64,000 nucleotides of DNA from Dipteris shenzhenensis (lineage: Eukaryota), in the NCBI GenBank assembly GCA_047967505.1, contig CM106538.1; one strand, given 5' to 3'. Below the pieces are notes generated by a model. The model saw only the letters and a list, made by a program, of their open reading frames with translations. It had not been told where the DNA came from and did no database searches. The position numbers and the translations under genes were made by a program. Shown here one piece after another: positions 1 to 64,000 of this stretch. Each line of letters opens with the position of its first letter. Within the stretch, counting starts at the first letter, position 1.

Positions 1-1490
1 ATCAACATCATGAAGTAGGCCTTCCCTCAAGATGATGATTCTGGGGAATCAAAGAAGGACTGAGCATTACATTCCATCACACCCCTTTAATGGGAATGTC
101 CTTCCTCTGCATCAAACCAAGAGCTAGTCAGTGTTTCTCGAATAGCTCTTTACCGAGTGGTTTGGTAAAAATGTCTGCAACATTTTCTTTGCTATCACAA
201 TGCTACAATATGATGTCACTAAGTAACACTCTTTCTCTGATGAAGTGCTCTCTGACATCAATGTGCTTTGTTCTGGGGTGATATATTGGATTTTTGGCCA
301 ATGCTTGAGCCGATTGATTATCACAGTATATTGTTGTTGGCTTTGACTCATCAAAGTAATCTGTTTTTGACAATAGTCTTCTGCGCCATATAGCCTCACA
401 TGCACCTATAGTGAGTGCCCTATATTCTGCTTCAGTTGAAGACAAAGAAATAGTTGGCTGTTTCTTTGACAACCATCATATAGCACCTTGATCAAGGTAA
501 AATGCATATCCCTATGTCGATCTCCTGGTCTCATGATCTCCGGCATAGTCACTGTCACAGTATCCATGCAACCGTGGATGACTTCCTCTATATTCTATCC
601 CAAACTATCTTGTTCCTCTAATGTATCTCAAGACTCTTTTGGCTGCATTCTAGTGAGATTGTTTTGGATTTGCCATAAACTGTGCTAGTGAGCTTACTGC
701 ATAACAAATATCTGGCCGTGTGATTGTCAGATATATAAGAGATCCGATGAATTGCCTGTAGTATCTGTCATTGACTGTAGGCTTTTCTGAATCTTTAGTA
801 AGTTTCAAACTCTGTTCCATGGGAGTGGCTGCAATCTTGCAATCTACCATATGAAACTTCTTCAGGAGACTATCAACATACTTGAGTTGACTCATGAATG
901 TGCTATCTGAATCTCTCCAGAACTCAATTCCAAGACAATAGTGCATAAGTCCAAGATCTTTCATGTCGAACTCTGTAGATAAGTCTTGTTTTAGTTTTCT
1001 GATGAAGCTATCCTTGCTTCCTGTCACAATCAGATCATCTACGTACAAAAGTGCAATATAAATGTCTTCCCCTTGAACTTTGTAGTAGAGAGTATGATCT
1101 GCATTGGACTTCATGTACCCCAGATTAGCAAAATACTTGTCAATTCTACTGTACCAACTTCTGGGTGCTTGCTTTAAGCCATAGAGACTTTTCTTGAGAT
1201 GGCAAACCTTTTTCTCCTTTCCTGGTTCAACATAACCTACGGGTTGTTGCATGTAGACTTCCTCGTCTAGATAACCATTGAGAAATCCATTCTTGACATC
1301 GAGCTGATACACATTCCATTTACTGAGTGTCGCTAGTGATATCAAGAACCGTATGGAATCCATCTTTGCTACTGGAGCATAAGTCTCATCATAGTCTTGA
1401 CCATATTGTTGTGCAAATCCTTTTGCAACTAATCTGGTTTTGTATCTCTGAATACTGCCATGTGGATTGTACTTCAGTTCGTATACCCAT
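1..1490 (-). mobile_element. Degenerate Ty1/copia retrotransposon 3' part (RT, RNase H, PPT, start of 3' LTR)
   Basis: RT motifs RLVAKGF, QLDVKNGFLNG, LYGLKQAPR, LYVDDLI in ORF 650-1564. RNase H motifs KKQPTISLSSTEAEY and IYCDNQSA...RTKHIDVREHF in 203-472, separated from RT by in-frame stops. PPT AAAGGGGG then TG at ~80-89. Cut at 1490 by a younger copia. Confidence 0.93.
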
Positions 1491-1844
1491 TGTGAAGATA
1501 GTGGGAGAGAGGGAAGGAGTCTCACTTGCGGCTTTCTCACAATCACAAATGGGGGAATACACACAAAGGTGGAGGCTGAAAATAGTTTTCCTCTTCTTAG
1601 TTGTGATAGCCAAAAGAACTCAAGTAAAAAGAAATAGAAGAACCCTATATGTGGGTCTCAAAACTAAACTCAACTAACTAAGGTGGCATACTAACTGAGC
1701 CACGAACTAGTGTAGATAAGGATAGCTGTCATCCAGCTATTATTCGTGGGCGGTGTACCAACCGCATCTCCAGCTAACAAGTCGGTGACATAAGTATACA
1801 ACGGTCACCCTGGCATATCTCGAGTGGAGCTCGATATCTCAACA
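1491..1844 (-). repeat. 3' LTR (~354 bp) of the younger copia
   Basis: Starts TGTTG right after the PPT and ends TCACA at 1491, exactly where the older element's RT codons (WVY) resume. Confidence 0.85.
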
Positions 1845-4800
1845 CTCCCCCTCGAGCTCAATCCCAGATCTTGCACACCAAGCAGGTCTCTGAACTTGTG
1901 CAGTTTCTCTGCGCCCAATGCTTTCGTGAATATGTCAGCTACCTGATCCTCTATGCTGACATAAACTAGATCAATAAGACCTAGTAAAACCTTCTCCCGC
2001 ACATAGTGATAATGCACCTCAATGTGCTTTGTTCTGGCATGAAAGACTGGGTTCTTTGCCAAATGTATACTACTCATGTTGTCACAATAAATGACAACCG
2101 GCCCATCTGTAGACTGATGCATATCATAGAGTAGCTTATGCAACCAAGCTACCTCACATGCAGCCATTGCTGCACCCCTATACTCAGCCTCTGTGCTCGA
2201 CAAGGCGACTGTAGGCTGTTTCTTGCTGCTCCAAGTGACTGCAACACTCCCAAAAGAGAACACATATCCACTGGTAGATCGTCTATCTGAAATGCTACCA
2301 GCCCAATCAGCATCAGTGTATCCATGCAACTGTATCTGAACCCCAGCCTCATAAAATAGTCCATACTGCAATGTGGACTTCACATACGTGAGTATGCGTC
2401 TAGCCGCATCCAAATGCGGTTTCCTTGGAGCTTGCATAAACTGACTTACCAACCCAACAGCATAGCTCAAATCTGGCCTAGTAATAGTCATGTAAATCAA
2501 ACTTCCTACTATGCGTCTGTACATAGTAGGGTCTTCCAGAAGCTCACCTGCATCTGTGCTCAGCTTCACATTCTGCTCCAAAGGAACTGAAATAGGCTTA
2601 CAACCTGTCATCCCATATTTGGACAGCATGTCCAATCCATACTGCCTCTGCAAGAGCTGTATCCCACTTGGTGATCTAATCACCTCAATGCCCAAGAAAT
2701 AACGCAGCTCTCCCAAATCCTTCATCTCAAACTTCTGCCTCAATAGCATTTTCACATGAAGGATATCTTCATCACTATCACCTGTGATGATCAAATCATC
2801 AACATAAATGACCAGCAACATAATCCCTTTCTCTGTTTTTCTCACATAGAGTGAGAAATCTGCCTTGGAAATCTGAAAGCCAATAGTGACAAGATACTGT
2901 CCTATCTTGTCAGACCATGCTCTAGGTGCTTGCTTCAAGCCATACAAGGCTTTCTTCAACCTGCAAACAAACTCAGGATGAGTAGCATGAACATAACCTG
3001 CTGGCTGCTCCATAAAGACCTCTTCTTGCAAATCACCATGCAAGAAGGCATTCTTTACATCCATCTGATGTAAAGACCATCCCTTTGATGCAGCCATAGC
3101 AATGGCTGCTCTTACGGTTGCCATCCTTGCAACCGGGCTGAAAGTTTCTTCATAATCAATGCCATATGTCTGTGCATACCCCTTGACAACTAATCTTGCC
3201 TTGTATCTATTCACAGAACCATCTGCATTGTGCTTGATCTTATAAACCCACTTACAACCAATTGCATTCTTGCCTTTAGGCAAAGGCACCAATTCCCATG
3301 TAGCATTAGCATCCAAGGCATCCATTTCTTCATCCATGGCTTTCTCCCATTTTTCATTTCCCATGGCTTGCTCAAAAGAAGTGGGTTCTGGTTCCTGTAT
3401 CACTTTGACCATATAGGCATAGTGAATGGCTGTAAATCCATCATATTTCAGCCTATCCATAGGATACCTAACCCTGGTAGACCTGCGCAAAATAGGCTCA
3501 CTTCCAAGTGCTCTCAAAACATCCCTGGTCTTCCTTACTCCAGGTGTAACAACAGAAGGAATACCCAACTCATCATCAATGCTCTGTTCTGAGCCACTGG
3601 ATTCACCATCCACACAAGAGTGACCTGCATTCACATCATACATGGGCTGATCTACCTTCTCTTTCCCTTTTTGTGATACCTGCGTACCACTCTCTGCATT
3701 GCTTTGAGGGGATTTTCCTGATCTCAATCTGCCTGTCCATGGCGAAGTATGTGAACCACTGGTAGAGGACACTCCAGGTCCACTGATATTTTGTGATTGC
3801 TGCTGTGCATTTTGTGCAGCATTACCATTTTGTGCATCTACATCAATCATCACATTTACTGGTTTATACCAGCTGCTCATCTCATCAAAAACATCTCTGC
3901 TCACTGTGAACTTACGTGTAGAAGGGTTATAGCATCTATACCCTTTCTGCTGCAGAGAATAATCAATAAAGACGCACTTCTCAGCTTTTGGATCCAACTT
4001 GGACCTCAGCTCATCTGGCACATGGACATAGGCAATGCAACCAAAAATCTTCAAATGAGAAATATCTGGTTTCCTACCAGTATACATCTCCTCTGGCGTC
4101 ATACCATGTATTGCTGCAGTGGGAGTCCTGTTCATTATATAGACTGCTGTAGCAACTGCTTCAGCCCAGTAATAATCTGGTAGATCTTTTTCATTTAGCA
4201 TAGCCCGAGATACCTCTCCAATATGCCTGTTTTTTCTTTCTGCAATTCCATTTTGCTGTGGGGTATGACTGCATGAATATTGCTGCTTTATACCATGCTC
4301 CTACAAGAACCTTGCAAACTCATTTGAGAGGTACTCTCCCCCTCCATCTGACCTTAGGCATTTTATTTGCAGGCCTGTTTCTTTTTCAACCATAGCTTTG
4401 AAAGCTTTGAAGTGCCCAAACACTTCACTTTTCTTTTTCATAAAATACACCCACAGTTTTCTGCTGAAGTCATCAATAAATGTGACAAAATAGTGACAGC
4501 CTCCAATAGATGCAGCTTTTGTAGTCCACACATCAGAGTGGATTAATTCCAATGACTTTTTACTCTCTTGAACATGCCTAGGAAAAGGTTTCCTTGCCTG
4601 TTTCCCAAATTGACAGGCTTCACAAATCTTGTGCATTTCTGCAACCTTGAATTTTGGCAATCCTGCAACAATATTTTGGGCTTGCATTGATTTAAGTCGC
4701 TGTATATTAACATGACCAATGCGTTTGTGCCAGATATCAATATCTGCAACTACACCGGTCCCATGTGCAAACATTGCTACACTCAATTCAGGCATGTCTG

Positions 4801-4921
4801 CATCCAACGTAACCATCCTGCCCTTCTTCTTTCCTTTTGCTATCAAGCGACCATTATTTTTCATATCCTCAACAAAGCATCCATGAGGATTAAATCTGAC
4901 CTGCAAGCCCTGCTCAACCAT
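1805..4921 (-). pseudogene. Copia pol (integrase-RT-RNase H) with one premature stop at 4301-4303
   Basis: Frame continues FL*EHGIKQQYSCSHTPQQNGIAERKNR into MLNEKDLP. YVDDL and YTDADWAG motifs are intact. Confidence 0.92.
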
Positions 4922-4949
4922 CTGACCAACAGAAACCAGGTTCTTGAAG

Positions 4950-6050
4950 ACTTTCGATGCACCTCTTTTAAGTTTTAGGACTTATAATATATGACTCACG
5001 ACACTACTATGGACACTCTACCAGACTAATGAGTAGTAGCTTGACATGACAACTATTAACCTCATGGTCTTGGATAAAAGCAAGGAGCTCAAGGCTCTAA
5101 GCCAATTTATGAGATTGTGTCATGCCTAATTCACCACCACTACCATGCAACCACCACACCAACATCTCTCCAAATCCATGTGTATGTGTTGCCCATACTC
5201 TAGACAAATCCAACCGATCCAACTATGAGACTCCAATAGTTTGAAGAGGCAAACATTGTCCCAGCCAATAGTAAGCTGGGTATTCACCACCCTTCTACAT
5301 CTCAGTCAAACATGAGCACCCCATGAGGCATTCTCCACCCCCTAAAGCCAAGCAACAATAGCAACCCTAAAATGACTCGCAAATGCAATAAGACCCCCCA
5401 CGTGTGCAAGACGGCTGAAGAGTTGGTCCTATAAATAGTTGCAATAGATACTTGCAGGCTTGAAGTAGTATAAAATGCACACACGTCTGAAATATGTAAG
5501 GCGGCTTAACAAAGCACTCCGAGTTGCTACAACAGAGTGCAGTAGAGATATGGAGAAAGAGGTAGCTAAGCAAAAAACCAAATAGGTTTGAGAAACAGAG
5601 TGAGATGATTTGGTTGAGAGAAGGAGGTAGCATAGGTAAAATTAGGGTTAGGGCTAAAGAGGATGATGGCATGGTAGAAAGAGATTAGGGAAGGGCCATG
5701 GCAAGACTAATCTACTCTAATACCATGTTGGAAACATGGAGGTGAGATAGAGAGAGAAGGCTAGGGTGTGAGGAAGTGCTACATAAATGAAGACATAATG
5801 AAAGTCTTTCCCTATATTCATATAGTCAATGTGAAGTACACGTACAAGACTTTATAGGCTTGTTGCCACTTCCTTACATGTATGGAGAGATAGCTTGTTG
5901 CCACTTCCTTATGTGTATGGAGAGATAGTCATTTGAAAAAAATTCCAAGTCTTTTTGTCACCTACATACATATTGGGTGTCATTGTTGTGGTATATGTGT
6001 AGCTTAGGACCTCAAGTCATGGTCCAATCAGAGATGTAGGCTCAAGTGTG
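4950..6050 (-). mobile_element. Small/non-autonomous LTR element remnant: LTR (boundary at 5726) + tRNA-iMet PBS
   Basis: Minus strand reads CCAACA TGGTATTAGAG at 5714-5731. LTR sequence resembles the LTR at 47248-47542. Far boundary uncertain. Confidence 0.55.
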
Positions 6051-6119
6051 AAAAGATACATGCATGCACACTTATGTATAAGATTCATTCATGTCACCAT
6101 GAGTGGGGCAATGGAGGTT

Positions 6120-6546
6120 TTCACCTCCAATGGAGTTCAAGGGTTTAGAAAATGTTTGTAGGGTTTAGGAAGAGGGTAGGGTTGAGGAAGCTATCTAGGG
6201 AATCCAAGGCTTAGAGAAGGTTTGGGGTTGAGAGAAGGTTGTAGGGTTGAGGAGTGGAGAGCTAGTCTCCTTCACAAATTCAAGGGGTTAAGGGTTTAGA
6301 AGGGGGTAACAGCAAGGTTGAGGAGGAGGGAGGAAGAGGGTTGAGGAGGAGGGAGGAACAGGGAGGAGGAGGGAGGAGGAGAAGGGAGGAGAAGGGAGGA
6401 GACAGGAGGAGGAAGGAGGAGGAGGGAGGAGTGCAAGGGTGAGAGCATGCTACAACACGATAGTGTAGGAAGCATGGACACTTGGAGACATTTGCCTTAG
6501 AATTCCAAAGTTAAGCTAAACCTGATGCCACCAAAGAGTGTGGCTG
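6120..6546. repeat. Dispersed repeat module (AGGGTT-rich, then GGA tract, then conserved tail), copy 1
   Basis: Shares GGAGAGCTAGTCTCCTT.AC.AATTC.AGGGG with ~35019-35050, and GCATGGACACTT...CCAAAGAGTGTGG with 11252-11321. Confidence 0.7.
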
Positions 6547-7064
6547 ACCCATCCCACTCTCGATCAGATTTAAATCATTTAATTTTATGAGTTTTTAAGG
6601 CTCATCAAGATTTGGAATTTGATTTGTACTACCTTGGATACACTGTTATCTTTTCCCAAAGGCCCAATGAAGCCTTCATAAGAAGACTTATGAGTGGCAT
6701 GTTGAAACAAGTAAGGGTTATGGAGAGATAACTCTCTAAGATTTAAAGAGTACATAGCCTAGATAGAGTAGGTAAACTTTAGGAAATGCTAAAAGGCTTG
6801 TCAAATCCACACTGTCACATAAGAGTTGATGGACATTGACGGGGACCAAAAAGCATTTGTAAACAAGTGGTGTTTATAATATGCAATCTCTAAAACTTCT
6901 CAATATAGTGGAAACGAATTTTAAGGGATTTGACTTGCTTGATTTAAAACAATGATTTAAAATTATGTAATCAGTTTCTCAAAAAACAGAAATGCTAGAT
7001 CAAGGATTCTTTTCTTTTGGTAATTGGTGGATTAGTCATTGCTTATCAAAACATGGTTCTCACG

Positions 7065-7346
7065 TATAGTAGAGAAATCCCTAGAGGTTAAGGGTGAGTG
7101 TGCACATGGTTCACATGAAGAGGCACATGAATTAAACATGGGCCTCATTAACGGTGTCACATGGAACATGGCCAATGTATTACGTGGCTAAGGATGTGAA
7201 CAAGTATGTGGTGAAGAATGTACACAAGTGTGTGGATTGTAACCCTCAAGGGTGCAACTCCTGGCCTCTATTAAAAGGGAGTCTTATCACTATGGACTGA
7301 AATACGTTGGACCAAACCTTTGTATACACAAAGTCTTATCACGTGC

Positions 7347-7418
<72 letters not shown>

Positions 7419-7535
7419 CCCTCAATCTCTTCCATGCTCGAGTCTTCTCTCTCATGCAAGTAGCTTCTACTATCAACATTCTCACTCTCTCTCTTGAGCT
7501 AATAGATCCTAGAAATTATAACATGGTATCAGAGC
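7065..7535 (+). mobile_element. LTR with (CT)n tract followed by a perfect tRNA-iMet PBS
   Basis: AACA TGGTATCAGAGC at 7520-7535. TATA-like CTATTAAAAGGG ~7268. (CT)n 7346-7416. Left edge approximate. Confidence 0.7.
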
Positions 7536-7667
7536 TTAGGGTAGCTCATATTTCTTTAGAGTTTCAAGACTATTTTTTAACTTTCCATGGAGTGTCTTTG
7601 CAAGGGTTCTACATGAAGTGAATTTGCCAATGGTTCTTCATGTGCTAAGTGAAGGTTCTTTTTAGAA

Positions 7668-7925
7668 GCTATTGATCCCTTTGACTACCCCAAGAATCCC
7701 CCCAAATAATCGAGGCAAAGTAGTAGCAGCAGCAACAACAACAGCAGCAGAAGTAGCAGTAGCAGTAGCAGTAGCAGTAGCAATAGCAGCAGCAGTAGCA
7801 GCAACAGCAACAGTAGCCACTACTATTGATCCCTTTAACTATCCCAAGAATCCCCCAAAATAATCGAGGCAAAGTAGTAGCAGCAGTAGCAGTAGCAGTA
7901 GCAATAGTAGTAGTAGTAGTAGTAG
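7668..7925. repeat. Tandem duplication (~150 bp unit) with GCA/GTA trinucleotide tracts
   Basis: CTATTGATCCC...CCCAAGAATCCCCC.AAATAATCGAGGCAAAGTAGTAGCAGC occurs at ~7669 and ~7823. Confidence 0.85.
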
Positions 7926-8658
7926 GGGGTGGGGGTTCATCAACAAGAAAAATATGCACCATTTGAACAATGGTGCCTTTCATCACACTCTTCATGGCTT
8001 GCATATCAAAAATGTCCATTTTTTTAAGGTTGTAGATTGAGTACCCGTCACTAGGTTGCTGCCACTAGAGTCCATATCAAAAATGGTGGGTCTTCTAGTT
8101 GTTTGCTCCTCCTCTAGATGTAGGTCATGAGTTGTTGCACTAACCATGCTGTAGAGCCATTTCTTAGCTATGACCTACTGGTTGTGTTGAAGAAGAGCAC
8201 AGGTCATTGAAGATATGTTCATTGATGGGTTCTTGTTGGAGGCGCTCATCTTCCTTGTGGGTGGGCTAAGCTAGCAAATTGAGATGTGCTACCTTGCCTA
8301 GAGCACAAGAGGGCCATTTGCTAGTTCTAGATCCATCTTGTTCTTGTTGGAGATAGCTTGCACTACTGTTTCTTGAAGAAGGTAGTTGTATGCCTGTTGT
8401 GAGCCAGCTTGGCTAAGGTGGCCAGTGCGATGTCCTAAGCACCTCACATTGCTTATTCTACCTCCTTCACAAATATATCTCTCACAATCAAAAATCTCTA
8501 GAAAGAGAACTTTGGCTTCTCTCTCTACCTATGAAAATCTCTCAAATGGTGAGAGTTCCTATTGCTACTATGGAAATCTCTCAAAAGATACTATCTAGTT
8601 ACACAACACAAACAAACTAGAAACATACTAATCTACCTAGGCTTGGTGGACAACCTAC

Positions 8659-8993
8659 GCTCTAATACCATGTGGAAGATCCAATATACAATGGCCACCA
8701 GTGCACACAAGGTCAATGAAGAACTAAGGAGGCTCAAAGCACACTACATAAGACATGAGAGAGATATCAAATGTATATCTCTATTCAACAATACAAGATA
8801 GGCTTCTTATATAGAGAGAGTCTTTAGAATAGTCAACACATGTGGGATCCTCTCATGCACATCTCTCCTTGTGGATATCCTTGATCCACATCTCCACATC
8901 ATGTAGTTCACATCCTTGGGTGGCTACTTTAATACATTCCTTAGTTCATACCTTAGCCTCTAATTCATGTGCACATGGCACCATATCTCAACA
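8659..8993 (-). mobile_element. 5' LTR (8671-8993) + tRNA-iMet PBS of a minus-strand LTR element
   Basis: GCTCTAATACCA (reverse complement of PBS) at 8659-8670 abuts TGTGG...TCAACA. Confidence 0.7.
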
Positions 8994-9476
8994 CATAACC
9001 CAAACCTTTTTAGATTTCCATTTGTAAACTTTTGGTACTCACAATACTCCTATTCAAGGTCACCACATGGCCCCATTTCTCATGCAAGAATTCAAAAAAC
9101 TCCCTCGCTTGACATCAACAAATGTTATCAGCATAATCCCTGAATGTTGCTTTAGGTTAACAAAGGATTGTTGATAATGGTTTATTAAAGGTCCATCCAA
9201 AATGACTCATCCATTAATTCACATCCATGTATATAATTCCATGATTCAAATTTTTTTGTGAACAATGCTTTTATGGAAAAGAATTCCAACATAGGATTAT
9301 CACCAAATAAGACATGAATAAATATCTATGAAGAATTTTGATTACTTTGCAAAGCAAATCTCCCATGTGGCATCAAGGATAAACATCTTTGGAAACAAGC
9401 ACATACCTGTAAGTACTCAGCGTTTCTCATCATATAATAAATGCGAAACTGGGAAATTACCACTCCTCGTGCTCGC

Positions 9477-10079
9477 TTATGAAGCTTTCTTACTCCCTCT
9501 CAACTCTTTTGTGGTCCATAATTGAGACTCCAAGTTGTCAAGGTGGACTACACTCTTAGCAGATGGCTGCCAATCAATGAATATGCTGCCCCCGTGAGCT
9601 CTGTGTGGGTAAGGAGTGTCACATATGCATCCTCTATACATCTGTATATGACCAGCAAACCTTGCTTTTCTTGTTGGGCCAAAATATTTCAATGGTTGTG
9701 CTTCTGGTGTCCTCAGCATCATCTCCCCATTAGATATAATGCCAGAGGATGGTTGTGGTAATAATGTGGCTTGAGGGTTCTTTTCCAAAAAATTTACCAC
9801 TGTTAAAGCCAACTCCCTCATATAGTAAAAGATGAGTGATGCCTTGTAGAATATTACCATATCATTGGTCTTCATGAACAAGAGAGAAGTATTAAATGCT
9901 ACCATTAAGGAATGATTGGGGACAAAGGAAGGTAGATTATGAGCAGTAAACCATATAGCATGGTCATACCATAGCGGCTGCATCCTACAATCCATGCATT
10001 CCTCCACACACTTGCACTTTATGTAGGGACTTCCCATATTGAAGATGTTGCTCAAGTATTTGGGTGTTCTTTTTTCCAT
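9477..10079 (-). CDS. Orphan intronless ORF, 200 aa, unknown function (probably TE-borne, possibly frameshifted at 3' end)
   Basis: Complex, non-repetitive 200-codon frame. TATATATA box ~120 bp upstream (10198-10205). No motif recognised. Confidence 0.35.
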   Translation of the reverse strand: MEKRTPKYLSNIFNMGSPYIKCKCVEECMDCRMQPLWYDHAIWFTAHNLPSFVPNHSLMVAFNTSLLFMKTNDMVIFYKASLIFYYMRELALTVVNFLEKNPQATLLPQPSSGIISNGEMMLRTPEAQPLKYFGPTRKARFAGHIQMYRGCICDTPYPHRAHGGSIFIDWQPSAKSVVHLDNLESQLWTTKELRGSKKAS

Positions 10080-11139
10080 TTTTGAGGTGACATGATGTAA
10101 TATCTCTGTACTCGAACTGACACTGAATCAAGTGACTGAATCAACTACTGCAAATGAATTGCTGACTGAAATCTGCAACTCTCATGAACTGAACTGCTAT
10201 ATATAACCATTGTTACAAGGCTTGTGGCAAATGATGTCAGGATAGCCTAGAAGGCTTTACAAGGCTTGTAATATGTGCACAAATTCCTGGAATAACTAGA
10301 AATGACTTTACAAGGATGGCATGTGAGTGCAAAATAAAATGATGTGAAATATGAACACTGAATCAATGCACCAATGCCTCTAAATAATCTACTCACTGAA
10401 CTGAGAACGACAAGGTCTCAGGGTATCTTATGATGTGATACTGCATGTGAGCATATGGACTGACACCGAGTAGGTACTAGTTGGGAATTTCAAGCATGGC
10501 TTAGATTGGCAACTTAGAGAAATTCCAAGCATCTCCTCTATGGTGAACTACTCTACTCTGATCTAGATCTAGACCAACCGTCGAGCGAGGAAAAGCAACA
10601 AATATTTTCTTTTCAGTGTTGATTTTAAGTGCAAGGCTCAAATCATCGATGAAGAGGCATCACTTATGTGAAAAGAAGTGGTTTTGGCATCGAGGTTGAA
10701 AATTGCAAATTATAGGGGTTGAAACCTGTGCTTAATATGACGATTGCGTAGAGCACAAAAAATCAAGCGTTTCACCTTTTTGTAGCACCCCCAAATTCCT
10801 CCTAGATCAAGAGATACAACTTGATCTAGGTGGAGGGGCAAAAAAGAGAAATGTTTACAATGATGATGTGGCAGTGTGCTTAGCCAAAGGTGTGCCAATG
10901 AAGCACTGTGATCAAGTGGTAGCCAGGTGCACATGCAGTGTGTCTGTGTGTGCTTGGCAGGAGGTAACAGTGCCTGGTAGGGGGTTGTGTGCCACATGGT
11001 GGAGATGAGGTGGCAATTGACTGGTCAGACTGATGACATGGTAGTTTGATTAGTCAATGTAGATGACATGGCACAGGTGATGTGTCTACTGATGTGGCAA
11101 CATTGGTGCTGATGTGTTGCAACATTAGTGCTGATGTGT

Positions 11140-11335
11140 TGCACAAGGAGGAGGAGGGAGGAGGAGAGGGAGAGGATGGGTTGCAAGGTTGGAGGAGAGG
11201 GGAGGAGGAGTTGTAAGGTTAGGACATGCTTTTGGACGTGGAGTGCAAAGGAGCATGGACACTTGAGACAATTGCTTGGAATACCAAAGTAGAACTCAAC
11301 ACAATGCCCCAAAGAGTGTGGGCTTCATTCCATTA
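11140..11335. repeat. Dispersed repeat module, copy 2
   Basis: GGA tract plus GAGCATGGACACTTGAGACAATTG...CCCCAAAGAGTGTGGGCTTCATTCCATT, shared with ~6470-6546 and ~35378-35405. Confidence 0.65.
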
Positions 11336-11401
11336 TGGGGTATTTATACAAGTTGGAGAGCTTCTCTCTCTGCATGTAGGAATTGTAAGACATTCTCTCT
11401 C

Positions 11402-11616
11402 TACATGTAGAACTTGCATATAGAAGTTGCATGTAGGAGTTGCATGTAGAACTTGAATGTAGAACATGCATGTAGGAATCGCATGTAGGACTTGCATGTA
11501 GGACTTGCATGTAGGAGTTGCAAGTAGAAGTTGCAAGTAGAACATGCATGTAGGAATCGTATGTAGGAGTTGCATGTAGAACTCGTATGTAAGAATCGCA
11601 AGTAGAACTTGCATGT
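11402..11616. repeat. Minisatellite, 13-14 bp unit GCATGTAG(A/G)A(C/G)TT
   Basis: About 15 imperfect head-to-tail copies. Confidence 0.9.
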
Positions 11617-11962
11617 TGAGGATTCCTAAGAGAGGTTATTCCTAGTCTTATGCAAGTACAAGCGGAGCTTTTCCGCTACTCTACACACACATTCTGTACT
11701 ACCTAATTTCATGTTAGCACAGAGACAACATACTCTCGGATCCATTTTATTACCCATCCTCGAGTTTTGGCTTATTGCAAGCACGTAGCTAGGTTGCCAT
11801 GTCTTTAGTCTAGTGGCTGTGAAACTTGTGTCATGCCAGTCGATCCTGCTGTAAAGCCTTGGCACCATACAATTTTTGCTCAGTTTTCAGGTAGCCTGTA
11901 TCCACCATTTGTTCAAATAGACATATGTGGCATGCTTCTAAGAAGATCACTCTTTGATAAAG

Positions 11963-13069
11963 TCAGCTTGTAATCTGAGCATCGACCGGTTCATTGGAAT
12001 TGAAACTGAGTGGAGGCAAATGGCCATTGAGGTAACATGGGACCTCCAGAATGTATTTCAATGTTTTGCAGAAGATAGCACTTAAGCGAAGGAAGCGATC
12101 AATGTTGCCATGCATTATTTTCTCATGCTGTTGAAGTGCTCGGATCATTGTGCCTTGGATATATGATTCTACACCAGAGTATGGTTCGATCATTGACCAA
12201 TTAATGGTGCAACCTTCATCCAAAGTGTGTATGTTGGCTTCCCATTTTTTACATCGTGGAACTGCATAGAACTTGGGATGGGTTTTGAGACATGGAGGTG
12301 CATGTAGGTACTCTTTCGAGAAGATTACATCAAAGAGCTTGGGATGATCCCAATCAGGTTGTGGATCCAACTTGCTTATCCAACCTTCACTAATTTGATG
12401 CTGATGAAGGTTGGTAGGGAAGTTGTCCAGGGTCCATCCACCTCGAGTTTTCATATCAAGATATTTGCTCCAAAATTCCTTGATGGGGTTACTGGGAAGT
12501 GGTATCTCATCAAAATCATACCCATCATTGGAACTTGGCATGGGAGTACAATTTGGATTATCCAAATCCTGATATTCAAAATCAAATATTGTGTCATTTT
12601 CTGCTGATGGAAGCACAAGTAGTGTCGGAGGTGATGACAGGACAGGGAGAGAATCTAGGGACATGGGGGAGAAATATGGAAGAGTATCAGTTGTGAAAGG
12701 GGGAGCAGAGGGGAGGGGGGGAAGAACTGGGTAAATGGTTTGAGCAGCTTGGTAATCCTTGAGGGTAGGATTAGCAAGGGAAGGGAAGAAGCTAGGTGTG
12801 AGGGGTTTGTAAGTTTGTGACTATTGGGTTAGTTGAAAATGGTGAGAGGCATGAGCAAAGAGACGATGGAGGGAATAGATGTTAGGATGGAGCTCGAGGA
12901 AGGTTAAGAGGGTGGTAGCAGCAAGGGTAAGTGAGGTTATGAGGTTGGCAGAGAGAGTGCTTAGATATGGGAAGTTGGATGTGAGATAGGCCCTATCATC
13001 TTTCGAGACTCCTTTTTGCTGGTGCGATGGGATCACATTATGGGAGAGGGGTCTAAAAAGGGCCTCCAA
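11963..13069 (-). pseudogene. Orphan ~368-codon reading frame with one in-frame stop (12821-12823), unknown family
   Basis: ORFs 12821-13069 and 11963-12664 are in one frame, joined by 52 open codons. Pro/Ser/Thr-rich N-half, globular-looking Trp/His/Cys-containing C-half. Confidence 0.4.
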
Positions 13070-13479
13070 TTAGTGTTTCCTAATTTCAAGGGATTAGAGA
13101 GTGATTTGAGGTATACCAATGAGAGTGCTAGAAGGTGTGGGGCAATGGTATGTTGAGGTGGCGGGTGGACAGGCCTACAGAGCCCCCCTATTGGTTGCTC
13201 CCCTTACACTAGGGACCACCCAAACCATCCCCCCCCCTCTTAACCCATGTTTGACCCTCCTACAAGGTGCACCTTCCCCACATTAGCCCAAAATTGCCTT
13301 CAATGGGATGGTAGGGACCTTTTGGCAAATTTTTCTTCTCCCCTCCCTCTTTCTAGGGCCTCTGCCCCCCATTGTTCTGGTCCAGCTTGTCAAATCACTC
13401 CATTTGAACCAAATCCCATGCATTTTCCCTCTTCCCCCTCTTTCTCTGTTCCCTCCTGCTCTAGCCTGCTTGCTGCAGC

Positions 13480-13510
<31 letters not shown>

Positions 13511-13712
13511 CCCTCCCTCTCCTGTGCATCTGTTGGAGTTGCTTTGTCCCTCTCCTTCTCCCTCTCCTGTGCCTCGGTTGTTGTTGCTCTGTCCCTCTCC
13601 TTTACCTTATTTTGTGCCTTTGTTGGAGCTGCTCTGTCCCTCTCCTTCTCCCTCTCCTGTGCTTCTGTTGCTGCCGCTATGTCCCTCTCCTTCTCCCTCT
13701 CTTTTGTGCCTC
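13480..13712. repeat. (CT)n followed by a 39-bp-period tandem repeat
   Basis: TGTCCCTCTCCTT recurs at 13546, 13590, 13635 and 13680 inside CTCTCCTGTGC/TTGTGCC-containing units. Period ~45 bp by those positions; unit length approximate. Confidence 0.75.
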
Positions 13713-15519
13713 TGTTAGAGCTGCATTGCCCTGTGTAGGAGTCCCATTCTTGCTGTTGCAACCTCTGCAAGCATGGTGAGAAGCAAGGCTACAAGACCAC
13801 GCAATGCTATGACCTCTTGTGTCTTCCACAACACCAAAAATGCATTGGATAAGTGGATCCCTTGTTTAGATGCGATTAACTTGAGCCAATATCGGAAGCT
13901 GGTCTCAAAGTCGGGCTCCAAACAAAGAGGAAAAAAGCAGGATTTCCTATGGGCACTGGGATACAGACACATGTGGTCGTGAAAGGCATGAAATTGGGAT
14001 CCCAAACAGAAACTTGGAGTCCATGCTTAACCAACGCACAGGCCTTGATACCTAGCATATGTTGGTTCGCTGGTAGCCAGTCGAAAGCAGCGCAAGAAAC
14101 GGGCTTTCGCTCATTTGTGGAGGAGGATGTCCAGACTATTGATAGCGATGCAATGTGAGAGGGTTTCCAACAGGGTCGTTTTGCCTGGAAGAAGAAACAT
14201 GTAACAAAAGACTTTGAATAAGAGTTCTACTCGCGCAGCAAATCTAGTCCGTCTACGATTACGTGAAGACCATAGAAATTCGAGTAGAAGTCTACAAGCA
14301 ACATAGAGGTGGAGCGTAAGCTTTGCTTGCATAGGGATCTCCGCATGTGACGAGCCGAGCAACTATGACACGGTTTTTGGGCTGTGAATTCAAAGCCAAT
14401 GCCCTTTAATTGTCTGCTACGCCTGTCATGCTTGTTAGAATGCAAATGAGCTTGCAAGCAGAGGAAGGAGATTTCAGAAACTATACTACTGCATGGCGAC
14501 AGGCGATCGCCACATGTAACTCGATCAACAAACCCGTACAACGTTCTGCGGACCAAACAACTTAGGCCACGTGTCAAGCAAGATCATGCAGGCAGAACAT
14601 GGTGGCGAACGCAAGATACATATGGCCCAACCCACCAACTGCGTATTGCAACCAACAAACGAACTAGAAAAAGACACGTGTCAAGACAACTAAAGAATAA
14701 AAGAACACGTGGCAGAACACCAAAAAATAACTACAATGCACTTACCTTCTCCCAACATCGTCTTCATTAAAGCCTCCCTGTGGCGGGCCAAAAAAGGCGT
14801 TGATACGATGCGTGGATAGGAAGACATCCATTTTTTCAATTTTACGAACGCATTAGTTCTTAGTGATGAATTAAGACATGCTGCGCATTACGGATTTGAG
14901 TGACTCGGTATCAATTGTATGAAATGTTTTAAGTCCATTTTACTTTGACGAAGTGTGTTGAATCAAAGAAATAAAAAGCCATCCCTCTTCGAATTCCCTC
15001 GTGGTGGTGACCGCTCTCAACAATTCCCAACTAGTTACTCAGTTAACATTGTACCTAGATCTTGAGCAGAAGTGCAGCATATAATAAACGATTTGCACAA
15101 CAAAGCAGAATCTGAATCTTGAGATCTGAAGACCATATTCCAGCACAGACTTCGAAGTTCGGAGTTCGTCGACGGACGCCGCCCATTACCAAGAGCTCAA
15201 ACACGTCCACAGAAATTACATAACGGAGATCGCTCCGATTTCCTCCTCCTCTTCATGCAGCGTGATTTCCTACAGTTAGTGCACCTCCCGCTCTGAGGCG
15301 AGGCGCTTTACAACCTGTATCCTAAGCTATGACTCAGCTTCGTGCGGTTTCCTTCGAGCACGGCCTAGAAGGAATTACGTAGATAACGCATGCCGAATCT
15401 GTGATATGCGATTCGGAGGGGCAAATTCTCTAATCCAGGAAAGTAGCCAGATGTGCATGAGTACAACCCGTAGCGTTCGACGTTTCTGTGGGGATAGTCG
15501 AGACGAAAACTTCTCATGA

Positions 15520-16251
15520 TTAGGGCGAAACCTCAGCCGTCTCGAGGCTCACTACCCGGAAGTTGGAGCTTGGAGGAGATGAAACGGCCGCGGGACGCCT
15601 CGCACTCACCAAAGCAGCACGTGCGACTATTAAACCGGGCGGTCGGAGAGCCTCCTCCACTTCTTCAGTGCTTATCCACTCAAGCAACCGGTCTTCTCCA
15701 CCCCAAACTTCAGGGATCTGCACCTTCCCGGCTACTTGAAGACATTGATTTCGCAGCCTTTCGCGACGAGACTTAACATCCCCCATTGCCGCATTCAGGA
15801 CGCGAGTAGGAAGATGCACATTGGAAGAAGAATCAGATCTATCGAACGGGCTACCTTCGGGGGGCTCCTCGAAGCAATCGCTAGGGTATGCAGCTCCCAC
15901 GCTGTCTGAGGCGCAGCCAGGCGCAGGTTGTCGTTCCGAGCCGCTAATGCTGCACGCGCAAGGAGATTCTACAGTGAGATCCACTTGCTTATCAAGGTCG
16001 AAAGCTGCGCAAAACTCGAGATTCACGTAAGGATTCTTCAGCGAGTGCTGAAGCTGTTGAGGCGAATGAGCAGCAATGCGAGGGGGACGCGTACAGGGAG
16101 GAGCGTCGAGGCAGGCGGCAGGGTCGCGTGAAGGGGAAGAGGCAGCCAAGGGAGGGAGGTGGGGAGGGCCGGGAGGCATGGAGAGGGGGAGGGAGCGTTT
16201 ACGAGTGGAGGAAGTGACAAGGGGAGGGGAGGTAAGAGGGGATCTCTTCAT
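15520..16251 (-). CDS. BIC1: Blue-light inhibitor of cryptochromes (BIC1/BIC2-like) protein, 243 aa, intronless
   Basis: C-terminal SRRERLRNQCLQVAGKVQIPEVWGGEDRLLEWI...LIVARAALV matches the BIC cryptochrome-interacting domain pattern (RERLKRHRxEVAGxVxIPxxWGxExLLxxW...SARAAL). Low-complexity N-terminus. CpG-rich island. Confidence 0.9.
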   Translation of the reverse strand: MKRSPLTSPPLVTSSTRKRSLPLSMPPGPPHLPPLAASSPSRDPAACLDAPPCTRPPRIAAHSPQQLQHSLKNPYVNLEFCAAFDLDKQVDLTVESPCACSISGSERQPAPGCASDSVGAAYPSDCFEEPPEGSPFDRSDSSSNVHLPTRVLNAAMGDVKSRRERLRNQCLQVAGKVQIPEVWGGEDRLLEWISTEEVEEALRPPGLIVARAALVSARRPAAVSSPPSSNFRVVSLETAEVSP

Positions 16252-16435
16252 GGAAGCTTAGCTATGGCAATAGCAAGGAAGCTTAGAGGTGAGCTATGGA
16301 GCTTGCGAGGCTCTCAAAGTATCAATTGCAAGATTGGTTTGAACTCTCAGAGTATCAATTGCATGATTGGTTGAGAATGGCGGAATGAAAGAGAGGAGGA
16401 AAGACGCTCTCATTTACGATCGCAGGCAAGGCTCC

Positions 16436-16524
16436 TTTCTAAATATCCCATTCCCCCCGTTTCCCTCTTGTGGCTCCTCCCTTCACACGTTTCACACCAA
16501 GAGAGAAGGCCAGCTTGCCACGTC
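16436..16524 (-). promoter_or_regulatory. Candidate BIC proximal promoter: TATA-like box and two ACGT-core elements
   Basis: Minus-strand TATTTAGAAA ~16436-16445, AACGTG at 16486-16491, GACGTGGC at 16517-16524. Confidence 0.5.
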
Positions 16525-17664
16525 TTCCCACTCGTAGAACTCCTCAACGAGAGAGTCATGCATTTGTACAACCATACTAATGACTCCCATTGCGCCGCAC
16601 TCTCCTTGTGGAGGGACGCTTGATGCGGCGTCAAGCATGGCAACGGCTCTAGGTTTCGCAACGGGTCGATGAGGGTGGCGGCAAAGGTAAGGGCTCAAGG
16701 CTACAAGGGACCAAGAGAGGTCGATGAGGCTACAAGGGACGAAGAGAGGCTAATGAGGGGTCAGGATACAACCATACTAATGGCTCCATCATGTAGCACA
16801 AGCCTTGTGGAGTTCTAGAGGACATCGGTGCGTGTGGAAGAAGGAAGGGGCTCAACACTGCTAGGAAAGAAGAGAGGTTGATGAAGGGGAATCTAAGGCA
16901 CAATCATAATGCAAGCTCATGCATTGGTGTTTAAGCAACCAACCCTTTCGAACGAAGTTGTTTTCTTACATTCATGATGTTAGTAGCATGGTTGCGCTTT
17001 GCTTCTTATAGTTCCGTGTTTTCTTATAGACATGTTGTGGTCAATGCACTGGTGCATACGCGTGGCGTGGCTGCAATGGTGCTTGCGGCTACATTGGGTG
17101 GAATGCGACATATGACTGGGGACATGGGTGCATTGGTGCTTGTGGTTGTGGTGAATGTATCTTCACATATACCATGCAATATATAGCCATAGCGTATGGT
17201 GTCTAAATCACTTAGCATTGCACAAGTGTCCAAAAAGCATGCAAAAAGCCCACATGTGGTGTGCATGCACTTTGCATGCACGTGTGCAAAATATCGCATG
17301 GTGTATCGAAAAACTATGTAGTATATTTTCTTCGTACTGCATGGTGTTTAGGTTTACAGTGTGTTAATTATCCAATCAATCGGTATTCAACGATCATATG
17401 GATAAAAGGCTTTTTTTTTGCATTTTGAACATTCCCAAGCATTTTTTATATGAAAGGTACATACTATTTCAACAAAAGAACATACTATAAAAATCCTTCC
17501 TAGGGCACTATGCCTAACACATGTGAAACACATGCTTAAATTTATGATTCTCACCTAATATCTTACATAGTTAAAATATTATAACTAGAAGGAAAGAGAA
17601 AGAAGAACTGAATCAACTCTCCTAATAATCAATATAATGCTAGGGACTCGGGAGTCCCAAAAGA

Positions 17665-17988
17665 TCTATACCTCTTTTCTTGCTCTTTGTGAAGGCCCTC
17701 TTCAAACACCTCATGCATCTAGTGGGAGTATAAATTGTAGTGATAGCGCACTTCACCGCCGCCACCATCTCTAGCTTTGATAATTTCCACGGTGCACGAG
17801 GTAAAAAGACACTCCCATTTGGCCTCTCTTGTGGCCAAGCCTTACGCATCCTCCCTATGGTGCGTAGATCCTCCCTTATGCCTATGGAATCTCATGTCTC
17901 ATTCAAATGTTCCCAAATGGTAGATGCCACATTCTTGAAAATATGCATGGGATCAAGCAGGTGATTTATTTGGAGGTGGGACCAATAT
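17665..17988 (-). mobile_element. Older CACTA-family copy, left piece (transposase exon-5 homologue)
   Basis: High identity to 20210-20531. Continues seamlessly at 25461 once the inner element is removed. Confidence 0.9.
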
Positions 17989-18008
17989 CACAACAACACA
18001 AAGCAACT

Positions 18009-18276
18009 ATAGACGCGCTTGGTAGACGCGTAAAATAGCAGGCACGTCTATAGGTGTTGCTTTAGTAGAGAAATTACGGGCGCGTCTAAATGCCCGTTTA
18101 AAAGCTCGTCTGTTTGCGCGTAAATCACCGCGTCTATTTGCGCATCTGACCTGAGAAAATACGGGCCCGTCTAACATCCCGTTTATTAGCGCGTCTATTT
18201 GCGCGTGTATTTGCCCGTTTATTTGCGCGTTTACACTGAGAATCAGACACGCATTTAGACGCATAAATAGACGCGC
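18009..18276. repeat. Left subterminal array of TAGACGCG/CGCGTCTA motifs
   Basis: Many direct and inverted copies directly inside the left TIR. Confidence 0.85.
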
Positions 18277-18443
18277 TCCAGAGAATATAGAAAGTGAGAT
18301 TTTGGTGTACATCATTGCTTTCCAAACATTGCCCATGATTACCAAAGCACATAATTTTTTGCAAGCCCACATATACAAGAATTAAGTGAGATGAGGAGAA
18401 TGAGACAATCTGTAAAATAGTTTTGCCAATATCAATTGTGGGG

Positions 18444-21400
18444 CTACGGTTCAATCTCATCCTCAATGAGATCAACCCTTGCCAAACTATCTACTTCAAA
18501 ATCCAAACAAGTGTTTAGATCTACAAATACATTCAAGCCACTACTACTTGTGCCACTCATGTGCTCATCAAAATCAGCATCTCCAATGGTAGGCTCGTCC
18601 TCACGGGTAATGGCCTCAATATCTATATCTCCTATCTCATGATCATCCTCCTCTCTTGTATCACGGTCATCATCACGTCCATGGCCATGATCATCCTCCA
18701 TACGCTCCATATTAGTAAATGTACTATACATCACTTTGGAACGTGGCATAATAGGTATGACATGCCACCATCTATTATTATCCACCATTGGTTGATAGAC
18801 AACCTAATTCAAACACAAATACAATCATGTTACTTTTCTTGCATCAAATATTTAAAAGCGAGTATTTTTATGTGTGTGCACAGTACCTGTTCACATTGTT
18901 GCGGTAGTACTAGTGTGTCCTTCCTACTTTGCCAAAACTTTGTGGAGTCAATAGTTACAAAGCCACTTGCATGGCGTTTGATTGTTGCATTAGGGCCTCT
19001 TTCCACCACGTCCTTAAACCACTTTACATCCAAAACATACACAAAGAAGCGTCGAAAGTCAAGCATAATGATATCTTGGATTATGCCACAATAATCATCC
19101 ATGGCTCCATTGGCTCCCTCAAAGCTAGCAATGACGCCGCAATCTTGTGTGTTTCTCTTATCATCAATCCGTTGTGTTCGAAAATGCTTGCCCTCACACC
19201 ATATAGCATTGAACATAGTGCACTACACCAAGAAAAAATCAATTAAATAAGCAATCTAAATTATAAAAAGCTCCTAACTTATGCATAACATTCTATATAC
19301 CGACCTTGCTCATGCATCCCCTAGCATACTCCCATTCTTCCATTGTGATATGCATCCCCTCATCTTTCTCTGCTTTCTCCATTTCATCAAGTAGCCAATC
19401 CACATGAATATCCTTTGGAAGTGCTCTTAGATGCTGAGGGTATGGCACACGAGATCCGTGGTGTGTACGAAAGAGGGCCCTTTCTTCTTGTCTTCTTGCC
19501 TTTGCATCCTCGTATCTTGTCACCCATCTTTTCATCACATCACTATTAAGCACGCAAAAGAGATTGATACTATTATGCAACTCTGTGTCTATTACTTTGT
19601 TGCGTCCTTTTCCTTGAGGCACAATAGAGGTCATCCTTAGGTCTTCATCATCTCTCCATAGTCGTGGGAGAGAGCTATCCACATCAACAAGAAACTCAGA
19701 AATATATACAAGTGACTCTTGTACCAACCAACCCTCGGCCATGCTACCTTCGGGTCTTGCATTTTGTCTCACGAAGCCCTTCAAGGTCTTCATGAAGCGC
19801 TCGAGAAAGAACAACCATCGTGCATGTATAGTACCGCATATAGCAATCTCATCCACCAAATGTACTATTAGATGTAGTTGGCTTGTGAGAATAGAACGTG
19901 GAAATGTCTCCTCCACTAAACAAACCGCCTCCACTGACATAACTCGAGCATTCTCAAGCGTGGTGGGATCTATTTCCTTTGATCTCACATACCTCACAAG
20001 CTCGCCCATCTTGTAAATACAATCTTTCACGTCCTTCGATGCACTACGTGAAATGCTAGTAGGTATTATGAACTGAACCCGCGAGGAGGTGGTTGATTAG
20101 TTACTTATAGCTATTCACTCACAAATTTGAAAGGAAAAAGATATTATGCATATAAAATACTTACTTGGAGCATCTTGTGCCAATCATGAGATTTCAAGCC
20201 ATATAATTGCTCTACACCTCTTTTCTTGCTCTTTGTAAAGGCTCCCTTCAAACACCTCATGCATCCAGTGGGAATACGAATTGTAGTAATAGCGCGCTTC
20301 ACCGTCGCCATCTCTAGCTTTGATAACATCCACGGTGCATGAGGTAAAAAAACACGCCCATTTGGTCTCTCTTGAGGCCAAGTTTCACGCATCCTCCCTG
20401 TGGTACGTAGATCCTCCCTTATGCCTACCGAATCTCGTGTCCCATTCAAATGCTCCCAAATGGTAGATGCCACATTCTTGAAGATATGCATGGGATCAAG
20501 CAAGTGATTGATCTTGAGGTGGGACCAATATGGTAAACGATAAAAGATGGAGTATCTAAACAAAATAAAGTGTTAGCGTGCAATCTTTACTTTCAACCAA
20601 TATAGCCAATCTTTACTTCCAGCCAATAGTTACAAACCCTTACCGGCTCATGCCAAGTGGTGGAGGAGTCGTGGAACCGTCCCAAATTCTCATCCAATCT
20701 CCCGTGGTGAGTGATTGTGGGAGGACTTCATTCCAAGGGGCAACATATCTAGGATGATCAGGTGGGAGAAATCGATGGTGATTCTCATAGATGACCTTAT
20801 TCAATGCGCCTGCCCGTGAGGCAACTAGCGAAGGACCATAAACAGGACATGCATGGTAACCCGATGTAGTGAGACCTGAACAATAGATGCAATTAAGAGT
20901 GGAAGGTGGGTTTAGGGTGCCACGTCCTTTGCCTATTCATAATTAAAAAATGCAATGCTTACCTGAACACTCGCCATAGCCTGGGAAGTCATGCATCGTC
21001 CACATCAAGACTGCTTTGCAGTTGAAGTCTCGTGATGAGGGAGGCCTGCTCACATCATGCACCTCGATACCTCTCCAAAGTATCTCTATCTCATCAATCA
21101 AAGGCTCCAAATAAACATCAGGGTTTTTGACTTTATGTTTCCCTGGAATTAGAAGGGACAGCATGACATGTCCTTTCTTAATAGCCATAGAGGGTGGAAG
21201 ATTGTAATTCACCAATACCACTGGCCATACACTGTAAGACGTGCTTTTGAGACCAAATGGGTTCACACCGTCCATACCCAATCCAAGTCTCAAGCTCCTA
21301 GATTCTTCCTTGAAGCTTGGCCATGTGACTTCAATATGCTTCCACGCAGGAGAGTCCGCGGGAGTTCTCCACTTGCCATCGGTTGATCGATGGGAGGAAT

Positions 21401-22421
21401 GCCATGACATGAGCTCTGCAATAGATTTGCACTTGAACATATGTTGGATGCGAGGGATTATGGGAAAATGTCGCAATACCTTACGAGGCACGTCCAAGGT
21501 TTTGAGATCTGCTCTATATCTTGCCTCTCCACAAGAAGGACACTCTCTTGCATCCTTATGTAGTCCACGAAACAAAACGCAATCGTTGACACATGCATGG
21601 ATGCGCTTGTAATCTAATCCTCCAAGAGAGGTCACATGTTGCCTTGCCATATCTCTTGAGGTCGGTAATTTATTCTCCCTTGGAAGCATTTTACACAATA
21701 GCCTGCACGTGAAGACCATAAATGAGGAAAAGCATTCGAGTAATTGACCCACTAGCATAATTCACCATGTTTGCAAAATCGACTTTAAAGCTTACTTGAG
21801 TAATGCATTCAAACTTGCATTGCTCCATCCATAGATGGTTTGCAAGTTTAGTAACTCAAGGGAGGCACGTAGAACAGAGAATGTGCACCCCTCAAATAGT
21901 GGAGTCGATGCTGCGGTAAAAAGATCATCCTGCTCCATGCTATTATCCCTCCCTTGATGGACATATAAATCCCGCACCATATCATCAAACACCTCCTCCT
22001 CCACGGCTTCATGAGGTAATGGCGGAGGGCTACTATCACCATCACTCCATGCATCCGTAACGGTCCCTCCTGAAGATCCCACCTCATATCGCCGACGCTT
22101 CGCCTCCTCACGACGGGCATAGGGTAACATGTGCGGGTGTGGCACTGCATCCTGTATCAAATTAAAACGGGATCATAACTCAAACATATGAACACCCATA
22201 GGTATCTCAATCAACCTTAACTTACAAACCCTTACCCTGTTTACGGTCACATCCCATTCTCCATACTTTGAGATATGATTGAGTGTAATCTTGCGTGCAC
22301 GATACATGTTTCCTCGACATCGATCACATAGACATTTGATTTTTTGCTCCAACCACATTTCGCGATGGTGGATACGGAGGGATTCATCCTCACTGGAGCT
22401 ACTTGTTGAAGATGGAGACAT
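18444..22421 (-). CDS. En/Spm TnpD-like transposase (transposase-associated, Tnp2, DUF4218- and DUF4216-like regions), 8 coding exons, 1122 aa, frame intact
   Basis: Exons 22236-22421, 21796-22151, 20963-21702, 20644-20875, 20165-20555, 19305-20072, 18887-19222, 18444-18803. All introns GT-AG with consistent phases; total 3369 nt. Motifs CLCDRC, IHACVNDCVLF, LRLGLGMDGVNPF, YNLPP, WTMHDFPGY, LDPMHIFKNV, HLIVHL, FFLERFM, RPEGSMAEG. Confidence 0.93.
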
Positions 22422-22482
22422 CCTACAAACAAACAACCCACCAAATTTGCTCTTCTTCAAATGCTTAATTTAAACTCTGTGT

Positions 22483-22605
22483 TGCGTCTATCGCCGCATC
22501 TATAGTCGCGTCTAACATCGCGTCTAATGGCACGTCTAAACGCGTGTCTACTCTGTGTATTTAGACGCGCCTATAGACGCGCTAATAGACGCGACTATAG
22601 ACGTA
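22483..22605. repeat. Internal TAGACGCG array upstream of the transposase ATG
   Basis: CGCGTCTA copies followed by TAGACGCG copies. Confidence 0.85.
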
Positions 22606-23024
22606 GCTTTTAAACCTGCTTTTCGGTGCGCCGCTCGCTTTGCTTTTCTTTACATTACCTAAACTTCGCGAGCGGCTTCCTTCCTTCTTTATTAGCAGTT
22701 CCATAGATTCGAAGCTTAAGAGAGAGCCTCCCGTACACACTTCCAAGCTTTCACTCAAGAGAAAGGGACCGTACCTACACTTACTTCCAAGCCTAAAGGA
22801 GAGGAGGAGTACGAACAAGGAGAAGAAGCAAGTTTGGAAAAGAAAGAAGAACCTTCCATACCTTTATCCAAGTAAGTCCTTTTGAAGTTGTTCTTGTTTG
22901 GAAGTTTGCTCTTTCCAGTTTTGTACTTTCTCGCATCCAAGAAATGCAGGATCTAGGTATGAGCATCACGTTTTTGTGTCGGGCAGAACGTCCTTTTCGA
23001 CTTTTTAGAAATCTCGCCTGTCGG

Positions 23025-23303
23025 AGCGCGTCTATAGGCGCGTCTCAGAGCGCGTCTAAAAGCGCATCTACAAGCGCGTCTAACCGCACGTCTGGCTTGT
23101 TGCAGACATACACATACGCGTCTATAGACGCTCACACAGACGCCCTGTTAGATGCACTTTTAAACGCATTGTTAGATGCACTGTTAAACACACTGTTAGA
23201 CGCACTGTTAAATGCACTATTAGATGCACTATTAAACGCACTGTTAAATGCTCTGTTAGATGCGTCTATAGACGCGCAAATCAGACGGGTCTATAGACGC
23301 GCT
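23025..23303. repeat. Internal TAGACGC array including 12-bp-period TGTTAGATGCAC units upstream of gene 2
   Basis: GCGCGTCTA copies, then a run of TGTTA(G/A)A(C/T)GCAC units. Confidence 0.85.
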
Positions 23304-23382
23304 CTGACAGTAAGCCTCTTTTTTCTTCCCCTTTCTTCTCATCTCATCAGTAATAGATTTTTTTCCTTTTTTCTAGTTCAAG

Positions 23383-24839
23383 ATGTGGCCAGGAAGTGCT
23401 TCTAGCTCACCTGATCCCCGGGAATCTATTTGGAAGGACTTATATAATCTTTTAGGGCACCCTCCTAGTCCTCTGGAGTTATACGGGTATATGACGGGTA
23501 CCCTTAACACTCCCCAGGAGTCAGCACTATAGACTCCGAGCCACTCCACACCACCTGAGATCACCCCAGTGGAGTCAGCACATCCGTCTTATGCCCCTTC
23601 TTATGCCCCTTCTCCCGTACCATCTTATGCCCCTTCCCCCATGCCGTCTTATGTCCCTTCTGCCATCCCGTCTTATGCCCCTTCCCCCATGCCGTCAGGA
23701 GGTCCTTCTGTCTCGGCGAGCCGTCGACGTACTCCCCAGCCGTCGAGACTCGGTTCTCCAGCTACGAGTGGTCAGCGTAGTCCCGTGCAGTCCCCAACTA
23801 CAAGTGGCCAGCGTACGAGCTCGACACGACAGGGTAGCAGGCGTAGTAGCAAGGAGAGCGGTGGCGGATGCATGGCACAGTGCTTTGGGCCATGTGGTGG
23901 TGAGGAGGAGGATGATTCAAATGATTTAGACGTGCCTCTGGGTGATGGTACGATTTATTATGACATCACTCAGACAGGAGGCATCTTGATGGATGCGCGG
24001 GGGAAGGACATCATGGCCTTCATGCGCTCTGTAATTGCTAACAATTACAGAGATTGCTTTATCCACTATAAAGACCACCCAAAGAGGTTGGCTGATGAGA
24101 CCCTCGCTACTGTTCGCTCTAGGTATCCTAACCCCCCCAATCGCCAGTTCACAGATAAATGGGGGAAGTCAAAGATTGTTACGATACTTAGCAATAAAAG
24201 ATCTTCGCTTAAGAGGCAGGCACTAGCGGAGCTTGCCAGGCTTGAGGCAGGTCAACCACCAAGGGGCCCGCCCCACACCGCTCACAAGCGTGAGTGGAAG
24301 AAGGCAATGAAGTCAGCGAGGGAGGAGCCCAGTCTGCAGCACGTGGAGGCACGGAGGATCCAGATGGAGGAATATGGAAGCGCGCATTTTGGAGCAGGGG
24401 GTGTTGAATCATGGGAGGCCCAATTTGTAAGTATCGATCTCAAATTATATTGCTTATGTAGTTTATTAGGAGGTTGGTTGTTTCTTTGTACTAATCCCTC
24501 CACAAAGTGTGTCGCGGTCATGCAGCTTGAGATCGTGGGCAGATACCCTACTCCAGTGGAGAAAGCCTACCACCGCCACCATCGCAGAGGAGATACATGG
24601 AGGCACTTCTATGATGACGGCTTGATTACTGAGGAGCAGTATACCCGAGCTACTGGAGCGGCCCCCCAGGTATTTGAAAGTAATTAAATAATGCCAAAAT
24701 TATAAGTAAAGATTTGATTTTTCATACATTGATATATGTTGTCCCTTGTTTACAGGCCCATGCACAAGACGACGAGGAAGACGAGGAAGGAGGCGCAGAA
24801 GGGAGCGCAGAAGGGAGCGTGGAAGGCAGCAAGGATTAG
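23383..24839 (+). pseudogene. Second transposon gene (divergent TnpA/Ptta-like), 3 coding exons, one premature TAG at 23530-23532
   Basis: ATG 23383 lies just after a pyrimidine-tract AG and is in frame with ORF 23569. Introns 24427-24525 and 24670-24755 (GT-AG). PSYAPSP repeats, a helical core with HFGAGG reminiscent of the Ptta/En-Spm HxxG motif, acidic tail. Confidence 0.7.
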
Positions 24840-25196
24840 TCGTAGAAGTAGTGCTAGCTACTCTTTTTTGTACTTAAAGCCACTGGCTTGGCTTCGTGCC
24901 TCTTGTATATAGACTCCTCTTATTTTTTGTACTTGAAGCCACATGACGTGGCTTAGCTTCCTTATTTTTGTACTTGAAGCCACATGATGTGGCTTAGCTT
25001 CGTGCTATATGTATGTACAAGCACTTTTTGAGCTTTCAATTTTATTGCGTTTTGGAGTTGTAATATTTTATTTGGAATTGTAATTAAAATGCGGTTGGCT
25101 ATAAGAATTGAATTACAGAATGTGGATATGGGATTCTTGTAACTATATAGCATACACAACATACACAGTATTCTGTAAATTTTTTTTTTTTAAAAA

Positions 25197-25438
25197 GCGC
25201 GTCTATCAGTGCGTTTCAAAACGCGTTTATATTCGCGTCTATCTGTTCGACTTGCATCTATATGTGCGTCTATAAAAGCGTTTATAAGCGCGTCTATTTA
25301 TGCGTCTAACTGCGTGTCTATACACACGTAAATCTGATATATAGACGCGCAATTAGATGCGGGTCTCCAGACGCGCAAATAGACGCGCAAATAAGTTTTT
25401 TATTTAGTTCATGAAACGCGTCTGTGCGCGCATCTATG
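25197..25438. repeat. Right subterminal TAGACGCG array
   Basis: Same motif in both orientations inside the right TIR. Confidence 0.85.
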
Positions 25439-25460
25439 GGTGCTTTGTCTTGTTTTGTAT

Positions 25461-28062
25461 GGTAAACGATAAAAGATGGAGTATCTAAACAAAAGCCGGT
25501 GTTAGTGGGGCAATCTTTATTTCCATTCAATATACCACTTAATGGTTACAAACCCTTACTAGCTCATGCCAAGTGGTGGAGGAGTCGTGGATCCATCCCA
25601 AATTCTCATCCAATCTTTTGCAGCAGTGAGTGATTATGGGGGGACTTCATTCCAAGGGGCGACATATCTAGGATGATCAGGTGGGAGAAATCGATGGCGA
25701 TTCTCATAGATGACCTTATTCAATGTGTTTGCCCGTGAGGCAACTAGTGAAGGACCACAAAAAGGACATGCATGGTAACCGAATGTAGTGAGACCTGAAC
25801 AATAGACGCAATTAAGAGTTCAAGGTGGGTTTAGGATGCCACATCGATTGCTTACTCATAATTAAAAGTGCAATGCTTACCTGAACACTCGCCATATCCT
25901 GGGAAGTCATGCATCATCCACATCAAAACTGCTTTGCAATTAAAGTCTCATGACGAGGGAGGCCTACTCACATCATGCACCTCGATACCTCTCCAAAGTA
26001 TCTCTAGCTCGTCAACCAAAGGCTCCAAATAAACATCACGATTTTTGACTTTATGTTTCCCTGGAATTAGAAGGGATAACATAACATGTCCTTTTTTAAT
26101 TGCCATAGAGGGTGGAAGATTATAATTCACCAATATCACTAGCCATACACTATAAGAGGTGCTTTTGAGACCAAATGGGTTCACACCGTCCATACCCAAT
26201 CCAAGTCTCAAGCTCCTAGGTTATTCCTTGAAGCTTAGCCATGTGTCTTCAATATGCTTCCATGCAGGAGTGTCTGTGGGAGTTCTCCACTTGCCATCGG
26301 TTGATTGATGGGAGGAATGCCATGACATGAGCTCTCCAATGGATTTGCACTTGAACATATGTTGGATGTGAGGGATTATGGGAAAATGTCGTAGAACCTT
26401 AGGAGGCACATCCAAAGTTTTGAGATCTGCTCTATATCTTGCCTCTCCACAAGTAGGACACTCTCTTGCATCCTCAGTGTGGTCCACAAAATAGAACGCA
26501 ATCATTGACACATGCATGGATGCACTTGTAATCTAATCCTCCAAGAGAGGTCACATGTTGCCTTGCCATATCTCTTGAGGTCGGTAACTTATTCTCCCTT
26601 GGAAGCATTTTACACAATAGCCTACACGTGACGACCATAAATGAGAAAAAGCATTCGAGTAATTGACCCACTAACATAATTCACCATGTTTGCAAAATAG
26701 ACTTTAAAGCTTACTTGAGTAATGCATTCAAACTTGCATTGCTCCATCCATAGATGGTCTGCAAGTTTACTTAAATCAAGGGAGGCATGTAGAATGGAGA
26801 ATGTGCACTCCTCAAATAGTGGAGTCGATGCTACAGTAAAAAGATCGTCCTGCTCCATGCTATCATCCCTACCTGAGGATTGATGGACATATAAATCTTG
26901 CACCATATCATCAAACACCTCCTCCTCGATAGCCTCATGAGGTAATGGCGGAGGGCTACCATCACCATCACTCCATGCATCCCTAACGGTCCCTCCTAAA
27001 GATCCCACCTCATATCGCCGATGCTTTGCCTCCTCACGACGACAAGCATAGGGCAACATATGTGGGTGCGGCACTGCATCCTATATCAAATTAAAATGGG
27101 ATCATAACTCAAACACATGAACACCCATATGCATTCTCAATCAACCTTAACTCTTTAAAACTTACCATGTTTACGGTTGCATCCCATTCTCCATACTTTG
27201 AGATGTGATTGAGTGTAATTCTGTGTGCACGATACATGTTTCCTCGACATCCATCACACATACATTTGATTTTTTTCTCCAACCACATTTCGCGACGGTG
27301 GATATGGAGGGATTCATCCTCACTGAAGCTACTTGTTGAAGATGAAGACATCCTACATATAAACAACCCAAAAAATTTGTCCTTGGATGAGTTGTAAATG
27401 TCAAAACTCTATGGAGCATCTAAAAGCGCGTCTGTATTGTGGAGTGCATCTATAGGCGCATCTAAAATGTACTTTAGATGCATTGATAAATGCACATTTA
27501 GACATGCTTTTAGACATGCAAATAGACGTGTAGATACACACACTTTTAGACACACAGACTGCGAGCTGATTTTCAAACCTACTTTTAGTGTGCTTGCTTT
27601 TCTTCTCATACTTTTAACGTCATGCGGCTTGCTTTCCTATTAACAGACATAGCTCCGGTATCCACACTTATCTCCAAGCACCCACACTCATCTCCAAGCT
27701 TACACAATCATCCCCAAGCACACAAGAGAAGAGGGTGAACAAGGAGAAGAAGAAAGAGAAGTAGAGGGTGAACAAGGAAGAGAAGAAAGAGAAGCAACTT
27801 TGAAGAAGGACAAGAAGCTTCCATACCTCTATCCAGGTAAGTCTCTTGACAGTTGATCTTCTTTGGAAGTTGCTTTCTTTGGATTCATCCTTTGTTGTAT
27901 GCAAGTTGAACGGATGTTTTTTATACTAGTGTGGTCGGATGCATGTCCTTTTCAAGTTCTTAGAAAAAGGCATCTGTCGGAGCGCGTCTATAGATGCATC
28001 TAACAGTGCATCTATAGACGCATCCATTTGGGAAAATAGACAGTCGCGCCTATAGACATGCT
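25461..28062 (-). mobile_element. Older degenerate CACTA-family copy, right piece (transposase exons 1-4 and central region)
   Basis: Colinear with 20532-23100. Frameshifts and stops split ORFs 25948-27366. Motif arrays decayed to TAGATGCA/TAGACATG. Confidence 0.92.
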
Positions 28063-28157
28063 CCAATAGTCTTTGTTGTGTTTTCCTTCTCTTTCCCCTT
28101 TCTTTTCCTTCTCTTTTCTGTCCCCTTCCCCTTCCCCTTCCACTTCCACTTCCAAGG

Positions 28158-28545
28158 AAAGGATTGCATATTGAATGAATGATGGAAATAAGTGATTCCA
28201 TGAATGAAGAAAGGGATTGCATGAATGATGGAAAGGGATTGCATGATTGAAGAAAGGGATTGCATGAATGATGGAAAGGGAAAGCATGATTGAAGAAAGG
28301 GATTGCATTCGTGAGAAAATAAGGGATTGCGTTCTCTTTTTCTCTCCTTTCTCCTCTCTTTTCTTCTCTTTTCTCCTCTCTTTTTCTCTTATCTCCTTTC
28401 TTTTTCTCCTCTCTTTTCTCCTCTCTTTCCTTCTCTTTTCATCTCTTTTCTCATCTCTTTCCTTCTCTCTTTCCCTCCTCTCTTTTCTCCTCTTTCCTCT
28501 CTTTTTCTCTCTTTTTTTCTCCTCTCTTTTCCTCTATTTTCCTCT
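28158..28545. repeat. ~21-22 bp AAGGGATTGCATGA repeat followed by a CT-rich low-complexity tract
   Basis: Repeated GGGATTGC units at 28158-28331, then polypyrimidine 28332-28545. Confidence 0.8.
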
Positions 28546-28791
28546 CAGTACTAGGTGTGCTTCTACTACATACACACACACATGTGACTCCCCTAGATGC
28601 ACACATGCACCTTAGAGCAAGCCCTCGATCACATTTATCCCAACATTTTCCTCGTAAAACACTTCTCTTATCATGGCATACTGGAGTGGATTTAATGATT
28701 CATTTTTGTCTTCCTCACCTTACACCAACACACTGTCATCGTCTTGTAACCAAGGTAGTACACAACCTATTGATCCTACTTCTAATAATCT

Positions 28792-30850
28792 CTATCTTTG
28801 GACCATGCCTTTGGTTTCATAAGCGATGATCCTACTACCTATAGGAAGGGGGATGAACTTATGAAGTAATGAGCTTGTTGGCCTTATACAATCCCAATTG
28901 TATGGAAGATGGTCTCTTTGTAGGATGCTCATGCTAGTGGTTTCATCCACAAGTAGAGACTCGTTGTTACATTCTATACGGATACAACGTCTATAATAGT
29001 TGGCATTGAAGAATAACATAAAATTTCCTTCATAGTGAATGGAGAAATAAGAGTTGATCTTTGCTTTCCAATGCCCTATGTATTGTGTACCAAGATCATC
29101 TTCATCAACCTTAACAACTACATGATCCCCATTTCTATAAATCTCACCCATGTATAAAACCCTTCTATATATCGTCACTCGTATCAACTTTAAGCTTTCA
29201 TCATAAATTCCTAAGAAATTTTCAACATATTGTAATTCCTCTGTAGTTAAAGCTCTGTGCTTTCTTTTCTTTGGTGTTATCGCAATCCCTTTTTCTCTTA
29301 AAGCTCTTTCTCATGGAAAAGTACCTTGAGCATATTTGATGCACCTATTCCATAAGTCTTGCACTTTCACTATAGAAGACACTTCTAAAGGCCAAGCTCA
29401 TGCCAATCACAGCATTCACATGACTCAAAATCATCCATATTGTATCCACATGGAGATCTAAGTGTTCTTTGTATATCTATGAGCATTCTTTCATAAGGCA
29501 TGTGGTCATCTTTATCATTTTACAAAGAACAAAAAGTGTCACTAAAAGATTTGTCACCTGTGATATTTGTAATCTCATTATTTAGATTGTTAGAAAAAAT
29601 ACACATAAAAGGAAACTCCCCGCTCAATATAGCACCAAAATATATCATGTAGCCCATGCCTTATGACATCATCTAGCATTTGTGTAAACCTAGCAACATG
29701 CTCCAAGGGAAATGAATTTGGCCCAAATATCTCCTCCTTGCAAACTCTCCACGAAAGTAGCAAAGTTGTCACAACTTCCATGTTCTCCTTTGACCATCCA
29801 TTGTCACGACTAAAGTTATAAAAGCTATGTGTGATGTCAATCAAGAGAATATCCAAATCCTACATGTGCTTTGATATATCTTTGACAACGTAGAAAATGT
29901 ATGGCAAACACCATTGTGTGAACTTTTGATTTTCTTGAGCTTTAAAAAGGTCATGATATTTGCTAGGAGTATGTGGCCATCGACCATTACGAATCGAGGA
30001 AGGAGTAGATTTGAAAACTACTTGCCAGCAAGAGTTGATTCTCTTTTTCATATTATTCGTGGCTTCTTTCATTAGAGTAGATATGTATTTACTAAATAAG
30101 TTTAGTGATAATATATGCATTGTATCATACACCAAATCAAGTGATAAATTGAAGCCATATAGGTCATACAACCTCCAAAGTATTGACTCTCCTGATAAAG
30201 CTACTACTTTTAATATGGATTCTCTGTCTGTTTGTGTGCAAACTCTCTTCACTTCTGACAAAGCTTGAACCATTTCTAATATTGTTCTTTTGGGAGGTGG
30301 ATATCTTCCTTGATATTGATTTTTATTATTACGCCACATTTGAAGAAATTCATGACAAAAGGTTTGACTCTTAACTAGCAATTGAAGTTGCTTACTTATA
30401 GGTATATGACCAAATGAGAGCATATCCTTTCTTGGGATGTGACACTTTGAACACTTTTCACAACAATCTTTGCAATCACGTTTCGCTATCATTTTTATGT
30501 TGTTATTCCTACATGAACAACATATTAAGTTTTTAATATAGTTATCCTCATCTGAAGGTAGAAGCAACTCTAGATCATGTACGTTTTCAAGTGATCTCAT
30601 ACATAACCTATGTCGTTGAACCTCAATCATTCTAAGACTACTCAATAAAGAATTAAATTGCTCCCAACTTGAAGGAGCCTCAATGCCATTAAGATCACCA
30701 TTCCACGTTGGATGCAACTCTACCAAAAGTTTACTAAGGCTTAGCTTCTTACTTTCAACACCTTTTTTCTTTACACTAGGCTTTCCTAAACCTCCAAATA
30801 GATGTCGAAACATCTTGTCTTGTAGCTCTAGTGAGACCTTGTGATCCCCA
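28792..30850 (-). mobile_element. Degenerate transposase of a second, divergent CMC/En-Spm-like lineage (copy A, internally deleted)
   Basis: Cys cluster then HIPISKQLQLL; LWRLYDLYGFNLSLDLVYDTMHILSLN (the D.MH motif); RHGLHDIFWCYIER (FW..ER motif); C-terminal beta-rich domain at 28792-29187. Confidence 0.7.
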
Positions 30851-31247
30851 TAATGCCTACAATTCCATTATACTCCCGAAGATTTGATCCTCTAACGTTA
30901 GTCCTTGTAACCCTTCTTCATCTTCATATTCACTTTGTAGCTCCCTTAAAAGTTAAGCATGGGCTTCTAAATTATCCATAGCATTCTCTGGACCACTATC
31001 ATCACCTTCTAAAACAATGAGACTGGATTAAGCATATTCTCAATCCTAAATCTATTGTCTCATATGCAATGATACCACCTCCATGTTGTAGAGGAATAAA
31101 ATTATGCAATAAAGAACCAATTAGCCTTATATAATCCCATGTGTATGGAAAATATGCATTTTGTAGAACACTCATGCCAATGGTGCCATCAACATCTAAT
31201 CTTTCATGTCCTATTTCAACTGCAATTTATTGCCTATAGTAGTGTGC

Positions 31248-32300
31248 TCAAAAGAATAGTTGCATGTCCCTGTTATGTTGAAAGGAAAAAAATAATGCTA
31301 TACATGATTTCCAATGTTCCACACTAGACACTAATGTTGCATCTTCATCACATTTTATGATAACCTTATCTTCAATCTTATATACCTCACCCTTTAACAA
31401 AATTTTCTTGTACTCTGTTACTCTCTCAATCCCGAAGTGCAAATATTGCTCTACATACCTTCTTTCCCCACTTGTTGCATATCTGAATTTTGGCTTCTTT
31501 CTTGTTATTACAATACACTTTTGGTCAATGACTCTTTGGCAAGGATAGTATTTTGCATGCAGGGTATCTAAACTCCATAAGTATTTGGCTTTTTCAATCA
31601 CTGATATGTGTATTAATCCTAATAAATGCCATTGAGGACAATCATAACATCCATGTTTGTCCACTAAACATCCATCTAGGACTAAAAGAACTCCATGAAA
31701 CTCTTTCAACATTCTTTGATGAGGAAACAACCTATCAGCATCTTCTTGGATATGCAAAAAGACCCACGTGAACAATCTTCTTCGATGATAGTTTTTATAT
31801 GAAATCTCATTGTCCTTATCATTTGTTTTGATGCTAGCATATGTTGAGACCATACGCTCATATAAGTAGGACCAAAACCCATCATGGCTGCCATGTCGCA
31901 AAATGTCATCAAGAAATTCTTTAAAACTTATGTTCCTTAATCACGAAGTAAACACCTAGACTATGAGTAAGAATGTTTAATAAGAAAAGAGCAATATAAT
32001 CTAGTAAAAATTTCAAGGATTTAAAAATCATCATACCTGCAACATGCTCTAATGGAGTTGAGTTTGTTCCAATCAACTCTTCTGACCTTACTCTCCAAGA
32101 AGCAAGCAATACTCTCAGAGTGCCTATGTCTTCTTGAGACTAGCCATTATCTCGAGTATAGTTATAGAAGGCATAAGCAATATCTATGATCAAGAGACCC
32201 AAATCATTAAATTTCTTGGGAATACCTTGAACTTCACACAAGACATAAGGCAGACACCATTGTGCAATCATCAATGGCATAGAAGCATAGAAGCATAATG
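31248..32300 (-). mobile_element. Degenerate transposase of the same divergent lineage (copy B, C-terminal part)
   Basis: QWCLPYVL, LASWRV..E..G.NS.PLEHVA, RHGSHDGFWSYLYERMV and RVTEYKKILLKGEVYK align with copy A. Confidence 0.7.
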
Positions 32301-32532
32301 ATATAGAAGCATAGAATTCATGCATTTCCATACACTATACCCAACAATTTTCATGAAAGAAATATTTTAGAGCTAATCTATCATAAAAGATGCATAGAAG
32401 CATAACATAGGCATAGAGAAATATAGAATGTGTTGATGTTGTGGAGCATATTTATAGATTGTATGGGACTATCATGACATTCAAAAATAATTTGGTGCCT
32501 AATGTTTATGGAGCATATTTATAGATTGTATG

Positions 32533-33410
32533 GGCTACCAGTAGGTATTGTTAGTGATCAGGATAGCAAATTTAAAAGCCATTTTTAGAGGGCTATGTTT
32601 ATGAGGTTAGAAACTTCATTGAATATAAGCACTGTGGATGAGAGTGATGGTCAACCTAAAAGAGTCAATCAGATCATTGAAGATATGCTTCAAGCATATG
32701 TAAGTAAATGACAAAACAATATTTTCCCATATTAGAATTTTCATATAACAGTGCGAAATATTCATTTACAGATTTTAGTCCATTCATGATGATGTATGGA
32801 TTTCAACCAAGAGCCCCAATGATAGTGGGACTCAAAAAAGAGAAAGTTCAAGTGGCCAAAGACTTTCTTGAAGATATGAATCAAATGCTTAAGTTAGCTA
32901 AAGATAGCATAAGAAGAGCTTAGGATAGAGCACGAAGTTATACAAACCCCCACCGTAGAAGGTTGGAGTTTGAAGGAAATGAGAAAGTCTGTCTCAAGGT
33001 ACCTGAATCTTTAGAATCTCTAAAGACAAGTAAATGTCCAAAGTTTTCTCCTAGGTATTGTGGACCATTCACAATACTTAAGAGAATTGGAGAACTTGCT
33101 TACAAATTAGCCTTACGTGAGGGCTATAGAGTACATCTAGTCTTTCATGTTAGTAGGCTAAAAATAAAATTAGGAGATGATGATAATCTCATTGGAAATG
33201 AAGTCCTAGTTGAACTCCTTAAGCCTGCATCTTTACCACACGAACCAAAAAGAATTTTAGATAGGCAAGAAAAAGGAACATGACATACAATATGGCAAGA
33301 ATGTTTGGTTATGTTTAAAGATAGACCTGAACTGAGTTCAACATGGGAAAGGGTAAGCAATGTCTACAGGAGGTTTCCCAATTTTGTTTTTGAGGACGTA
33401 AACTAGAGGG
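32533..33410 (+). mobile_element. Ty3/gypsy chromovirus integrase + chromodomain remnant
   Basis: IVSDQDSKF, EFSYNS...[16 protein letters not shown] (GPY/F motif), [15 protein letters not shown]...STWE; multiple stops. Confidence 0.9.
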
Positions 33411-33788
33411 CTTGACAACACTTGCAATAGAATGGAGTGCAATGTGAAAGCCCAAAGGGGGCATAGAATTACTAAGGTCCATTATGGGGACACATGGCAC
33501 TCAAGTAGGTTACAAGTGGCAAGTGATGGGCTTGGAGGGAGGATTCTAGAGGGAGCATGAGGAAAGTTGAGTTTAGATAAACTCATGAAGGAGGAATTGG
33601 TGGCAGGGTAGTTTATCGAGTAGAGCCCTCCTTTTTGTTGTCAGGGTGTGACAACTGTGCTAACAAGGTGGTGGCATTGACTTGGAGCGACCACTATGCT
33701 AGTTCTTGGAGATATTTTAGTGTTGGTTATAGTTAATCCTAAACCAAGGAAGATGTACATCCTTTCTCTTGAGGAGTCTCCTTTCAAG

Positions 33789-33909
33789 TCAATATGGCCC
33801 TCAAGGGGTCATCTTTAAGGGCAAGCGCCATATTGACATGCCATATTTATCCAATGGCATGTTGATATGCCCCTTGCCCCTAAAGGGAACCCTTAAAGGG
33901 CCATATTGA
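33789..33909. repeat. ~120-bp imperfect inverted repeat (hairpin/MITE-like)
   Basis: TCAATATGGCCCT...GACATGCCAT / ATGGCATGTT...AGGGCCATATTGA, loop ~9 nt. Confidence 0.8.
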
Positions 33910-34068
33910 AAATTGCATTTTTTGACACTTAATTGTATTTTTCTAGATGCATTTTCTTGCAACCACCAAGTTGGTTCTTGGAGCTATTTTAGCTCTAAAC
34001 CAAGGAAAATATAGTCCAAAGATAAATTTACCCTCGATGCACTCCAAGAATTCAATCTCTCACCATCG

Positions 34069-34470
34069 ATGAGTAGCATGAAGGACCTGAGGGTTGAAGA
34101 AGAAATCGATAACGAAGATCTACATCCTGCAAATTACTTTGGTCAACAACGCAACCACAACAACAACAATGGCAGAAGACACTTTGGCAAATTGGAAATG
34201 CCAAAGTACAATGGACGAGGGGATCCCGTTAGGTTCCTTCAACGCTTCGATGCAACATGTTGTGCTGGAGGGGATTAGTCAAATGAAACCAAAGCCGCCT
34301 GGTTTTCGAAGGCCGTAGCAGATGAGGCCTCAGAATGGTACCTTGACCTTCTCATAGAAGAAAGATCCACATGGGCACTGCTATCTTAGCAGTTCAGACG
34401 AAGGTTCCAAACAGAAAGGTTACAAGATGAGCCCGCATTACAACTAGGCAATATAGCAATGCACAAGAAA
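34069..34470 (+). mobile_element. Retrotransposon gag remnant
   Basis: KLEMPKYNGRGDPVRFLQRFD...EASEWY...TWALL..QFRRRF, with stops. Confidence 0.7.
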
Positions 34471-34880
34471 GAAATAGGATGTGGGGGATTAAGGGTAAAT
34501 TTTGGGTGTCTAGTATATTAATGTGATTATGTATGGTAACATTATCTTTTTGCACCACTTGGAAGCATTTTTTCACTCCTTTGCCTTGAGGGATGTGTCT
34601 TGAATGGTTTTTCGAAGGGGGTTCTTTCTCACACATGCAAACACGTGCTCTGCTTTCGCTTCAGGCGCTAACCCTCCCGGCAACGGTGCCAAAATGTTGT
34701 CACTTTTTCTCCCAAGTGCAGGTTCCGAGGGTGTTGGTCACCCACAGTCATGTCATTGCTCGTTGTAGCATAGGTCCTTGGGTCGTATTCCGGTGAGAAG
34801 TGTAGGCTAAAGTAGGGAAAGCAGATATCATGCATGCCTAGGTGAGAAAGAGGGCTTGGTCATAACGATTGATGGAGACT

Positions 34881-35405
34881 CTCACCTCCACAGGAGTTTA
34901 AGGGTTTAGAAGGGGATTTCAGGGTTCAAAAGGGGACAAAGTTCTTGAGAGAGCTATTTAGGAGTTCCAGGGTTCAAAGAGGACTACAAGGCTTCGAAGA
35001 AGTCCAGGGTTGAGAAGTGGAGAGCTAGTCTCCTTTACGAATTCGAGGGGTAAGGCTTGAGGAGGAGGGACAAGGGAGGAGGGAGGAGGAGGAGGAGGAG
35101 GAGGGAGGGAGGAGGGGAGGAAGGGAGGGAGGAGGAAGAGGGAGGAGGAGGAGACAGGAGGAAGGAGGGAGGAGGGAGGAGGAGGAGGGAGGGAGGAGGA
35201 GGAGGGAGGAGGAAGGAGAAGGAGAGAGGAGGAGGAAGGGATGAGGAGGAGGAAGGAGGAGGAGGAGGGAGTACAAGGTTAGAGAGTGCAAGGGTAAGGG
35301 CATGCTAGAACACAATAGTGTAAGACAGCACAGATGCAATGGAGATCAATCACATGATACTGAACTAGAACACTGAACCCCAAAGAGTGGGAGCTTCATT
35401 CCATT
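34881..35405. repeat. Dispersed repeat module, copy 3 (long GGA tract 35059-35270)
   Basis: TCACCTCCA..GGAGTT.AAGGGTTTAGAA start shared with 6121; tail shared with ~11308-11335. Confidence 0.7.
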
Positions 35406-35500
35406 GAGAGATATTATATGTTGGTCTCTACCCAATTCGTAGGTACCTTCGTGGTGGGACCTCTTTTGAAGGAGACCTTTTGAAAAGTCCCTCCACTTTT

Positions 35501-35632
35501 GGGGGGGACCTTTTGGATCTCTACACAAAGTGGGGGGACCTTTGAGTCTCTACACAAAGTGGGGGGACCTTTTGGGTCTCTACACAAGTTGGGGGGACCT
35601 TTGGGGTCTCTATACAAAGTGGAGGGACCTCC
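35501..35632. repeat. ~30-bp tandem repeat GGGGGGACCTTTTGGGTCTCTACACAAAGT, ~4.5 copies
   Basis: Directly visible. Confidence 0.9.
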
Positions 35633-35978
35633 AAAAGTGTAGGCTTTTAGTATTTCTCTCTCTAGATTTAGTATTTCTCTCTCTAGATCTACTATTTCTC
35701 TCTCTTAATCTTGATTTTGCAAGTATGATTGGATCTTTTCTAGAGATGATTTTGGCTATCCTCATCCTTTAAGATTCATCATACCATCTTTCAGGATCAA
35801 GATATTACAAGCAGAGTTTTGCCACTACTCTACACACACAATGCTCTCATCATTGTTGGCCTAGACTGCACTTCTCACCCTTGTTGCCATAGGGTTAACA
35901 GCAAGTGTTGCTGCTTAATGGTACTAATAAGTACACTGAGGTATAGGTCTATCATGAGGATAGCACCCACATGTGATG

Positions 35979-37870
35979 TGTTGGAACCAGGGAGAAAGGA
36001 GAGAGGTGGACAACAATCACATGATAGACACAAGATTGAGGCAGAATGAACTCGATGTTGATTGATTCTTCGGCAAGTACATAGGGCCTCATTTATAGGC
36101 TGGGCAACCTTCTCTTTTGACATCATAGGTGAGGTCACTAGACCTCCACCTCATATACCTGGCTCACCTAACTCTAGGACTTTAGGATACCTTCACACCC
36201 ACACAGCTGTAGGACACCCTAGGACTCTAGGACACCTACTCTCACACACTCCTAGCATAGGACTCCTAGCCCTTAGGCACACACACCCATACATTAATTT
36301 GACTCTACATACCTCCCCACAAATTAATGACCTCGTCCCTCTGCAATAGTACATGGGATGCTCCATGATGGCCCCTACCAATATCTCACTCCTCTCTCGA
36401 CAGTAGTATCTGGGATGCTCCTAGTCATGGCCCCAACCAGTACTCACTCCTAGGACTCTTGGTTTCTTATGTATCTTGGGGTTTTCTTGGTAAATTGACT
36501 AAGGGTATAGACCTAGGACCTAGACATCTTAAAACACTCAAAACCCAATACAATCATTTTAGGAGGACTATCCATGGCAAAGTACCATTATGTGACACAA
36601 ACACAGAATCCTAATCTAAGAGTTTAGGGTCAATGCCCTCCTGGATGAAAGTCTCCTCAGTCGATTCCTCATTAGTAGAGGTATTTGCAGCACCTTGGCC
36701 TGGTTCTTTCTTCCTCGTCTTCATAGTTTCCAAGAGCACAAGCATATCATTGTTGGTACAACTCCTTTGTTTTACTGCTCCTTTCTTAGTGAAGTATGCT
36801 ACCAAAAGAGTAGCCTCCAACAAGTTCACTTCAACTTTATGATCACATGCATCCCATATGCCTTCAAATTAATCAAATATGAAGAGGGTCTTATCCTAGA
36901 GAAACATGACGATCAGACCCATAAGGAAGTTCATGTATTCCGTCTGATTATATCGAGATCGAAGGAAGAGATTCCCGTAATAGTTGTCAACAAAGTCGTT
37001 GGAACCAGAGCTGACTACGTAAAGGGCTGTACTGAGAACCTCCGTTTCCTTGGAGTGACCAACCGAACCTTCCAACTGGACTTTGTACTGTCGGAACCAT
37101 TGCATTTGCTGCGACAACGATGCTACATTCAAATGAAGAGCCGTGTCATCGTAGAATCCTGAGGAGCAATGGGAAGAGGCAAAGAGAAGGATAACGAGAA
37201 AGAGAAGGGAGGTGGGGGGATGCGCCATCACTGAGAGAGATGGAGCTGAACCTTGCAGCTCCTCCGAAGTTTGGAGCAGAGCTACGTGGGCTGCTAGATG
37301 GCGGACAGAGCGCTCAGAGAAACTGTACGTGGGCAACAGGAGCTGTGTGGGCAACAGTAGCAGCATGGGCTGCTAGATGGTCTGCTGTAGATCACGGTGC
37401 AGCATGCGGGATCACAAAAATGGTGGGGGGTTTTGGAGCAGGAGAAGCGACTGGAATTGAAGAGCTCACGTTGGAAAAAGTGGGCAGGCATTAGGAAGAG
37501 AACATGGCGGGGAAAGATGGTGGCTGAGACTAGCTACAACATGGCTCTAATACCACATGTTGGAACCAGGGAGAAAGGAGAGACATGGACAACAATCACA
37601 TGATAAACACAAGATTGAGGCAGAATGAATTCGATGTTGATTGATTCTTTAGAAGTACATAGGGCCTCATTTATAGGCTGGGCAGCCTTCTCTTTTGACA
37701 TCATAGGTGAGGTCACTAGACCTCCACCTCACAAACCTAGCTCACCTAACTCTAGGACTCTAGCACATCTTCACACCCACACAGTTGTAGGACACCCTAG
37801 GACTCTAGGACACCTACTCTCACACACTCCTAGCATAGGACTCCTAGCCCTTAGGCACACACACCCATAC
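35979..37870 (-). mobile_element. Non-autonomous LTR retroelement with two LTRs (35979-36383; 37558-~37870, truncated) carrying a captured GDSL fragment
   Basis: Near-identical repeats both starting TGTTGGAACCAGGGAGAAAGG. PBS reverse complement GCTCTAATACCA at 37544-37555. Purine tract GAGAGAGGAGTGAGA at 36384-36398. No RT or integrase in the 1.17-kb interior. Confidence 0.9.
36896..37228 (-). pseudogene. Captured GDSL esterase/lipase fragment (signal peptide fused to the block II-III region)
   Basis: [23 protein letters not shown] then GFYDDTA...SLSQQMQWF...[17 protein letters not shown] (block III GxND). Lacks the GDSL block I and block V DxxH. Confidence 0.85.
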
Positions 37871-37879
37871 ATCAATCCA

Positions 37880-38175
37880 TTCGAAGATCCCGCCGACCGT
37901 TGCCATCCGATTATCACGTCGATCGCTACAATAACAGTATCCAACCAACCGTCACCATTTGATTATCACACCGGTCGCTGCCATAGCTCTATCCCGCCGA
38001 CCATCACCATCCGAAGATCCCGCCAACCATCGCCATATTCGATTATCACACCGATCGCTACCATAACAGTATCCCACCATCCATCGCCATCCAATTATCA
38101 TGCCGATCGCTACCATAATAGTATCCCGCCAGCCATCACCATCCGATTATCACACCGGTCGCTGCCATAATAGTG
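37880..38175. repeat. ~51-bp degenerate tandem repeat (CCGATTATCACACCGATCGCTACCATAA...)
   Basis: About five imperfect units. It truncates the neighbouring LTR. Confidence 0.85.
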
Positions 38176-38749
38176 TTGTGATGCCAAAAATAGATATATT
38201 TTATTTGGCATTGGTATTGTTTTTCTCTATGTTTGATAAGAGTTTGAGTATCAAATGATAGCCTTGCGGCTCTCACTTATGTCTATTTTCTAAGATATTG
38301 TATGGGATTGAGAGGAGGAGTGGAATTGATCATTGTAAATATCATGTGTATGAATGATAAATAACTTGGTATGGGGTGAGAGTTATTTGTGTATGGGATA
38401 TTATGGGGTTTTTAGAAAATAGGAAGAGTGAGTCATATAAAGAGGTGGATCTCATGTCAACTAATCGAGAGGCTTTCTTTAAGGAGTCGCATGGAAATGG
38501 CGACCCCACAAGTTGATGATAAAGGACTCAAGTGGAAAAAATATACTATTGAGCATGGCTACCTGCTCTATAAGGGTCTAATGTGTCTCGGGCGAGCAAG
38601 TTTCCAAGAGGCAACGGGTAGCTTTGCAACTATAAGGGCCCTACTCTATTGAGTGGCTAGCACTAACGGTGAAGATGTTGAAGAGAAATAGGATGTTGGT
38701 GGGCATGGCAAACCTACCGTGGATAAATATGTGGAGTCAATAACTTGTA

Positions 38750-39463
38750 CAGGAGATGTTGAACTTATATGAGGTGGACACCTACAATATCAGCATCTTG
38801 GGAACAAGGATTCACCTATATAGGTTGTTTCATGCAAAAGTGTTTAGGTTGGCCCCCATGCCCGTAGGTCACTCCAACAAGAAGGAGCAGGTGGCTACAA
38901 CAACCCATTGTGACAAATAGTTTGACGATCATACCTCCCATCACTCGCAGAGCTACTTGAGGCTATTGATGTTGACTCCTAGTACTTCTATTGGCTTCTT
39001 ACTGAGTACATTGGACTCAAGAAAAGCCTAGAATATGTACCTTGAAAGTTCATGTGACTAAGGCCCTGGTAGAATATATGAATACAAAGTCCAGATTGAT
39101 TTGCTAGGCATCTTCACAGAGACATTCAATAAGCCATTGAAGGGGGTATGCGTGCCACACCCGGCACACTATAAATTGGGACCTCACCTCTACATGATCT
39201 GGCACAAACTAGAGTTTGCGACAGTTGGATGGCCAAAGATGCCAAGGTTAGAAAGGATAACTCCTCATCTACGATAACCGAAGCACCAAGTGGGTTAGGT
39301 ACAAGCTTAGCAGAGGTTGGAAACATAATAAAATAAAGTGCCTTTAGTTGAACTAATAAAATCTTATTCTCCATACTCTCTCTCTCTCTCTCTCTCTTGT
39401 GTACAAAGATATTGTTGTCTATGCTACATGTAGAAGTTCTATTTTCTTACATGGTATCAAAGC
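38750..39463 (+). mobile_element. LTR end with tRNA-iMet PBS
   Basis: TTACA TGGTATCAAAGC at 39447-39463. CTATAAAT ~39169. (CT)n ~39376. Left edge uncertain. Confidence 0.6.
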
Positions 39464-39513
39464 ATTGTCTTTAGGCGAGAAGTGTTCGCAAGCTTCTAGG
39501 CCTTTATAGTGTC

Positions 39514-39996
39514 AACTCTACTATGAGCCTATGACAAATGCTACATCCTATGCCGATGGATGTTCAACCATGCACATAGCAAATCATCTTCAGCTCATGA
39601 CAGTTCTCTTAATGCTTGAGAATTGCTTTGATAACCCATGTTGTGGATAGCAACCTATATATCTAACAACCCTTAACCAACCAAGACATAACCTTTGTAG
39701 CTATGAACTTTAAAGAGAACAATCTTCCTAACATGTAATGATGATTATTTTGTTTGAACTCTACTATGAGCCTATGGAAAATGCTACATTATATGCCGAT
39801 GGATGTTCAACCATGCACATAGCAAATCTTCAGCTCATGACAGTTCTCTTAATGCTTGAGAATTGCTTTGATAACCCATGTTGTGGATAGCAACCTATAT
39901 ATCTAACAACCCTTAACCGACCAAGACATAACCTTTCTAACTATGAACTTTAAAGAGAACAATCTTCCTAACATGTAATGATGATTATTTTGTTTG
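39514..39996. repeat. Tandem duplication of ~240 bp
   Basis: Units 39514-39756 and 39757-39996 are nearly identical. Confidence 0.92.
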
Positions 39997-40462
39997 GAAT
40001 ATGAATTTGTAAATCAAAATAAAGGCTCTTATTTTGCAAACACAAAAATATTAAAAATGTAAGGATGAACATTGAACAAATTGAGATATAGTCATTCACA
40101 AACAAGATCAATAATTAAAACAAGCTCAATTAGCATCAATTACTAAAATTCAATAATTAAAACATCTTCAAGCTCCCAAAATATCTTCTTCAATTATTAA
40201 ATTAAAATTTTGTAATTGAAAAATATATATTTTGGAAGCTTGAAGATGTTACAATTATTAGATTTTAGCTGTTTTAGTAGTTGATGCTATATCATTTTTT
40301 GTGAATAATTATCTCATTTTTTTCTCCTTACTTTTTGAATATTGTCATGTTTGAACAATGAAAGCCTTTCTTGTCATTTACTTATCTATATTTTAAACAA
40401 AATGGACATAGTAATATGTAAAGAGTTTGAAAGCGGTGGCATTTGTTCTCTTCAAATTTCAT
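39943..40462. mobile_element. AT-rich foldback (MITE-like) element, ~520 bp
   Basis: Outer arms ATGAACTTTAAAGAGAACAA / TTGTTCTCTTCAAATTTCAT. Inner arms AACATCTTCAAGCTCCCAAAATAT / ATATTTTGGAAGCTTGAAGATGTT. Confidence 0.7.
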
Positions 40463-41504
40463 ACATGAGTAATATCATGCATTTCTTCCTTTAGTAATCT
40501 CCATTGCCACGATAATCTCATGGATAACCGCAATTGCTATTGTAATCTCAACCTAAACTAGATTAAAACCATAATTTTAACTCAATCGAGCATCTTTTTG
40601 AGACATTTAATTGTTATAGTTTGCTTAGGTATAATAAATAAATTATGTCGTCGAGTTGGTATTATTTAATATCAGCATTACCTAAAAGCCAAAATTAAGC
40701 AACATAACAAATAATACAAAAGCAAACAAGTAATTGCACTTGCACATAGAAGTGTGCCTATATAAGCCAATGGATTAAAAATACGCAAGTATCAAATCTC
40801 GACAGTGAACACGTTCTAGCATTACAATCATTAAAACATGACCACAAAAATGACCAAGGTCAAATTTGAATGACAAATACCGACATTGACTAACATGTAA
40901 GGATTGTGATGTGCCGTAAATTAGTTGCCTGAGTCCATTGCAATAAAAGATGAATGTATTGAAATCATGCTACAAAGTCATATTCTATAGCAATCGAATT
41001 AAGATGCAAAGACTCTTCATAAACAAATATTTATAACAAATCGTGCGAGTCATCACGAAAAAAGCATTTTACTAGGGAATTTTGAAGGGTTGCTTGTTGT
41101 GTGTTGCTTCATCGATCTCATGGCACCAATGTAAATACATTTTTTATTGATTTTCTACATGTGTCAAGGTGAAATCATCATACTTTAATTGATACGCAAA
41201 TTGACATTCGAAAACATGTAGGTATTTAACTTGACATCATCATGACACTTTGATAGTGTAGCGTAGGAAAACACAACATAATCACTAAATAAAGTGTAAT
41301 AAAGTTATAAATTTTAATTAAAACTTCAAACACATCAATCAATGAAGTACACAAAGCTTATAAAATTTTAGTCTCAGCAAAATGAGCTTATCTTTAAGCT
41401 ATTAACCAGGGACCCAAAAAAAGGAGAGAACTCGTGGCAACTTGGAGAAGAGCCTACCACGTGTCACAAAGAAGGAGCTCTTGGATGGAGGCTTGGAGAG
41501 GGGA

Positions 41505-42040
41505 GAAGGTGGAAGGACAAGAGAGAGGCTTTAAAGAGGAGGTGAAAAGATAAGAGGCAGCTTTAGGGTAAAGAGGAGAGAGAAGGTCAATGGAATGGAG
41601 GAGATGGAAGATCACCTTTGGAAGGAAGGAGGAGATGGAAGGTTAATGGAATGAAAGTAGGAGATGCAAGGTCTTAGAGCCATGGGTTAAGACTTAGCCA
41701 AAATTTAAGAATCAAAGATCCACCTTCAGATGGGGAGTGGCTTAGGATGGTCATGCATCTTTGCTCGTGCAAAGCACGGGTTCAATACTACAGATGTGGA
41801 AGCTTGGAGGGGGGAGGAGGTGGAAAGACAAGAGACAGCTTTAGGGACAAGGACGAGATAGAAGGTCTCAATGGAATGGAGGAGATGAAAGGTCACCTTC
41901 GGGAGGAAGGAGGAGATGGAAGCCATGGGTTAAGACGTACGAATCAAAGATCCACCTTCAGATGGGAGTGGCTGAGGATGGTCATGAGTGGCTGAGGATG
42001 GTCATGCATCTTTGCCCGTGCAAAGCACGAGTTCAGTACT
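41505..42040. repeat. Imperfect tandem duplication (~230-300 bp, purine-rich)
   Basis: AATGGAATGGAGGAGATG and GAATCAAAGATCCACCTTCAGATGGG...GTGCAAAGCACG each occur twice. Confidence 0.8.
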
Positions 42041-43279
42041 CGTACATAGTTATCAAAACTTTTGTCTTTTGTTTCTTAAACTTCTCATTTGACTTAACAT
42101 TGTTCTATGTTTCTTAATTTTGTAAAATCAAAGCAAATATAATGCACCTGAATAGTATTGGTTTGTTGGATGATTATCATACATCAAATCTTACATGAAA
42201 AGATAGTTATAATTGTGGAAGGCTAGAACACACATAAAAACTACTTCCATAAGTCCCAAAACAACTCTGAATTGTTGTGCATTTAGAGAGAAAATTCATT
42301 TAGAAATTATTTACCTGCATAGGAATGTTCCTATACTCCAATGCCCAGATGTGGAATATCATGGGTCACAAGATTAATAGCAATAACATAGCATCACAAA
42401 CCGCCTCTCAATTCTTCATTGTTTCACATCAGAGAAAGTAATGAAACCATGGCAACGGGCAAATGAAAAAACATGGCCAAAAAGCACAAAACTTACCTTG
42501 AGGCACTGCTTATGCAAGAATAGTGATTCTGGTAGATTGTATTTTCTGTGTCCGTCTTCTCACAATTGGGTATCTATTTTGTAGATTTTCATAAGAGGCC
42601 AACCCAAGCTTACACAGATTTCTTAATTCTCACTCCTCTTCCAAGTAGAGCCTTCATAATCGACTCCAACATCTCCGATTAAAGGAAGACTAAAAAAAAT
42701 GCTTCAAAAAATCCGACCTCTTTGATTAGAGGAAGATTGAAAGCAAAAGCTTGGATCAGATCTTGTGAGATTGATGAAGCCAGATCAGTACTACCATACT
42801 GGAGGAAGATTGGAGATTGGAGGATCCAGGATCTTTGGCGATTCATCTGGTAATAGATCTGCAAACCCATTGATTGGAGAAAGATTGAAAGCAAAAGCAA
42901 ACTTGAAAGAAAAATCTCAGTCAAAGAGATGCTCAGGAACAAAGAGATGATCATCAGAACAGAAGTGCCCCATAACTACCAATACTCTGATAATTCTTCC
43001 CTTGCAAATTTAAATATTGTGTAATAAAGATTTCGCCATCTGGCTCACAACCTCGGACTTCCAGAATTCAATCTTGCAGAAAAAGGACAAAGAGCAGACT
43101 TGAAACACATGCCGGAAGGCTCTTCAAGTGCCTAGATGAGTCTAGCTTATCAGATACAGAGAAAATGAGATGCGCAAATAGATTCACTTAAGGATTGAGT
43201 CACTACCAAAACAATAGATAACTATACAACATTCCACTTTTGCACAATCATCGACTTAATGGCTAGTGTCACTTGAGGA

Positions 43280-43499
43280 TCAAATCGTTGCACTGTTCAC
43301 TTCTGCATCATGCCTGGAAGTGGAACTTTTTATGTATTAGATTTTGCTCCGGAGAGAGAGAGAAAGAGAGAGAGATCTGTAAGATCTACGGGACTATCTA
43401 AAGACAGTACAACATAATCCAAAATGGGAGTACATAAAATCTTCTTAAATCCTGAATACATTGCGTGCATGCACAGACACATACGCGCGCACACACAAA

Positions 43500-43535
<36 letters not shown>

Positions 43536-46500
43536 GACACACACACACACACACACACACATCATATGGGGACTTGGGACACTTACTGGAAGACAAAATC
43601 TGGGACTGTTAGCTGCCCTTGAGGAACATATTTGAATAGCTGCAACAAACTGTCTACATAGACTACTTTCTTCCAAACCTACATCAACAAAAATTACGGA
43701 AAATTATTTAATTCATTGGTTGGGGGATGTGAAAAACTTGAAAGTACTTCTGTCCCCCACATTTCAGTATATATCTTACTAGTCCTAAAACTTCCAGATT
43801 AGGGATGTTGGTAGAGCACACCTCTGAATCTACGCAAAGCCTCAAGAACAGAACTGCGGCTTTCAAACCCAAAGTAGGATGTACCATAAAAATTTCCTGT
43901 AAGCATGGCCATTACAAGGTAGCTTAGAGAAATAATGCAAAATAGGAAGATTCCGATGGATAAGGTGGTTTCGTTTCCAGCATGAACATGCAGATCTTGG
44001 TAGAGACAGCTTATAGAATCATTTTGGGCATACATTTTGGACATATTCCATTCAGGAATTATTTTTGCTAAACAAAGGTAATGAGAACATTCCTGATTCC
44101 TGACACGATTATTTTGTTGGAAAAAGCACAGAAAGAGACACAGCTGCAAAGAAAGAGAGAGATTTAAGCTCTCCAAATGCCTCTTGCCAAATCAGGGGCT
44201 GCATGGTTGGCAGCATGGGATGGAGTTTGGGTTAACCAGGTTGGCCGCATATGAACCAGTTTGAAAAGTGACAGAGAGCTGGCGTTAGCTATTTGCTAAT
44301 CATTATTAGCATCATTTGAGAATCCTGTTGTTGCACCGCTTGTATAGCGCCATGATCATGGTGTGCTGGTGGGGAGACGCAGGTTTGCAGCAGCAGATGA
44401 GCATGCATGTAACGAGATGTGTAAAGCGATCACCACACCTATGGCCACCACGAGGTTTTACAGTTAGCCATCGCTGAGCAATAGCTAGTTGCAAGGAATA
44501 ACAAAGCCAGATGCAAGGTGTTTCCTTCGCATAGAAGGTCAATGGTTGTGATCCCAACACATATGCACACAGCTGCTATTACAGCAGGTATCGCGTCCCA
44601 TAGCACGTGAATTAAACACTAGGATTGAAATCTAGAGGATGCCTTGCAACAACTGCAGCCATTGCAGGCTCATAAGGGTCAAGAAGAGTTACGTGAAGTC
44701 ATTCATGCACTTACTAACAGACACTCTACGAAGGAACAATAAAAAGGGTTAATAAAACCGCAACTACTGTTCAAATATTGGAGAAATTTAAACTGAAAGG
44801 GCCATAGAAAACTATAGGCCACAGAAGTATGCAGAATATATGAAGACTTCACAAATGGGATGAGGCTTTTGCCATTTGTGTATATATAATGATATCATAA
44901 GAATCCATAAAGCCACTCACATGTTTACTAAGGCAGCAGATAGGTGGTGGGTAAAGCAACAAAAGGACAGTATGACTTCAGTTATGTGGGAGAAGTTTAA
45001 ATTGGAGTCGCTTTTTACCACCTAATGAAGCTTTCAAGGCATGGGATGAATACATGTATCTTAGACAATAATTTGACAGTGGCGGAATACACCAATAAAT
45101 TTCGTGGAATTATAATGAAGATCCCTCATCCATTGCCGACATTTTTCCAACTTAAAGCTTTGTTTGAACAATCGGATTAAAATGGAAGTCAGATGCAAAT
45201 ATGCCAACATGCTTGATGATGCAATTGTTATTGCATTAAATTATGAGGATGTAAGAAGAAAAACATTGGTTTTATGCATCCAAGGTCTTAGCATGAGTAT
45301 CCAAAAAAAAACAGCCTTCCAAAGGAAGTTTGTAAGAAAAGGAAATATACAACAAACCAGTAATCAAGCAACGCAGACTAAGATAATTGGCAGTGTTTCC
45401 CAACCAAGTACCACCATAGTGATAAAAAGAAAAGCAAGTCTATAATAGCACAGGCTTGTCCAAAACCTTCTTTGACTTCAAAAAGAAAAAAGAAAGGAAG
45501 TTTATTAAAAGTATTCGAAAGACCAAAGGGTCTATGAGACTCAAAAAACCAAATACAATGAGCTGGATGGGTGGAGCCTCTCAGCGGGGCATCTACACCC
45601 AAGACAAGTGCAATATGAACATGTAAACACAACACATCACATATCTAAGCCCATGGAGGGGATAGAAGTTACGGTGTGGCATCACTACGATGGTCCATTG
45701 GATGCTAGTGGGCAGGTCAAGCCCACAAGAGATCTTGGTGACATACGAGGCTGCAGTGGCATAAAACCCCTAATACAATGTTGGTGACGATCCGTGTGTA
45801 GTTCATTGTGTTGCCTAGGTGTGGGCATGTGTCGATTAAGTGCCACTGTTCCACCCGTCGGCTGTGTCTCTTGTCTGTTGAACATGGAGGGAAAATCTCC
45901 AAGCTTGATCTGCGCATCAACCCATTGGCAAGTCTAGTCATGCTCTAGGCCACTGCTAGCCGTCTCCTTGGTTCACACTATCTACCTGAAAAATCTCAGT
46001 GTTCACCCTATGAGTGGAATCTAGTTGTGCACGCGGATCTCGTCTATCTACCCAAAACAAACGATTCTCTGTGTCGAACGGACTCATGAAGAAACTTTGC
46101 CATGCATTTCTGACCCCGATGAGACAATAGACTCTAGAGGAATCCAAATCCATCCCTAAAAAAGACAATGGTATCGACCTCGAATCCCATAGTACACAGA
46201 GCATCTAAAAGCAAAGTGCTTCTCTGAGTCAATCTCCTGCCAATCACATAGAGTGCAAATGTGACCCTCTCTAGGTATGTCATCAGCCGGCCCACTCTCA
46301 ATGCATAGTTGTTGCAATGAGACACATAACTGCCCTATCAATATCCTCAAAGAATGGGGGAGGCCGATCCACACATAGCCTGACGGATCGATGAAGCCTT
46401 CCTCTGATATCCTATAAGTAGTGGAAGCTCACTCGGGGCTAACCAAGTCCTGAATCTGTGTAGTCGCAAGAAATCCTCCCGAATAACTTGGTTAATTTTG

Positions 46501-49500
46501 TTGAGCACGCACACACACACATCTTGATACTCGATTCCACGTGATCAAATACCTCTAACGAGTTACAGACTATGCTTCATTGACCTTAGGCTGATGCAAG
46601 TTACCATGGCTGGCTCTATCTTCATGCATGCTTAAGCAACTGAGGACAAGCAACTCCTGAGAGGTCGCATGCCAAAGCAAATCGAGAAGAGAAAGTTTGT
46701 TTGAGCAAATGTTTGAGAGTCTGGGCTCTATATGGATAGACTACCCCCCTTTTAGTATAGCATTGAGTCCCCTTTTGTCCCGCTCACATACCCGCGCACG
46801 CGTAGAGGGAGAGGACGAGCAAGCTACGCGTACACAGTCTTGAGGGGAGGCGTCAAGTCTCAGTTTAGCTCATCTTCCTCCGTTTTTGGCTGCTTATTGC
46901 TTTTTTGGTTGATTGCTTTCAGCATCTTGCTTTTCCTGCCCGATTTTCGTTCATGCTTTTTCACTTCTCATATGTGTTTCTCGCCACTTGCCAACGTGAT
47001 TTTTTGGACCTTCTTGCCTTACAGCTTGCCGCATCCTCACAACTTGTTGCTCTAGAGGGTTGGGACTGGTGTCTCTTCTTTGCCCGACATCATCCTCGCA
47101 AAATTCCGCCTCTGCGACTTTCGCCTCCCCTCGTTGTTCCTTTCTATCAAGTTTCATCTTTCTTTCCCTAAGGTTCTTTTCCTGAGGTTCTTTTTCCCTA
47201 AGGTTCTTTTCCTGAGGTTTTCATACAAAGGTCTTTTTAGAACCTTCTGTTAGAAACATGGTGTGAGTGAGAGAAAGAGATAGGCTAGGGAGGGAAGAAA
47301 TGGTAGACAAATGTAGAATCCATGAAGACTTTCATTCATTCATCATCATCACTAAATGAGACAAAGTGAAGTACAAGCCTTATAGGCTACACACTCACAC
47401 ACTTGCACCAAATGCATAAGGTATAAGTCCCATAGTGACATGTGGCACTCACACACGACTCACAATCACTAGTACTAGATCTCCTAGTACTACACACCAA
47501 CACATCACATCAACACAGTCTTTGGCTATGATATCTCCAACACCCCCCTTTAGAGCCAAGAGTGTGAGACCCAACACGCGAGGAGTAGACCGATCCCCCC
47601 TCCACCGCAATATTGCAAAGAGCAAGTCCAACTATCCAACACCTCCCGTGTGATAGTGAGTTCATAGCATCAAACCAAAGGAAAAGACAATACATTCATT
47701 TCTGGGGGACAATCCAGGGCAAAGAACCTCTTATTGACTCCAAATACATTCAGTTTAAAGGGACAACTCAAGGCTGAGAACCTTTATTGACTCAACACAA
47801 ATAGCATAAAGGGCCTAGAAAGCCCAAGAATCCCAGCCATAATGCTCCTCGAGTGAGAGGCCGTGAACCTCAACAGTAGCTGCTTGTATTTCCTCAAGGG
47901 GCTCTTCAGGTTCAGCCTGTTCTTCAACAAGGAGATTGGCATGGTGCTTCTCTTGGTCCTCTTCCTTCTTCTTGAAACAATGAGCTTCAATATGTCCTTT
48001 CCTCTTGCAAAATCTTGGACAGCCATCTTATCTTGATCATCAGGTGGGCTTTTCAAACTTGAAAGTTTTTTATCAAGAGATTGAAACCTTGCTAGATGAT
48101 CACTCAACTCATCACTCTCTTCCATTTTCAAATCATAAAACTTGAGCTTCAAAAAGACTTTGGAGCTGGTAATTTTATTACCAAACAATGTCTCAAGGTG
48201 ATCCCAAATCTGCTTAGGTGTTGACTTGAAGTCCACATGATGGATGAGAGTCGGCCAAGCGAAGACCTCTCCACGAGCAAAGCTCTTTCATGCATATTGG
48301 GGTCATCTCAAGGGTCCGGTCCTCAAATGGTTAACCATTGTCGGGAGATTCAGCTCCTCTCTATGAAACCCGGCCTGATTGGAGACCTGTCACTTTAATG
48401 CATGCTATATAACAAAAAATGTTGGTCAATTGATTGAAAGGGGTTCTTTATGCAGGTCTACATCCGGCTCAGTATGGCTTTGTGCCACGAAGACAAATAC
48501 ATGACAACATTGCCAATGCATATAGAGGTGCCAAATATACAAATCAAGATGTGATAATTATGCAGGTTGATATTGATAAGGCTTTTGATATTGTGGAATG
48601 GGACTACATTGCTAAGGTAATGCGCAGATTGGATTTTGGTTCAAGAATGTGCAATGCTATCCTTTGCTTGTATCAAAATAGTATTTCTCGCTGCATAATT
48701 GGCGGTGATCTCTCCCGCCCTTTGATGTTGGGTAGATCAGGGAGGCAAGGATGCCCTCTCACTGCTTTACTTTATGCCATTGCTACCCATCCATTATACA
48801 TGGACAAACTTACAGCTGAGGGCAATTTGCATGGGCTTCAACTTCAGAATGGCAAACACTTTGTGGCTCAAGCATATGCAGATGACTCTTTCTTCTTCCC
48901 GCGCAACACTCAGTCAGACACACGCTTTATCATAGATACGTTAGAATTATATGGACTATGGCCAGGTCAGATTTTGGAACCGGGACAAATACTACGGCAC
49001 TTGGGATACCCGATTGGCTGGTGTATCTCTTTAAAGGAGGAAACTTCTTGGGTACTGCAACAGATTCAACATAATCTTGACTACTAGGAGCTCTCTACTT
49101 GGCCGCTACATGTGCATCATAGTGTCGTACAAGCAATCATCATAGCTTATATATAGTTTCATTTGCCTCTTATCTCATGGGATAAGAAAACCTTGGATTC
49201 TTTCATGTCACAAGCAATGGAGTAGAAAAAGAAAGCTCTTTGTTCCTGAAAGATGAACTAGTTCGTTTTCCAAAATGCATGGAGAGCTCAAGATTTTGAA
49301 CATACACTATCATTTGGTTGCTCGAAAAGCTACTTTGCTTCTTACTTTTGCAGCTCAATAGGAGCCATGGACGCAAATGCTCACTGGCATGAGCAATAAG
49401 GTTCGTACACATGCTTTTGGGAATTGGGAGACCACTTTCTAGGATTTTATTATGAGTTCTTTTCAAGGAAACATCCATGGTAGTCCCTTTTCAAGCCAAC

Positions 49501-52500
49501 TGATTGTTGATTGGCAAGTAATCCTGCAATACCTCTGTTGGTATGGACGTCCACCAAATATGGGGAACAATATGGCATTGGAGAGCATACATTGGAGCGG
49601 ACTCTTTGCTACATCTCTTGTTGTGATAGAACCCCGAAAAGCGTAGATTCTTGCCTGCAAAGGTGTCAAATATGTGCAGGATGTCATTCAAGATTATGGC
49701 AGTTTCATGTCATTTCCTAAAGTAAATAGGCGTGACGGTTTGGGCATGCACTCCAAGCCTATATAGAACAAGCTACGGGATTTGCTTTCAGCCCTTGCTC
49801 CCAATTCCGCATCTTCAGGAGCAAGATCAATTGGAGGATTGGAAACTTGAAAGACTAGAGACTGGTTATCAAAACCTTCCGATGATGAAACTGACTATTG
49901 TGAGAGCGTATCGGCTTCTGATCCTCATGCCGTGGTGGATACAAAATCATGCTACCGAGCTTTGGCGGAAGAATAAACCGTTTAAATGGTGGAAAGATCC
50001 TTATGTATCATATGGAAGAATGGGCTTCCTCTAAAGCAGAAGGTCTTCATGTGGCGGTGTTTGCTGGGGCTCGACGCCGCATTGCACCTACGCATTGTTT
50101 GTGTTGCTCTTATCCCAGAGAAACAATTCTACATCTCTTGTGGACTTGCTCGGCTACCAAGAATCTCCTTGGGGCCCTTTCAGTTGGCCTTCGAGTTCAC
50201 TTCCCTTCGCATACCTTCTCCTAGCAGTTTTGGATATTCGGACAATATCACTCATCCCTTGTTGACTATAGCCCATTGTTTTTATGGGTTAGATTTACTG
50301 CATACTGGACCATCTGGCATGATAGAAACCATCGCATGTCCTCTCATGCTCCTTTAGATACCTATGCATCCTTCAAGCATTCTTTGCATATGCCAATATG
50401 ATGCTTATCATACAAGTGGCATTTCTCTGTATCTCTTAGAACTGTTTTTCCACTGCTTCTAGCTTCCACACTCACTGGCAGGATTGGTATATTGTTTTAA
50501 TTAATTGAATTAGTGGTTTCACAAAATGTGTGTGTGTGTGTGTGTGTGTGTCTACACACACACATATATGCATGTATGTATATGTAGATACCTACATACA
50601 TACAAGCATGTGTGTGTGTGTGTGTAGATATATATAGATACACACTCTTTAAATCGTGAAATCCATGTCTTTCTATATTACAAGAAGCATTCCCCAAAGA
50701 GGAAACATGCAATGACAAACACCAGAAGATTTCAATATAAGACAAGTAGATAGAGGAATCTATCTGACACATAGGCTTACCTCAACAAAGTTGAAAAGAT
50801 GGATACCAGTAGTATACCACACAAGGCGAATGGAAGCTACACATACAATGGGCTGGAATAGAGAGGGGATGAAGTGGATGGAGTCATGGGGTATAACAGA
50901 CACTGATATACCTGAAGATGCATGTGAAATAAGGGAGATTCTGGCACACTAAATGCTACATAAACTCTGGCAAAACCTAGGAACAAAAAATGCACTTTTT
51001 ATAAGCAGGAAATTAACTCAATGGATAGCTATGGAATGCAGAAATACCTCGGGGAAGACATTTCAACATAAGGCATCTAATTTGCAAAATCAGAACTAGT
51101 TCACATGATCTTGAGGTAGAGAGGGGTAGATGGGCAAGACCCAAGATTCCCAGATAGGAGAGAACCTGCAAAATCTGCCCCACAGGAGAGGTAGAAATGA
51201 ACAGGATGTACTCCTAAGATTTAGAGCCTATGCACACATCAGAGAAGGAAGGGCAGGAAAGATCTAAAAAATCTGCTAGAGCAGCCAGCCAAAAAGCTAG
51301 GAGGCTACTTGGAAGAAATTCTGGAACATTGCAACAAAGTTTTGGCTTCTGACATTCTCTCACGTAACATTCAAATGTATCCAATGTATCCCTTTCAATT
51401 ACCTGAACATCTACTTGGCATAGTAGCACCCAAAATTTTTGTAAGACACAGGTCTCGAGTTCGAACCGTATGAGAGCAACACACTACCATTTCAACACAT
51501 GTGCGATGCCACATCATCCAATCACGTCATCAGGTGCCATGTAAGCATACCACGTCAACAAGGAGCAGGTGACAACGTCAGCGTGCCATGTCAAAAAGGA
51601 GCGGGTGACACGTGGTGGAGTTGGGAAGTACGTGTGGCGGTTGCACAACCAGGACACATGGCGGCAGTACAGTTCTAACAAGTGGCAGCATGGGGTGGAA
51701 GACACGTGGCAACAAGATAGGGCCTCGAGTACGGCTAAGTGACGGTGCAAGAAGCTGCAGGGGTAGCGGGCGACCAATGGAAGGATAGTAAGGTGGCACG
51801 GCAAGAGAGAGAAAGAAAGTCTATTAACCCTCTAGTACAACTGCTATAGGGAGGGCGCATGGCAGCTCCCAAGGAGTGCAAATTTAGAGTACCTACATAA
51901 TAGTCCGAAAGAGTAATCAACCATACATCAGTTTAAGACTGAGAGTCTTTTGGTTTTGATTTAAACTCTCTGATTAGGGCTACGCCTTCATGATAAACTG
52001 CCCATTTTCCATCCTTTCTGGCAGCCCTAACTTTAGCTAATTCACTTGCCTTATTTTTGAGTTCAGCTTGTGTAAGCTCCTCAACTATCCATACTTTGGT
52101 ACCCTTCAGCTTGTAAGATTGTCGAAGAAGCTTGATTCGCATATTTTTTGACTTCAGTGTAAGGATTGCATGACCTTTGTAGTGCATAATAGAAGCGGGC
52201 CTGGAGTCGTCATCATCCTGCTCATCATCATCTGTTCATTCAATGTTGGGCAAGCCTGCTTTGATCTTTGTCAATATTTCACTATAAGTGTCCTCTTCTT
52301 TGTACCAATCTTCTGGAATTCCGCCTATTCGAATCTTCAGCGCATTATCACATCTAGCTTCATGTTCTTTAATCTCTGCTTCAATATCAGACTTATTTGC
52401 TTTGGTGTCCACTTCCACAATCACTTCCTTCTTAGCCGTTTGTACTTCAATGTGAACAAGATCTTTGACTGTAGAGACTAGCTGTGGGGTAGGGGAGGAG

Positions 52501-55500
52501 TCCTTACAAGATTTATTACAGCCTCATCAATTACTGCCTGCTTACCACACCCTTCCAGTATGTGAAGTCGAGCTTTTACTTCTGCTAGTTCCAATTGTAG
52601 CTCTCTCACTGCTTGCTGTAGATAAAAAATATGATCCTATTGCCCAAGGATGGGTCGTTTGGAGCCTTCTTGTTGATAATTGCATGCATACGGAGAGGGT
52701 GTCATTGCTGCAACTGTAGAGTACTTAGACCTGATCGAGGTTGAAGGAGTTGAAGGGGACTTGGAGGAGAGGATAGGCCAGTCCATAATTGGCTGTCTGG
52801 AGAACCCCCTAGCTAAACCTAACCCCCGGGTTGGGTTGGGGGTTTAGCCCAACTCGGGGTTAGGGTTAGGGTGCAAGAAAGAGGGAGGGAGTGAGGGATA
52901 AGGGGAGAGCAAGAGTGTGAGAACAGAGAAGGAAAAGAGAGAGTGAGGGATCGAACAGAGACGTGAGAGGAGAGAGAGTGAGGAGAGGGGGGTAGATATG
53001 GCTGTATTAAAGTCCACATGAGATCCTTCAAGATCTATGGGACTAGTGATCACTATCAACTAATAGCGATCCCTTGCATCTAGTGAGAGAAAGTATAACA
53101 AACTTGTCATCTATTGAGTACTTGTTGGGCTAGCTTGTGTGCTAGACCCAATGCTTTTGATTGAGAAGGTATTTCACCATGCTGTACATATTAAATTCAG
53201 AAAATAGAGTGTTCTTGGTGATGTCTCAATTCCAATCGGCATACACCAATTAGCGCCATAAGGCAGAAAGATTGGTATAACTTTTGTTCGCGACCCCTGT
53301 TCAAGGTGTTGTAAAAAGAAAAATATGTTTTCTACAATCAACAATTGTATCAGATCTGATTCAGCAAAGGTGTCCAAGACTAACAATTCATAGTGCATTC
53401 CTAAAGATTTTGTACACGGGTTTTCTGTCTGAGTCTAGTAACTTTGAAGACTTCATCAGAAATCTGAAACCGGTGAATATTTGGACCTAGAGGGATTCCT
53501 CTAGCTCTCAGTGAACCTGCAACGCTACATGTTCAACTCCTCACCAAAAGAGATGATGGCTGACTCCCCATCCATCTTCATCTCCGAGGAGAAACCTTCC
53601 CAACTGGATAAAGTGAAACTCTGACAAAACAAGCTCTTTTACCAGAATAAGGTAACAAATCCTTAAGATGAAGCCCCAATCCTCAGGCAATTTCCAATCA
53701 TCATGGAATTTAACTTCTTTTACAACTTCAAAAGATGCAAGAAGCTCAATCACTGTACAATTGGGGATCAGAAATGTGAGGGTGAAGGGCAGGGCCGACG
53801 CAGGCTATTGAAAAGTCCGATCAAAGGTAGTCCACGTTCAATTTATCCAAGCTATAACTGCAAGACTATTTCATTTTAGTCTCTCCTAAACAAAGCTCAT
53901 AGGGCAATAAATCATTATAAATAGAAAGAATTAACAAAACATCAGCAAACCGTGACTTGGATGAGAAGTTCACAACTTGAAACTTGCAGGTCTACGAATA
54001 TGAAGGAGACATATAGATGAATGCACTAACATGCACAAACTTATCATCTAAAAATAAAACAAATAGTGCAGTTTTAACCTCAAGATGGCCACCCATAAGG
54101 TTGAAAATGATATACTCCATCAGCCATAGCGAGGACTAGTTACCATGCATCCCCATTGATGTTATCTTGGTTTAGTAAAATAGATAAATTTCTGAACAAT
54201 AAGGTCAAAAGCGGGGAGAGAGAGACAGAGAGAGCACTTACCTGCAAATTCCTCTTATGTTTGTGTCCCAAGATCTGTTGTATATGCTTCAGATATCGGA
54301 TATCCGGCATGCTACCAATGTTAGATACCACCACTTAGTCTATGGTCAAAAATAAAATTTTCATATGAGGTGTACAAAACTCCTCAGAAGACAAAAATCT
54401 TTTTTCTGTTATTCCTTTGTATGAAGAAATTGTAAAATACAATCATGCTTATAATGCGATTTCCAAAAGTTTTGAGACTTTGATCTTGACACACAAGAAA
54501 TAACTGTATGTTTTTTGTAAAAGCCCATGTGGGGTCGTACTTTACAATGGAAATGGTCCTCTAGGATTTGTAAACAGGAATCCTCAAATGTGCTACATCT
54601 GCTCCTCCCCTCCCCCCAGCGTGCAAAGCACAAGTCTACTAGTGGTTTAAGGCCTACAATCAACCCCAGATCCAGGCAATGTCTCCCCTTGTAGAGCACA
54701 TAGTGTGGAGCTTTATCCACTGCAATTGTCTCCAGAAAAAAACTTCCTTTTTACAGTTAGTCCTCTAGTTCCACACGGATTCCATGATCCTAGTCCAGAT
54801 TCCATAGGAACTTATACCACAGGTTCATCCTGAAAAAAACTAGTGGCATTCTCAATGCAAGGCTCATTAAAAGGGCTGTCAGAGGATTTGGTGTCAAAAA
54901 TTCCACTCTACTATCACGGGAACTTGGATCTTGCGACCGTGTAGGTATACACTTGTGCAAGTTTGTCACTGTGCACCACAAGAAGAACACAAGGAACAAG
55001 CAGCTGCTCCAATGTGGAACATGAATGAAAACCGCAAGAGACATGAGTCCATAGGGAGAACACTAGCACAAAATGAATTATCATGCAGTGATGATGCCCT
55101 GGGTGAGCTATTTTTTTAATGGTATCAGAGTGACATGCTCACTTCTAATGTTCCAATTGTATTGGAACAACATAGAAACATCATACAATGACACAAACCA
55201 TTAAACAAGAAAGATTACTTACAATTGTAGTGCTGCAGCCGTGTGAAAATACACGATAATATAAGGTTTATGAATGAGATGTTCAAATTCCTGCAAGAAG
55301 AAAACAAGGCATATTACATCTGCAGAAAATTTGATTAGTGAATTACCTTCACATTCTCTTTCTAAAACAGTTCAATTATTTATAAATGGGTAATTCTTGT
55401 GAGCATGCCGTTAGCTACTTTTCCTCATCAGTGTGGACATCTCAGCAGCACTTCACCGGGGAGATTTTGCCCACATTTCAATCCTTCAGTAGGTCCATAC

Positions 55501-55532
55501 TCTAAACTAGTTTTGCCCCACACACACACTTT

Positions 55533-55563
<31 letters not shown>

Positions 55564-58100
55564 GTTAAAAGAAAGTTTGCATTAAGAAAGCATTTACATT
55601 CATAGTACACACACACACATGCACGTATGCACACATATATATATATATGACCTTAATTAATGGTTGTGATGACCTGTGACCCCTTAGAGGAAAACTATTC
55701 AGAAATGAAGAGGGTAGATGAAAAAAGCAGGATCTTAAAGCTCTACACAAAATGCATGAAAAATACATTCACAAAAGGAAAAGAAAAGCTCAATGCAAGT
55801 GAGTGTAAAGAAAACAACATGGCAAGAGTAACCTATTGAGAACATCATGGCACTGATATACTATCTGCCAAGAGTAACCCTTTGTAGTTGGATTCTATGA
55901 ACTCCGACATAACACGGGGACTGTCCATATGGAAATAACTTTGTCTATCAAGAACCATGTTCCAAACATCATCCAAGAGTTTCTCATTCGACTACCAAGC
56001 CTTATCCCCCTACTGAGCATGAACCTATGAAGAAAACAAGCATATATGACTCTTCTACAGCAAAGATCAGGTTTGCCACCCTTGTTAGCATGTGAAGAAT
56101 CTCTTAGATGTACTAATGTCTGCAACTAGCATGAGCTCGAGTTCCTCTCGCCCAATCAGTTCTGAAGGGCAAGCGAGCAGCAAACCAACAAGCTAAGAGG
56201 CACCAAGACATGGATATCAGAGGAGCTCACCCCAACTCAGCTTAAGATGAAAGCCATAGAATTAACTAAAATGAAGGAAGCTCGCAAGGAAGGTAAATGG
56301 GCTGTTTACAGAGATGGGAAGCACTTATTAGAGACTTCGGATGCAAATCCAAAGGCACTAAGTCTTAAACTGATGTAATGAAGGACATTTTTATCATAGT
56401 ACTATAATCTAGATGTGTGCTATAATAATAACCTCAACCCTCTGGTATATCCAAATGTTTTAAGTCATCTTTTTTTGGTGTGTGCTTTGTCCCATAGGCC
56501 CGTGAGGTCTCCCGAGGACGTTAATATATCTTTCTTTCTCAAACAAAAAAAAGTGCTTCTTTCTTCTTGGTGTTTTTTGAGTGAAAGTGGACTTCTACTT
56601 AAGTATGACCAACATACAAAAAACCAAGATAAAATCTTATAAGAGACTCATCTAAAATCATGCAGAGAATAAATGGGGCCGTTGTAGCCAATCCAAGAGT
56701 GAAAATGCCAAGAAAAGACCAAGGCCCTGCTCTCTCATGAAAGAAAACGCTTTTGATAATTAACGCTTCACAAGATCCTATTCAAGGAAGGAAATTGGGT
56801 GCTTTTGAGGTTCAAGAAGGGGATTGGCAAGCTAAAGGGAAAGCAAAAGGTGTATGCAAAGTTATCTCCCAGATACTATGGCCCTTTCAGGGTTACAGAA
56901 GAGATTAATGAGGCTGCGTACAGGTTGGCACTGGAGGATTCACAATGCTTTTCATGTGAGTCTTCTAAAGAAATTTCAAGGAACAGAGCCTACAAAGGCA
57001 GTAACAGAGGATCCACCAGAAGTGGATGAGCTGGAGGAGATCCTTCAGCTAGAGCAGATTGTGTACACAAAGGCCCCTAGGGCAAGGAATTTTACAGACA
57101 CCTTGTAAAGTTCAAGAATTACTCGGCATTTGATGCCAAGTGGATGGATGAAGATATATTGTCTGAATATCCACAGCTTTTAGATGTTTACAAGGAAGCT
57201 TTTTAGTTGAGGTCAACTAAATAGAAGCCGAGGGGATGTCACCAAGCTGTAAATATTCCGAAGTCAAAGCATACATTGACCATTTATTGATCATAATTAA
57301 TGAGTTCTTTATTTATTTAATTATGTTCAAAGAGTCACTTTCATTTGGTCAAAGTCTTGACTCTAGTCAAAGATATTTAACCTCGATTAAGCAAGTCTAG
57401 CCTTGTCTAGGAAGATCTGGCTTCGGCCAAGCTCGTTAACCACGGTTAACCAAGCAACTAAAGTGCTGACCTCGGTTAGAGAGTGTTGACTTCGGTCAAT
57501 GAGATTGGGCGTTATGCCAGAGATGTGCCAACTTCGGTTGGAGAGACCTATTTATAATTAAGGTGCCTTGACCAAAGCCCCTAATTATGAACAAGAGGGT
57601 TGACTTCGGTCAACCAGAGAATTAAAAGTATATGTGCACATGTTATTTGTTCAGTGAGGATGCCCACAAGTGACTAGGATTAGTCTATAGTTTATTTGCA
57701 TGCAAAAGCGCTAACGATTAATGGGTGCCATGGCGATGTGTGCTTAAATTAATGGTTGCAAGTACTAAGAGGGGTCAAACACCCAAGCAACACGAGCTTA
57801 GCAAGAACTCAAGAGATCACCCGCGTGACTAAGTGCTAAGAAGGTTTCAAGGCTTTACCCTTTGAGGCATGTAATGAGAGTCTAGTTAGAAATTAGCTAG
57901 GCTAGTGACAAGTGGCTATTGCCAAAAGAATGAGCTTGGGGGCTCTTGTAATTTGATTCACGTTTGAAGTTTGTGTAATAACAGCTCTACACTAAACTCT
58001 CTGTGTTCAGAATTTTCCAAGTAATAAAGACCTTCAGGGGGGTCCAAGCTGACTGTTGTCCTGGGCCCTAGTGTGCTGTGTGTGAAAGAGAGAGAGAGAG

Positions 58101-58141
<41 letters not shown>

Positions 58142-61100
58142 TGTTTGCAATGTTCACAATGAGAGAGAAAGAGTTGTTAGTATTGATGAAAGGTTGCAGG
58201 AGTCCTCCAAGGGAGTCCCCTAACCTGACCATGTGGAGGAGAGGGAGGGTCCAAATCCATAGGTGTCTCCATCTACTTCTCTACCTCAAGCTTTTCTTTT
58301 CTTTGCATAGTGTCTCTTTCTTGCAACTAACATGCAAAAGGGATTCAAGGATGCACAATAACCAGTTGCATGGTGTACATAGCATTTGATTACTAGTGTG
58401 GCCTCTTGTTATCGTGAGAATGATGTTCTAGAATTGGATCCAGGAGACACCTAGAGGAACCTATGAAGGAGATGCTTGCGTCGGTAGTGGTGTGGGGAAG
58501 GATGCTAGGTGGGCTCCTACTGATGCAATCTTGACTCGCCACCCTGCCTGCCCTTGGATGGCCAGCAAACCTTGGCTAAGATTCTTACAACGATGTCACT
58601 ATCGTCAAAGCCTTGCAAGCTCCAACCGCTGGAGCACCACCCCTCCAAAAAGGGTCTCCAAAGACTGATGATACTTTTGCATCCCTCTGGCATGGCCAGA
58701 TACCTAGGGATCTAATGGCATGTCTCTATCTCATCCATAGTGAAGCTGTGGTACCAACGTATGAAGAAAACCAAATGGGGCCTCACTATACATGGCAGAA
58801 CTTCGGACAAGTGTCCGACTCCCTTCTCTGGAACAAACATTTAGATAAAGAAAACTCCACGTTCCATATATGCTCACATCCTAGATGTGATCACCTTCTA
58901 AAGCCAGGCTCACCTAAACTCAATCATGGACCTCTCACCTGTTGGGAGTAATGTCTACTAGACGCTTGATGATAGCTCGAACATTGAGCTACTATACTGC
59001 AATCTTAACCCGCTTCTTGTCCTATAGCGAAAGCACGATGTGGTAAGAGGTGAGAATCGAGGATGCTGCCATTTAAGATCCTTTGGCCTGACCTGCAGGG
59101 GTCACCTTACCTACCACACAAAAACTGGCGTGCACATTGTTCCCAAGAGGGCCTGAAAGCGGAGGTGGGAAGAAGGTAGATATGAAGAAAGGAGTGGAGC
59201 AGGAAGGGGAGGAGGAGCAGGAGTGTGGAAGGGGAGGAGTCGAAAGAGAACGGGAAACGAATGGAAATTAAGAAAGAGGGGGGGATAGAAGTAAATACAG
59301 GAGGTGAAGAAGACGGGGATAGAAGGAAAAGAAGGGGTGGGGGGGGAAAAGAAAGGGAGGATAAAAGTGAAGAAATAGGGGTAGAAAGGGATTTATGTTT
59401 GTGTTTATATTTCTGTTAAATTTTTTAAGGAAGGTGGCACGGAAGAGCGTAGGGCAGAAACGTTCCCTAGGGCTGTCAAGAGCCCAAGGACAGAAGCTAG
59501 CTCATGGGGCTGTAGGTGGCAGCCCAGGGGGGAGAGATGAGTAATGAAGTGGAGGAAGGGGAGGCGTAGGGGTAGGAAAGCCCACCAAGGGGTTATGGGA
59601 TGAGCAGCACTCAACAGGCCCTTAGCAGGCTGTTGGCATCTCTGCAAGGTGTGAGGGAGTGGAGAAGGGAAAGCGCCCCCCCCGCTGGGGGGGGGGAGGA
59701 AGAAGTTGCTGTGCGCAGGAGTATAGAGGGCAGAGCGGAAGAGCTAAGGAGGCTGAAGGGAAAGTGGGGAAGCTGGGGGAAGGGGTGGCAAAGCGGACTG
59801 AGGGAGAGAGGGCTGCATGGGACTAGTTCGACAAGCACGTGCTCCCATAAAGCCTTTTTTTCCAGCAGCATTGAATATGGAGTTTGTGAAGTCCCCATGC
59901 ATGGCCGGGGGCAGGGGGGGGACAATTTGAAAATTTTGGGATCATTCTTTTCTTCTATTTCACAAAATCAGAGCTGCAACCTTAGTCGCGATGCTGTCGT
60001 GAAGAATTTTCTGAGGGTGCAAGCCCCTTTGCACCCAGTAATAAAGTTTACTTTCAGACAGCTTCAGGAAACTGAACATGAAAGCAATTGAGATACACCA
60101 ATTAAAAAGGGACAAGAAGGCCTTGCCTTTACAACATACAGGAGGAACTGTTCTAAATCCAGACAGCGCAGTAAAAAATGTGCACCCACCACTACCATCA
60201 CTTGTCGCCCCTGAATATCCAATCCACCATGATACCTTCAAAGCAATGCCCAATGTCCAATGATCAAATAGAATGTTCCAAAAACTAATAGAAAAAAACA
60301 AAGTTCAATCTACACCTTGCAATGCAATAGCATGACTAGTCCCCCCTCAAGGGTCCCATGTATATGTAGTGTATCTCAACTACTTCACATTGAAAATACA
60401 ACTCAATCTAAGCAACTAGAAAGGGCAGTCACTCACAGTATCCTCATTTCTGCAGCTTCTGACAGATTAACAACATTGGCTCTTGCTAGATATCTGGCAT
60501 GAAGTGGAGCCTCCTCAAATATTGCCCCACCATTACCCTGGTGACCCCCCCACTGCCAAATCCAAGAAGCATGTGCTTGTGTAGCTCGCTCCCACTGTTC
60601 CTCTCGTCTCTGGTCTGGGTCTTCAGTCATTGACAAAAAAGAAGCATCTACCAGGGATGTTTTAGAGTCAAGCTTCCTGCAAACTACAAATAAAGCATCA
60701 GTAGACAGATTTACAGGAACAATTCTCATATAAACAATTTGAAATGCTAGGATTACCCGCGAGGCAAAACTGGCAGATTCACATCCGCGGAAACAGGAGA
60801 CCTTGGTTCAGCAGCCAGATCAGAAACACCTGGAAGTGCTGTTATCCTGATTTTACGTTCAGAGATTACGGCATCTCCATTCTCATCTCCAACATCTGCT
60901 GGTAGATTCAGCAAGGCATTGTCCTCTTCAGGTTTATTCCTAGGAAAGTAGAGCAGCAATAATCTGCAATTTACATGAAATTCATAATCTCAGTGAGTGG
61001 ACACACAGCCACTTCAACTCTTACGAACATTGAAGGGAAAAGCAACATGAGGTTCTGACCTTTCATAAATCTCTGAGTCCATTGATACTGAAAGGCAAAA

Positions 61101-61887
61101 AACTACAGCACTCACTTTGTCTTTATGCTTTTCTAAAAAGCGCCGCACAGTACCTGGACCATTGAAGTACTTTCTTTTTAAAAAGCAACTTCTCTACCTG
61201 TACACTGCTTGCAATAGGGATAGACTACACAAACTTACGTAAGGCTACATGTGCAGCTTGTTCCCTAGGATACCCTTTCGCCTCCGTGTAAATAGAGCCC
61301 AATGCAATGCTGCAAGAGTAAAACTATTTGAAGTAAAATGTAGCACATCACTATATTCTCATTGTGAAACAGCATATTGTGGCTTCACTCTCTTTTCCCA
61401 GAAACCAAAAAAAAAAGAAACCTGTGAAGCCCTTGCTCAATTAGCAGCTCAAGGCAGGATCGATAGCAATGACTTAAAGCAGTTTCTGCAGCTGAATGGT
61501 ACTTTTCCACGTATTTTGGCCCAACTGTATGTATAACCCTTCTGTAGCAATGTCAGGAACAACGCAAGACCAAAACTTGCAGGTGAGTTTAGCATTCATT
61601 AGGTAGAATTTTATGCTGAATGTTGGTGCAAAACTTCAAGAAGGATCACCTTGCTGGTAGATCATAAGCACCTGTAGCTTGTGCCATCCCAGTTCTACAC
61701 CCGCCCTAGATGTGTATCAGACAGCATAAATTTAAAACACATTCATTAATTTCAACTGAAAGCTTTTATTCAGCAGGCATGGCATCATGAAGAATTAATC
61801 TCATCTTACCAAAGTGGCACATTCCTGCGCAAGCCCTGGGCCAGCAGCTGCGTGCAGCCCTGGGCTACTTTCTTTGACATCAAGATT
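43280..61887 (-). CDS. GDAP2: GDAP2 homologue (macro domain + CRAL-TRIO/SEC14), 13 coding exons visible (437 aa), 5' exons outside the window
   Basis: Exons 61810-61887, 61650-61705, 61422-61541, 61239-61309, 61060-61153, 60757-60963, 60437-60676, 60127-60235, 55223-55290, 54242-54311, 43822-43896, 43587-43678, 43280-43313 splice in frame. Motifs LHAAAGPGLAQEC, GGCRTG, RVIHTVGPKY, ALSHCYRSCLE, TVRRFLEK, LPADVGDENG, VMVVVGAHFLLRCLDLE, IVYFH, VHPTLGLK, VWKKVVYVD, VPDFVFQHD. Confidence 0.96.
44760..45300 (+). mobile_element. Heavily degraded gypsy-type gag remnant (GDAP2 intron)
   Basis: AADRWW...VMWEKFK and IKMEVRCKYANMLDDAIVIA resemble a retrotransposon capsid. Confidence 0.45.
45650..46480 (-). 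mobile_element. 3' end of an RTEX-like non-LTR retrotransposon
   Basis: QLCIESG...IPREGHICTLC...DSEKHFAFRCSVYYGIR C-terminal CCHC knuckle (ORF 46156-46374). Confidence 0.6.
47248..48250 (-). mobile_element. Copia-type element remnant: gag (UBN2-like) followed by PPT and 295-bp 3' LTR, without pol
   Basis: TPKQIWDHLETLF...LKLKFYDLKMEESDELSDHL. PPT AAAGGGGGG at 47543-47551. LTR 47248-47542 (TG...CA). Confidence 0.8.
48390..50350 (+). mobile_element. L1-clade LINE ORF2 remnant (RT + zf-RVT), 5'-truncated
   Basis: QYGFVPRRQIHDNI, VDIDKAFD..W, RQGCPL, QAYADD, IWKNGLPLKQKVFMWRCL, C..C..ETILHLLWTC; frameshifts. Confidence 0.92.
51030..51340 (+). mobile_element. Second RTEX-like LINE 3' fragment
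   Basis: RTSSHDLEVERGRWARPKIPR*ERTCKICPTGEVE at ~51092-51200. Confidence 0.65.
51933..52440 (-). pseudogene. LINE ORF1-like (coiled coil + RRM/CTD) reading frame with one stop
   Basis: EIKEHEARCDNALKIRIGGIPE ... KLKGTKVWIVEELT...RAARKDGKWAV, resembling L1/CR1-type ORF1 C-termini. ORFs 52236-52424 and 51933-52187 are in one frame. Confidence 0.6.
56170..56380 (+). mobile_element. Second, truncated copy of the ORF1-like module
   Basis: KLRGTKTWISEELTPTQLK...EARKEGKWAVYRDG, followed by the same AGTCTTAAACTGATGTA. Confidence 0.65.
56770..58080 (+). mobile_element. Chromoviral gypsy 3' end: integrase C-terminus, chromodomain, PPT, LTR from 57237
   Basis: KLSPRYYGPF, IHNAFHVSLLK, LVKFKNYSAFDAKW; GAGGGGA TGTCA at 57230-57241. 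Right LTR edge approximate. Confidence 0.85.
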
Positions 61888-62132
61888 CTGCAAACCGACA
61901 CAGGGGGATCAAAATCTAAGGAAAATTCAGGGGCTGCCCAAGTAAAATCCATGCATCATTCTATGATTTAAGCTCAATATTTACAAATCTAAAGTCAGGT
62001 AGGAATTAGCAACGGCTGCTAATATAAACTTTCCTTTCAGATTCTTGAGTTAAATCAAACTTGATCCCTCAATATGGCTAAATATAATCAAGATCACAAT
62101 AAAGATTCAAGTTCATGGGCATCTAAAGCCCG

Positions 62133-62783
62133 TGTCATAGGTGGCAGCACTGCAGCCCACAGCAGCAAGATGTGCACAGGAACAGGGGCAGCAGCAACAG
62201 ACAGGTCCAGAACAGCAGCAATAGGCACTGACATCAGCAACCTCTCAGTTGGCTGCATTGGCTGACTTGTCGGACAGGTCAGGTCAGTCTGGTCAGCTGG
62301 TCTATCAGCTCCAGTCAGCTGACCCTGCCCTAAACACTATAGCAGTAGGGCCTTGAACATAAGTCAGCCTTTTGGGAACAGTTGTATGTAGCCAATTGGG
62401 GAAACAGTGATAGACAGTAAATATTATCTACATGAGAGGGGGAAAAGGAGGGGGGGGAGGGGGCAATCCTGCATTCCCTAACATACACTCACAGAAGCAA
62501 GCAAATGAGTTTGTGTGCCTTTTCAGTACATACCTCCGCACTTACAGTTAGATAACAGGCTACAAAGGGAGTAAGTTGGTTCCCTTGCCTGTTACATGAG
62601 AGGGGGAGGGGGGGGGGGGGGGGGGAACCAATCCTGCATTCCCTAACATACACTCACAGAAGCAAGCAAATGAGTTTGTGTGCCTTTCAAGTTTCATTTC
62701 AGTACATACCTCTGCACTTACAGTTAGATAACAGGCTACAAAGAGAGTAAGTTGGTTCCCTTGCCTGTTACATTGGTATCAGA
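62133..62783 (+). mobile_element. LTR with tandemly duplicated 3' part (62433-62596, 62597-62772) and tRNA-iMet PBS
   Basis: TGTCA...TGTTACA T TGGTATCAGA (PBS 62774-62783). Confidence 0.7.
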
Positions 62784-62950
62784 CCTTCAGTTTTCCTTGT
62801 GAGGGATAAGTGTACTGGTTTATGGTAGAGACACACTCCGGCAACTTCCTAACCCCAGCATGGAGGATGAGGTGATGTCCTGTTAGCAGTTCTAGAATCG
62901 ATATGAGAGAGAGAGAGAGAGAGAATGTGAAACAATGGAAGCTACAACTT

Positions 62951-64000
62951 TGACACGTCCCAGCACTCCTGAAACCTCTGATCTACAAAACAAACACACA
63001 CCACGTGAGAACTGAGCAGGCTGCTCACCACCCAACCATGACACCTACGGGATGTGATCCCGAATCAGGAGATGTCCCCTCCGAGCCACGAGCTGAGCTA
63101 CTGGCACGAACTCCCAATCAGATCCAAACCAGCCTGGTGTCCCATACCACCAGGTGGCGCTGTGAAGCCTAGGATCTGCCACTGGGCCTTGGGCTACGCT
63201 AAGATGCAGGCGCGCGTCCGCGACTCAATCCAGGAACAGACCTAGCACCTGGGAACGAAACTTGCTCCCAACTGCACACTGAGAAATGAACCCCCTGGGC
63301 CCCTTTTATAGACTCGGGCCCCGAGCGCCACAAATAGCGAAGACCTATAAATAGTTCGTACCCTTGCCACTCAACCCGAGAATCAAGCCTGCCTAGCTCT
63401 AAGCCTCCCCAGGCTACCTGAGCTAGTCTTGTGTACCCAGTACACGTCAGATACTAATCCGTGCACATGACATACTCCCCCTCCTCTAAGAACTCACTCC
63501 TGAGTTCGCTAAAAAACCCGGAAATGTTCTCTAGAGATTTTGTAATGTCTCCCATGTTGCACCCTCCTCAACACGATCCTTCCACTTGATCTTGTATTCC
63601 GTGATAGATCGATTACGAATCTGTCTGTCACGAAATTCAAGAATACACTCAGGTTCGTGTGGAATAAAAGTCAAATCTGTAACTTCTATTATCTCGTGAG
63701 GAGAAACAAGTTGATCATCCTCACCCAAAACTTCTTTCAGTCTACTGACATGAAAGACTGGATGTACTTTAACATCAGGAGGTAATTCTAGTCGATATGC
63801 AACTGGTCCAATTCTTTTAATGACCTTGAATGGGCCACAATATCTGGGGGATAATTTCGGAACCAAACCAGTACTTAAGCTCTTGGATTCCTTAGGAATT
63901 CGCAAATATACCATCGTTCCTTCAGAGAATTCTCTAGGTGAACGATGTCTATTAGCATAAAATCTGTCCCGATCTTGGGCACTTCTAATAGACTCCTTGG
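62951..64000 (-). mobile_element. Chromoviral gypsy 3' end (integrase C-terminus + chromodomain ORF ending at 63531, PPT, 3' LTR 62951-63472) in a GDAP2 intron
   Basis: [42 protein letters not shown]...YKIKWK...ATWE. PPT AGAGGAGGGGGAG next to TGTCA. Confidence 0.93.

Follow-up and report, generated by a model that had tools for sequence, protein, structure and literature searches.

A recent CACTA-type transposon with head-to-head genes, inserted into an older relative in Dipteris shenzhenensis

The 64-kb window, that is the whole stretch of DNA analysed here, contains at positions 17989-25457 a genuine CACTA-type plant transposon of 7.5 kb, recently inserted by cut-and-paste, with two genes arranged head-to-head: the minus strand encodes a transposase, and the plus strand a second gene, here termed gene B. 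The element is bounded by terminal inverted repeats (TIRs) at 17989-18018 (plus strand, first letters CACAA) and 25428-25457 (minus strand, CAAAA reading inwards), which are identical at 25 of 30 positions, and is flanked by the target-site duplication (TSD) TAT at 17986-17988, reproduced on the right side at 25458-25460. The left end reads CACAACAAC from 17989, and the right end, taken as the reverse complement from 25457 backwards, reads CAAAACAAG. A degenerate 30-mer drawn from both ends matched only the two termini in the 64 kb at up to three mismatches, with shuffled sequences (n = 100) giving an expectation of 0.

The boundaries of the element are fixed by an older, ~90% identical copy that reads straight through the insertion site. 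Comparison of the element with the rest of the window by blastn aligns positions 20211-20531 to 17665-17988 (88.9% over 324 columns), and positions 20529-22449 to 25458-27379 (90.4% over 1937 columns), with the two blocks overlapping by 3 bp. This overlap equals the TSD, matching TAT on both sides, and the host copy is therefore unbroken across the insertion, with this empty-site comparison revealing a unit mobilised as a single piece with one TSD. The 3-bp TSD within an otherwise uninterrupted older copy is that of the CACTA/EnSpm (CMC) superfamily. The ends, CACAA and CAAAA, depart from the strict plant termini 5'-CACTA/CACTG...TAGTG-3'; the available portion of PMC12730594 accepts 5'-CAC..GTG-3' with a 3-bp TSD as EnSpm, and 5'-CA..TG-3' for the wider clade, with both ends of the element conforming to the looser rule and the left end also to CAC. 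The imperfect CACAA/CAAAA repeats and exact TAT duplication described in the first-pass annotation are borne out by this comparison, whilst its emphasis on “non-CACTA ends”, although literally correct, was overstated, as CA...TG lies within the range published for the superfamily in that portion of PMC12730594.

The transposase gene (18444-22421, minus strand) is supported by Pfam matches, a splice model, and homologue alignment. It comprises eight exons (22421-22236, 22151-21796, 21702-20963, 20875-20644, 20555-20165, 20072-19305, 19222-18887, and 18803-18444, the last including the stop) separated by seven GT-AG introns of 82-93 nt, giving 3369 nt, or 1122 codons and a stop, with no internal stops. 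This splice model was derived independently, and is identical to the eight-exon gene of 1122 open codons originally proposed for the minus strand. The product is a Tnp2/TnpD-type DDE transposase, as found throughout the CACTA/EnSpm (CMC) superfamily, with Pfam matches to Transposase_21 (2e-48), DUF4218 (1.7e-25), and, weakly, Transpos_assoc, and with residues 28-1024 and 129-1034 aligning to full-length homologues (1100 aa); a profile search against the PDB gave chance-level matches only. The Asp of DGVNPF, the Asp of HDFPGYG, and the Glu of HLVDE, kept in 31, 32, and 28 of 32 long homologues respectively, are all present in the element. An MHIF motif is common to the element and the four closest homologues covering the site (P0001, P0002, P0005, and P0006), with MHIE found in 44 of the 50 homologues that cover it. 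At the second Cys of a conserved CxxC, a residue that is Cys in 114/114 homologues covering the column (a further 6 have gaps), the element encodes Tyr (TAT, 20838-20840, minus strand), where the older copy has TGT.

The start codons of the two genes are separated by 961 bp, and transcription proceeds from them in opposite directions. The coding region of gene B (23383-24839, plus strand) begins with the ATG at 23383 and consists of exons 23383-24426, 24526-24669, and 24756-24839 (including the stop), with two GT-AG introns at 24427-24525 and 24670-24755. The product carries a Pro/Ser-rich N-terminal part, then a helical domain, and ends in an acidic tail. An in-frame TAG is read at 23530-23532 (plus strand), 49 codons past the ATG. 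Further upstream, splice signals alone predict a putative non-coding first exon (22610-22872, plus strand, start not defined) and the intron that would follow it, with the donor CCAAG/GTAAGT at 22872/22873 conserved in the older copy. The first-pass annotation had proposed a CACTA-superfamily (Tnp2) element with head-to-head genes, the second of them spliced, on the plus strand and diverging from the transposase; the Pfam matches and splice models agree with it on each of these points.

On the evidence of its sequence relatives and predicted fold, gene B is a member of a real, so far unnamed family of helical proteins. Searching 1.84 billion representatives with HMMER returned 31 proteins at E ≤ 1e-3 (best 4.5e-43), of which 13 reach E ≤ 1e-10 and four E ≤ 1e-30, and two further matches, at 57% identity, represent clusters of 24 and 31 near-identical sequences. 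The full ORF, by comparison, is a query dominated by its low-complexity part, and its sole match was irrelevant. The same order recurs in longer relatives, where a Pro/Ser-rich region is followed by a basic stretch, C(C)FG, an acidic run, and finally the domain. Sixteen family proteins reach the end of exon 3, with 14 continuing V[S/C] and two (P0124 and P0141) resembling the spliced form; as V[S/C] is the continuation expected if the same GT donor were read through, the position of the intron is conserved. AlphaFold2 predicts the domain to be helical with good confidence (mean pLDDT 82.2, with 120 of 185 residues at 90 or above). Gene B has no Pfam match, and at E values up to 1 no Transposase_24 or Transposase_23 match emerged from gene B or from any of 22 scanned members of its family. 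A profile search of the PDB gave no match, and the model gave no PDB match with Foldseek at E ≤ 0.001, a best Z of 5.5 in a wide VIA-align search, which falls within the stated noise range for helical models, and no score of at least 0.9 in the ESM Atlas. Two scans of prokaryote genome contigs did not find the gene.

Exact sites of the 8-mer motif TAGACGCG are strongly concentrated in the element, which holds 22 of the 23 sites in the window, in four clusters, against an expectation of 0.19. The left subterminal array (18010-18280) carries the motif on both strands with periodicities of 12 bp and 85 bp, and a motif scan places the right subterminal array at 25198-25393; the units at both ends share a 12-bp spacing and occur on both strands, as is typical of the superfamily. 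The remaining two clusters sit between the two start codons. Central cluster 1 (22484-22603) precedes the transposase ATG by 63-182 bp and contains an inverted repeat, 42 nt long and 86% complementary, built of TAGACGCG units, and central cluster 2 (23018-23310), within the putative 5' intron of gene B, contains 28-nt inverted arms that are 89% complementary, together with a 12-bp array of ~10 decayed TAGACGCG copies.

The older copy at the insertion site is a 3-kb fragment, found by blastn on the minus strand in two pieces. The left piece (17646-17988) corresponds to most of transposase exon 5, and the right piece (25458-28110, end approximate) to transposase exons 1-4, with frameshifts and stops, and ~650 bp of the central region. 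Its alignment to the element continues through cluster 1, then the putative first exon and the GT donor of that exon, and into cluster 2, of which it retains the left arm, or half; the transposase 5' end and gene B exon 1 were therefore joined before either copy arose. The pyrimidine tract directly 5' of the gene B ATG, which is itself of low complexity, is likewise matched in the older copy (equalled by 0 of 500 shuffles). A terminus of the older copy near 28084 is not supported, with the likeness of the short stretch CTTTGTTGTGTTTT to the right tip being equalled by 57 of 500 shuffles. No trace of a second copy of the gene B coding exons, or of transposase exons 6-8, was found in the window. 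The initial proposal that this sibling keeps the central region is therefore correct for ~650 bp but does not extend to the gene B coding exons, and the further claim that the layout is a family trait is not supported as stated by a fragment that lacks those exons. The divergent layout with gene B is unusual and is seen here in a single full copy.

We favour, with moderate confidence, an interpretation in which the locus holds a structurally complete CACTA/EnSpm (Tnp2) element of a non-angiosperm plant lineage, whose insertion target was an older copy from the same family, with gene B being the element's own accessory gene in the part played by TnpA, and with this copy probably non-autonomous. 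Both promoters would lie at the centre, with both 3' ends directed toward the termini. Gene B would be the accessory gene of the family, equivalent in its part to TnpA of En/Spm whilst unrelated in sequence, with its helical domain predicted to bind the TAGACGCG units that lie in the subterminal regions and, around the promoters, in the two central clusters; a single protein could then both join the ends together and regulate the two genes. The case for such TnpA-like motif binding is circumstantial, and is drawn from the positions of the motif and the predicted helical domain. Counting against this interpretation are the single copy that carries gene B, the fragmentary older copy devoid of its coding exons, the stop codon within it, the failure of the searches to assign it a DNA-binding fold or family, and the lack of a homologue at the 80 metagenome loci described below. 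An autonomous copy would have both genes intact, invariant residues included, which does not hold here: the premature TAG in gene B and the Tyr at an otherwise invariant transposase Cys suggest that this copy is probably not autonomous, and its renewed movement would need intact relatives acting in trans. The earlier description of the element as “complete” thus stands for its structure, but not for a copy bearing two probable lesions.

Non-autonomous CACTA and Pack-type elements acquire passenger host genes, and gene B may be such a captured gene, without a role in transposition, with the head-to-head layout being an accident of capture in a sub-lineage. This we consider unlikely, though worth serious attention. 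The absence of Pfam or TnpA-like homology and the in-frame TAG in this copy are consistent with capture, as is the lack of a gene B homologue at 80 of 80 metagenome loci carrying Tnp2 relatives 38-68% identical in exon 3 (tblastn; best locus by HMM, E = 0.11), 28 of which have at least 2.8 kb of upstream DNA, the length required to reveal gene B. The conserved intron is no argument against such an origin, since genomic capture retains introns. However, gene B is entire, from putative 5' exon to stop, rather than a fragment, and all ten relatives looked up derive from short ENA or Logan contigs, with none from an annotated genome. Its closest homologues each represent many near-identical sequences (24 and 31), a pattern more in keeping with a repeated element than with a host gene, and both the placement of the element's own TAGACGCG arrays on either side of the putative first exon, and the retention of that exon and its donor in the older copy, argue against a passenger.

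An origin by fusion or nesting, in which an element with a transposase gene only was combined with a second unit and the central clusters are remnants of former ends, is improbable. As at the right end, the motifs of the central clusters lie first on the minus strand and then on the plus strand, and the homology of the older copy fades past cluster 2, beside the CTTTGTTGTGTTTT that resembles the right tip. That resemblance is, however, not significant by the shuffles described above, no TIR-like 30-mer occurs within the element at up to three mismatches, and cluster 2 has no flanking TSD. The movement of the element as a single unit with one TSD, and the match of the older copy to the low-complexity pyrimidine tract before the gene B ATG, likewise argue against two joined units. 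That the plus-strand gene consists of chance open frames in transposon DNA, as its one internal stop might suggest, is extremely improbable and already contradicted by its 31 homologues (E ≤ 1e-3, best 4.5e-43), its confident AlphaFold2 fold, and its conserved intron position.

Beyond the interpretation of gene B as the element's own accessory gene, a broader scenario can be put forward only tentatively, in which a non-angiosperm plant Tnp2 lineage, marked by Phe at the MHIE position, would have replaced TnpA with an unrelated helical protein and been rebuilt around a central two-way promoter, whose arrays of the end-binding motif would let one protein couple synapsis of the ends to control of both genes. 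CACTA elements rank with the most abundant plant DNA transposons, and their mechanism is known from a few angiosperm families. If the scenario is true, the two-protein logic of a cutter and an end-binder/regulator could be rebuilt with other parts and in another layout, and the orphan gene B protein family would gain a name and a context. Annotation tools that demand CACTA/CACTG ends would overlook the family of this element. New here are the gene B family with its shared intron position, the TAGACGCG arrays at both ends and in the two central clusters, the two lesions, and the fragmentary older copy.

A full-text literature search found no description of a plant CACTA element with divergent genes, although the layout may be catalogued in Repbase. 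The nearest Tnp2 proteins, P0001 (65%) and those of the fern Adiantum nelumboides (60-61%) and the bryophyte Riccia (51%), belong to the same transposase lineage. Two moss-like CACTA contigs, L002 and L007, show 53-55% identity in exon 3 and are likewise Tnp2 elements of non-seed-plant type with extra genes: a SET-domain ORF (Pfam, 6.2e-6), which lies upstream and shares its strand with the transposase, and an unrelated, conserved ORF on the opposite strand, which lies downstream in convergent orientation. Opposite-strand partners are therefore not unique to the element, although L002 and L007 have no gene B, and their subterminal motif is unlike TAGACGCG.

The element resembles En/Spm of maize and the EN/SPM families of Arabidopsis in its Tnp2/TnpD-type transposase, its 3-bp TSD, its TIRs of ~30 bp, the presence of a second protein, and short subterminal repeats that are both direct and inverted. 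In the accessible part of PMC13547354, two arrangements are described for Arabidopsis EN/SPM: a single gene that yields both proteins through alternative splicing (SPM3/7), as in maize En/Spm, or two genes head-to-tail in tandem (SPM2, 5, 6, and 9), and the sole canonical TnpA-like ORF found among 97 ORFs at 23 long relative loci (Pfam Transposase_24) also lies downstream of its transposase on the same strand. The contrast in gene orientation with angiosperm elements, drawn in the first-pass annotation, holds against both. Compared with the single transcript or common gene orientation of the En/Spm families described in that part of PMC13547354, the genes of the element diverge head-to-head from opposite strands; its second protein is without the Transposase_24 or Transposase_23 similarity of a TnpA-like partner, its ends are CACAA and CAAAA, and its motif arrays occupy the centre as well as the subterminal regions.

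The interval 17989–25457 is a bounded mobile element of the CACTA superfamily and a real transposon, with the imperfect terminal inverted repeats and TAT target site duplication (17986–17988 and 25458–25460, flanking both ends) proposed in the first-pass annotation borne out by the ends themselves, a 30-mer scan and an empty-site comparison. The left end reads CACAACAACACAAAGCAACTATAGACGCGC from 17989, and the right end, read backwards from 25457 as the reverse complement, CAAAACAAGACAAAGCACCCATAGATGCGC, with the two agreeing at 25 of 30 positions. A degenerate 30-mer spanning both ends, allowed up to 3 mismatches across the window, matches at the two element ends only (0 expected, 100 shuffles). 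The strongest evidence for the boundaries is the empty-site comparison within the window, with blastn placing the insertion site inside an older, ~90% identical copy of the element's own family. Element 20211–20531 aligns to window 17665–17988 (88.9%), and element 20529–22449 to window 25458–27379 (90.4%); these alignments join with a 3-bp overlap corresponding to the duplication, and the older copy therefore runs unbroken through the insertion site. Copia and Gypsy retrotransposon remains are dense around the element, with Copia-type (RVT_2, gag-pre-integrase, rve) and Gypsy-type (chromodomain integrase) remains at 650–4981, 47784–49087, and 63531–63998 showing the window to be a TE-rich region.

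The open frames of the minus strand match Pfam Transposase_21 (2e-48), DUF4218 (1.7e-25), and, weakly, Transpos_assoc. With splice sites set by GT-AG signals and fit to homologues, the transposase model comprises 8 exons separated by 7 introns (82–93 nt), its 3369 nt encoding 1122 codons plus a stop, with no internal stops, exactly the figure claimed earlier, and aligns near end-to-end with Tnp2 proteins of 1100 aa. The best database protein is 65% identical in exon 3, with the nearest named homologues found in the fern Adiantum nelumboides (60–61%), followed by a liverwort (51%) and angiosperms (≤50%), a ranking that makes a non-seed plant or another streptophyte the probable host. Transposases of the element's clade carry DPMHIFKNV, with MHIE present in 44 of 50 covering homologues; the Phe at this position (window 20480–20482, minus strand) is common to the young copy, the older copy (17646–17988), and the four closest database proteins covering the site (P0001, P0002, P0005, and P0006).

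The head-to-head arrangement of two genes, also claimed previously, is real in the young copy, with the transposase on the minus strand and gene B on the plus strand. Gene B begins with an ATG at 23383, its frame remaining open to 24426, and after a first coding intron of 99 nt (24427–24525, GT-AG) coding resumes to 24669, reaching a stop at 24839 past a second intron; a 41-bp tandem repeat (two copies, 95% match) lies 3′ of this stop at 24919–25001. The acceptor ctag/TTCAAGATG immediately 5′ of the ATG and a strong donor, CCAAG/GTAAGT, at 22872/22873, 504 bp upstream of the acceptor, suggest a putative non-coding first exon.

Gene B is real despite the lack of a match in a Pfam search. Searching 1.84 billion representatives in full with HMMER returned 31 relatives at E ≤ 1e-3 (best 4.5e-43), two further relatives at 57% identity represent clusters of 24 and 31 sequences, and those looked up came from short ENA or Logan contigs in 10 of 10 cases. 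Sixteen relatives reach the end of exon 3, with V[S/C], the expected product of a read-through GT donor, following in 14 and an exon-4-like continuation in 2; the intron position is thus conserved, and some relatives appear spliced. Gene B and the long family members have a common layout of a Pro/Ser-rich region, basic stretch, C(C)FG, acidic run, and helical domain, the last confidently predicted to be all-helical by AlphaFold2 from the family alignment (mean pLDDT 82.2, core ~96), with no fold match above noise in Foldseek (none at E ≤ 0.001) or VIA-align (best Z 5.5).

Scanning metagenome contigs by transposase alignment identified 80 loci with relatives 38–68% identical in exon 3, none of the 80 holding a gene B homologue; 28 hold at least 2.8 kb upstream, enough to reveal gene B in the same layout, and the three closest (61–68%) are too short to show gene B. 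The closest DNA-level transposase relative, L001 (a 2649-nt contig, 68% in exon 3), aligns in one piece and without introns to model residues 20–664, and derives either from a transcript or from a copy that lacks introns. Among the 27 loci that reach 7 kb, 23 supplied 97 ORFs of at least 130 aa outside the transposase for a domain scan; a canonical TnpA-like domain (Transposase_24) was present in one of these ORFs, which lies downstream of the transposase and shares its strand. Two moss-like loci, L002 and L007, have a SET-domain ORF upstream and a common opposite-strand ORF downstream. The former (L002:1411–2616, and L007; Pfam 6.2e-6) lies between a Transpos_assoc-like exon and the remaining transposase, and the latter (L002:6838–7182(−), L007:7741–7914(−)), conserved at 83% over 58 aa and without a match in a Pfam search, may be a convergent second gene. 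The ORF survey and these two loci thus indicate that accessory genes differ among Tnp2 lineages, with opposite-strand partners existing elsewhere. Most likely, though with modest confidence and on the strength of the single full copy examined, gene B is an accessory gene specific to this lineage that plays a TnpA-like part; its capture as a passenger gene is rather unlikely, and a composite origin of the element is improbable.

The 8-mer TAGACGCG occurs at 23 sites in the window, 22 of them within the element (0.19 expected), grouped into two subterminal clusters (left, 18010–18275; right, 25198–25387) and two central clusters. Cluster 1 (22484–22603), with a 42-nt inverted repeat of 86% complementarity, sits 63–182 bp 5′ of the transposase start codon and immediately ahead of the putative first exon of gene B. 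Cluster 2 (23018–23310), with 28-nt inverted arms, lies in the putative 5′ intron of gene B and holds a 12-bp tandem array of ~10 units (CTGTTAAATGCA / TAGATGCACT, 23140–23263). These units look like copies of TAGACGCG with CpGs decayed to TpG/CpA, a pattern suggesting that cytosines of the central array were once methylated.

The older copy consists of 17646–17988 and 25458 to ~28110 only, and contains frameshifts and stops. Its alignment to the young element takes in cluster 1, then the putative first exon together with the GT donor, and extends over the left arm of cluster 2; the pyrimidine tract preceding the gene B ATG is possibly matched as well. The suggestion that it keeps the central region therefore holds for these features, but not for the gene B coding exons, which have no counterpart elsewhere in the window (tblastn; sensitive blastn and tblastx); the same searches found none for transposase exons 6–8. 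The head-to-head layout is at least partly common to the older copy, and, as the alignment passes through the exon and donor, the joining of the transposase 5′ end to the putative gene B first exon predates the 10% divergence between copies. Homology to the older copy stops at 28085–28545, just past its central region, where GGAAAGGGATTGCATGA-like units form a short tandem array and a long microsatellite rich in CT is also present.

Structurally complete, the young copy is probably not self-sufficient, owing to an in-frame TAG in gene B (23530–23532, 49 codons past the ATG), within a region that codes in long relatives, and to a Cys-to-Tyr change in the transposase. The Tyr (TAT, 20840–20838) replaces the second Cys in the CxxC motif that follows the second Asp, a position that is Cys in 114 of 114 covering homologues (6 of 120 gapped) and TGT in the older copy.

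Arabidopsis EN/SPM families are described as relying either on alternative splicing of one gene, as in maize En/Spm, or on a head-to-tail gene pair (PMC13547354). For full-length plant CACTAs, the description is of a pair of ORFs flanked by CACTA and TAGTG ends (PMC4158355). The EnSpm definition admits CAC..GTG ends with 3-bp duplications, and that of the wider clade CA..TG (PMC12730594), so that the non-CACTA ends previously claimed as distinctive, whilst unusual under plant annotation rules, fall inside the superfamily range. No description of a plant element with such a divergent layout was found in the literature covered, Repbase and two key papers lying outside that coverage. What really distinguishes this element from plant CACTAs is a divergent layout in which the second gene is unrelated and motif arrays also occupy the centre. 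In En/Spm, the promoter lies at the element end and is overlapped by TnpA sites, whereas the promoters here must be internal, with TAGACGCG arrays occurring there too.
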